64,000 nucleotides of DNA from Eledone cirrhosa. Lineage: Eukaryota. The position numbers were made by a program, and so were the translations under genes. Within the stretch, counting starts at the first letter, position 1. The number at the start of each line of letters is the position of its first letter. The DNA lies in contig OZ024753.1 of NCBI GenBank assembly GCA_964016885.1, positions 46,500,001 to 46,564,000 on the forward strand. The letters run 5' to 3'. Positions 1 to 64,000 of the stretch are shown here, one piece after another. The notes under the pieces were generated by a model. The model ran no database searches. It saw only the letters and a list, made by a program, of their open reading frames with translations, and had not been told where the DNA came from.

Positions 1-1650
1 AGACCTGTCTCTCTGGCTATAGACCTGTCTCTCTGACTACAGACCTGTCTCTCTGACTACAGACCTGTCTCTCTGATTCCAGACCTGTCTCTCTGACTAT
101 AGACCTGTCTCTCTGACTACAGACCTGTCTCTCTGACTACAGACCTGTCTCTCTGACTACAGACCTGTCTCTCTGTCTACAGACCATCCTCTCTGACTAC
201 AGACCTGTCTCTCTGACTACAGATCTGTCTCTCTGACTACAGATCTGTCTCTCTGACTACAGACCTGTCTCTCTGACTACAGACCTGTCTCTCTGATTCC
301 AGACCTGTCTCTCTGACTATAGACCTGTCTCTCTGACTACAGACCTGTCTCTCTGACTATAGACCTGTCTCTCTGACTACAGACCTGTCTCTCTGTCTAC
401 AGACCATCCTCTCTGACTACAGACCTGTCTCTCTGACTACAGATCTGTCTCTCTGACTACAGATCTGTCTCTCTGACTACAGACCTGTCTCTCTGACAAC
501 AGACCTGTCTCTCTGATTCCAGACTTGTCTCTCTGACTATAGACCTGTCTCTCTGACTACAGACCTGTCTCTCTGACTATAGACCTGTCTCTCTGACTAC
601 AGACCTGTCTCTCTGTCTACAGACCATCCTCTCTGACTACAGACCTGTCTCTCTGACTACAGATCTGTCTCTCTGACTACAGATCTGTCTCTCTGACTAC
701 AGACCTGTCTCTCTGACTATATACCTGTCTCTCTGACTATAGACCTGTCTCTCTGACTACAGACCTGTCTCTCTGACTATAGACCTGTCTCTCTTACTAC
801 AGACCTGTCTCTCTGACTATAGACCTGTCTCTCTGACTACAGACCTGTCTCTCTGTCTATAGACCTGTCTCTCTGACTACAGACCTGTCTCTCTGGCTAT
901 AGACCTGTCTCTCTGACTATAGACCTGTCTCTCTTACTACAGACCTGTCTCTCTGACTATAGACCTGTCTCTCTGACTACAGACCTGTCTCTCTGTCTAT
1001 AGACCTGTCTCTCTGACTACAGACCTGTCTCTCTGTCTATAGACCTGTCTCTCTGACTACAGACCTGTCTCTCTGGCTATAGACCTGTCTCTCTGACTAC
1101 AGACCTGTCTCTCTGGCTATAGACCTGTCTCTCTGACTACAGACCTGTCTCTCTGACTACAGACCTGTCTCTCTGACTACAGACCTGTCTCTCTGACTAT
1201 AGACCTGTCTCTCTGACTACAGACCTGCCTCTCTGACTACAGACCTGTCTCTCTGTCTACAGACCATCCTCTCTGACTATAGACCTGTCTCTCTGACAAC
1301 AGACCTGTCTCTCTGACTATAGACCTGTCTCTCTTACTACAGACCTGTCTCTCTGACTATAGACCTGTCTCTCTGACTATAGACCTGCCTCTCTGACTAC
1401 AGACCTGCCTCTCTGACTACAGACCTGTCTCTCTGACTATAGACATGTCTCTCTGACTACAGACCTGCCTCTCTGACTACACACCTGTCTCTCTGACTAT
1501 AGACCTGCCTCTCTGACTATAGACCTGTCTCTCTGACTATAGACCTGTCTCTCTGACTATAGACCTGTCTCTCTGACTATAGACCTGTCTCTCTGACTAC
1601 AGACCTGTCTCTCTGACTACAGACCTGTCTCTCTGTCTATAGATCTGTCT
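1..1650. repeat. 20-bp tandem minisatellite (AGACCTGTCTCTCTGACTAC), about 82 units, runs off the window start
   Basis: Strict 20-bp period without indels; variant units recur at 220-bp spacing. Confidence 0.98.
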
Positions 1651-1957
1651 CTCTATCTGTCTTTTTTCCACACCTGCCTCACTCCCACTCTAACATTAAA
1701 ATTATCATCATCATCATCATAACATACCACCTCAGTATCTTCTCTGACAACACAATACCATTCTCGTGTCACAATTCCAGTGTGTAGACAATGGATATAC
1801 GGAGCGACACTTCACAACGTCTTTACATGTCATGGACACACATTCGTATTCGAAGTCATCACCATCATCATCATCACCATCATCACCATCATCATCACTA
1901 TCATCATCACTTATTGAAATCATGTTACGTTTCACTCTTAATTTTTATTTCTCTTAT

Positions 1958-2002
1958 TCACATACAATTGTTGTTTCTGCCGTGTTACGTTTCATCAGTA
2001 TC
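1958..2002 (-). ncRNA. Degenerate hammerhead-ribozyme-like motif
   Basis: Minus strand CTGATGA-aacgtaacacggca-GAA-ACAA-caa-TTGT-A. Stem III is good; stems I and II are decayed. Confidence 0.4.
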
Positions 2003-2266
2003 AGGATCCAAGAAATTTACATTACGATTATCAAATTTATTGAAGGAAGGAAGAAAGGAGGAGCTGGAGAAGATATGTATCTAAAAGTCACATCTTTATA
2101 GATGCTCAGTCACATCAGCAGCTCCTAATTATAATAAGATATGTCATAATTTTACAATGATTTTTCTCACTTAACAAAGAAATACCAAAGCAAAACAACA
2201 GAAGTTTCCAACAGGCCTTCACATAAATGGTGACTGACTGATGAGATGCTTCCGCCCCGTGGGCTT

Positions 2267-2310
<44 letters not shown>

Positions 2311-2661
2311 CTCACACACACACACATACACACTGAGTCATTTACATTTCCCTCACACTTTTAATGATAACACACGGATATAATTAATTAAAGTTTTCAC
2401 AATTGTGAAAGAAGGCAAGGAAAAGGTATGTGGTAGGATTTATAATTGGTTACAATAGTAGAGAAACGATGATATTGTCTCTTCTTTTCCTTCTTTCCTT
2501 CTTTTCTGATGAGGTTTTTTAACTTTTTCCACCATAATATGCACCTGCTGTATCTTTGTCTCTTTTTTTTGAATTTTATACTCGGGTTGTTTTTTTTGTT
2601 ATTGTTGTTCTTTACATTCCCAATTATAATCGAACCATGTTCGTTACTAATGACTTTAAGG

Positions 2662-2698
2662 AGAACCATATACGTCAGAGATACCACTCATTGCCTCA

Positions 2699-2793
<95 letters not shown>

Positions 2794-2827
2794 GGCAATG
2801 AGTGGTATCTCTGACGTATATGGTTCT
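2662..2827. repeat. Fold-back palindrome: about 39-bp unique arms around (CT)n(TA)n(GA)n
   Basis: agaaccatatacgtcagagataccactcattgcctcact (2662-2700) is the exact reverse complement of 2789-2827. Confidence 0.9.
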
Positions 2828-2994
2828 ATATATATATATATATTATACCCTTTTTCTCTACCTGACTATCTCCACTCTATCATATATACATACCTATATA
2901 TATTTATATATACGCATAATGTACTTATATATACATGTATGCCAGTTGAGCACTCTATGTTCTTACAGAGCAGAGTGTGATATAATATAAAACG

Positions 2995-3310
2995 AAAAAT
3001 CAGTGATGCATCTGGACTCAGTTTATTGTGTTACAATTGTTTCGCCGGCAGATAGCTCGAGACACGATCATTGTATGGATCTGTCTGATTCTAGATCTGC
3101 ATGTTCTTCGGACACATGCAATACTTTCGGAACAAATTTTCTCACTGGAGTGTTTGCTTCAAAAAACATATTCCTTTCTTGTCTTGCTATTGGCTGTTGT
3201 TTTTCTACGTCATCATAAATTCTGGTCAATATTTGCTGCCATACTGGCCATCAGCTAGTCTCCGTCCGACACACTTCATGCTGGGTTTGGTATTTCACAA
3301 GTCCGCTCAC
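2995..3310 (-). mobile_element. TA-flanked dispersed element with HHR-like fold (variant CUCGA core); second copy at about 46440-46590
   Basis: Clear similarity to 46440-46590. Minus 3068-3025 reads ATCGTGT CTCGA GCT...GGC GAA ACAATTGT A ACACAAT. Confidence 0.65.
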
Positions 3311-3320
3311 ACACACATAT

Positions 3321-3424
<104 letters not shown>

Positions 3425-4390
3425 TTCCCAAGCCGTGTCGGGGGCGGTGGTAACCACGATTTAAAAATTATTCAATACATTGGTAGAGTATAGGCATATA
3501 TATTTATGTGTGTGCGTATATATATATATATGTGTGTATATATATATATGTGTATGTATGTATATATGTATGTGTGAATATATATATATGTATGTGTGTG
3601 TGTGTGTGTGTATCTATGTATGTGTATATATATATGTGTGTGTGTGTGTGTATGCATGTGTTTATGCATATATAAATATATATATAAAGTATATATGTGT
3701 GTGTGTGTGTGTGTCTCTGTGTACATACCTGTGTGTGTGTGTGTGTGTATAAACAAGATATATAAATCATATTTATATACCTTCATTCCCATAATCCATC
3801 ATCTTCTGTTTCTTTCATTGTTTATCTTTAAAACACAATACACAAAACTATAACCGGATGTAAACAATATAGCTTGCCAACGTCAAATCAACTCTGATTG
3901 GTCCATGTACTACGACAAGCTTGGCGAAGTTGACATCATTGGGAAATACGAACTGGATATATATATTTATAGAACGATACGAACTGAATAGTTTTAGATC
4001 GATATTAAGATGCGGGAGGATAACTATTGCTGTCTCAGTTTCTCGTTGGGATTTTTGATTTAATATTATTTTTTGTTTTTTTGACGAGATTTGAGGAAAA
4101 GAAATGTTGATTTAATTAAAACAATATAGGTTAGGTTACTTGACAATGGAACGGGTAAAAAAACTATTCGTTGACGTCATAAATATTGATGGATTGTGTG
4201 CGATGTGTGTATGTGTGTGATGTGTGTGTGGTGTGTGTGTGTGGTGTGTGTGTGCGTGTGCGTGTGTAGTGTGTGTGTGTCTGATGTGTATGTGTGATGT
4301 GTGTGTGGTGTGTGTGTGATGTGTGTGTGTGTGTATATGTGTGTGTCTGATGTGTATGTGTGATGTGTGTGTGTGTGAGTGTATGTGCGA

Positions 4391-4422
<32 letters not shown>

Positions 4423-5955
4423 CGTGTGTATTATTCTTTATCAGGTTTGGTTTTTCGTTCCGCAGTGTCCAAAAATCACCCCCTCCACCAAGCAAGCTTT
4501 CTGGGGTTACCTGTTTAGTCGCAGACGACCAGAGTATGTGACAGGTTGTACTTGGCTGCATGTTACCAATAGGGTTCAAGAGAGACCTGGCATTATGTAC
4601 ATTCATACATATACATATATATAAATATATACACGCATACATACATAGGAAGGAATTAAAATAAACGATCGTATTTTCGATATAACACATATAAACATCT
4701 ATATCACCCTCTCTCTCTCTCTCTCTCTCTCTCACGCGCGCGCGCGCACGCACACACATTCTTTCTTGAAGAAATTCGGTGCTGCCAAACCTGGAGAGAA
4801 GTAAACTCCGGTATCGTTTGAAATTCTCAAGCTACGGCGAATCTCACCACAACGCCATAACGACCGCACCATGATTTGAGGGCAGAAAGAAGGAAGTATT
4901 TTTGGTATATTTCCATAAGCCCCGTTGTTTTAGATTTTAGTTGTGTTGTGGTACAACTAAGATAAGAGAGGAATGGCTAGAGGATATTTACAATCACCAC
5001 AAGGTATACTGATTATATGACAATGATCATTGCGAAAATTCTGGAAAAATGCAAAATATTTTAAATATAATTATATATCTGAAAAACATAATTGGTTTCA
5101 ACTTAAAACCTATACGTGTTACAGAAAGACAGTTTTTGAAATCAGCCTAAAATGTTGTTTCTTTGTCTGGCATCCGCCCAAAATCGTTTCTGATAGGAAT
5201 TCTTTGATGACCAGTATATTCAAAAAAACTGATCATCGTAGTCATATCTTATTGAAAATATATTTTATCGAATCAGTATTACGGTTCTATTTATGAGTCC
5301 AATTATGCTATTAGATTTCTTAAGTGCAGCCGCAGTATTTGTGAAAGTCGTTATCCTTATCAAGAGACGCATCAAACTATCTTCAATTCTTCAATAAATT
5401 CAAATATATGGTTTGTTTCATTTTAAAAGATTAATTTAGATAAATTTTTACTGAACTGTAAGCACTTTCTATGATTGTATATATGTCTGTGCGCATCTCT
5501 CTGTGTGGGCGTGTCGTGTCCGTGTGTGTGTGTGTGTGCCCGTGTATGTGTGTATGTATATTGTTCTTGTATATTTATGCATATAATTCATGTGTTGTAT
5601 GTGGCCAACTATTCCACTTATAATAAAGTCTTTCGCAGTATTTTAACACTCTCATTGCCAAAGTCCATCGTTATAAATAGATGAGAGATATTTGGGAATA
5701 GCTATTTTCACATACTTAGAATTATTGATAACACACTCATGCATATATACATGTGCATACATACATACATACATACATACATACATACATACATACATAC
5801 ATACATACATACATACAACACGTACATGTATGTACGAAGTGTTTATGGTCTGAAGACCGAAAAGACCACAAATCAGGATAGTACTAAATGCATATTTTCC
5901 AGACTGGATGTAGAAAACAGTTATAGTGTATATATATATATTAGTATATATATTA

Positions 5956-6037
<82 letters not shown>

Positions 6038-6271
6038 ACATAGCTAGGATTGTATTCTCGACAACTGATCCTATTCTGGGTAAAAAGATGCTTTCATTTC
6101 CAGCAGTTAAACCCCTTCAAGGTAAATATACATAAATAAATAACTCTACATTTTAATGTGAGTGTGTCTGTGAAACACATACACCAGGTCCGAACATAAA
6201 GCAACCAAACTCATATATATAAACTTACACACGCAATTATTTGGGTGGTGGGAGAATCATAATACATACAG

Positions 6272-6360
<89 letters not shown>

Positions 6361-6689
6361 CGGAAACTAGAAATTGAAAGCTTAAGGAGTGCTGAAAGGA
6401 GAGATTTCGAGTCATACTCAGAGAAAAAGGGATAGTGAGAGAGGTAAGAAATAAATGAGAGAAGGATTAAAGGAGAGGTTAGGAGAAATAGATATGTAGT
6501 GTAGAGTGCTAGGTAGGTTACAGAGTTAAACAGATACACTGATCAAAACAACGTGTATCATATGGCCAAAATGAAAAGGTAAACAAGGCAGAGGAAAAGA
6601 AAAAAAATGCAATGTTATTTAGTTTGTTTGCGACTCCTATTTTCAAGATACATTTACATTCTACACATTCATGTAGATTCTCCTCTAGC

Positions 6690-6875
6690 TCCAGCATTGC
6701 CAACTGGGGTTCCTTTACCTAGTATCATCTTCAAGAACATCTTTCAGTGTGATGTTTGCTCTCCCAAACTTGTCTGCATACATCTGGTTTCCAGAGAAGA
6801 ACTCTGCCAGCAGAATTCTTTGCGACGTTTCACCTGTCCAGCTAATGCGAGCCTCCGTCGTCTTATGATTTGAGA
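6690..6875 (-). mobile_element. Degenerate RTE-type LINE 3' ORF fragment
   Basis: Minus strand translates to SQIIRRRRLALAGQVKR, resembling the 'IrrRRLrxaGHv.R' motif near RTE C-termini; frameshifted afterwards. Confidence 0.6.
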
Positions 6876-6997
6876 AAGGCGAAGGTATGAACTGTAGATC
6901 GATTTATTTGGTACGTGTGTTTTTCAGATGTTCTGAACCTTTCTCAACAATCGCGTGATGTTGTATTGATCTTCTTTGTGAGTATTTTTGTTAATGT

Positions 6998-7076
<79 letters not shown>

Positions 7077-8150
7077 GGTGGTCTATTATTGACAGCGACG
7101 TGTAGGGAATCCATAAGGTTAGTTTTCTAATGAATGAAACATCAGGATGAGAAATTGATAATGTAGAAGAGACAAAGAAATTGCCGGTCACTACAGAGAG
7201 AGACGCTAGCTGTAGAGATTGAAGGAAAGTTTTAAATATAGAAAGTAATCTGCTTTAGCGTTCGGGTTTTTTCTTCTTTCTTATGGATTAATAATAACAA
7301 TGATGATAGTGATGATGATGGTTGTTGTGGTGGTGGTGTTTGGTGAGGATGATGAGGCTTATGATGATGATGGAGATGGTGGAGGTGGTTGTGATGATAA
7401 TGGTGATGATGGTGTTAATGTTGGCGATGATGATGATAATAATAATAGAAGTGCTAATAAAATGTCTGCTGAGTAAATTAATCTCCGTTGTAATGCATTG
7501 GGGATTTTATTCTTTGATAAGAGTTGATCAATATCGAGACTAGATCCAGATCGAAGTTACTTCTATTTTTATTGGTATTTTTATTTCATTTTATCCTATT
7601 TTTATTATCTTACTTTATTTTATTTTGTTCTGATAAGTATTGAAATATAGTCTTAGAGAGTATTGAAATATAGTCTTAGAGAGTATTATTCAATTTACAA
7701 TAATCTTTTAAGACTTCTCTTCTCGTTTGTCATCACAAGACCAGGTTTTGTAACACGATTGAGTCCGCTCAATATTGCTGACTCTAGTTTAATGGCCATA
7801 GAGACGCGCTCAATATGAGGGCAGGGGAGTCAGGTAGGACATTTAGCAGGGGCCTACAGATATAAGAGAATTTAGTCAGGTGGTCAAGTTTGTCATAGGC
7901 CTGCAATTTTGAAGGAGGGGGCAAGAAACAATTAACTGCATTATTTCTGGCTGCCCAGTCTTAGCCAAAAATGAATATATCCACAGACCTGATAGAGTTG
8001 GGATTTACAGACACTGGAAGTTATGCCAACACTGCGAAATACCAACAGAAAAAAGATGGTATAGTTACACACCAGAAAATATGTCAGAGAATAACAAAAC
8101 AACTATAACCTGGGATATACCATACTCTATCTCCTCCTTCTCTCTCCCTC

Positions 8151-8203
<53 letters not shown>

Positions 8204-8567
8204 GCTCACATTCTCACGTACACCCACCTGTATACACATATGTGTGTGTGTATTACATACAGATATATCTCGAATCACATCTTATGTTCATTAATAAATA
8301 TAGTAAAGCTAAGATATTTCCAAACCAAACAAGAAGCTCCGATCTCTTCGCATAGAAATGTGTGTCATTCACAAGAATTCCTCTTTTAGCTAAATATGAC
8401 TCACCATATTATTAATGAATCTCTCACCTGTGTTTAATTAACAGTAATTAACTTTCATCCCAGGTGTTTTACGCTGTCAAGTCATATCTAATGATGTTAC
8501 GTATGTAATTATAAACATGGTGAGATAACGGAAGAGACTCCATCCTGGACAATACCCTCTTAGAAAC

Positions 8568-8657
<90 letters not shown>

Positions 8658-9390
8658 CAAATATATATAGCAGATAAAAGATTAGAGAAAAACTGCCGAA
8701 ATTCTTAAATTTATTAGAGTATAACGAGAAAAACAACACCAACAACAACACCATCAACGACAGCAACATCAACAGCATCAACAACATCATCAACAACAAC
8801 ATCAACATCAAGGAACAGATGAAACAGAAGAAAGTTATAAATTTGGAAGAAGATAAATATAATTCTTCAAAAGTCTTCTATATTCTCACTCAGTGTATAT
8901 ATTTGTGTATAAATGTGTGTGTGTGTGTCAGTGTCCGTGTGTGTGTGTGGACCTCGATTATATTTAAACAGAGGGTTCAGAGTAACGGATCAACTATCGC
9001 AAGGTATATTATCCCACACCCTAATGATTCCTGCTGCCAATTTACTGCCGATTCTTACATTTAACCAGATTATTATTGCTCCCCTTATATTGCTAATATT
9101 CTCTCTCAAACATTGTCTCGTCTCGTCTCTTCTCATATCATCTCATCTCATCTCATCTCGTCTCGTCTCGTCTCACATAAAGTCTTTTTTATAATAGAAA
9201 TTTATTTTGGTATGAAGGTGTGATAAGTAGATATGAGAAATATAGTAGAAGGCGGATGTTGACATGGATTACAACCCTTCCCCCCGTCTTAGCTTGATGA
9301 GTAACAGGCATCATGTGCTTTCTTATTTATATTATGACTGTTGAAGGTAAATATTAAAAAACGGTGTATATATATATGTATATATATATG

Positions 9391-9476
<86 letters not shown>

Positions 9477-10009
9477 TACACAGGTGTGAGAATTAACTCA
9501 TCAACGAGCAATTGGGTTTGCGTTAAGAACATTTCCCATTCACTGGTACGAGCGGAAGTGGAACCGTTCCTAAAAGCGAGTAAGATATTTCCACAATGAA
9601 GTCAATAAAAATAATAACGGATTCGTTGTAGATGAGGAGGGGAAGGTGATTATACAATACTTTGTTGGGTGTCATGGAAAATAAGTAAAGAGCATCTCCT
9701 ATTTTAAACAGAAGGCTTGAAAAATGGCGAGAGAAGAGAAATCGATTAAATAGACCGAGTACTTGACTGTTAGTCTATTGTTATCGTTCTGGAAGTAAAG
9801 AAACACAACATTGATTCTGATTAAATTTGAAGCCAGAACTTAGAGAGCCAAAATACTGCTATATCTAACGACCTCAATTGTATTTTATTTAGGTACAGGA
9901 TCAGTAATTTGATAAAATGAGAGACTTGATTAACTCGACCCCAATACTTCACTGGTACTCTACAAGTTGATCTTGTCTGAAATCTGAAGTCTGTCTCGAA
10001 TCCGGAGGC

Positions 10010-10250
10010 TGATCAGGCCTTGTGCTTATCCCGGTTTCTGTGGCATGGAACGACTGTCACCCTGGACAGAACGCCAGTCCATCGCGAGGTTAAACCCTCA
10101 GCTACTGGGACACATTTTCAACTAAGTATACTGGACCAACGTGAAATATAGTGTTTTGCTCAAGAAGACAGCACACAAACCACTCCAGGAATCGAACTCT
10201 TGACATTACGATCGTTAAGTCCAACACCCTCACCACTAGGCCATGCACTT
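10010..10250 (-). mobile_element. tRNA-derived SINE
   Basis: Minus strand A-box-like tggcctagtgg and B-box gagttcgattcc; body similar to 15170-15310, 44055-44320 and 45845-46150. Confidence 0.8.
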
Positions 10251-10485
10251 CTAATAGTTCATCTTGGTGGGATTTGAACTCAGAAAGTAAAGAAGCGGAA
10301 GAATTAGTGAAAAGTATTTATTATCTTTATCTTTCTCGCCGTCCTTATTATGATAATGTGAAAAACTCTTTATTTTTATAGTTACCAACAACACCATGGC
10401 CTTTATCAGAATAAGTTAAGTGGAAGAATGAGATTGATTAGCAAGTGCCAAATAACCAAAGTCTAACAGAGAGAAGAGAAAGGAT

Positions 10486-10534
<49 letters not shown>

Positions 10535-10926
10535 CATGTGTGTGTGGAGAGAGAGGGGGAGAAACGAGATATTGCCAAAATATCAAAGATTAATCGATAC
10601 GAAAGTGATATTGGCCATTTGTGGCAAAAATAATGCTGTTGTTGTTGTTGTTGTTTTGGGGGATTGAGTGGGGAGTGGAATGTGATAGAGGAAAAGACGG
10701 ACAGACAGACGATCAGACAGACAGGCGGCCTGACACAGAGAGAGACACACCGGCAGACAGTCAGACGGGCAGAGAGACTGACGGACGGATACACAGACAA
10801 AGTATATAGAACAAATGTCTGTTGCTGAGCAACAAAAAATCCTCACGCTTTTCCGCGTGCTAATCATATCTGATTCATTTTTACAATTATTTATATCAAT
10901 ATTACTGTTTGTTACAAACATAGAGA

Positions 10927-11225
10927 ACCGGTGGTTGTGTAGTTTACTGCGTGTGCTCCACATACATACACAGACCGGCGTCTGTGTAGTTTACTGCCCT
11001 AGGGCAACCCTACGTGTGCTCCACATACATACACAGACCGGCGTCAGTGTAGTTTGCTGCCCTAGGGCAACCCTACGTGTGCTCCACATACATACACAGA
11101 CCGGCGTCTGTGTAGTTTACTGCCCTAGGGCAACCCTACGTGTGCTCCACACACACAAACCGGCGTCTGTGTAGTTTACTGCCCTAGGGCAACCCTACAA
11201 TGTGTGCTCCACACACATACACAGA
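10927..11225. repeat. 63-bp tandem repeat (about 4.5 units) with an internal 12-bp palindrome TGCCCTAGGGCA
   Basis: accggcg starts at 10974, 11037, 11100 and about 11159. Confidence 0.92.
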
Positions 11226-11669
11226 GTTATGTGCCCACATTCTCCTAACTTTACTTATTTCAACAGTTTGACAATTTTAGAAATCTAGATTTCGACAATT
11301 CTGGTTCTGACCACATTAAAAAGAATTACAAAGCCTACCTTTTCTACTTCTAATTCAGTCCCTAGCCCCGCCAAATCATGTGACAGGTCATAACAATATA
11401 CAACCGTCTCTGCTACTTTGGAGATTTCTACGCTGTTACACGTGCCAAGGTTGACGTTTCCCACTGAACAAATGTTAAAATAAATACGCCAGTCATATAT
11501 AGTGCAACATTAAAACGATCATATGGAACGGCACTAATGGAGAAATACAATATTTATATTCCACTGTTGGCTTCTTGCCAGGTCTATTTCAATTCTGGTC
11601 CACATGTTCTGTGTCAAGTCACCAGTGTGCCATTATATATATATATATATATTTATATTTATGTATATA

Positions 11670-11732
<63 letters not shown>

Positions 11733-11967
11733 TTATGTATATATATATATATATATACATATGTATATATATATGTATATATGTGTGTGTGCGTGTGTGT
11801 GTGTGTGTATATATTTTATTATATATGTATATATGTATGTATGAATGTGTGTATATACATGTATATATATCTATAGATGTGTTTGTGTGTGTACGTATGT
11901 ACATATATAGATGTATGTATGTGTTTATATGTATGTATATACAAGCAGACGTGGACGGACGCGCATG

Positions 11968-12047
<80 letters not shown>

Positions 12048-12656
12048 CATACATACATTATTTTATGGATGACAGAAAGACAAAGTTGACCTCAATGGGA
12101 TTTGAAATCAGAACCTTAACATTTCTATATTCAGAAGACTGGGTGAAGGAGACGAAACTGGTCATGTTCGACACTTGTAATTAATCGATGAAAAATCGAT
12201 ACAGACACATACATATATATATATACACATACACACACATGTGTGTGTGTATCAATGAAAACAGAATATAATCCAGTGATACAACACTCACACACATACA
12301 CACACACACATGTAAACACATACACACAATGCAGACAGCCAAGTGCCAGCTTAAGCAAGTGTATCAAGAGAGAAAGAGACTATAACCTAGTGACACAGTT
12401 TCTCCAAAATATTTCTTCCCACGTGACTTTCCGACCAATTAAACTGCAGAAAATCCTGTTTCTTCTACCAAATATTTTAATAGAATTAAGAAGTTTTTAG
12501 CAAGAACACAATCTTGTCATGTTTCAACGTTTCGGCCGTGACGTTTTATCTCCTTATACTCACACACACACACACGCACACACACACACACATGCCTGTA
12601 TGTGCCTATATGTATGTTTATGTGTATATATATATGTGCGTGTGTGTGTATATATG

Positions 12657-12731
<75 letters not shown>

Positions 12732-12759
12732 GTATTTATGTATATATATATATATATAC

Positions 12760-12815
<56 letters not shown>

Positions 12816-12820
12816 TTATG

Positions 12821-12922
<102 letters not shown>

Positions 12923-13044
12923 AGGCTAATTAAAAACATACCTACATACATACACAGACAAGCTTGTATTTCTATACCAGGAAGCACAGGCACATCTCTT
13001 AAGTAAATAATAGAAAAGATTTCAACATTATTTCTATACATACT

Positions 13045-13580
13045 GTCACATAGAGAGACATACATCAACACACACACACATAGAGAGACTTACATCAACA
13101 CACACACACACATAGAGAGACTTACATCAACACACACACACACATAGAGAGAGACATACATCAACACACACACATAGAGACCTACATCAACACACACACA
13201 CATAGAGACATACATCAACATACACACACATAGAGAGAGACATACATCAACACACACATAGCGAGACATACATCAACACACACACACATAGAGACATACA
13301 TCAACACACACACACATAGAGAGACATACATCAACACACACACACACATAGAGAGACATACATCAACACACACATAGAGAGACATACATCAACACACACA
13401 TAGAGAGACATACATCAACACACACATAGAGAGACATACATCAACACACACACACATAGAGAGACATACATCAACACACACACACATAGAGAGACATACA
13501 TCAACACACATACATACACACACACAGTGAGACATACACCAACACACAGGCATAGAGAGACATACACCAACACACACATT
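13045..13580. repeat. About 26-32-bp minisatellite (CATAGAGAGACATACATCAA(CA)n)
   Basis: Direct inspection; unit length varies with the CA count. Confidence 0.92.
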
Positions 13581-13727
13581 CTCAGGCTGGTCGATAAACA
13601 TTAGTTATAAACATTAAATGAAGCGAAGATATATATCTCTCCACACTATATATATACACCCTGCATATACACACATTATATACACACACACGCACACTAT
13701 ATACACACCCTGCATACACACACACAC

Positions 13728-13759
<32 letters not shown>

Positions 13760-14029
13760 GACCCTGCATATACACATACACACACTATATTCACACTTTG
13801 CATACACACACACACACGCACTATATACACACCCTGCATATACACACACACACACACACTATATATATATATATATACACCCTGCATATACACACATACA
13901 CACACACACACATGGATATATTCATATTTATACATACATTCATATATTAATATTATATATGTGCGTGTGTTGGGGAATGTCTGTGTGTGTAGGGCAGGGT
14001 GTGTATATGGTGTGTGTGTGTGTTTGTCA

Positions 14030-14069
<40 letters not shown>

Positions 14070-14372
14070 ATGCCAGTGTGTATATGAAATATTCCGGCGT
14101 GTTTAATGTTTACAACTAATGTATATCGACCGATATTCTGGCAGTTTTTATTCATATTTTTATCCGCTGCAATGGTTAACCAAGGCGTTTAATTTACACC
14201 AAAGTGAACCAGTAAATTTATTGTTCATATTAACATCTTTAATGCTCGGACACCACCCTAATCCCCACCTTTTCTCTTTGTCAACCTACCATCACACATA
14301 ACGCCCTACAACTGTACGTACATGTATGTATGTAGATATGGATATATGTAGAATTGTATGTATATATGTATG

Positions 14373-14404
<32 letters not shown>

Positions 14405-14674
14405 GATATGTATGCATGTATGTATGTATGTGTGTATGTATGTGAGTGTGTACATAAGCCCGCTATTATATGTATATGTGTATGTATATATGTGTATGTA
14501 TATATGTGTATGTATGTGTATGTTATATAGAGAGCACATTATGTATATTTATGAAGAGAGGGGGCCATATCATTTAACACTTTGCATACCAATTTATATT
14601 TTATATACATAGATGAATTTACACAGAAAATATTTGAACTCAAGCAGCCACATATACAATACGTCTTATATAAA

Positions 14675-14754
<80 letters not shown>

Positions 14755-14769
14755 GTATATATATATATA

Positions 14770-15021
14770 TAAAAGGTAAAAAGAAACAAATATAAAACAA
14801 ACGATACAGTACATGGAAATCTCTTCACTATCACTTCTTTCCCTCATGGCCTTTTGATGGATAAAAGGCCTTGGGCGCGCTACGGATCGATGTTCTGTTT
14901 AAAGTGCCGAAGTAAACAGCTGACGAAGGGGAAATTTTCTTCTCTTGTTTACGTCCCAATTACTTCTAACAATTCGTTTTTAGTAACCACACAGCCTCGC
15001 CTCTTTACCTGTATTTTTACA

Positions 15022-15022
<1 letters not shown>
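14770..15022 (+). mobile_element. Short (TA)n-embedded element carrying a pseudoknotted RNA motif (14838-14934)
   Basis: Flanked by TA tracts. Stems TTTCCCT/GGGGAAA, GGCCTTTT/AAAAGGCC, GGCGC/GTGCC and CTGTTTA/TAAACAG, then CTGACGAA. Confidence 0.6.
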
Positions 15023-15083
<61 letters not shown>

Positions 15084-15169
15084 CTTCCGTCGGAGGGATG
15101 TTGTAACTTCAGGTTAATGAACAGCCTTGACCGACTTTCACATCCTACCACCACCATCACAATAACTCC

Positions 15170-15310
15170 CACAGCCCTTTGAGTATACTGGAGCAACGTG
15201 AAATGAAATGTTTGTGCTCAAGAACACAATACACAATCCAATCCAGGAATTGAACCCACGACATTATGATCATAAGTCCAACACGCCGCTAGATCACACA
15301 TCTCCACTAT
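15170..15310 (-). mobile_element. tRNA-derived SINE fragment
   Basis: Similar to 10010-10250; minus strand B-box gggttcaattcc. Confidence 0.7.
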
Positions 15311-16981
15311 TTAAAACAAACCTGAAGTTATTGAGAAAAAATGGAACTTACGGATGTCCAAGCTCGTAAATAAAACAGTCAGAAGAACAAAGCCAACTAT
15401 AAACTCTAGTAGCTCTAAGACATTATATTTCCTGACTTTTATTCTGTAAACCAACCACCAACCCACGTTAATTACCAGTATGGAGGAAGACGTTATTAAT
15501 CTGCAACTGTCATTTAACATAGTTTCTGTATAATGATAAACAATACTATATCTAAGTCTCTGATATGTTGTACTTAAAACCAATAATTGCGTGTGACTGC
15601 TCGCCTACATATGTGTGTATGTATGTATGTGTGTGTGAGAGAAAGAAAGAGAGAGAGAGAGAGAGAGAGGGGGGGGGACTGTAGCTTGTTTAAAATCTAT
15701 AATTAAATGTGATGCGTATATTGAATGATATTGATGACAATAGCTACAACCCCATCAACCTCTGAATGTAGGACAACAGTCACATGTGGTATTAATACAC
15801 CCCATCGACCTCTGTATGTAGCTCAGCTTCCTCATGTGGCGTCATTAACCAGGACTCATCAACCTCTGTATGTAGGTCATCAACCTCATGTGGCAATGTT
15901 ATCTACAAACCATCATCATCTGATTGTAGGTCAACAATCCCATGTGGTTAACCAGGACATAAATTAACCTACTAGCATAAATACAGACCAAATGTATCGA
16001 CGTCTCTTCCAATGTTGATCTGTGTCACTAACAAAGACATTTGATTATCCACGGTCCAGATAATTTACTGTAAATATAGGTTTATTTCATAATATAGATT
16101 TAATATAGATTTATTTGAAGTTGGCCTACTGCCAGCTTTCTGGCATGGAGAATAACAAAGGGGCTATCGGTAATTAATTCGTCTCGTTGGTGTGTTATTT
16201 GTAAAATGGTATTTCATTTTATTTTTATTGACTGCTCATGAAATTTAAACTCAGAGCGGGGGGGGGGGGGGTAGAAGACAGAGGACTGATACGAGAGGAG
16301 TGGGAGGGGAGAAGACAGAGGACTGGTACGAGAGGAATGGGAGGGGAGACAGGGGACTCTTACGAAGTGGGTGGGAGGGGTGACTGACGACTTGTACGAG
16401 GGAGGTGATATCCTCAAACCGAGAACCTGGCCCGAATTTTTACAGGTGGTGGTGGTGGTGGCGGTAAGCAGGATGATAGATTAACTCTACCATCCAACCA
16501 GGCCACAATCAGATTTGAACTCTGAACGCAATGAACCAGAACAAAACAGTGCAAGACATTTTCAGACTCCTTAACAATTCCGTTAGCCCCGAAAGTAGAA
16601 AAGTTAAAGATGATATCTTCGACATTTGAACAGGAATCCGGAACAAACTCTCTCAATAAATGTAATAGAGTTAAACCATGAAGTATATTTTAATTAGTAT
16701 ATCATCTTATTGGTGAAAGTAAATATCGATTACCGTGGAGTTTGAACTTAAAGAAAATAAATATTGATTTTTTTTTGATTTTTTTTTTTACGTTTTCAGT
16801 TCAAATCCCGTCGAGATCAACTTTACATTTCATCCTTCCAGGGTAGACATGATAAAGTACCAGTCAAATACTAGGGTCAATTTAATCGATCCTCTACATT
16901 ATTCTGCCATGGGGGGGAGGGTGAAACTATTAAAAAGAAAGAAAAGGGAAGAAAAATGAAAAAAAAAGGAAAAAGTGATAC

Positions 16982-17075
16982 TAGTAATTCTACCAAGTTA
17001 TAGTAATTACTTCTACCAAGTTATAGTAATTACTTCTACCAAGTTATAGTAATTATTTCTACCAAGTTATAGTAG
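16982..17075. repeat. 23-bp tandem repeat x4 (TTCTACCAAGTTATAGTAATTAC)
   Basis: Direct inspection. Confidence 0.9.
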
Positions 17076-18149
17076 AATAGCAAAACTGACAGACAGTCTC
17101 AGACCGGAAGTGATGTGCCGATCCCGCCAGTTCTTACAATTTACCACCACCCACCCAACATCACCACCACTACCACCATTGCAACACCACCATACTCATC
17201 TCAGCACCACCACCACTTCAACACCATCGCTTCCTGACATGTTCAGCTGTAAGGAATGTAAACAGTACTGACATACAAGATTACATTACAACACACACAC
17301 AGAGACACATTCACACTTACACACACACACAGACACACACACACACACATTCAAACACATTCAAACACATTCACACACACATATTTCCATACACTTTCTC
17401 TTTCTTAGCATCAATTAGTAGCTACAACTTTAGAATTCTTCTGGAGATAGTTTTACATAACTATACATGCAACAACGAGCAATATCGACGTCACCACCAC
17501 TACCACCACTACCACCACTACCACCACCACTACCATCACCATTACCACCACCACTACCACCACTACACTACTACCACCACCACTACCACCACCACCATTA
17601 GCACCACCACTACCACCAACACTACCACCACCACTACCACCACCACTACCACCACCACAACCACCACCACAACCACCACGACTACCACCACCACCACTAC
17701 AACCACCACCACTACCACCACCACTACCACCATCACTACCACCATCACTACCACCACCATCACCACCAATATCATCATCACCATTATCACCATTATCATT
17801 ATTATACTGCCAGAGTATATCAGCTGCGGTTTTTGTCCTGCACCACAAAATCCCTAAGACAGAGACCAGTGTCTGTGGGCCAGAGCTCAAGTATACCCTC
17901 TCATCTCTCCCACGATCTATTTATCTCATTCACTCACCCCTCATTCCCTCTCACTTCTATCTATCTATCTATCTATCTATCTATGTTATTGCCTCCTCCT
18001 TATTGAGGACGCCTTTTTATGTAAACTCCCCCCATTGTACTTATCCCACTCTTTGACGCCCTGGTGGCAAATAAAAAGAAAGTTATCTATGTTATCTATC
18101 TATCTATCTATCTATCCATCTATCTGTCTATCTATTTATCTCATCTCTA

Positions 18150-18412
18150 GCTGTAGGTACTAGAGATGGTGGAGATCCTGGTCTTGGGTTCAATCCTGTT
18201 ATTTTACATCCCATAGAAAAAAAAACTGAAAAGGTTTATTGAGAACCCTACTCCCGACCAGCATCACCGCCGTCTATGACGTTTCCAACTATGCCACCGA
18301 GACAACGGCAAAGGTATAATGAAACTTAATAATTATAAACCTACTTTCAAAATCAAAGTTAAAAAGATGTGGTGTCGTTCATGGCTTTCCTAGAGCTATT
18401 AGTCGACTTGTC
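18150..18412. repeat. Partial diverged copy of 19840-20150
   Basis: Shares cccatagaaaaaaaactgaaaaggtt...gaaccctactcccgaccag...tcaaagttaaaa...catggctttcctagagctattagt. Confidence 0.85.
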
Positions 18413-18497
18413 AATCTTCTGGCTCTTTGGTAACAACCTATTATTCCTATGGGTGTTTAACTGTTGAATTAATATAATTTGAATATTTTAACAAACA

Positions 18498-18589
<92 letters not shown>

Positions 18590-18908
18590 GCGGACTGGCC
18601 AGGTTGCCCGATGGCAAGTGAGCCCCAGGGGATACATGGTAGCATTGCAGGAGTCCACAGTAGCATTGTAGGGCCCACTGTAGTATTTTAGCTTTCAAAA
18701 AATTCCTGAAGTCTAAGAGAAAGAATAAATTTATTTTTTAATAAAGCAATTAAGCAAAGCATTTGATCAACCAATTCCCCAGAGAATAAATAGAAACCAA
18801 AATATATGATAGTGCAAATAGCTGGAATCAGTGGTTGTACATTCTACTAAGTCTAAAGCTTAGTGTATTCATTGATGCATGCAAAAATACATATATAGAC
18901 ACACAGAA

Positions 18909-18980
<72 letters not shown>

Positions 18981-18987
<7 letters not shown>

Positions 18988-19578
18988 GAGAAAAAAGAAG
19001 AATACTGCGTGGTTGCACATAGGTTACATATGATAAAAATAGTCCTTCGTCGGTGATTTTCCAACCATCATTGGTATTTCATCACATTAAAAATCAGATA
19101 CCTCAGGTTGGTGCGAGCAATAACTAAAAAAAGTTATTGGGACCAGTAAATCGCGTAAAGCGAGGGGCACAAGTGAACAACATAGAAGGATAAAAGCAAA
19201 CCAAAGAAAGGAAATAACCAAGCAACATGGTAGTCCTGGTCAGCATAATCTGGGTGGATTTCATGAGCGAAAGGTACAGACACGTCCAGCGTGAGTGGGA
19301 TGTAAGCAAGAAGAGGCCCACTGTTAGCCAAACGGGAGGAAGTGAGAAGGAGAGAAACAGAGAGCGAATGAGTGGAAGTGCGAATAAGCGGTCAGTCGAG
19401 AGAAAGTGTAACTGACAGAGGGGGCGAAAGAAGGTGAGAGAAACAGAGAGAACGGGGAAGCAGTAAGAGAGAAACAGACAAACGCAGCCGAGGTGAATAT
19501 ATATAAAAAACATAAGAAGAAAGAAGAATACTGCGTGGTTGCACATAGGTTACATATGATAAAAATAGTCCTTCGTCG

Positions 19579-19582
<4 letters not shown>
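18981..19582 (-). mobile_element. About 600-bp (TA)n-embedded element with a roughly 65-bp terminal direct repeat (Penelope pLTR/retrozyme-like layout)
   Basis: aaagaagaatactgcgtggttgcacataggttacatatgataaaaatagtccttcgtcggtg at about 18993-19055 and 19520-19581; TA tracts on both sides. Confidence 0.75.
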
Positions 19583-19634
<52 letters not shown>

Positions 19635-19774
19635 GGGGGGGTGAAAGACCAAAGGTCATCATTGAAAGTCTCTGGATTTCGCAAAATGCATATTTTTTAT
19701 TGGAGGAAGGTAAGATATTTTCTCGCAAAAATTTGATTGCACGATTTTGTTTCCACAACAGTTTGTGTGGAAAA

Positions 19775-20083
19775 TTTTGAAAATAGGTTTATAAGTATGA
19801 ATTTTCATGAGATTTTTGTAGCTGTCTCAGTGGCCTAGCGGTAGGGACTAGAGATAGTGGCGATATTGGCCTTGGGTTCAATCCTGGTGAACATATAACA
19901 TTTTTCAGTTTTTTGTTTTACAACCCATAGAAAAAAAACTGAAAAGGTTCACTGGGAACCCTACTCCCGACCAGGATTGAACTTCAGACCCAGATCACCG
20001 CCGTCTATGATTCTTCCAACTCGGCCACCGAGACAGCTACAACAGTATAATGAAAATTGATAATTATAAACCTACTTTCAAAA
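19775..20083. repeat. Inverted pair of tRNA-like (Pol III A/B box) units
   Basis: 19775-19890 aligns with the reverse complement of 19965-20083; each arm has TGGCC.AG..G and GTTCAATCC. Confidence 0.75.
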
Positions 20084-21327
20084 TCAAAGTTAAAACCATG
20101 TGGTGTCGTTCATGGCTTTCCTAGAGCTATTAGTAATATTTAGGGTCGACTTCTGGTCGTTATTGAAAGTCTCTGGATTTCGCAAAATACATAATATTTT
20201 TTATTGGGGAAGGTAAGATATTTTTCCGCAAGAATTTGATTGCACTGTTTTGTTTCCACTTATGTATTTTTTGAAAATGTTATTTATTCATTATAAAAAT
20301 TAAATGATAGCATTCTATATGTAGGTGGGCCCCCTTCATCTCCTGGCAACCAATATTTTTAGACCCAATCCGCCACTGTCTATGACTATCTCTTTTCTAA
20401 CTATCTATCGATCGTTGTCCGAGTGTGAATTGTAATTACCACAGAATGGTTCCTCGATCTCTAAATAAATGTATTTTTTATTACTTGGTATACATGGCAA
20501 CTATGTTATTGTTTTCCTTGGTACTCAGAGTTTCATGATGAAGTCCTATCGTAACATATTAATCTACTGCGCAACATCAGTCGTCAGACTTGGCTAAAAC
20601 AATATATCGATATATCTATGATGTCTATGTAGCCATCTACCTATGTAGCTAAGCGATGACCCCCGCCACACAAACCTTCTTATAGTGTTGTCATTGTTTA
20701 ACCCCAGGTCAACCTTGATTAGGCTTAAGATGAACGACATTCCAGTCATGACTGTCATCTATGATCACAATATTTCACGTGTCCTTTCATTGATTTTATA
20801 TTTTTTCTAAAGGTCGCTTTTTTCTTTGTGTTTGTTGCTTATTTTAAATGTGCGTGCAATGTTTGTGTGCGTGTGTAGGCACGTGTGCCGTGTGCAAGCA
20901 TGTGTGCGTTTGCATGTGCGTGTGCATGCGCGTATGCATATATGTGTGTGGGGAGGATGTGTGATCAATGCTCAGAATTAAAAGATGCAATATTCACGTG
21001 GATTGTGTGCTAAAACTTCAGTTATCTTAATGAAACATCTCTTCAATGAAGACCAACATTTTCTTGTTTTTCATCTCCGTTTTTCCCCGCCACCTATTTC
21101 TTACGGTAGTTTTTCAGGCAATACATTGCATTGCCTGGGCGATTCAATTCAATACTTATGTCAGGGAAATGGGTGGGATGTGACAAATCTTTTTCAAAGC
21201 TTAACCTTTAAGTATCTTCTTAATGTTTATCTATCAGCTGTCTAAAAACGGTTTGCTACTTAATATTTTAATAATCATATTTCTAAAGAAACGGCGTGCT
21301 TAACAGTTTAACTATCATTCCTATGAA

Positions 21328-21393
<66 letters not shown>

Positions 21394-21689
21394 CACACGG
21401 TACTTAACGGTTAACAATCAGCTGTCTAAAGATACCAGATACTTAACATTTAAACTATTTGCTGTTTAAAGAGGCAGAGTACTTAACCTTTTCACTTTCA
21501 ATTGTAAAAAAAAAGAAACGAAAGAGGCCCAAAACGTGTTGTTGAGGTTGTCTATAAATCAACGTTGTCTACGTCAAATGAAACATTCATCGCTTTACAT
21601 TTGTTGTTTGTCTAGAAACGTCCAATGTAATTTATTTCATTGGTTGAATACTCAGAGCCGAACACTGTGTGTCTGGTTGTAACTTGTCA

Positions 21690-22070
21690 CTAGGCCCGTG
21701 TAAAGCTGGTAATAGGATCAGGCCAGGTGTGAAATGTAGGCCCGCGTAAAGCTGGTAATGGGACCAGATGTGAAATGAAGGCTTCCAAAGCTGTTAATAA
21801 GACCAGACCAGATGTGAAATATAGGCCCGTGTAAAGCTGGTGATATGACCAAACCAGATGTGAAATGTAGGCCCGTGTAAAGCTGGTGATATGACCAGAC
21901 CAGATGTGAAATGAAGGCTTCCAAAGCTGTTAATAAGACCAGACCAGATGTGAAATATAGGCCCGTGTAAAGCTGGTGATATGACCAAACCAGATGTGAA
22001 ATGAAGGCTAGTTGTAAAATATATGCTCCGAAGTTGGTAATATGCCCAAGCCAGATGTAAAAAAGAAGCC
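21690..22070. repeat. About 45-bp tandem repeat (ACCAGATGTGAAAT...GGCCCGTGTAAAGCTGGT)
   Basis: Direct inspection; a related sequence lies in reverse orientation at about 28760-28855. Confidence 0.9.
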
Positions 22071-22375
22071 TCATTTCTCGCTGCTCGTTAAATATTTTAG
22101 TAATAGATACTTTCAAATCTAACACTGGACACATTTATGTAACCTTTTTGATACCAAACCAACTAAAGCAGCCCTTGGTATTACAATACAAATCAATATG
22201 TTGTAATCCTGAGTACAATGGGGGGAAATCTAGGCTGACCATGGTTAGAATGTCTTTGATCATAAGGTACTCTGTATCTCGATCCCACAGACTCTCTCAC
22301 TTTGTCTGTATATCTATATCATTCTTTGAGCTACACCTTTCTCTCTATCTCTCTGATTTCCTCTTTGTCTCTGAG

Positions 22376-22463
<88 letters not shown>

Positions 22464-22499
22464 ATGTGTGTAACCCGCATCTGTCTCTCGCTCATTCAG

Positions 22500-23158
22500 T
22501 TTCTGTCTGTCTCTGAACCCTGGATGTCTGTGTCTGTCACTGAACCACGTCAATCTGTCTGTGTGTCTGCCACTGAACCACGTCAGTCTGTCTGTGTGTC
22601 TGCCACTGAACCACGTCAATCTGTCTGTGTGTCTGCCACTGAACCACGTCAATCTGTCTGTGTGTCTGCCACTGAACCACGTCAGTCTGTCTGTGTGTCT
22701 GTCACTGAACCACGTCTGTATGTGTGTCTGCCACTGAACCACGTCAATCTGTCTGTGTGTCTGCCACTGAACCACGTCAATCTGTCTGTGTGTCTGCCAC
22801 TGAACCACGTCAGTCTGCCTGTGTCTGTCACTGAACCACGTCTGTCTGTGTGTCTGTCACTGAACCACGTCTGTCTGTGTGTCTGTCACTGAACCACGTC
22901 AGTCTGTCTGTGTGTCTGTCACTGAACCACGTCTGTCTGTGTGTCTGTCACTGAGCCACGTCAGTCTGTCTGTGTGTCTGTCTCTGAACCACGTCTGTCT
23001 GTGTGTCTGTCACTGAACCACGTCTGTCTGTGTGTCTGTCACTGAACCACGTCAGTCTGTCTGTGTGTCTGTCACTGAACCACGTCTGTATGTGTGTCTG
23101 TCACTGAGCCACGTCAGTCTGTCTGTGTGTCCGTCACTGAGCCACGTCTGTCTGTGTC
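22500..23158. repeat. About 29-33-bp minisatellite (CACTGAACCACGTC...TGTGTGTCTG)
   Basis: About 20 units. Confidence 0.95.
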
Positions 23159-24281
23159 CATGGCTACCAACCATGTGATATTCTAACAAACATAAAAACA
23201 CCCCCCCCCCCCTACCACAGCTGACATCCAATAATACATTTTTAGAACGACTTTTATTTCCATCTTCCTCCTTCCTGTCTCTTGGAACCCACCATTCCCT
23301 ACCTCCCTACCTCCCTACCTCCCACAGTTAGCTCCCTAAACCTTCACTCCCTTTCTAGTTACTGCTCTAATATTCATCGCTACAGCTACTGTTCCGAGCA
23401 CCCTTACCCCGCCACCACCCTGAGCACCCTACATCGCCATCACCGCTCCAGGACCCAACACCACGACCCCCACTGCTCTGAGCATTACCTAAATGGAGGC
23501 CTCTCTAAGGTTGCAAAGACTTGCTAGAAGTAGCAGCCATATTTCCCTCAATTCATATATTTTCTACCATCTTCGGAAAGGTCACCTTAGCTAGATGTTG
23601 TCTAAGCATAGAATGACAGACAAAAGACGGGATGACCACGGCTGGAATGTGTTTGGTGATAGATCTACACCATTAAAGTTGACCTTGGGTTAAACATCCA
23701 CCAGCTCCCTATTTCTTGAACATTCTAACTCCTGAGAACCGCCACCACCATCACTGCTACCACCACAATGGTTTACCTACTCACTCCTCTACCTGGATAG
23801 CGTGTATATATGTGTGTGTTGTGTGTGCACGTGTGTGTGTGTGTGTACGCGCACTTGTGTGTGTGTGTGCGTGTGTGTGTGTGTACACGCACTTGTCTGT
23901 GTGTGTGTACACGCACTTGTCTGTGTGTGTGTACACGCACTTGTCTGTGTGTGTATGCGTGTCTGTCTGCAGTGTGTCTGTGTGTGTTGGCACACTTCTC
24001 CTAAATTATCCCTGTGTCTGTTCCGTGAATATACCGACTTATAGTTAGTTCCATATAAATACCAGACAGAGAGAGGGGGAGAGAAGGGGAGACACAGAAA
24101 GGGAGAGAGGTAGAGACACAGAGAGAGAGGGGGGGAGAGAAGGATATAAGGACAGAGAGGGAGAGAGAGATAATGTGAACCGTATTTTCCACAATTTTTT
24201 CCAACTGTGACTCATCCATACGTACCGTCACCATGACAACAATGAGTGCAACAACAGCAGCAGCTGCATCAACACCATCAC

Positions 24282-24329
<48 letters not shown>

Positions 24330-24430
24330 CAGTAGCAGAAGTAGTAATAGCAATCGTAGTAGTAGCAGCAGCTGCATTATTAGTAACAGTAGTAGTAATA
24401 GTAGTGGTAGTAGTAGTAGTAGCAGAAGTG

Positions 24431-24487
<57 letters not shown>

Positions 24488-24499
24488 ATAGTAACAATT

Positions 24500-24534
<35 letters not shown>

Positions 24535-24640
24535 TGGTTGTTTACAATGATGTCAAGAAATTATATGCGTGTCCATGTGTAAAGATTCATGCACACCTAC
24601 ATATACCGTGTGTGGGGTGTGTATATATTAATATATATAT

Positions 24641-24750
<110 letters not shown>

Positions 24751-25308
24751 GGTGGAGAGAGACATGTGTACATGTGTATATACACACATGTGTGTGTGTG
24801 TGTGCAGATTTGTGCATGTGTTGTACATAGAGACATGTTTATGTGTAAAAGAGAATATGCAGTGGAGAGAGGGAGAGAGAGGGGGGAGACGAGAGGGAGA
24901 CAGAGAGAGAGGGAGAGAGACTTTTGTATAAAGAACTCTGTAGTAGAACTATTTACTATTACCGAATATATGGAAGGAAGCCAACATAGGTACCTTTATC
25001 TGGTCAGCCAGTATGGTGGAAATAATAGCGAAATCTCCTTTAAACCACACCCTCAGTAGTGTCTGTGTTTTAATTGATACATTAAAGAATGTAGATTTAG
25101 AGATCAACTATTCTGGTAGGAAAGAAAGAAAAAATAAACTAGTTGGTCATAACTGGAACACATCTTTCATCAAAGGGCAGCTTGATCAGAGCTGACTTTA
25201 GACTAAACAACATATTGAAGATGGTGTGAAGATCTCTGATGTTGTTTAGATCAATAATTGATTTAAGGTTTTTAATTAATTCTTAGTTACACTATATATA
25301 TATATTGT

Positions 25309-25349
<41 letters not shown>

Positions 25350-25464
25350 TGTGTGTGTATGTGTGTATGTGTTTGTGTCTCTGTGTGTGTACAAATGTAA
25401 AACTAATGTGTGTGTTTTTGCATGTTTACCTTGTCTATTCTTGAAACATATATATATGTATATA

Positions 25465-25524
<60 letters not shown>

Positions 25525-25904
25525 TTAGCGAGAATCGCATTTCGGCGGGTAGAAATTAGCGAAACGCAACTTCCGTATTGTTTAGACAAGCGCTCCATGG
25601 ATATGAAGATACCAGAGCTATAAACATAAGTTTAAAAGGTCATACAAACTGAGACGATGGTTAAGAAGCCATTAACCACCAGAGCCAAGAAAGCGAACAA
25701 GCTAAACGGGTCAAACAAAATAAGATATATATATATAAACATATACATACACATAAGCAACTAAGCTCGCCTCCTCACTCTTTCTTACATCTTCCACAGT
25801 TTATTGTGTCTATCTGAAGATTTGTTGACACACTGACGGTATTACATAATTACCTCAAAATAATGAAAGAACTGTAGAAAATAAAACACACACATATTAT
25901 ACAT

Positions 25905-25956
<52 letters not shown>

Positions 25957-25957
<1 letters not shown>

Positions 25958-26715
25958 GTTATCACGATAAATTAACGGCGGCATAGGCCCTCGCTATTCC
26001 CTGTAAATAATGTGCTCAAAGGAGAAGAGATCCTGAGCTCTTTAAAATACAATATGTTGAAAAGGTAACACACCAGAGAGAGATACAGTGCGTTATCAAT
26101 AATACAGGGAAAAAAACCACCAGTGTATGGAATCTATAACCTATGAAAGGCAGACTATAGACATGATAATTAAACATATAAATTAAAACGTAAATAAATA
26201 CCTCTGTAACTATATAACACAGGTACAAATCCAAAGATATGTTTCACCAGAAATTTGTTGAAAGAAATGGGTTAGTCTTGGTTCATCAGCGTGTGTAAGG
26301 CTATACATTTCAGACAACACTAAGAGAATTTTAAAATTGACTGTCCAGCTACACGTCGGAGAGAGAAGTCACAGCGTTTTTAAGGGCAGTGAACCAGTGG
26401 CCTCTGAGGGACGAACTGCTAGAAAGGGCAGCCCAAAGCCACTCAGAGAAGTGTGCTCAACCAAACAGAAATAGGAAAGTCTATTATTAGGAGCGAAATA
26501 TCACGATAAATTAACGGAAGCATAGGCCCTCGCTATTCCCTGTAAATAATGTGCTCAAAGGAGAAGAGGTCCTGAGCTCTTTAAAATACAATATGTTGAA
26601 AAGGTAACACACCAGAAAGAGATACAGTGCGTTATCAATAATACAGGGAAAAAACCACCAGTGTATGGAATCACTGTGAAAGAAATGGGTTAGTCTCGGT
26701 TCATCAGCGTGCGTA
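25957..26715 (-). mobile_element. TA-flanked element with a roughly 175-bp direct repeat and degenerate HHR-like motif (26236-26289)
   Basis: About 25960-26153 is repeated at 26499-26672. Minus strand CTGATGA-ACCA...TGGT-GAAAC-AT-ATC; stem I is not paired. Confidence 0.6.
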
Positions 26716-26716
26716 T

Positions 26717-26910
26717 ATAGGAAAGAGTAGGACCCCGACGGCTGAGCTCAAGCCGTTTCGACGGCTAATTCTGAGTCCAGAATTAGCCGTTTCGACGGCT
26801 TGAGCTCAGCCGTCGGGGTCCTACTCGTTCCTATTACCCACTCTACTACCCTAAGTATTGAGTACTTTGGTGCGTTATGGTCCACCTGGCTCCTTACCAC
26901 ATTTCCTTCG

Positions 26911-26912
<2 letters not shown>
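26717..26912 (+). mobile_element. Fold-back element with the 3' half of an HHR and a conserved tail; same family as 33590-33801
   Basis: Palindrome 26717-26834 centred on agtc (26774-26777), followed by a tail containing gtattgagtac and then (TA)n. Confidence 0.8.
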
Positions 26913-26946
<34 letters not shown>

Positions 26947-27649
26947 ATGCTTTGGGAGGGTCATGTTCCCAATAAGAAACACACGCACCAAATGTTTCAC
27001 TCCAATTTATTATAAATTTATAAATTTTCGGTTGGTTGGTTGGTTCCACAAAATTTTAACATCGAACACCGCGCCCCGGCTCGACCTAAAACAGTAGACT
27101 TAAAATTAAACATCTTTGAACAATACCATCATCCAACCCCCATCGTCCCTTCGGGGAGCTGCACTACATATTTTCAAACGAGATTACCCCTTTTGTATTC
27201 TTGCACACTGATAGACTAAACTTTGGGTAATATTACAGAACTGCTGATTATACCCTTTAAACACTGTAGACATATGATCATTTAATTATACTGAATCCAT
27301 CTTAAATGTCTTTACATTCTAGACTCTTAAGCCTACATTGAAATTGCAGCTTTGTACTAACTAAACTAGTGTATAGTCTTTAATTACCTTACTCATTATT
27401 GATACTAATACTCATACCTTAACAGTGCCTCATTAAATTGACTTGACATACCATAATTAAATTAACACCTTATAACAAGAAATATAATTTTTTAATAGCG
27501 GTAATTAATCTAACAGATAACTTTAACATGCACCGGAATTACCTCCCTTAGTACACTCCATTTTGTAACACGGAGTAATGCATTTCGATGTTAAAATTTT
27601 GCTTTGTGCCCTTGCAGGGTTCATTATTAATTTACTTGTCTATTTAACC

Positions 27650-27689
27650 GCCTCAGACGAGCCCCATTGGGCGAAACATATGTAAGAGC
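27650..27689 (+). ncRNA. Minimal type I hammerhead motif with one core substitution (CAGACGA)
   Basis: gcct-CAGACGA-GCCC-catt-GGGC-GAA-ACATATGT-A-agagc: perfect stem II and palindromic stem III. Confidence 0.7.
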
Positions 27690-28349
27690 TTTTTATAAAT
27701 GTGTTTTAATGGCTTGCTTCTCTTTCATCAATGTTTTCGATTATAATTACTCTCCTTAACTTCGTACACTAAATATTAACGCCTCTAATATTTAACCCTT
27801 AAGCACATATGCATCCGCTTTTGGAAAATAATCCTCTGTATCATGATAATGTTGATTATTTTGTTGATGATGATGATAGTGGTGTTGGTGGTAGTGACGA
27901 TATTGATGAGATTTCAAGGTTTGTGATTGATCTCTTTCCAAACCAGACAAACATCTGTAAAGAATGATAATGTTGCAAAGACTAGTGATTAGTTATGTCT
28001 TTCACACTTCTCCTCCCACTGTCACACTCTATCTCTCTCTCCCATTCCCCATCCCTCCAGACACATGTAGTGACCTCCTCATCTCAGAGATGTATATAAC
28101 GGTGCCATATAAACTGTTCTATCTGAATATCTGTGTTTATATCAAGTAATATTCTTCACTAATAACATGACCACCACATGTAAACTCAGATCAGAGCAGA
28201 AGTAAGGGCCAGGGAGCAGGGACCTATTCTCTCTCTCCCTCGAGTTTTTGTTTTTATATTTTCTACTTTCACTTCTATATCTACCACGTAGCCTACACCT
28301 CATGACCATACTGTGGCTCTCCACTTGTTTGTCCATCATGTAGCCTTTT

Positions 28350-28758
28350 CACAGATCTGTTACAGTCAGCTGAATTTGCAGACAACATGGTGTTACTTAT
28401 TGCAACAGATGGTGATCTCTGACTTCCACTTGATAGGTTTGATGCCAAGTGCTGCATGGCTGGAATGAAAATCAGTGTTGCAAAAACTGAGACACTCGTC
28501 CTCTCAAGGAAGCCTATGCAATACACTCTACATGTGAATGGAATTCCACTGAAGCAGAGGGATAATTTCAAGTATCTCGGGGCTGTGTTCATGAGTGATG
28601 GAAAGCAGGAGACTGAATTAAGTGCAAGAATTGCAGGAGCTGGTGCAGTAATGTGCCAGCTTCAGTATTCGGTAGTCAGAAGGGAGCTAGGTGTAAAAGC
28701 CAAACTTGCTATCTTCAATTCAGTTTTCATGCAAACCATTACCTATGGTCATGAATAT
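28350..28758 (+). mobile_element. RTE-clade LINE reverse transcriptase fragment
   Basis: FADN(D)...GMKISVAKTETLV...FKYLG...RIAGAG...KAKLAIFNSVFMQTITYGHE; contains an in-frame stop and is truncated. Confidence 0.88.
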
Positions 28759-29677
28759 TACATCTGGCATGTGTCTATTACCAACTTTAAAGCCCTACAT
28801 CTGGCCAGGGTCTGTTACCAGCTCTGCATGGGCCTACATTTCATTTCTGGCCTGGGACTATAACCACCTTCTGCTAAACATATACAGAGAGAGAGATAGT
28901 TGTAAAGGAAGAGAGGCTAGGTGCAAGAGACAGAGAAGATTATTAGTGAGGGAGAAAGAGATAGTGAAAAAAGAAAGACAAAGAAATGCACACACACACA
29001 CACACAGATCAATAAATAAGAGGAAAGAGTGTGACAAAAGGAAAATATTAATAAATGAGAGAAGAGGGGGGGGGATATAGATACTATTTCCAAAAGTAAA
29101 ATCTAAAGCAAAGCCAGGTTTCCAATCAAAGAATCCTTCCAATCTAAACACTTGAAGATCTGTAGCTATTATATTGGAGCTTCTTTGCAACAGAAGAATT
29201 TTGTCTTCTCCTGTCAGAAGTGAGGGAGAGAGAAAGAGTGTGTGTGAGAGAGAGAGGGAGAGAGAAGGAATGAAAGGAACGAGGGAGATACCATTTCATC
29301 ATGTACTTCAAAATAAATGTTATTTTATAACCTCCCATTTCCTTTCAACCTCTTTACTTTCTTCTCCTTCTCTCTCTTTTTCTTTATTCTATTTTCTTCT
29401 TTCTTTCTTCCTTTCTTTCATCACTGTTTTATTTATATTTCTAATATACTTTGACCACTTTCCTTCCCATCATGCCTTTTTGTTTTTGCACTTTTCTCTG
29501 CATGTGTTTACACATCTACACACACCTACACATATCTACACATACAGACACACAGCTACACCTAAATATACACACAAATACAGTCATCGACATAACTACA
29601 TCTACACACACAAGCTTATACAAAGAAAAAGAGAGAGACAGACAGATTATTCCCCTGCCACATTCTCACTCTATATA

Positions 29678-32600
29678 GAAGTAAACACACACCCACCCAG
29701 CCATATGTATATATGGAGGTAAACACACACCCACCCAGCCATATGTATATATGGAGGTAAACACACTCACCCAGCCATATGTATATATGGAGGTAAATAC
29801 ACACCCACCCAGCCATATGTATATATGGAGGTAAACACACACCCACCCAGCCATATGTATATATGGAGGTAGACACACCCACCCAGCCATATGTATATAT
29901 GGAGGTAAACACACACCCACCCAGCCATATGTATATATGGAGGTAAACACACACCCACCCAGCCATATGTATATATGGAGGTAAACATACCACCCAGCCA
30001 TATGTATATATGGAGGTAAACACAGTCACCCAGCCATATGTATATATGGAGGTAAACACACCCACCCAGCCATATGTATATATGGAGGTAAACACACCCA
30101 CCCAGCCATATGTATATATGGAGGTAAACACACCCAACCCAGCCATATGTATATATGGAGGTAAACACACCCACCCAGCCATATGTATATATGGAGGTAA
30201 ACATACCACCCAGCCATATGTATATATGGAGGTAAACACAGTCACCCAGCCATATGTATATATGGAGGTAAACACACCCACCCAGCCATATGTATATATG
30301 GAGGTAAACACACCCACCCAGCCATATGTATATATATGGAGGTAAACATACCACCCAGCCGTATGTATATATGGAGGTAAACACACCCAACCAGCCATAT
30401 GTATATATGGAGGTAAACATACCACCCAGCCATATGTATATATGGAGGTAAACATACCACCCAGCCGTATGTATATATAGAGGTAAACACAGTCACCCAG
30501 CCATATGTATATATGGAGGTAAACACACCCACCCAGCCATATGTATATATGGAGGTAAACACACCCACCCAGCCATATGTATATATGGAGGTAAACACAC
30601 CCAACCCAGCCATATGTATATATGGAGGTAAACACAGTCACCCAGCCATATGTATATATGGAGGTAAACACACCCACCCAGCCATATGTATATATGGAGG
30701 TAAACATACCACCCAGCCGTATGTATATATGGAGGTAAACACACCCAACCAGCCATATGTATATATGGAGGTAAACACACCCACCCAGCCATATGTATAT
30801 ATGGAGGTAAACACACCCACCCAGCGATATGTATATATGGAGGTAAACACACCCACCCAGCCGTATGTATATATGGAGGTAAACACACCCACCCAGCCAT
30901 ATGTATATATGGAGGTAAACATACCACCCAGCCATATGTATATATGGAGGTAAACACACCCACCCAGCCATATGTATATATGGAGGTAAACACACCCACC
31001 CAGCCATATGTATATATGGAGGTAAACACACCCACCCAGCCGTATGTATATATGGAGGTAAACACACACCCACCCAGCCATATGTATATATGGAGGTAAA
31101 CACACACCCACCCAGCCATATGTATATATGGAGGTAAACACACACCCACCCAGCCATATGTATATATGGAGGTAAACACACCCACCCAGCCATATGTATA
31201 TATGGAGGTAAACACACCCACCCAGCCATATGTATATATGGAGGTAAACACACCCACCCAGCCATATGTATATATGGAGGTAAACATACCACCCAGCCAT
31301 ATGTATATATGGAGGTAAACATACCACCCAGCCGTATGTATATATGGAGGTAAACACAGTCACCCAGCCATATGTATATATGGAGGTAAACACACCCAGC
31401 CATGTGTATATATGGAGGTAAACACAGTCACCCAGCCATATGTATATATGGAGGTAAACACACCCACCCAGCCATATGTATATATGGAGGTAAACACACC
31501 CACCCAGCCATATGTATATATGGAGGTAAACACACCCACCCAGCCATATGTATATATATGGAGGTAAACACAGTCACCCAGCCATATGTATATATGGAGG
31601 TAAACACACCCACCCAGCCATATGTATATATATGGAGGTAAACACACCCACCCAGCCATATGTATATATATGGAGGTAAACACAGTCACCCAGCCATATG
31701 TATATATGGAGGTAAACACACCCACCCAGCCATATGTATATATATGGAGGTAAACACACCCACCCAGCCATATGTATATATGGAGGTAAACACACCCAAC
31801 CAGCCATATGTATATATGGAGGTAAACACACCCACCCAGCCATATGTATATATGGAGGTAAACACACCCACCCAGCCATATGTATATATGGAGGTAAACA
31901 CACCCACCCATCCATATGTATATATGGAGGTAAACACACTCACCCAGCCATATGTATATATATGGAGGTAAACACACCCACCCAGCCATATGTATATATA
32001 TGGAGGTAAACACACCCACCCAGCCATATGTATATATGGAGGTAAACACACTCACCCAGCCATATGTATATATGGAGGTAAACACACACTCACCCAGCCG
32101 TATGTATATATGGAGGTAAACACACCCACCCAGCCATATGTATATATGGAGGTAAACACACCCACCCAGCCATATGTATATATGGAGGTAAACACACCCA
32201 CCCATATGTATATATGGAGGTAAACACACCCACCCAGCCATATGTATATAGGAGGTAAACATACCCACCCAGCCATGTGTATATATGGAGGTAAACACAG
32301 TCACCCAGCCATATGTATATATGGAGGTAAACCCACCCACCCAGCCATATGTATATATGGAGGTAAACATACCACCCAGCCGTATGTATATATGGAGGTA
32401 AACACAGTCACCCAGCCATATGTATATATGGAGGTAAACACACCCAGCCATGTGTATATATGGAGGTAAACACAGTCACCCAGCCATATGTATATATGGA
32501 GGTAAACCCACCCACCCAGCCATATGTATATATGGAGGTAAACACAGTCACCCAGCCATATGTATATATGGAGGTAAACCCACCCAGCCATATATATTTA

Positions 32601-32824
32601 TGGAGGTAAACCCACCCACCCAGCCATATGTATGTATGGAGGTAAACCCACCTCCATATATGTATATATGGAGGTAAACCCACCCACCCAGCCATATGTA
32701 TATATGGAGGTAAACCCACCCAGCCATATATATTTATGGAGGTAAACACACCCACCCAGCCATATGTATGTATGGAGGTAAACCCACCCAGCCATATGTA
32801 TATATGGAGGTAAACACAGTCACG
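29678..32824. repeat. 36-bp minisatellite (GGAGGTAAACACACCCACCCAGCCATATGTATATAT), about 3.1 kb
   Basis: Roughly 85-90 units of about 32-38 bp. Confidence 0.98.
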
Positions 32825-33317
32825 TACCCACCCGACATCTAACTTTCTTTCCCTTTTTCAATATAAAGCATGAAACTAATCAGAGGTTTTGTACCTTTGT
32901 TTTGACGTTGCCTTGAACTATATATATATAGTTGGAACTATATATATGTATATATATAAAGAATGATTAATAACAGGTAGACATATACCTATACCTAATA
33001 TATGTATATATATATATATAGTTGGAACTATATATATATATATATATATATAGTTGGAACTCTTTTAACCATCTTTTGATCTTATATTATATATATATAT
33101 ATAACCCCCCAGAAACGATCTTAAAATAATGAGTTGTACTATGAATTAACCGTTTTTTGTTTAATTTCATTGTTTTACTATTTGTATTTTTGACTCTGTA
33201 TCCAATGAATTATATCGTTGAAAATTCTGTATTTTAAACTTTGCTTCACATCTTCTACATACGGATTACATTGAGTTCTTCATACGGTTTAGACCCTACC
33301 ATTAACTGGTGGATTTA

Positions 33318-33356
<39 letters not shown>

Positions 33357-33380
33357 TAGAATTGGTGCTCTTAAATAGCA

Positions 33381-33582
33381 ATATATATATGAATGTACAT
33401 ATAGTGTATTTTGCAATACACTGTATACTTAATTAAAAACATTTTGAAGACCTTATGCTATTGTTTTAAAAAAGAAGTGACATGGTCACTTCTTTAAAAC
33501 AATAGCGTAAGGTCTTCAAAATGCTTTTAATTAAGCATACAGTGTATTATAAAATACATTATATATACATTCATATATATAT
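33381..33582. repeat. About 200-bp imperfect palindrome (100-bp arms, 3-nt loop) in a TA tract
   Basis: Centre gtgac-atg-gtcac (loop 33482-33484); arms are complementary with few mismatches. Confidence 0.92.
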
Positions 33583-33589
33583 ATATATA

Positions 33590-33797
33590 AAGAAGGAAGT
33601 GTGGTAAGGAACCAGGTGGACCATAACGCACCTGAGTACTCGATACTTAGGGTAGTAGAGTGGATAATAGGAAAAGAGTCAGGACCCCGACGGCTGAGCT
33701 CCGGCCATTTCAACAGTTAGATCTGAACTAACAGAGTTAGTTCAGATCTAGCTGTCGAAACAGCCGGAGTTCAGCAGTCAGGGTCCTGACTCTTTTG

Positions 33798-33801
<4 letters not shown>
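33590..33801 (-). mobile_element. Second fold-back element of the 26717-26912 family, opposite orientation
   Basis: The tail is the reverse complement of 26835-26912; palindrome 33667-33801 centred on ctaac-aga-gttag. Confidence 0.82.
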
Positions 33802-33832
<31 letters not shown>

Positions 33833-34389
33833 CAAAGTAGCCCATCATTTCCAGGTTATTTTCCCCATAGAAGGCCTTTCTTTTAATTTTATTTTATTCC
33901 GTATCATACCATGTCTCCCCCATGCCTCATTTCCTGTTATTACCCATGGCCCATCCCAATGAGTCATCAATTACCCCCAAGGTGGTTTCTATGGAAGTTT
34001 ACTCAGTGGAGTTATGTGTAAAAGTGGTATCAGTGGCTGGTTGAGTACTTTAGCAACAGTAATTTCATGTAAACATCAGGTGACCTCAGTAAGGACAACT
34101 TTCTGCCTAATAACGAAAACAATGCCCCCTGCTGATGGCATGGATGGAATAATAAGGTCATGTTGAAGAAATACATGAGATGATCAATAAAAGCCAGACT
34201 ACACAAGAATAGAGATTGATAGTATTACTATTTTATATTTAGGTTTTTTTTCCCCTTTTTATTCTTTTCAGAATTAAGAAACACTGTGCACCCAAAATCC
34301 TTTGCATTTTGTAAATTAAATCAGTTTATCTCTAGGACATACCAACATACATACACTCTCTAATATATAGCAGATATATATATATATAT

Positions 34390-34680
34390 CATCATCATCA
34401 TCATCATCCATCTCCCACGCTTGCATGGGTTTGGACAGGAATTTTCCCACTTGAGGCAAGATTGGTTGTCTTGCTTGTATAGAACTGTCTGGCGGGTTTT
34501 CTACAGCTGGATGCCCTTCCTAACACCAACCACGTTTAGAGTGTGGACTGGGAGGTTTTTACCATGTTACCTACACGGCCACATTACAGCGTGGACTGTG
34601 TGTTTTTTTGTTGTGACACCTACACGACCTCATTTATTTCGGACTGGATGTTGTGGTACCAACATAACTTTACATTGAAA
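34390..34680 (-). mobile_element. SINE/LINE 3'-end family with (GAT)n tail; copies at 51157-51450 and 43900-44020
   Basis: High similarity among copies; shared ggatgcccttcctaac core. Confidence 0.8.
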
Positions 34681-34931
34681 GGGGTGGTGTGGATGGGGGT
34701 GGGGGTGGTGGGACGGGGGTGTATTTTTGTTAGAGGTGCCTACTGACTGTAGGTTTCGCTTTGTACTTAGGTAAGGCGGGTCTTCTGTATTACTGTGTAG
34801 CGCCAAAGATCTCGGTCCAGTGACATTGTCTTGGAGAGGTGTAAGTGTGTGAGGTCGGAATTTATCAAGTTGTCCCAGGTTTTTTCTGGGTCTGCCTACT
34901 CCGTGGCTACCGTCTATTTTTATCGCCCTGC

Positions 34932-34966
<35 letters not shown>

Positions 34967-35080
34967 AAATAAGGTTTTGCGATATGACCCACATGGGTAA
35001 AATTATAGGAAAAAGAAGTTAAAAATGCAATTGGAGTCTATATATGCGTGTGTAGATGTGTGAATGTATATGTATATATA

Positions 35081-35151
<71 letters not shown>

Positions 35152-35569
35152 CATATATATATATAGTAGAGTAAAAAACAAAAAAAACAAAAACAATAAC
35201 AAAGAGTGCAGTACAAACAGCATTGGTATTAGGGAGTGAAGAATAACATGGTCGGCTGTACAAAAAGTGTTATATATATATATATGTGTATATATATCTA
35301 TATTATATATATGCATATTATATATACACACGCACATATATTCTTGTCTTACAATCAATAACTGGGACGAAAATGGAAATGACTTTCCCTGTCCAAATAT
35401 ATATTTGGACTGAGACTGACCAATCCATATCTTCTGTCCACTTCTCAAACTACTGTCATCCACATCAGATGAAAATGTTTTAATAACACATATTTCATCA
35501 CTACATTGCTATATGTGTGTGTACATATATATATATAATTACATATATATATATATACACATACATTTT

Positions 35570-35840
35570 TCATCATCATCATCATTTCATTTTACGTCCA
35601 CTTTTCCATGCTTGCAAGGGTGGGACGGGAACTGATTCTGGCTTGATTTCTACAGCTGGATGCCCTTCCTAACGCCAACCTCATTTACAGTGAGTGCTGG
35701 GTGCTTTTTTTTTTTGCCGTGGCACCTCCACGACCACTTTGCAGTGGAATGATAGGGACCCCAGTCCCTATCATCTCATTTCTATAGCTGAGTAAACTGG
35801 AGCAATGTGAAATAAAGTGCCTTGCTCAAGGAAACAACAC
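35570..35840 (-). mobile_element. SINE (same family as 45845-46150 and 58677-58950)
   Basis: Near-identical to 45845-46100. Confidence 0.82.
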
Positions 35841-35881
35841 ATCACATACATACATGCATACATACATGCATATATATAATT

Positions 35882-35916
<35 letters not shown>

Positions 35917-35952
35917 AATGCATATTTATATATATAATTACATATATATAAT

Positions 35953-35983
<31 letters not shown>

Positions 35984-36082
35984 ATACATACTCAGTTTTA
36001 TACGTATTCTTTTACATATTTAGGTGCAAATATATATGCATATCATCATCATGTCTATTTTTCATATATATGTATATACATA

Positions 36083-36116
<34 letters not shown>

Positions 36117-36164
36117 GTAATTCCGGGTTTTTAAAATCTAAATTCAATAAACAGACCAGGATTT

Positions 36165-36224
36165 TTTCATTCTGATGATTGAAAGCAAAATTTTTTGCTT
36201 TTAAGAAACCACTGGTAATTGGAA
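36165..36224 (+). ncRNA. Type I hammerhead ribozyme, intact core
   Basis: TTTCATT-CTGATGA-TTGAAAGCAAA-attt-TTTGCTTTTAA-GAA-ACCACTGGT-A-ATTGGAA; stem I 6/7 bp, stem II 11 bp; predicted cleavage after GUA at 36217. Confidence 0.82.
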
Positions 36225-36249
36225 TAATTGCCTTATGTTGTTTATTACA

Positions 36250-36305
<56 letters not shown>

Positions 36306-37379
36306 TATATACATATATTGTTATACTGTTGGTTTTCACTTCAATTTATTATAAGTTTGTTGGTTTGATAACTGGATGGTTGTTTATATATTGTCAAAGC
36401 TCTTTCATCACACATTCTGTGACCTCCTCAGTGACTAGGTTTTTATTTTGTATCTCTCCTTTGTTCTGTGTGTTGTGTGCTTTTTTACATTACGCTCTGG
36501 TATATATTGCTATCATACCAAGAGTTTATTTTATTTGCCTTATTCCTAATCCTTTCTATCCTTACTCCAATTTACGCGAAACTTTCAGGGTCAACTTCCT
36601 TTCAAAGTATTTTCCCATCATGCACCATTTTGGCTGTATTAAATTACAGACAAGCACACAATCACAGAGTTTTAGTAGTATATAGAGATATACTGTATCT
36701 GTATTTATTTATATATATATATATTATTACTCGTAGTGTGTGTGTGTGTATATATATATATCTATATATATATACTCATTATGTAGTATCCGTGTGTGTT
36801 ATAAAAATATAACCCAAAATGTGAGAATTGTGTGCAAATAATATGAATGTGACCCAAATGATATGAGACGAGTGTAAAAATGAGTCCAGTGGGATGGAAG
36901 GAGTGTTATTTTAGATAATAATTTATTATGGTATACGAATATCAATAGAGTGTATACAATATTACATAGAGAAGAGATGGTCTCTAAGGATATAAAAATA
37001 GTGTGATATTAGCCTACATATCAGAACTGTTGTATATTAAAGATATTACATCAGAAATATTTTACAAGCCTGTGGTAGGGGAAATAATGAGAGAAGTATT
37101 AAAAGAACTGTAAGGATGATAAATATATGTGGTGTATATGAAAATAAATTAATTTTTCTGTCTCCGTCTGTCAGTCCAATTATTTTTTATCTATGTACAT
37201 ATATTTCCATTTATTTCCTCTATATTTCTATTTCTATGTCTGTCAGTCTATCTATTGATACTGTATGCCAGTTTGTTTATATGTTTATGTTCCTTGTTTA
37301 TTTTGGTTTTTGTATATTTGTGTATATATGTATATTTTCATGTATGGGTATTGCATATATATATATATATATATATATT

Positions 37380-37540
37380 TGTTGGTGGAACAGTACACTA
37401 CCTAAAGCCATTAAGGCCAAGAGACAGGCATGGAAAGACTTGGAAAATGAGGGTAGCAGAGTGTAGTACTGGGTAGCTAAGATAACAGGTGTACATAGCT
37501 TGGAAAGAGGCTGAAAGAAGAAGGTTTACCAATGTTTTGT
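37380..37540 (+). mobile_element. Degenerate RTE-type LINE linker fragment
   Basis: WWNSTLPKAIKAKRQAWKD resembles the WWn..v..ai..Kr.awk motif between the APE and RT domains. Confidence 0.65.
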
Positions 37541-37959
37541 GAAATGAGATGTCCATGGGAACTTCTGTACGTTGTTGTTGAGGTAATGGTGGTGGTGCTG
37601 CTGCTGCTGTTGTTATTGGAGTAATGGTGGTGGTGTTGTTGTCGGAGTAATGCTGATGATAGTGGTGCTGTTGGAGTAATGGTGATGGTGTTGTTGCTAT
37701 AACTCATCGATGAAACCACCCAGCTCTTTCTTCTCCTCCACCTATTCTCAGCACCACACTAATCTACACCACAATAACCATCAACTAACAATACATTTAA
37801 CCTTACACATCAGCACTACTCCTACCATCACCACTACTCCTACCATCACCACTACTGCTACCACCACCACTACTCCTACTACTAATACTATCAATCCAAT
37901 TACTACCACTTCCACCAGAATTTGGAGCATCAATATTACACTTGTGAAACCTAACTAGC

Positions 37960-39595
37960 AAAACCACAACCAACAGCACCACTAATACCACCACCACAAC
38001 CAACATCACCACTAATACCACCACCACAACCAACATCACCACTAATACCACCACCACAACCAACATCACCACTAATACCACCACCACAACCAACATCACC
38101 ACTAATACCAACATTACCACTAATACCACCACCACAACCAACATCACCACTAATACCAACATTACCACTAATACCACCACCACAACCAACATCACCACAA
38201 CCAACATCACCAGTAATACCACCACCACAACCAACATCACCACTAATACCAACACCACAACCAACATCACCACTAATACTACCACCACAACCAACATCAC
38301 CACTAATACCACCACCACAACCAACATCACCACTAATACCACCACCACAACCAACATCACCACTAATACTACCACCACAACCAACATCACCACTAATACC
38401 ACCACCACAACCAACATCACCACTAATACCAACACCACAACCAACATTACCACTAATACCACCACCACAACCAACATCACCACTAATACTACCACCACAA
38501 CCAACATCACCACTAATACCACCACCACAACCAACATCACCACTAATACTACCACCACAACCAACATCACCACTAATACCACCACCACAACCAACATCAC
38601 CACTAATACCACCACCACAACCAACATCACCACTAATACCACCACCACAACCAACATCACCACTAATACCAACACCACAACCAACATCACCACTAATACC
38701 ACCACCACAACCAACATCACCACTAATACCACCACCACAACCAACATCACCACTAATACCACCACCACAACCAACATCACCACTAATACCACCACCACAA
38801 CCAACATCACCACTAATACCACCACCACAACCAACATCACCACTAATACCAACACCACAACCAACATCACCACTAATACCACCACCACAACCAACATCAC
38901 CACTAATACCACCACCACAACCAACATCACCACTAATACCACCACCACAACCAACATCACCACTAATACCACCACCACAACCAACATCACCACTAATACC
39001 AACACCACAACCAACATCACCACTAATACCACCACCACAACCAACATCACCACTAATACCACCACCACAACCAACATCACCACTAATACCACCACCACAA
39101 CCAACATCACCACTAATACCACCACCACAACCAACATCACCACTAATACCACCACCACAACCAACATCACCACTAATACCACCACCACAACCAACATCAC
39201 CACTAATACCACCACCACAACCAACATCACCACTAATACCAACACCACAACCAACATCACCACTAATACCACCACCACAACCAACATCACCACTAATACC
39301 AACACCACAACCAACAGCACCACTAATACCACCACCACAACCAACATCACCACTAATACCACCACCACAACCAACATCACCACTAATACCAACACCACAA
39401 CCAACATCACCACTAATACCACCACCACAACCAACATCACCACTAATACCACCACCACAACCAACATCACCACTAATACCACCACCACAACCAACATCAC
39501 CACTAATACCACCACCACAACCAACATCACCACTAATACCACCACCACAACCAACATCACCACTAATACCACCACCACAACCAACATCACCATCA
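37960..39595. repeat. 30-bp minisatellite (ACCACCACAACCAACATCACCACTAATACC)
   Basis: About 50 highly homogeneous units. Confidence 0.98.
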
Positions 39596-39629
39596 CTAAT
39601 ACTATTTTCCCAACACAATTATCACTTAC

Positions 39630-39900
39630 ATTTCACACCCTACCACTGCCACCAACACCACTACAGCAATAACACCCCACTCTACCACAGCCATAACCAC
39701 TGCCGCCACCACCAGCACTACAGCAATAACACCCCACCCTACCGCTGCCACCACCCCCACCAGCACTACAGCAATAACACCCCACCCTACCGCTGCCACC
39801 ACCACCACCACTACTACAACAATAACACCCCACCCTACCACTGCCACCACCACCACCACTACAGCAATAACACCCCACGCTACCACAGCCACCACCACAA
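39630..39900. repeat. About 54-63-bp ACC-rich tandem repeat
   Basis: Recurrent ctacagcaataacaccccac. Confidence 0.85.
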
Positions 39901-39984
39901 ATAATCCATTATCATTGCCACAAGAAGCTTCTTATAAAATGCAATGTAGTCGTTTCCTATTATACATACGTATTTGTCTGTATA

Positions 39985-40035
<51 letters not shown>

Positions 40036-40579
40036 ATACACACACACATATATATATGATAACGATGCTTGTACTTTACTAGTGTATTGAGTACCAAATG
40101 TAGAATCTCACATCGGCAGCCAAACCTATATTAGTATTGAGTGCTTAAACTGGTGAACCAATAGTAACTAAACATTACACACCAATATACTATGTGTGTA
40201 TATATATATATATATATACTTGTATGAATTTATATGTATATATATATATGTCATACATGTATATATATATATATTTATATATGTGTGTGCCTGTGTATAT
40301 ATATATATGTGCTTGGTAAGCATATATATATAAGCATAAACACACACTCACACACATAGAAGCCGACATCCAGCCTATATATGTCATTCCTGACTATGTC
40401 TCTGCTGTGGTATCTCAATGTTCCATACCATTCTATTGATTCTTACCATTCCAACAATGGCTGATTTTTCTTATCTGTTCTTGGCTTCACATTATTTTAC
40501 TGCCATACCACTGAACACTGTTGTTATGGTACTGATGGTTTTGGTATTGCTGATTCTTGGGTTATTGGTGGTGGTGTTG

Positions 40580-41075
40580 GTGATGGTAGTATTGGTGGTG
40601 GCAGTGGTGGTGGGGGTATTGGTAGTTCTGGGTCTGGTGGTGGTAGTGTTGATAGTATTGGTGGTGGCAGTGGTGGTGGGGGTATTGGTAGTTCTGGGTC
40701 TGGTGGTGGTAGTGTTGATAGTATTGGTGGTGGCAGTGGTGGTGGGGGTATTGCTAGTTCTGGGTCTGGTGGTGGTAGTGTTGATAGTATTGGTGGTGGC
40801 AGTGGTGGTGGGGGTATTGGTAGTTCTGGGTCTGGTGGTGGTAGTGTTGATAGTATTGGTGGTGGCAGTGGTGGTGGGGGTATTGGTAGTTCTGGGTCTG
40901 GTGGTGGTAGTGTTGATTGTATTGGTGGTGGCAGTGGTGGTGGGGGTATTGCTAGTTCTGGGTCTGGTGGTGATAGTGTTGATAGTATTGGTGGTGGCAG
41001 TGGTGGTGGGGGTATTGCTAGTTCTGGGTCTGGTGGTGATAGTGTTGATAGTATTGATGGTGGCAGTGGTGGTGT
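40580..41075. repeat. 66-bp GGT-rich minisatellite (about 7 units)
   Basis: ggcagtggtggtggggg at 40600, 40666 and onward. Confidence 0.93.
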
Positions 41076-41169
41076 TAGTGATGATGCTAGTATTTACCAT
41101 GGTGGTGGTGGTGTTGCTATAAAATAATATTGATGGTTTTAAGATATTGTGTTGTTGGTAGCAGTATAT

Positions 41170-42252
41170 TGTTGGTGGTTGTGGTGGTGGTAGTGGTTCT
41201 GTTGGTGGTGTTGGTAGTAGTGTTGTTGATAGTGGTGGCTGTGGTAGTAGTGTTGTTGATAGTGGTGGTTGTGGTAGTAGTGTTGTTGATAGTGGTGGCT
41301 GTGGTAGTAGTGTTGTTGATAGTGGTGGTTGTGGTAGTAGTGTGGTTTGTAGTGGTGGTAGTGGTTCTGTTGGTGGTGTTGGTAGTAGTGTTGTTGATAG
41401 TGGTGGCTGTGGTAGTAGTGTTGTTGATAGTGGTGGTTGTGGTAGTAGTGTGGTTTGTAGTGGTGGTAGTGGTTCTGTTGGTGGTGTTGGTAGTAGTGTT
41501 GTTGATAGTGGTGGCTGTGGTAGTAGTGTTGTTGATAGTGGTGGTTGTGGTAGTAGTGTGGTTTGTAGTGGTGGTAGTGGTTCTGTTGGTGGTGTTGGTA
41601 GTAGTGTTGTTGATAGTGGTGGCTGTGGTAGTAGTGTTGTTGATAGTGGTGGTTGTGGTAGTAGTGTGGTTTGTAGTGGTGGTAGTGGTTCTGTTGGTGG
41701 TTGTGGTAGTAGTGTGGTTTGTAGTTGTGATAGTGGTAGTAGTGTGGTTTGTAGTGGTGGTAGTGGTTCTGTTGGTGGTTGTGGTAGTAGTGTGGTTTGT
41801 AGTGGTGGTAGTGGTTCTGTTGGTGGTTGTGGTAGTGGTGTGGTTTGTAGTGGTGGTAGTGATTCTGTTGGTGGTTGTGGTAGTGGTGTGGTTTGTAGTG
41901 GTGGTAGTGATTCTGTTGGTGGTTGTGGTAGTAGTGTGGTTTGTAGTGGTGGTAGTGGTTCTGTTGGTGGTTGTGGTAGTAGTGTGGTTTGTAGTGGTGG
42001 TAGTGGTTCTGTTGGTGGTTGTGGTAGTAGTGTGGTTTGTAGTGGTGGTAGTGGTTCTGTTGGTGGTTGTGGTAGTAGTGTGGTTTGTAGTGGTCGTAGT
42101 GGTTCTGTTGGTGATAGTGGTAGTTGTGTGGTTTGTAGTGGTGGTAGTGGTTCTGTTGGTGGTTGTGGTAGTAGTGTGGTTTGTAGTGGTCGTAGTGGTT
42201 CTGTTGGTGATAGTGGTAGTTGTGTGGTTTGTAGTGGTGGTAGTGGTTCTGT
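41170..42252. repeat. GGT/AGT-derived compound minisatellite
   Basis: Recurrent gtggtttgtagtggtggtagtggttctgttggtgg units. Confidence 0.93.
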
Positions 42253-42554
42253 AATTCATTGCTGTTGTTTTAATGGATATCACATGAGAGAGAATCCTGA
42301 GAACAAGGTTTTGACATACACCCCATACCCCTGCAGTGAGGATGTTTATGATGAGGATGATGTTTATGTCTATGATGATGATGATAGTGAACACCATGAT
42401 TGTTCTTATATAAGTCTTATATCTCAATGAAACCACATGTAACACATGTGGGAAATAATGCCAACATGAGGAATTACAGAGTGAATCAATAAATATAGAG
42501 AGAACAACACCGTAAGTAAGAAATTCATTACACTACAATTTAGTGTTTATGATA

Positions 42555-42790
42555 ATTGCTGGGTGAAGAAATGCCAGGAAATCCCACAGGCTGGAAATCT
42601 CAGTTGAGGTAGACCAAAGAAGACCTGAGTGAATGTGGTGAGAGCTGATCTCAAACTACTGAGATTCACAGAGATGATGATGACAAAAAAAATGTGATAA
42701 GTGGCGAAATGCTGTGCTGAAAAGGACCTGTCCAGCCCATGCATGCATGGAAAAAATGAACATAAAAATGATAATGATGATGATGATGAC
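42555..42790 (+). mobile_element. RTE-type LINE 3' end with (GAT)n tail
   Basis: KKCQ...GRPKKT*VNVVRADLK motif followed by a short UTR and (tga)n. Confidence 0.75.
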
Positions 42791-43253
42791 AACAAACACC
42801 CATGAAAATATGAGACAAATGCAGCAAAACAAAAACAAAACAAACCTTTAGACATGAACTAAACAGAATAGAATGGTAAATCAGTAAATACAGACTGGAG
42901 TGTCTTTAAACATACAAGTGTCTGGTTCTGAAATAGGAACTATTTTAGAACCTAGCAGACAGTTGTATGTTTAAAGTAATTAGTCAAGCCCAGAAATATA
43001 TATACCTATGAATGCAAGCATGAATATAAATATATATATGTATATATGTGTTCATATGTATATACATATATGTGTATATACATAAACATACATGCATATA
43101 AATGTAGAGAGAGAGAGTAATGTTAGGTGGTGTGTGGCAAGACTGTGGGAAGTAATGTATGTTTATGAATGTTTTATGACTATATTTTTCTTTATCCAAG
43201 TGATAAACAGTGTTTTATTAGTTCTGACAATCATACTTTATTAATGTATACAT

Positions 43254-43290
<37 letters not shown>

Positions 43291-43732
43291 ACTCTTAAAA
43301 GAAATAGTATAAGCTCCACAATTCCTTCCCGCCCTAATTTCTCCCTCCCCTCCTCTCCTTGTCTTCCAGTATTTCTTACCACTTTCCCCCTCTCAAGAAT
43401 TTGTCTCAATGACTCAATGTAGTAGAGTTCACCTCCTTAGCAGATTTGGGAAACATATTGAAATTCTTGACATAAATATTCCTTCTGATTTGACATTTAG
43501 CAGGTCAGCTGATGAACTGTAAAAAGTTGTTTTGGTTGGAAGTGTACCAAGGACCAGGTCAATATGGTGCTTGTTTCCAATTCTCTATTAACAGATGGAA
43601 TTGCTGAGCAATGCTGGCAGCTTCCATTTCTGCCAAAACATGTTGAGAACTAAATTGTAAATCTATGAGAAACAAAGTAAAAAATCATTTCAAATTCATC
43701 AATGTAGTCTTGTCAGCTTTCTCTCTCACTCA

Positions 43733-43815
<83 letters not shown>

Positions 43816-43816
43816 C

Positions 43817-43870
<54 letters not shown>

Positions 43871-44054
43871 ATATATATATGTATATATATGTATGTATAT
43901 ATAGTCCTATACGAGCGAGACGACCAATCTTGCCTCAAGTGGGACAATTCCCGTCTAAACCCATGCTAGCATGGAAGGTAGACGTTAAACGATGATGATG
44001 ATGATGATGATGATGATGATAATATATATATATATATATATATATCTGTGTGTG

Positions 44055-44320
44055 TGAAGGCGTGTGGCTGAGTGGTTAGAGAATTGGATTCACAATCTTG
44101 AGATTGTGAGTTCGATTCCTGGACCGGGCAATGCGTTATGTCCTTGAGCAAGACACTTTACTTCACGTTGCTCCCTCTACCTGGAGTTGCAAACGATAGA
44201 TAGTATTAGCAACTGGAAAGTTTCTTTGGTCCGATTTGATGAAAGTTGATCGATCCTTCATATATACATATGTGTGTGGGTGGGTGATAGGAAGGGCATC
44301 CAGCCATAGAGAAACTACCA
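44055..44320 (+). mobile_element. tRNA-derived SINE
   Basis: A-box TGGCTGAGTGG and B-box GAGTTCGATTCC, followed by tgtccttgagcaagacacttta. Confidence 0.85.
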
Positions 44321-45317
44321 ATAATTGGGAAGACTCTTCAACTGTCTCAAAGACACGACAACCTCCCTAGTGTTGGTGCCACACCAAAGTGTACTCTGTA
44401 GAACATGAGAACATATGTAAGGGAGTTGGAGGCTGCTGGCCCATTCAAGAAGTATGTGGCTCTTCTTGATGATGGAGATGGTGATGATGATGATGGAAAT
44501 GAAGATGATGGAGATGGTGATAATGATGATGATGGAGATGGTGATAATGATGATGATGGAGATGGTGATGAAGATGATGGTGATGATGAAGATGATGGTG
44601 ATGATGATGGAAATGGAGATCATGATGATGATGGAGATGATGATGATGACGAATGATGTAGACATGATATTCTGTTGTAAATATATATGTTGTTGGTGTG
44701 TGTAAGACATGTAGCAGTACACAAGTTCAATATGTACTGAGGCCAGAGATATATGGCTATCTAATTCACATTGATGTTTTCAAACACATACACCCACATA
44801 ACAGCTAGTGCCTAGATGTGTGTGTACGTGTGTGTTGGTGTCAGATGATTGATGTAATAATGTGTGTCAACACATGCTGATGGCTTTATAGGAACGGAAG
44901 CTGTTAAGGGTGCTCCAGTATTGATTAGTCTCTATGGCTTTATAGCATACATGTCTATATACACAACACATACATCAGTGTGTATATATACATATATATG
45001 TAGAGAGAGAGAGAGGAACATAGACAAATACATACATACATAGATACATACATACACAGACATATATACACACATACATATTTACATACATACACACATA
45101 CATAAATATACACATATAAACATACACCTACAGACATAAATACACATATATACACACACACCTACATTACCTATATCAGTCATTGAACTTCTTAACTCCA
45201 TGGCCACATTCGATGCTATTTACTTTAAACTTTGGTAGATACTGGCTTCTCCAAGAACTGTTTTGAGAAGCCAGTATTGGTTAAATTCTAAAATATATGG
45301 TCATGATTAATAATAGT

Positions 45318-45505
45318 AATAATTGTTTCTACTTTTGGCACAAGGCCAGCAATTACCCAGTACATTACTGGTACTTTATTTTATCGACCCTGTAAGGTTG
45401 AAAGGCAAAGTTAACCTCGGCCGGATTTGAACTAAGACCATAAAGGGCCGTAACTCTTTGCTGCAAAGCATGGTGACCGACCCTCTACCGATACTGCCAA
45501 TAATA
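45318..45505. mobile_element. Short interspersed repeat in an (AAT)n context; copy at 52812-52985
   Basis: aattgtttctacttttggca...gaaaggcaa.gttaacctcggc is shared; decayed relatives near 9750-9990 and 16795-16890. Confidence 0.8.
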
Positions 45506-45844
45506 TAGAAACATGTCTGACTATATATCTTATTCAATTAACTTTTTCATAAATCATATTTATTATATAAATTGTATTTATATGTCTAAGATATCTTTTA
45601 TAAATAAATTAAGTTTTGGTAATTCTTCATTTTAAAATCACACACAACTTTCAGTAGTTTCACTGAGCAAAAATGACATTTTTTTTTTCTTTTATCAATT
45701 TATGAACATATATATGTTATCTACACTTTTAAAAATATCTCTCTGCAAAATATACATTATTAAGATTGTTATGGGAAAACAATCTAATTTTCTATTGTCT
45801 ATCTACCTGTCTGTCTGTTTTTCCCTTACACTGTGTTTATATAT

Positions 45845-46150
45845 CATCATCATCATCATCATTTTACGTCTGTTTTTCCCTGCTTGCAAGGGTGGGACGG
45901 GAACTGATTCTGGCTTAATTTCTACAGCTGGATGCCCTTCCTAACACCAACCTCATTTAAAGTGAGTGCCGGGTGCTTTTTTGCCGTGACACCTCCACGA
46001 CCACTTTGCAGTGGAATGATAGGGGCCCCAGTCCCTATCATCTCATTTCTACAGCTGAGTAAACTGGAGGAATGTGAAATAAAGTGTCTAGCCCAAGGAA
46101 ACAACACATCACCCAGATTGCAAGGCCAATGCTCTAACCACTAAGCCATG
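45845..46150 (-). mobile_element. tRNA-derived SINE
   Basis: Minus strand head tggcttagtggttagagc; (GAT)n tail. Confidence 0.82.
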
Positions 46151-48477
46151 TACCTATATATCATCATCATCATCATCATCATTTTACGTCCGTTTTTCCC
46201 TGCTTGCAGAAGGGATATTCAATTTTTTGGCAATTCAACAAATTTCCAAGGGAAACTTGAACCGCTAAGGTATATTCTCCTTGGTTATGTTAAAATTTAG
46301 AAAACCCACCTCGTGTTTTATCTGATGTTAGCATACCAAAATGTTGGTACCCTTGAAATATATATAAAAGAATAAATATGATTTTATAAATATAGTTTCC
46401 ATTTATTTAATATCATTGTATATATATATAATAGAAAAGAAAAATCAGTGATGCATCTGAACTCAATTTATTGTGTGTTACAATTGTTTCGTCGGTGGAC
46501 AGCTCGAGACGCGATCATTGTGTGGATCTGTCTGATTCTGGACCCGCAGGTTCGACGGACGCGTCTAATGATTTCAGAGCATATTTTCTCATATATATAT
46601 ATATATATACACCATCATTTTACGTCCGCTTTTCCCTGCTTGCAAGGGATATATATATATATATATTGAGTTGAAGATGGAGTACATATTGAGCTGGATA
46701 CTGAGTACATATTGAGCCAAGGAGAGATTGCCTACAGAATGAAAGGTCTTCTATTGACCCAAGGAAGTCGTACATATTGAACTGAGGATTGTGTACATGC
46801 TAAATCAAGGATTAAGTACATATTAAGCTAAGGATCAATCACCAATTGATAAAAGGATCTTCTATTGAGCCAAGGAGAGAGTACCTATTGAGCCTTGGAG
46901 GGAGTTTATATTGAAAGAAAAATCCTGTTAAACCAAGGAGGGATTCCCTATTGAACTTTGGAGAAAGAGCTACAATTGGACAAAGAGCGTTTATTGAGAT
47001 TTGGCTTCTATTTCTAACAGATCAAGAGACCCTGATATAGTATCAATTCAAGAGTCTGGGGAATATTGCAGTAGAATAAGATGATAATAACCTCTTCTTA
47101 GATCAGTCTACTAATAAAGAAATTAACTCTACATTCAATTTAAATAATAAAATTGTTCAGTGAAATTGTTGGCCAGTTGATGTAGTTTATTGTGTAAAGT
47201 ATCTTTGAAGTTGATGTTTTATTGTTAAACCTGCATAGGATTGGTTGAGGCCTGGATTACAACTGAAATGGGGTTTTTGAAATGTTGTCAATAAATTGAG
47301 AGTCAATATAAATATCACACTTTTTTATAGTTTCATCTTTGTATAGTCTTTACAAACAGTGATAATAGAGTTGTTAGCTAAAGAAGGATAACAAGGAGTG
47401 ACCACAGAGAGATAGAGAGAGATACAGAGGCTGGGTGGAAGTATGTGTGTGGTGGTGAGAGAGTGTGTGTGATGGTGAAAGAGAGAGAGAGAGTGGAGAC
47501 ATGTGGTAAACATGAAAACAGTGGTAAACATGAACGCAGACACAACGATAATGAGAATGTTAATATAAGTGTGGTGATAATAGTGTTGATGATGATGATG
47601 GTAGTAGTGTTGGTAGTCACGGTGATGGTGGTGTTGATGATGACGGGGGTATTGATGGAGGTGGTAAAGGTGGTGAGGGTAGTGTTGATGGTGGTGGTGG
47701 TGATGGTAGTATTGGTGGTTGCGGTGATGATAGTATCAATGGTATGGTGATGGTGGAACTGGTAGTCTCAATGGTATGGTGCTGGCAGTTGTAATGATAG
47801 TATCAATGGTATGGTGATGGTGGAACTGGTAGTCTCAATGGTATGGTGCTGGTGGAGCTGGTAGTCTACAAAAGGTCAGTGTGGTTGGTGGTGATCAATG
47901 CATGTGAACTGTAAACAGGTCTTCTGTAATCATTGTTGCACTTGTCTGCTGCAATATATGGTTGCATCACTGCAAAAAGTAGTGAAGCATTCTTAATCCT
48001 TTTTTCCTTACAATTTGAAGTCATGCAAGGAGATATAAGCGGCAGATTAGAAAATAGAAAGCAAACAACAGCAACATCAACACCACCAACTACAACACCA
48101 CCAACAGCAACATCAACTACAACAACATCATCAACACCAACATCACTATTGCAAACTCTACCATCACCACCAACAACAACTCTACTGAAATGACTACCAC
48201 ATCACCAATACACCAGCCAGTAACTACCACCTATACACCAGCAATAACTGCTTTATCAAAGCAAAGACCACCACTACTACCACCTATACAACAGTAACTC
48301 TATCAATATGTCACACCAACAAGGCTAAAAGTATATAACCTCTACAACCATTACCACCTCCACCTCCATCCCATCTACAACCATTACCGCCTCCACCCAC
48401 TCCCCTCTACAACCATTACCACAACACATACATACACACAACACACAAAGACATACATCCACATACATCAGTATATA

Positions 48478-49012
48478 TACATACAACCACACACATACAC
48501 ACCTATAAACATATAACCACACACATACATACAAACCTATAAACATACAACCACACACATACACACCTATAAACATATAACCACACACATACATACACAC
48601 CTATAAACATACAACCACATACATACAAACCTATAAACATATAACCACACACATACATACACACCTATAAACATATAACCACACACATACATACACACCT
48701 ATAAACATATAACCACACACATACATACAAACCTATAAACATACAACCACACACATACACACCTATAAACATATAACCACACACATACATACAAACCTAT
48801 AAACATATAACCACACACATACATACAAACCTATAAACATACAACCACACACATACACACCTATAAACATATAACCACACACATACATACAAACCTATAA
48901 ACATACAACCACACACATACACACCTATAAACATATAACCACACACATACATACACACCTATAAACATATAGCCACACACATACATATACATAGAAACAT
49001 ATAAGCACACAC
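48478..49012. repeat. About 30-34-bp minisatellite (CCTATAAACATATAACCACACACATACATACA)
   Basis: Direct inspection. Confidence 0.93.
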
Positions 49013-49660
49013 ATAAAGAGTGATAGAGAATGTGTGTGAGGTGGTTTCTCTGAGTTTTATTATATCCAGTATTGAGAATCAGAAGCTATGGTAGACAGGG
49101 AATTTTCCACAGGAACTACACAGAATGGTTCATACAACTCTAATATGTGTGTGTAATTGTCTGTTGTTTGTGCATGTAACTGTGTGTATCTGTGTGTGTA
49201 CGTATTTGTGTATATATTTGTGTGTGAATCTGTATGCATTTATGTGTGTGTATCTGTGGACATTTGTGTGTGTGTGATTGTGTGGTGGGGTGTGAGGTTA
49301 TAATATAACATAGGAACTACATTCAATGGTTTAATAGAAACTAGACTAGCATATGTGTGTGTGCGTTATGTAACAGGAACTGTATGTGTTTGTGTATATG
49401 TGTGTGTGTGTGTGTATTTGTATGCACTTGCATGTGTGTGTCTGTGTATGTGTAGTGTAACATCGGAATTATATATAATGGCTTAATGGAAACTATACTA
49501 GCATGTGTGTGTGAATAAGAGAGGTGCTATATAGAAGGGTTTAATACTAACTAGATCTGTGTATATATATGTATGTAAAAGGTAAACAGAAATAACGACA
49601 CAATTCTTACAGAATATGGAAGGGATATATTAGGTTAACACTTGATATAACAGGAAGAGA

Positions 49661-49850
49661 ATGTTAACGTTTCAGATGCTAGTCCTTCATCAGAAGAAAG
49701 AATGAGAAATAAGATAGATTGAGGGGATGGGCGGGTTGGAATTGGAAAAAATGTCTCTAGATAAAAATAACAGGTCCATTCATGTTGACATCTCTTGCAA
49801 AACTGTTGGTGCTGGATGATGGAGCGAGTCTACCTGAAATATAGATGTGT
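49661..49850 (-). mobile_element. Penelope-like 3' remnant with a minimal HHR-like motif (49661-49698)
   Basis: Minus strand CTGATGA-AGGACTAGCATCT-GAAACGTT; upstream decayed HLYFR.DSLH resembles the C-terminus of PLE GIY-YIG ORFs (weak). Confidence 0.5.
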
Positions 49851-49857
49851 GTACAGT

Positions 49858-50100
49858 GAAGGTCGGTAGCTTAGTGGTTACATAATTGAATTCAGACCCG
49901 TGAGGTTGCAAACTCCCCTCCAAAACTAAGCAATGTATTATGTCCTTCAGCAAGACACTTTATTTCATGTTGCTCTTTCTGCCAGGAGTTGCACTGGTAG
50001 ATAGTATCAGTAATGGAAAGACCAATGAAAACATTGTTTCCTTGGTTTGATTTGATGAGGTCCACCTCACTCAGTAAGCAAGCGAGGTCTGGGATCTTGT
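49858..50100 (+). mobile_element. Decayed tRNA-derived SINE
   Basis: tagcttagtggtta head and tgtccttcagcaagacacttta body. Confidence 0.65.
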
Positions 50101-50228
50101 TGATTGAGTTAAAAATAAAATGTGTGTATATCATAGCGTAGCATAGGAACTACTTCAATAGTTTAACAGAGACTAGATGCGGGTGTTTGTGGGATGTTAA
50201 AACCTTTGTTTCCACAGTAATGTAACCT

Positions 50229-50600
50229 AACTTCCACTTCAATCTCTTCCTCACTTCCACATCTAACCATTTGTACTTCTACAGATAAACTTCCACTTCA
50301 ATCTCTTCCTCACTTCCACATCTAACCATTTGTACTTCCACAGATAAACTTCCACTTCAATCTCTTCCTCACTTCCACATCTAATCATTTGTACTTCCAC
50401 AGATAAACTTCCACTTCAATCTCTTCCTCACTTCCACATCTAACCATTTGTACTTCCACAGATAAACTTCCACTTCAACCTCTTCCTCACTTCCACATCT
50501 AACCATTTGTACTTCCACAGATAAACTTTCTCTTGAATCTCTTCCTCACTTCCACATCTATCCATTTGTAGTTCCACAGATAAACTTCCACTTCAATCTC
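50229..50600. repeat. 59-bp tandem repeat x6
   Basis: aacttccacttcaatctc at 50229, 50288 and onward. Confidence 0.95.
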
Positions 50601-51064
50601 TATATAATGGCTGTAAACTTCTTTCATATAATCTACACAAATACTTCTTAATATTCTTGAGTAAAGTAATTAACCCTTTTATGTGTAGATAAATGGTCAG
50701 CTTGTTGTGGTGGTGCCACGATAGAATGCACATTGTCCCTTTTATAAAGTGTTGGTGCCCCCAATAAAATGTACCCAGTCAACTCTGTAAAGTGGTAGTG
50801 CTGTTGAACCATAAAATGCAGCCAACACAAGTGGATTGTTTTAGGAAAGGTATCCAGCTACAGGAACCATGCCAAATATGGGACATAGCAACAAGATGAG
50901 GTCACACTGACCTGTTTAGTCTCAAACTTTGACAACCCAACCAACCCAGGCCAGCATGAAAGCAGAGGTAAACATAATGATTATGATGATATGTGTATAC
51001 ATATATGTGAGTGTATGTATAAATATATATATATAGTTATGTAATAAACAACATAAGATAATTA

Positions 51065-51125
51065 TTTCATTTACCAGTGGTTTCTTGAAAGCAAACAAAA
51101 TTTGCCTTCAATCATCAGAATGAAA
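51065..51125 (-). ncRNA. Type I hammerhead ribozyme, intact core, fully paired stems
   Basis: Minus strand TTTCATT-CTGATGA-TTGAAGGCAAA-ttttg-TTTGCTTTCAA-GAA-ACCACTGGT-A-AATGAAA; predicted cleavage between 51072 and 51071. Confidence 0.88.
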
Positions 51126-51467
51126 AAATCCTGGTGTATTTATTGACATATATACCATCATCATCATCATCATCATCGTTTAACGTCCATGTTCCACGCT
51201 TGCCTGGGTTTGGACGGGAGTTTTCCCACTTGAGGCAAGAGTGGTTGTCTTGCTCGTATAGGACTGTCTGGCAGGTTTTCTACGGCTGGATGCCCTTCCT
51301 AACACCAACCACATTTACAGTGTGGGACTGGGAGGTTTTTACCGTGTTGCCTACACGGCCACATTACAGCGTGGACTGTGTGTTTTTTTGTTGTGACACC
51401 TACACGATCTCATTTGTTTCAGCCTGGATGTTGTGGCACCAACGTAACTTATATATATATATATATA

Positions 51468-51500
<33 letters not shown>

Positions 51501-51517
51501 TTATATATATATAAATG

Positions 51518-51571
<54 letters not shown>

Positions 51572-52016
51572 AAGAGACCATCACAGACACTGTATAAACC
51601 GTTCCAAATTTATATATATGGGGATACACAATAAATTTACAACACTCACACATGTCCCCCGTTCTCTATTATATATTTTCTAATCTATCTACTTCTACTC
51701 TCCTGAAAAGAGAGTAATAGCCCTGAAATATCATACTAAAATACACTGGGTAAAACATTACTTTGTTTTGTTTGTCACCTTTTGCCCTTTGCACGTTTCT
51801 ACCATATTTTACCAACTTAAAAAAAAAATCATTAGTCTTTTACTACATATTTTACAATGCTTCATATTTACTACACTTCTATATATGTATATATAGTTAT
51901 ACATAAATACTCAGGTTTACACAACAAACAGGTGTTCACTATATTTAATCAGCATACCAAGATATTTTTTTAGAAATATTTATACATCTGTAAATGCATA
52001 CATACGTACATGCATA

Positions 52017-55000
52017 GTCAGTCAACGCGATCAGTCGCACATTTTGGTGTCGGAGACTATTCATTAAATTTAAGATGAATACTATCTCCGAGAGTAATGC
52101 CACAACTACAGTCATGTTGAATAACTGGGTATTTTTCAAACTATATCCACGGAAGACACCTTTTATTCGAATTCGTAGAGATATCCGACTAAATGCATAA
52201 TTCATTTTACAAGGATTTGCTACAAACAGCATGGTTGAACACAACATCAACAACAACAACATTAGTGATATACCGAAGAAAAACAACAACGAGAAAGGTA
52301 AACAAAATTTATTCAGTTGTAGCTACAGAAGAAACCGAAATTATAAATCGCATTTCTCTTGGAGTTGCGAACTTAATGAGGATTTGTTCAATTGTTATAA
52401 AATGGCAAAAAACAATCCCTCCATTGGCTATATGAACAGAATGAAGCTACACTGGGACGAAATGCACCCAGAGCTAAATTATTTCACAGCGAAACAATTA
52501 CGCCAACAAGCAACGTTTGTTGAACGTAAAAGTAATTGTCAGTCCCCCCCCCCCCCCCCACAACAAATATGTTATCAACAACATGTGCTACAGGTCGCCA
52601 TGCTACTAGACTTCCTAGCAGCCAGGTCGAACAGTGCCTTGAAACAACTATGCCTGTAAGAAACTTGATACCACGTGTACCATCTAAGTCTACCTCGAAT
52701 GCTGGGGAAAACACTATCGATAATAATAATAATAATCGAAAAAATTTGACACCACGTGTACCATCCAAGTCTACCTCGGCTATTGTGGAAAATACTATTG
52801 ATAATGATAATAATTGTTTCTACTTTTGGCATAAGGCCAGCAATTATCTCAGTGTATTACTGGTACTTTATTTTATCGAGCCCGTAAGGATGAAAGGCAA
52901 TGTTAACCTCGGCGGGATTCAAACTCAGAATGGCAAGGACTGTAACTCTATGCGTCCGACCCTCTACCAATACTGCCAATCATAATAATCAAAAGTCTAA
53001 AAATTGAAAATTTCCCTCAACAAAATCTTCCAGAGAGAAATTAATTCATGTCTAAACATTGCTCTTGCTGAACGTATTAAAACAACAATATTTAATTTTA
53101 AAAAAAGCAGATGAAATATTACGTGTGACTGACGAAATAGGGGATGAATATTTACGATGGATAAAAACCCCAACATTTTGGCAAATCAACGCCTGTTTAT
53201 ATGCTTTAGCAACGACAGTGACACATTATCTTGGTGATAGCAGAGATATTAACAAGAACAAAACACTTCCAAAAATAACTAAAATAGAAAAAAAGATTGC
53301 TGACCTACGAAAAACCATAGGTTATGTGGCAATGCTCCTTACATGCAAACAAACACAAAAAAACTTCACTCCTCACAAACAAAGAGTGAAAAATAAAATA
53401 GAGACGATGTTTGGTAACAGTAGAACCAGAATTCTTCAATATAAGCTGATCACCCTCAAACAAGAATTGAGAGCTGTTAGCGAAAAAAGCCAATACCTGA
53501 AGAAGGTAGATGAAAGAAAAGTGCTTAATAAAAGATTCAGACGAAACCAAACATCAGTCTATAATAAGTGTCACTGAGGCCCCATCCCAGAAAGACATAG
53601 ATTCCATTTGGAGAAAAATATGGGGGGAAAAGAAGAATTTCAACCAAAATGCAGTGTGGCTAAAAGAAATCCAAAAGAACTATTGCTCCTACACTACAAC
53701 AAAAACATACGAAATAAGTGAGGGTACCCTTGAGACTGTGATAGGAAAACTCCAAGATAAGAAAACACCAGGAAAAGACATGATTGTTGGCTACTGGTAC
53801 AAAAAACTGATATTCTATCGGAGATATCTTACCGACCTCTACCAACAAGTTCTTAAGGGAGATACACTTATACCAGAATGGTTGACATTAGCACAAACAT
53901 TACTAGTCCCCAAGAACAAAGACATTCTCCTGGCAAAAAACTACCGATCCATTGCATGCCAGAATCTAACGTATAAGATGTATACAGCCTGCCTGAACCT
54001 ATTCCTCCAAGATCACTGTGAAAATAATAACATCATCACAGATGAACAAGCAGCTGGAAAGAAAGGGGTTTGGGGATGTGTTGAACAACTAATCAACAAA
54101 ACTACGATGTCGGAGATGCGACAACTTAGGAGGAATATGGCTGCAGTCTGGATGGACTACAGGAAAGCTTTCGATTCTATTCCCTACTCTTGGATGATAG
54201 AGGCCTTCCAACTTGCTAAAGTCCCAGACATTATTATCAGAGCCATAGAGAAGCTGTCTTCTTGGGCTACTATCCTAAAGTTAAAGACAGAGAAGGAGGA
54301 CTCTATTTTCACTGATAAAATAAAATATCACAGGGGTATATTTCAGGGAGACAGTCTCTCTGTGATATTATTCATCCTGTCATTAAACCCCTTGCCCTTT
54401 CTGCTCAAGAAATGTGAAGGATACATAATTGGCTCACAGGAGGATAGAAATATGAACCTAACCCATAATTTCTTTGTGGATGATCTGAAACTCTATGCCA
54501 AGAAAATGGATGGGATGAAGAAAAATCTTGACTTGGTTACAAGATTCTCAAAGGATATAGGAATGGAGTTTGGCCAAGATAAATGGTCATATATGACTGT
54601 AAAGCGGGGAAAAACAACAACCCAATCTAGCAACATTTGTATCAATGGCCTAACTGTTTCACCAATATCTGATGAGGACTACTACAGATACCTAGGGATA
54701 GATGAGAACATATCCTATAATGGTATCTGTAATAAGGAACATGTAACCAGGGAATACTACACCCGATTAAGAAAGATATGGTCATCGGAACTCTCCGCGC
54801 AAAACAAAACAGAGGCTCACAATGTGTTTGCTGTGCCTGTCTTAACACCAACTTTTGGAATACTCAATTGGATGATAGACGAAATCCGAGCAATTGATGT
54901 TAGAACTCAAAAAATACTAAACAACACCAGAAACTTCCACATCAACAGTGACATAGACCGCCTTTACTTGAAACGTAAGCAGGGAGGCAGAGGCCTAACA

Positions 55001-56240
55001 TCAGTCCAGACAGCATTTGAATGTCGCATCATATCCCTCCGACATCTACGAACCTCAAAGCGTAGGAGCCCGTCTCTTGAGCAAGTCTATCTGCATGAAA
55101 CAGATAAGATCATAAGAGTTGGGAAGGAACTCCTCGAGAGGTACTCCCTGTGTGATAATTAAAAGCTCACACCCAGGGAAGTTGCTCAGCAGTATCGCAG
55201 TGAAACCATGGATGAAAAACTGCATGCTTATCAACAAAAAATTATGCATGGATATGTTGCCAGGAAGCTCCAGAGTGTGAGTAATATAGATAAAGAAAGT
55301 AGAGTATCTTGGACCAACAATTGCTATATTGGCTCCCACTTTGAAGGATACGCTTTTGCAATCCAAGAACAGGTAATCAACACGAAATACCTGATTCACA
55401 AAAGAGATATGGATGCACGCAAAACACCTAGATGTGAGAAAAAGTGCAGACTCTGCAGAATTAACATCAAAGATGTCACCCATGTCATAAGCAGCTGTCC
55501 AAAGATGTCATCGCAGTACTATCTACCTATGAGGCATGATGTAGTGGCCAAAACACTGTACAATGCAATCCATAGAAAAGATAGCCACGATAATAAACAC
55601 TTTAAAAGCTACAGCAATGTGGAAGACATACATATACATAATATGAAAGAGTACTGGTGGAATGTTCCAGTAAAAACCCCAATAAAATGCAGGCATAACA
55701 GACCAGATATTATGATATGGGACAGGGAAAAGAAGGCATGCACAGTAGTAGAAATTAGCTGCCCAGCAGATGCCAATATAATATCAAAGATTAGCGAAAA
55801 GGAGAATATTTATGCAGAACTGATGAGAAATCTGCAGATACTCCACTCTGATTACACCTTCAGATTTATGCCTGTGATTATTGGGCACTGGAATATGTTA
55901 GTAACTGCCTCAATACAAATCTTGAGAAGCTGGGCTTCACAGGAACAGAAAGAACACAACTAGTTAGGAAATTACAAGTACAATCCATTAATGGAACAGT
56001 AAAAATATGTAAAACATTCCAAAAATGTTGCATCTAATACTGCATATACACATGTACAGATACTAGGTATATACACATGCACACATACAACTCAAAACAT
56101 ACAATAACATCCATACCTGGACATGCAGACATGCATACATATCTACCTAGTTGATGTGTAAATTCCAATGAGAGAGTCTATGTTAGAAACTGACTTTCTC
56201 TCTATTGGCAAACATTTGTGAAATTATAAACCCAGAAGAA
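52017..56240 (+). mobile_element. Near full-length R4/Dong-like RLE non-LTR retrotransposon
   Basis: 20-bp TSD (51997-52016 versus 56241-56260, 19/20 identical); single disrupted ORF with an R4-type N-terminal domain, RT, CCHC and PD-(D/E)xK endonuclease. Confidence 0.9.
52231..56037 (+). pseudogene. Disrupted RT-RLE polyprotein of the R4/Dong-like element
   Basis: WSCELNEDLFNCYK...GYMNRMKLHW; DYRKAFDSI, RGIFQGDSLS, FFVDDLKLY, YRYLG, GGRGL; CRLC..H..C; RHD; RPDI..VEISCP. Frameshifts near 52550, 53565 and 55885, in-frame TAA at 55160 and an insertion at about 52812-52985. Confidence 0.92.
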
Positions 56241-56264
56241 CATACATACATACATGCATACATG

Positions 56265-56620
56265 ATGATGATAATGGTAGCTACATTGCTCTTGTGTATA
56301 GCCATTGCTTTGAAATGAATTTTCGAACGTGCTTTTGCATGTGTGTAGCATAACTGACTTTTTAGGCCAGCAAGAGTCCTGCATTCCCTGGCACAGATGT
56401 TATAGATATGACCTTTGGCAATAGAAATCAGTGGCTGTTTGCCATGTACTTTCATGTGCCACCTCAGACCTCCTGCTGATTGGCAGACTTTACCACAATG
56501 ATGGCAGATTGTTATAGAATACGCATCAATGTAATATACATCAGCTCTTTTTACAATGGCTCCTTTTGTGACTCTTTAATCCAGCTTTGTTGAGAAGTTC
56601 TCCCACATTCATTTCATCTC
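56265..56620 (-). mobile_element. RTE-type LINE 3' end
   Basis: HIYNICARECRTLAGLKSQ (decayed C2H2-like tail) followed by a short UTR and (CAT)n. Confidence 0.6.
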
Positions 56621-56979
56621 AGCTCTCTTTGGCCTTCCTTGAATTCCACTTTCAAGCTCCTCTTCTTCTTCTTCTTCTTCTTCTTCTTCTTCTTCTTCTT
56701 CTTCTTCTTCTTCTTCTTCTATCTAAACCTGGATAATACTTCTCCTCCTAAACATAGATTAAAATGTTATTATGACCTAGATTGTTACTTCTAAAGAGTG
56801 AACTTCTTAATGTGTAGACCAAATATATTTCTAGTTTCTGACATAAGACTCCAAACTTTCTATATACCCCTACAAAATGGCTATAATTTCACATGTGCTA
56901 TATTTCTTGGTCACTCTAGCTATTTTTGGCCATTCTACTAGCTGGCACATAACATTATGTCCTTTTCTTCTCTCCAGGT

Positions 56980-57300
56980 CCTATGACTTGTACTGCTGCC
57001 ATACTGAGCACAGGATTTCAAGAAGCTTGCTCAAGGTTATGACAATCAGCTGGGTTACTACTACTGACTGGAATCGAAGTAGTATGGTTAGTGAAACTTC
57101 AATAATGGTCTCCTCATCATCACCCATACAAAAACCCAAATAGCTAATATCTGGTCCTCACATATATGGTATCTGCCATTTGAATCATGACAGGCTGATA
57201 TCTGCATCAACATCAGTGATCACCAATTATGTGCAGCTTCCATTTGCTATGATATGGATGTTTTGGTTTGGAGCCAGCTGAAGCCATCCTGGGTGAAGGC
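56980..57300 (+). mobile_element. Possible decayed APE-endonuclease LINE fragment
   Basis: LVLTY-like and ISDH-like motifs in broken frames. Confidence 0.3.
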
Positions 57301-57961
57301 CAGCACAAGTACTCGTAAATAGAACCCCAAATAAAACCTATGAAATATCAGAGAAGCAAGAAATAGTTCACTTAGGCAGGTTGTGAACCTTAAAATATTC
57401 TAGCTGTATATTTATTTACTGGCTTGTATAAAAAAAAAAAGACATCCCTCTTGTATTTTTCCCTTTTCTGAATCATAGAAAATAAATAGATAAAATAGGC
57501 TAAATGTAAAAACCTGACTGCAATGTGCAAATATAATTCAATTTTTGATGAAGAAACACAGAGAAAGTAATAATAACAACAATAATAATAGCAACAACCG
57601 TAATCATAATAATAATAATGATAATGGTGGTAATATATGGTGAATGTCCAACTGTAAAATGTGCAATGGCCCAGCTGTCATTATTTCCTGAATTATTTAT
57701 ACTAGCCAAACAAATGTCAGCTTTATATCAGGTCAAATTAGTAATTTCTTTTTTTTTTATTGTATTCTATTAGTTTTTCTTATATATATATATATATATA
57801 TATATTTCCGTTTTCTCTCCCTTTCTCACCAATATGTGTTTGTCTGCGTGTATGTATGTTTGTATGCATGTATGTGTGTATGTATGTATGTATATGTATG
57901 CATGTATGTATATGTGTGTGTATATATGTATATGCATGAGTGCATATGTGTGTATATGCAT

Positions 57962-58230
57962 AGGGACATAGAAATAATCAGGCTGGATATCCGATTGCGC
58001 GGTTAAACCACTAGGAGTGAAGGACCCCTAGCCTTTGTCAGGGCATTCTTCTAGGAGAAGGCAACTTGGGAAACTGGGATAACCTCAACATAAAACCTGC
58101 AGCTCAGTAGTTATTGGTGATGTTGATCTTTTCTTCTTTTCGGGTTATAGCTACTGTCGCTCAGAGAGTGGGATTGGCTCAGTGCACAGTCTTTCTTCAG
58201 TTAAAAAAAAATCTTCATGCACAGGCTTTG
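57962..58230 (+). mobile_element. Possible RTE-type 5' UTR fragment
   Basis: gggca...tctaggagaaggcaact resembles RTE 5' UTR sequence (recalled pattern, unverified). Confidence 0.35.
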
Positions 58231-59030
58231 CACAATAGAATTAATTGATAATTATTAATAATGTTATATCGTGCAATGGCCATACTCGATAACAAGGGAG
58301 CAGCCATCATGTATGTGTGTGAATGAGACTATTATTCAAGTTAGTATTCCATACTTAAAGAGAGTGTAGATATTATAGAATGTACAATGGTTTAAGCTTT
58401 ACCATCGCGCATTCTATCCTACAATAATATATATATATATGTATATACATATATATATATAAACAAATTTAACTCGAAAGTAGAGTTTTGAAACGTGAGT
58501 GTATAGGAACAGCAAAATATCTTCTCTTCCTTCAAGCCAACTCACACCTAGCTGCTGATCTCTGTCCTTCGAGGTAATATTTTACCCAATGCTGCTTCGA
58601 CAGTATTTTGCTGTTCTAACAGCTTCCATATGCCGAGTTCACCCATTTTTCTTGATATATATATATATATATATATATCATCATTATCATCATCACCGTT
58701 TTACGTCTGTTCTTCCACATTAGCATGGGTTAGACGGGTTGTCCTGTTGTGGGCAGTGTCTGGTCGGCTGACCATGCCTTGCTCATACAGGAACTGATTT
58801 GGCTTGATTTCTACAGTTGGATGCCCTTCCTAACACCGACCTCATTTACAGTGAGTGCTGGGTGCTTTTTCATTGCGCCTACACATCCACTTTACAGTGT
58901 GGGCTGAGTGCTTTTTTGCCGTTGCACCTCCACGACCACCTTGCAGTGGGAGGGTGTGGGGCATATTGTCTATATGCTTCAGCATATATAAATATATTAT
59001 GCATTATATATATATATATTACATTATATA

Positions 59031-59360
59031 TACTGGGTTGTTGGAAAGAAACTCTCTATTTAAAATTGTCAACTTTATTTATTATTGGTCAATTTTCATA
59101 AAGCATTTTATTTTGAACCATATATACACTCCAGGGTGAAAATTCTAGATACTCACCTGCATTGTCCACCCATGTTTGTAATCATCTGGGTATATCCTCG
59201 ACTTCTTCAGTATATGACGAATGTCTTCCTTCAATTTTGAGCTATAGTCTTTTTTCCTTTGCCCACCCACACAAGAAAAAAATTGCCAACATCCTGGAAA
59301 TTTGACATCAAGCCATTCACGGACAGTACATACAAAATAAAGAGTGACCCTATCTGATGC
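59031..59360 (-). mobile_element. Tc1/mariner transposase remnant
   Basis: DRVTLYFVCTVREWLDVKFPGCW resembles the DGAP.H....VR.WL...FP..W segment; a TA-flanked TIR-like end near 59031. Confidence 0.6.
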
Positions 59361-59410
59361 GTTATGGTCCACGTGGTATCTTACCACACCCTATTTGTTA
59401 TATATATTGT

Positions 59411-59522
59411 ACTCCTGAAGAAGGGCTAAAGCCCTACATGTCGAACTTTCTTTCCCCTTTTCCATATAAAGCATGAAACTTATAAGACTTTTTGTAGCTC
59501 TGTTTTGTCGTTTCCTTAAACT
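59411..59522 (+). mobile_element. TA-embedded element end with an HHR lacking GAA; tail also at 32840-32920
   Basis: actc-CTGAAGA-AGGGC-taaa-GCCCT-[GAA missing]-ACATGT-C. Confidence 0.6.
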
Positions 59523-59554
59523 ATATATATATATATATAGTTTTAATAGAGATG

Positions 59555-59605
59555 AGATTCTACAGGACTACAACTGTTTCATTCTTTAGAAATCATCAGG
59601 AATCT
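59555..59605 (-). ncRNA. Type I hammerhead ribozyme, intact core, weak stem II
   Basis: AGATTC-CTGATGA-TTTCTAAAGAAT-GAA-ACAG-ttgtagtc-CTGT-A-GAATCT. Confidence 0.78.
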
Positions 59606-60010
59606 GGCATGACAATAATGATATGATAGGCACCCAATATTTTGAACTGGTTTATAGAATTCTCTTGGCCTTTGTCACTCTAAGTAGAGCTTTTAAGAAT
59701 TAGCTTTTAAAGAATTTCCCTTTTCTTTAAATCCATCAACCATGACCGACCCCCAACCATCTTATAGACACCTGAAATCTAGGCATTGTTAGCTTCAGAG
59801 AAACTTAAAAATAAGGAGTGGCACCCCATTCTGAACTTGTTTATAGAATCCTTTCTGCCTTTGTCACTCTAAATATAAATTATAGCCTTAAAGAATTAGC
59901 TTTTAATGAATTCCCTTTTCTTTCAACTAATGACCTCCACCCATCCCACTCCCCACCCTCTCCTACCACCTGAAAAGATATAAATACCACAACATTTATT
60001 TTGGAAAGCC

Positions 60011-60061
60011 AGATTCCTGATGATTTCTAAAGATTGAAACAGTTCTAGTCCTGTAGAATCT
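60011..60061 (+). ncRNA. Type I hammerhead ribozyme, intact core, weak stem II
   Basis: AGATTC-CTGATGA-TTTCTAAAGATT-GAA-ACAG-ttctagtc-CTGT-A-GAATCT; predicted cleavage after 60055. Confidence 0.75.
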
Positions 60062-60146
60062 CATCTATATTAAAACTGTTATACTCTGGTATGTATTGAG
60101 TACCTTACTTACTGTGGTTAGCTCCGATTCAACCCGGAATAACTTA

Positions 60147-60189
<43 letters not shown>

Positions 60190-60456
60190 ATGTATATATA
60201 TATATAGTGCTGGTGTCACAATAAGATATAACATGGAAACTTCACTACCACTAATACTACTAACATCACTGCCATCACCACCTCCACTACCACCAACACC
60301 ATTACTACTACTACTACCACTAACACCATTATTACCACTACTACCACCTCCACTACAACCATCCATCACAAGTATCAATAATATTGTTACATTTATTTGT
60401 TTATCATAATTACTGTTGTTTTATTACTATAACTAGTAATAAAACAACTGGGTATG

Positions 60457-60498
<42 letters not shown>

Positions 60499-61354
60499 GC
60501 TCGTAATAAAACAAGTGTATATGTGTGTGTTTCTTTCTCTCACTCTCTCTCTCTCGCTTTCTTTCTATATACATACACACACAATCATATACATTTTTAT
60601 AGGCACACACATATATATATATACATATATAAATATGCATATATATATATATGTATATTTATTATATATGCGCACTTATATATATAAGTATGCATGTATA
60701 TATATATATATATATATATGGAGGTGGGGGTCGTGATATCAAATATTGGCCTAATTTTCTGTTATCTGAAGAAAAGAGAGGACAAGATGCCAACTGAAAC
60801 ACAGCCAAGTAAACACAAGTCTTAAATATCATAAATGGTGGTGGTCATTAGGTGGATTGGTAGAAAAGAGTGGTGGTGGTATTGGGGAAGGGGTAGTGGT
60901 GCTAGTTGCAGTAGCATTAGTGGTTGTCATGGCAATGGTGATGCTGATATTTTTGGTGGTCTTTTAGACAGTGTTGGTGATGGTGGGGATAGTGGTGATG
61001 ATGGTGGAGGTGTCAGTAGTGATGGTAGCAATAGTAAAGTTGTTGGTGATGATGGTAGAGGTGTCAGTGGTGGTGGTGGTAGTAGTGATGGTAGAGGTGT
61101 CAGTGGTGGTGGTGATGGTAGAGGTGTCAGTAGTGGTGGTGGTGGTGTCAGTGGTGGTAGCCACATTATATTTAGTCCAATCACTGATCAATAACAGTAT
61201 TGAGTTGTTGACTGTTTCTCTAGATAATTATTGTATTGTCTGTGTTGATGTTTCGCTTATCTCCACACAAATTGTTCTTCTTACTCTTATTAATGTTATT
61301 GCAGTTACTGTCAGTATTATTATTATTGCAGTTATTCGTTAAGTTTTTGTTGTT

Positions 61355-61790
61355 ATGAAAATCAGTGCTGCAAAGTCTGAAATACTTGTCCTCTCGAGGA
61401 AGCCTGCACAGTGTACTCTACATGTGAGTGAGATTCTACTGAAGCAGGTGGAGAAGTTCTAGTATCTTGGGGCCTTGTTAACAAGGGAATACAGGAGGCA
61501 AAATTAAGTGCAAGAATTACAGGAGCTGGTACAATAATGTACTAGCTTCAGCATTTGGTAACCAGAAGAAGGGAGGTGTCAAAGCAAAACTATCTTCAAA
61601 TCTGTATTCGTGCCAACCTTTACCTATGGTCAACAATCTTGGGTAATGAACAAAATACAATCGCGAATACAAACAGCTGAAATGGGGTTTTTTGAAGGGT
61701 ATTTGGAGTAATGTTACTGGATAAAGTGCATAGCTCAAAGATCAGAAAGTCCCTCCAGGTAGAGCCACTACTTCTCCTAATTGAGAGGTC
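61355..61790 (+). mobile_element. RTE-clade RT fragment (same family as 28350-28758)
   Basis: MKISAAKSEILVLSRKP...KQVEKF*YLG...PTFTYGQQSWVM; frameshifted. Confidence 0.85.
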
Positions 61791-62359
61791 CAGTTTCTGT
61801 TATCTAAATGGTGTTGATACCAGTTTTTTTTTTTCTTTCTCTTTAATAGAATCTACATATTTTCCACTGTATGTACTACCCCACTCTGTCCTGTTTGTTT
61901 TTATACTTAGACAGTGCTAAGGTGGTGCAGGAAGATATTAGGCAATCCACTGTTTCAGTATTTCTGCTGCTGAAATGTTTTGTGGCAAGGTATTGGTCTT
62001 GTGCAGACAGTATGAAATCTTCTGTTTCAGCTTTCAGTCCTGAACTGCGCAGTCACTAATAATTGTTGCATGGTTCGTGTCAGGTACTAGCCATGTAGAG
62101 GTTTATTTGGCCATTTCATATTCTTCTGTTGAAGAGTTGCTTTCTTTGCTCTTATTTTTGTGACCTTTGCTGCCATTGTTGATGCTGAAGGAGTGTCAGA
62201 TGTCACAATGATATTCAGATTTATTTCCCATTTATATTTGGTGCTTTTGTTTATCACAGAGTAAAGTTTTTTGTTGGTTTCATGTTGTTTTACTGTTTAC
62301 ATCATCCAGTTATTGGTGCAGGCCAATTGTTGTTGTCTTGTAGGACAGCCCAAATGGAT

Positions 62360-62590
62360 TAGACTTCTGCCTTGCTCGGATCTGAGCAGTTAGAGTCGCT
62401 TATTGGGCCCGTATTCAGAGGATGGATCACTGAGATGCACAGTGACATCTGCTCTGTGGTCAGAGTAAATGGTCACCTCTCGGTACTGTTCAACATCATA
62501 TGCCTGGGCTCGCCTCTATTGTATGTATTGACTCTCGAGCCACTACTGCCCAAATTGGAGACATTGAGGGGCAGCCTGCATGCACTAGGA
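62360..62590 (+). mobile_element. L1/Tx1-type RT fragment
   Basis: GPVFRGWI...SVVRVNGHLSVLFNI...SPLLYVLTLEPLL. Confidence 0.7.
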
Positions 62591-64000
62591 TGTGGTCTGT
62601 GTGCGAGAGGGGGGAGGGAATTAAGTCCAGAGAGGTGGTGTGAGAGAGAAAGAGGGAGAGTTGTCCTGAATGGTGGGGGGAGGTGTAAGTATTGAAAAGG
62701 AAAATGAGTGAAATACCTCCTACTGTGCCTCCTCTCTAAAACAACTTCAAAGTGAATCTCATTAATCAAACTGACTTTCAGGATTTATTAAAGAAAATGG
62801 TATTTCACCCTCTCTCTCACTCTCTCTCTCTCTCTCTTTTCCCTTCTCTCTGCCTTCGACTCTCATCCTTTCTTTGTCTCCCCCTTTTTCTCCATTCCTC
62901 TCTGCCTTTCTCTCTTGCTGTAAATATGTGTGTATATGTTGATTTTGCCATGTGGCATGGGTTTTACAGCCAGATGCCCTTCCTGACACTAACCCAATAT
63001 TGTATGTATATATATATATCTACATATATATATACATATATCTATATATATATATATACACACACACACACCATATTTCCCCTACTATAAGTCAGATCTT
63101 ATATTATTTTTCCCTCAAAAAGGGACGGTAGGGCTTTCTCTCTATCTTTCTATCTCTCTATCTTCCCTTGTTACATTAATTACAGAAACTCATTTAGTTA
63201 ATTCCAACATCACTTCTGTTTTCTACTTTGACTTTCAATTCTGACAACACCAACTTTCCTCCTTCATCTTGCCAGACTCAATAAAATAAAGTACCAGTTA
63301 TGTCACTGGGGATTTCATTCATTAATCCCTTTTTACGAATTTCTGTCCTTCTGCCTGTCTTAGAAATTATCATTATTATTAATCATATTTTATTGCGTGT
63401 CATTACTACATTACTGAACACAGTTCTGTGGTCCTTGGGGTGTATGTGCAGTGTTTCTGTTTCTGTTGTTTCAGTTTTTCTATTCTCTCCTGTTATTTCT
63501 GTGTCATAACAGTTTTCCTATACCATCCCCAGTATGTCAGTATCATAACAGTTTCTTCTATAACTGTTTTCTCTACACTTACCTCCCCTATCAAACCAAT
63601 TCTTACATTCCTCATTAATTCTCCAATATTCTATAATAACCATTATTGCCATGTCTTATAATGTTGTTGTTGTTCCTGTAGTCCTGATCACTGTCATCAA
63701 TTATCATCACAGTTATTGATACCTCTTATCTTTCAACTCCAGTTCAAATACCCTCAATGTCAGTGTCATGGGGTTTCCTCTCGTCCCTTCTCAATGTCAG
63801 TGTCAGGGGGTTTCCTCTCGTCCCTTCTTTTCTCCCTTCTCTTTTATTTTTTCTATTTTTTTGTTTTTCTACAATTTTTTTATAATTTTTCTTCATGCAT
63901 TATTGATCTTTGATATTTGCCAAGATGATTGATACATCCCATGTGTATCTATGTATATATACACACAATATATATATATATATATACACACACATATATA

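Follow-up and report, generated by a model that had tools for sequence, protein, structure and literature searches.

A putative type-SGC hammerhead RNA with a splinted stem II and a kink-turn in a tandem, (TA)n-targeting repeat of Eledone cirrhosa

The window analyzed here is a stretch of 64,000 nucleotides from the Eledone cirrhosa assembly GCA_964016885.1 (contig OZ024753.1, positions 46,500,001 to 46,564,000), and all coordinates below are counted from its first letter. We consider it probable that its minus strand encodes a hammerhead of block order S-G-C, carried by a 526-nt tandem, non-coding repeat in (TA)n, with a predicted cut after C19097 and with a unit-length RNA that is likely recopied by a Naiad-type Penelope reverse transcriptase.

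Structure of the permuted hammerhead RNA

Hammerheads consist of three blocks, S, C, and G, and types I to III are their circular orders (CGS, GSC, and SCG), while S-G-C is a non-circular order that cleaves at the predicted site as a monomer (Eckert et al. 2023, PMC10085705; published sources are cited here and below from the portions of their texts that were accessible). The window RNA has the circular block order of neither type I, II, nor III. It reads S (GGUAU-C-UGAUUUU), linker UAA, G (UGUGA-U-GAAA-UACC), and C (AAAAUCA-CCGACGA-A-GGAC), an S-G-C order. Its parts are listed below. Block S with its cut site was placed from the sequence and by analogy to PMC10085705.

19040 to 19145, minus strand: permuted hammerhead RNA of type SGC with a splinted stem II and a kink-turn; this copy has a rare U4C core variant
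19145 to 19140, minus strand: part a of the splint (P2a), UGGUCC, with its partner GGACUA at 19045 to 19040, 3' of the core
19139 to 19118, minus strand: P2b hairpin, inserted within the splint, the fourth arm of the stem II junction
19116 to 19112, minus strand: part c of the splint (P2c), UCGCA, with its partner UGUGA at 19086 to 19082, directly 5' of GAAA
19061 to 19111, minus strand: extended stem III, comprising the CCAACC/GGUUGG helix, the kink-turn, and GGUAU/AUACC
19111 to 19106 and 19066 to 19061, minus strand: distal helix of stem III, CCAACC with GGUUGG
19105 to 19103 and 19072 to 19067, minus strand: kink-turn, UGA opposite AAU-GA-U
19102 to 19098 and 19080 to 19073, minus strand: stem III strands, GGUAU and GAA-AUACC
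19090 to 19102, minus strand: block S (stem III strand, U16.1, C17, stem I strand)
19097, minus strand: C17, with the predicted cut between 19097 and 19096
19096 to 19090 and 19060 to 19054, minus strand: stem I strands, UGAUUUU and AAAAUCA
Between 19090 and 19086, minus strand: linker UAA, from the end of UGAUUUU to the start of UGUGA
19073 to 19086, minus strand: block G (P2c strand, U11.1, GAAA, stem III strand), with GAAA invariant in 19 of 19 aligned copies
19040 to 19060, minus strand: block C (stem I strand, CCGACGA, A10.1, P2a strand); the family core is CUGAyGA
19053 to 19047, minus strand: core segment CCGACGA
19046 and 19081, minus strand: single A (10.1) and single U (11.1), forming the hammerhead 10.1-11.1 pair

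The segments and the six helices named in the initial annotation, which had been made from the letters of the window, were all found in their places on the minus strand between 19145 and 19040. One pair had been overlooked there, A19046-U19081, the hammerhead 10.1-11.1 pair, which occurs in the 19-copy alignment as four pair types (U-A, A-U, C-G, and U-G). The proposal of a hammerhead core in permuted order was borne out, with order and core kept in 37 of 38 aligned copies, and the cut predicted between 19097 and 19096 agrees by analogy with the site of SGC hammerheads (PMC10085705). The candidate novel RNA of that annotation is not a new class, as the permutation had already been published as type SGC (PMC10085705). 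The comparison with Rfam that had been proposed was run on the window and gave no match at the gathering score within it.

The window RNA shares with the type-SGC HRIMA-1 and its variants (PMC10085705) the S-G-C order, the core letters, a linker of about 3 nt between stem I and stem II, and the predicted cut. In published SGC forms, stem II is continuous and the two flanks of block C are joined by a helix, whereas in the window RNA these flanks pair with upstream strands and stem II consists of one covarying pair followed by a splinted four-way junction; stem III is moreover extended via the kink-turn, and the RNA is present in thousands of chromosomal copies. The window RNA likely works like a type-SGC hammerhead; its differing stem II and periphery place it outside HRIMA-1 and outside types I to III as defined. 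To our knowledge, no tested hammerhead has such a split stem II. The search patterns of Eckert et al. demanded a continuous stem II and CUGAUGA, and the window form could therefore not match them (PMC10085705). In the accessible text of that study, type SGC is seen in metatranscriptomes only, and the genomes of known organisms yield no non-circular hammerhead apart from one doubtful bacterial GCS case. The literature searched, which covers few subscription papers, contains no report of permuted hammerheads in Naiads or in any animal genome; the accessible part of PMC13725137 merely cites Eckert et al.

Covariation among homologs, the test set by the initial annotation, was assessed over 38 pairs in 19 copies of families A, B, C, and E that were picked so as to be diverse. 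In this alignment, 91.8% of the cells were paired, compared with 27 to 48% for slid-partner controls, and double-sided changes were observed in 16 of the 38 pairs. The covariation score of 0.315, which is inflated by relatedness among the 19 rows, compares with 0.169 ± 0.011 in shuffles and was reached by none of 500 of them; further pair types (31, versus 33.9 in shuffles) were not above chance. Several of the rows had been chosen by a pattern that forces a mismatch beside the core. Double changes were found in 6 of 7 pairs of stem I, in 1 of 5 pairs of stem III, in 3 of 6 pairs of the distal helix CCAACC/GGUUGG, in 3 of 6 pairs of P2a (81.6% paired, family B being off by one register), and in 2 of 8 pairs of the P2b hairpin, which family D lacks. 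For P2c, a double change was sought within the alignment of families A to C and none was found. The U16.1-A15.1 pair, required by the search pattern, is kept in 53 of 53 distinct register strings, and N17 is C, A, or U in aligned relatives and never G, which is partly forced by the search patterns. The UAA linker between stem I and the stem II side is present in 103 of 103 copies. Nested folding recovered four of the helices (z = −2.36, with 7 of 200 shuffles equally good); the nested program cannot display crossing pairs, and the two crossing helices are therefore not showable by it.

The kink-turn claimed by the initial annotation was also supported. The two helices of stem III are separated by a 3-nt bulge, after which come a G.A and an A.G pair, and both pairs are intact in 100 of 103 copies that were read without forcing them. 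Among these 103 copies the bulge is AAU in 54, UAC in 42, and UAU in 7, and the 3n/3b letters are U/U in 42, U/C in 42, G/U in 18, and A/U in 1. A further 633 copies have 3n = G with 3b other than U; at least 98 of these have A at 3b, and 2 have C, among the 100 listed. Ion-induced folding is blocked by a Watson-Crick 3b.3n pair and permitted by 3n = G or 3b = C (McPhee et al., PMC4382518), and box C/D kink-turns are described as requiring L7Ae. Here 3b.3n is almost never Watson-Crick and in all major subfamilies is U.U, C.U, U.G, or A.G. Since the subfamilies differ within the permitted set, this supports a working kink-turn, in an argument that rests on few independent changes. Box C/D and Kt-7-type kink-turns (PMC4382518, PMC5689011) share with it the 3-nt bulge, the tandem G.A/A.G pairs, L3 = U in most subfamilies, and the 3b.3n letters U.U of family A and A.G of family F; the difference is its location in stem III of a putative ribozyme. 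A literature search for the combination of hammerhead, kink-turn, and retrotransposon gave one unrelated review. Three tandem G.A-type pairs (3b.3n = A.G) were observed in the kink-turn of subfamily F (L315 to L319), the units of which measure 515 to 680 nt.

The tandem host element and its copies

The RNA lies within a short insertion, the parts of which are as follows.

18972 to 19581, minus strand: the entire insertion, 5'-truncated, with 1.16 copies of a non-coding, pyrimidine-rich unit of 526 nt
19497 to 19581, minus strand: partial first unit, from a remnant of block C (which also has CCGACGA) through the internal UA tract
19494 to 19512, minus strand: internal U/UA tract of the unit, where most genomic copies end; the presumed start of reverse transcription
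18911 to 18981: (TA)n target array adjoining the insertion at its 3' end
19582 to 19615: (TA)n target array adjoining the insertion at its 5' end

Positions 18971 to 19055 and 19497 to 19581 form a direct repeat of 85 nt, 96% alike and 526 apart. The terminal direct repeat of the initial annotation thus exists and is TA-embedded; it is the overlap within a 1.16-unit tandem of a 526-nt unit and not an LTR. The suggestion of a retrozyme-like host element was confirmed by non-coding tandem units, one ribozyme per unit, and dispersed copies. An LTR element was ruled out by the tandem overlap, a coding unit by the lack of any sizeable conserved ORF in the units, and a rod-like, viroid-type circle by the weak folding of the unit (38% paired). 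By the marks in its sequence, the window element is probably a Penelope-type retrozyme, non-coding, tandem, and (TA)n-targeting. Animal non-LTR retrozymes (PMC7229834; Li et al. 2026, 10.64898/2026.07.22.740005) likewise have non-coding tandem units with one hammerhead each and a Penelope-like link, but their hammerhead is of type I and their length about 170 to 400 nt, whereas the window family has type SGC and 515 to 680 nt. Animal retrozymes form circles (Cervera and de la Pena 2020, PMC7229834), and the accessible part of Li et al. (10.64898/2026.07.22.740005) contains type I hammerheads only.

A search with a 121-nt stretch gave 1,520 candidates in the 3.0-Gb genome of the animal itself, and the best 40 scored were 98 to 100% alike. 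The ribozyme-bearing repeat is a large, young family. Subfamily B gave 1,522 candidates, the pattern for subfamily C had 38 matches (control 0), and subfamilies E and F were found in addition. Family D is old and has differing stem sequences (79 matches, control 0), and it keeps the block order and the kink-turn pattern in a majority profile built from 21 fixed-register copies among 30 loci. Unit length is 521 to 527 nt in family A, 619 to 626 nt in family B, and 515 to 680 nt over the families, and copies of the young families are 90 to 99% alike. Family D (L091 to L120) was observed to be tandem as well, with a unit of roughly 400 nt, copies about 80% alike, CUGAGGA, and a splint that has no hairpin.

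The core of the window copy is unusual within its family. The exact G+C stretch with CUGAyGA occurs in 4,595 copies in the genome (control 0), and 49 copies have another letter in place of U4 (36 C, 8 A, and 5 G; control 0). Likewise, of the 38 copies aligned, which come from 30 loci, 37 have CUGAnGA, and the window copy with its CCGACGA is the sole exception. The CCGACGA core is therefore present as the initial annotation had it and is not the family norm, which is CUGAyGA; natural intact copies thus need no restoring of CCGACGA. U4C was found in both blocks C of three insertions, namely, the window insertion (19052 and 19578), L280 (G000:C1:333622028 and 333622554), and L283, and its presence in both units of one insertion implies that the variant was already in the template. 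Two other U4C loci, L285 and L286, extend into a further unit, where no second CCGA was listed. The U4C loci have no haplotype in common with the window copy. Contigs from three runs of one sample span the stretch and contain only family variants, and a search for RNA runs with this sequence listed none. With its U4C, the window copy would probably cut more slowly than the others; U4C keeps some activity in hammerheads, and CCGA has been described in a viroid hammerhead.

The anatomy of the insertions was examined in 30 family A and 30 family B loci, selected for a whole ribozyme (two B loci are one insertion). More than one unit is present at 15 of the A and 14 of the B loci. While the 5' ends are scattered, the 3' ends fall at the internal UA tract, at unit positions 125 to 129 in 28 of 30 A loci and 108 to 124 in 29 of 30 B loci, and the three remaining loci end at a second UA site near position 72. 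A crude test detected TA on the 3' side of 24 of 30 loci in each family and on the 5' side of 22 of 30 A and 13 of 30 B loci. An inverted, 5'-truncated copy lies beside the insertion at 8 of 30 B loci and at 0 of 30 A loci. Shorter copies were examined at 21 places from the best 100 of 2,122 matches. Among the matches listed, 2 of 21 begin at the cut site and 1 of 21 two bases before it, and most begin at UA microhomologies. These starts indicate that the template spans the cut site, which a circle and an uncut multimer fit equally. Rare variants, compared with respect to a circle or a tandem master, were shared by both units in 10 cases in A and 2 in B and confined to a single unit in 81 and 41, respectively, which is not decisive.

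Relation to Naiad elements

Naiads, a large clade of animal retrotransposons, are (TA)n-biased and 5'-truncated and occur as partial tandems and inverted copies (Craig et al. 2021, PMC8557442). In the accessible text they are described as having no canonical hammerhead, and some are labelled 'HHR_core' or 'HHR_half_core', the latter label being given to eight that include Naiad_Ovul and Naiad_Esco; cephalopod Naiads are described as remnants. The window family shares with Naiads (PMC8557442) the (TA)n target, the 5' truncation, the partial tandems, and, in family B, inverted 5' copies, and by eye the same RNA design was recognized at the 3' ends of entries from octopus, squid, coral, and others. 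It differs from them in that the window element has no ORF.

The Naiad supplement (PMC8557442) was covered as passages around four search words, and its counts therefore give no fraction of entries. By eye, Naiad_Ovul and the preceding entry have the splint, the hairpin loop, the kink-turn, and S-G-C at their 3' ends, about 70 nt before TA, and the hairpin loop of the Naiad_Ovul type is also present in family C. S-G-C was recognized by eye in three entries that end before Naiad_Aacu, Naiad_Anas, and Naiad-1_Movir, in entries near parts 12 and 9, and in the entry before Naiad_Adux. Among named relatives, octopus Naiads come closest, both for the RNA and for the decayed reverse transcriptases of this genome. 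C-S-G with a continuous stem II was observed separately at Naiad 3' ends, in the entries that precede Naiad-2_Nbra, Naiad-3_Nbra, and Naiad_Hcon and in others near parts 13, 15, and 16 (PMC8557442). The metagenomic Naiad L202 likewise has a type-CSG hammerhead, with its cut site near 3530; just two CSG examples, both metagenomic, appear in the accessible text of Eckert et al. (PMC10085705).

In a scripted test, a 229-aa piece of a decayed copy retrieved 1,391 relatives. The 30 aligned, out of 150 listed, have CxC and DKA, and an N-terminal GIY-YIG was found in 4 of 5 scanned. A descriptor that covers all six block orders was applied to 80 metagenomic Naiad loci, 43 of which have at least 600 nt of 3' flank. 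It found a permuted hammerhead in the sense 3' flank of 12 loci (11 SGC and 1 CSG) and no match at the other 68, and the controls gave 1 antisense match (CGS), 0 in ORFs, 0 in reversed sequences, and 0 in five shuffles of 76 loci. A run with a wider descriptor added a twelfth SGC, together with weak control matches (3 in antisense 3' flanks, 1 in an antisense 5' flank, 6 in ORFs in sense, and 6 in ORFs in antisense). These weak matches, which occur in every control set, and two weak canonical-order matches in sense 3' flanks were treated as background. The antisense flanks of L229 and L230 hold the same CGS-order match, which has no stem II and is probably a shared repeat or chance.

All 12 metagenomic SGC RNAs have 0 or 1 direct stem II pairs. 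The strand before GAAA has an upstream partner, the counterpart of P2c, with six Watson-Crick pairs of differing sequence in 11 of them and four in one, and the strand after the core also has an upstream partner, with 4 to 7 pairs. Bulges or loops stand where the octopod RNA has its kink-turn. Five of the 12 are 70 to 84% alike and two are 73% alike, which reduces them to about seven independent families; the window RNA is about 50% alike to each of these, a background level. RNAs of the window type likely account for two gaps at once, the lack of a canonical hammerhead in Naiads and the lack of a known host or role for permuted hammerheads.

Naiad queries, with the best candidates scored, found no intact Naiad ORF in this genome, only decayed copies, in agreement with the description of cephalopod Naiads as remnants (PMC8557442). 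There were 115 Naiad protein matches, and the longest stop-free stretch around the motif was 233 aa. The FDFSTLYT-type pattern gave 3 matches, all of them Naiad-like remnants, versus 3 in the control, and the WxPKLHK-type pattern gave 13 versus 3, none within a long ORF. DNA and protein searches for an autonomous partner returned decayed copies only, and a word-indexed protein search with an 85-aa piece returned nothing. The 3' flanks of 15 decayed Naiads contained no recognizable ribozyme, apart from one weak and probably chance match, and no 3' end common to the family and an autonomous element was found within this genome. The mobilizing element may belong to another Penelope-like clade. 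Pieces of Penelope-type reverse transcriptase or GIY-YIG-like pieces of other clades were seen by eye, in translations, near the insertions L070, L076, L077, L086, L091, L099, and L101 and are candidate partners. For a Poseidon element, a Penelope-like element, cDNA synthesis begins within the RNA and AT-rich DNA is nicked (Frangieh et al. 2024, PMC11167929), in keeping with the fixed internal 3' ends described above.

Proposed cycle and alternative readings

In the fold that we propose, the pairings are backed by covariation and the three-dimensional shape is inferred. Stems I and III would be ordinary, while stem II would consist of one pair and then a four-way junction, where the upstream splint would bind two strands, one that follows CUGAnGA and one that precedes GAAA. 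The 3-nt linker would tie the far end of stem I to the splint helix, likely replacing the contact between loop I and loop II, and the kink-turn would fold back stem III, the far end of which joins stem I with no spacer. A transcript of tandem copies would be cut once per unit, and the monomer would probably be circularized by a host ligase, as in other animal retrozymes. The partner protein would nick (TA)n, and the cDNA would begin roughly 120 nt past the cut, within the UA tract, and run through the cut site, going more than once round in about half of the copies examined. A cDNA cycle of this kind would leave the 3' ends fixed and the 5' ends variable and would produce partial tandems.

The same fold could instead serve mainly as a binding or initiation platform for the Penelope protein, its cutting being slow, assisted, or dispensable and uncut tandem transcripts being the template, which we regard as unlikely. 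The hammerhead of the anole element PAc cuts only with its protein, its mutants leave insertion in vitro intact, and uncut RNA is the main template in vitro (PMC11167929). That the window insertion, L280, and L283 each carry U4C in the two blocks C shows that a core variant was copied, and the starts of the short copies are not clustered at the cut site (2 to 3 of 21 among the matches listed). However, the letters of the catalytic core are all kept in families A to F, D included, and in about seven unrelated Naiad families with flanks only about 50% alike, N17 is never G in the aligned sets (in part through the patterns used), and U4 variants number 49 versus 4,595, all of which argues against this reading.

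It is less probable still that the active form spans two units, as a dimer or as a long-range S-C-G arrangement with block G supplied by the next repeat, which would give a conventional topology, and that the local pseudoknot is a resting fold. The linker of 1 to 5 nt, the distal helix of stem III, and the splint all join neighbors within about 110 nt, and they covary or recur; SGC monomers cleave (PMC10085705), and the next copy of autonomous Naiads is kilobases away. These points outweigh the frequent tandem arrangement of the elements and the dimeric action of vertebrate retrozyme hammerheads (PMC7229834). Least probable by far, and close to refuted, is the reading that the complementarity arose by chance in an AT-rich repeat and was multiplied by copying, or that it is an artefact of the assembly. 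The modest nested fold, matched by 7 of 200 shuffles, and the inflation of covariation by kinship among copies would suit chance, but double changes occur in six of seven helices, the pattern controls gave 0, and the same design recurs in unrelated Naiads, while an artefact is at odds with contigs of three runs of one sample that span the stretch.

If the RNAs of the preferred reading, a self-cleaving S-G-C hammerhead, do cleave, permuted hammerheads would be abundant in animal genomes, Naiads would be no exception among Penelope-like elements, and one class of retrozymes would be invisible to standard descriptors. Craig et al. argued from the absence of hammerheads in Naiads about the role of hammerheads in Penelope-like elements (PMC8557442), and the non-circular hammerheads of Eckert et al. 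have no known role in the accessible text (PMC10085705). The split stem II and the kink-turn would be new builds of the hammerhead core, available in thousands of natural variants. More tentatively, the octopod form may be a natural kink-turn-controlled ribozyme, and the Naiad clade may, throughout animals, have non-circularly permuted hammerheads as its standard ribozymes, namely, CSG and the SGC form whose four-way stem II is splinted, a reading that we consider possible and on balance doubtful. The U.U subfamilies would then cut only with 15.5K/L7Ae bound, whereas Mg alone would suffice for the subfamilies with 3n = G or 3b = C; a host protein would thus act as a switch on the processing of retrotransposon RNA.

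Other repeats were observed around the insertion. An 11-nt inverted repeat pair with a AGTGGCGGA core, at 18585 to 18596 and 20367 to 20378 of the window, flanks about 1.8 kb that include the element, and this segment is possibly an older DNA transposon that hosts the insertion. Another repeat is present in two copies, 76% alike, at 18147 to 18403 and 19835 to 20134. The latter copy has inverted arms of 115 nt (19774 to 19888 and 19970 to 20084) and lies between direct repeats at 19654 to 19756 and 20155 to 20259.
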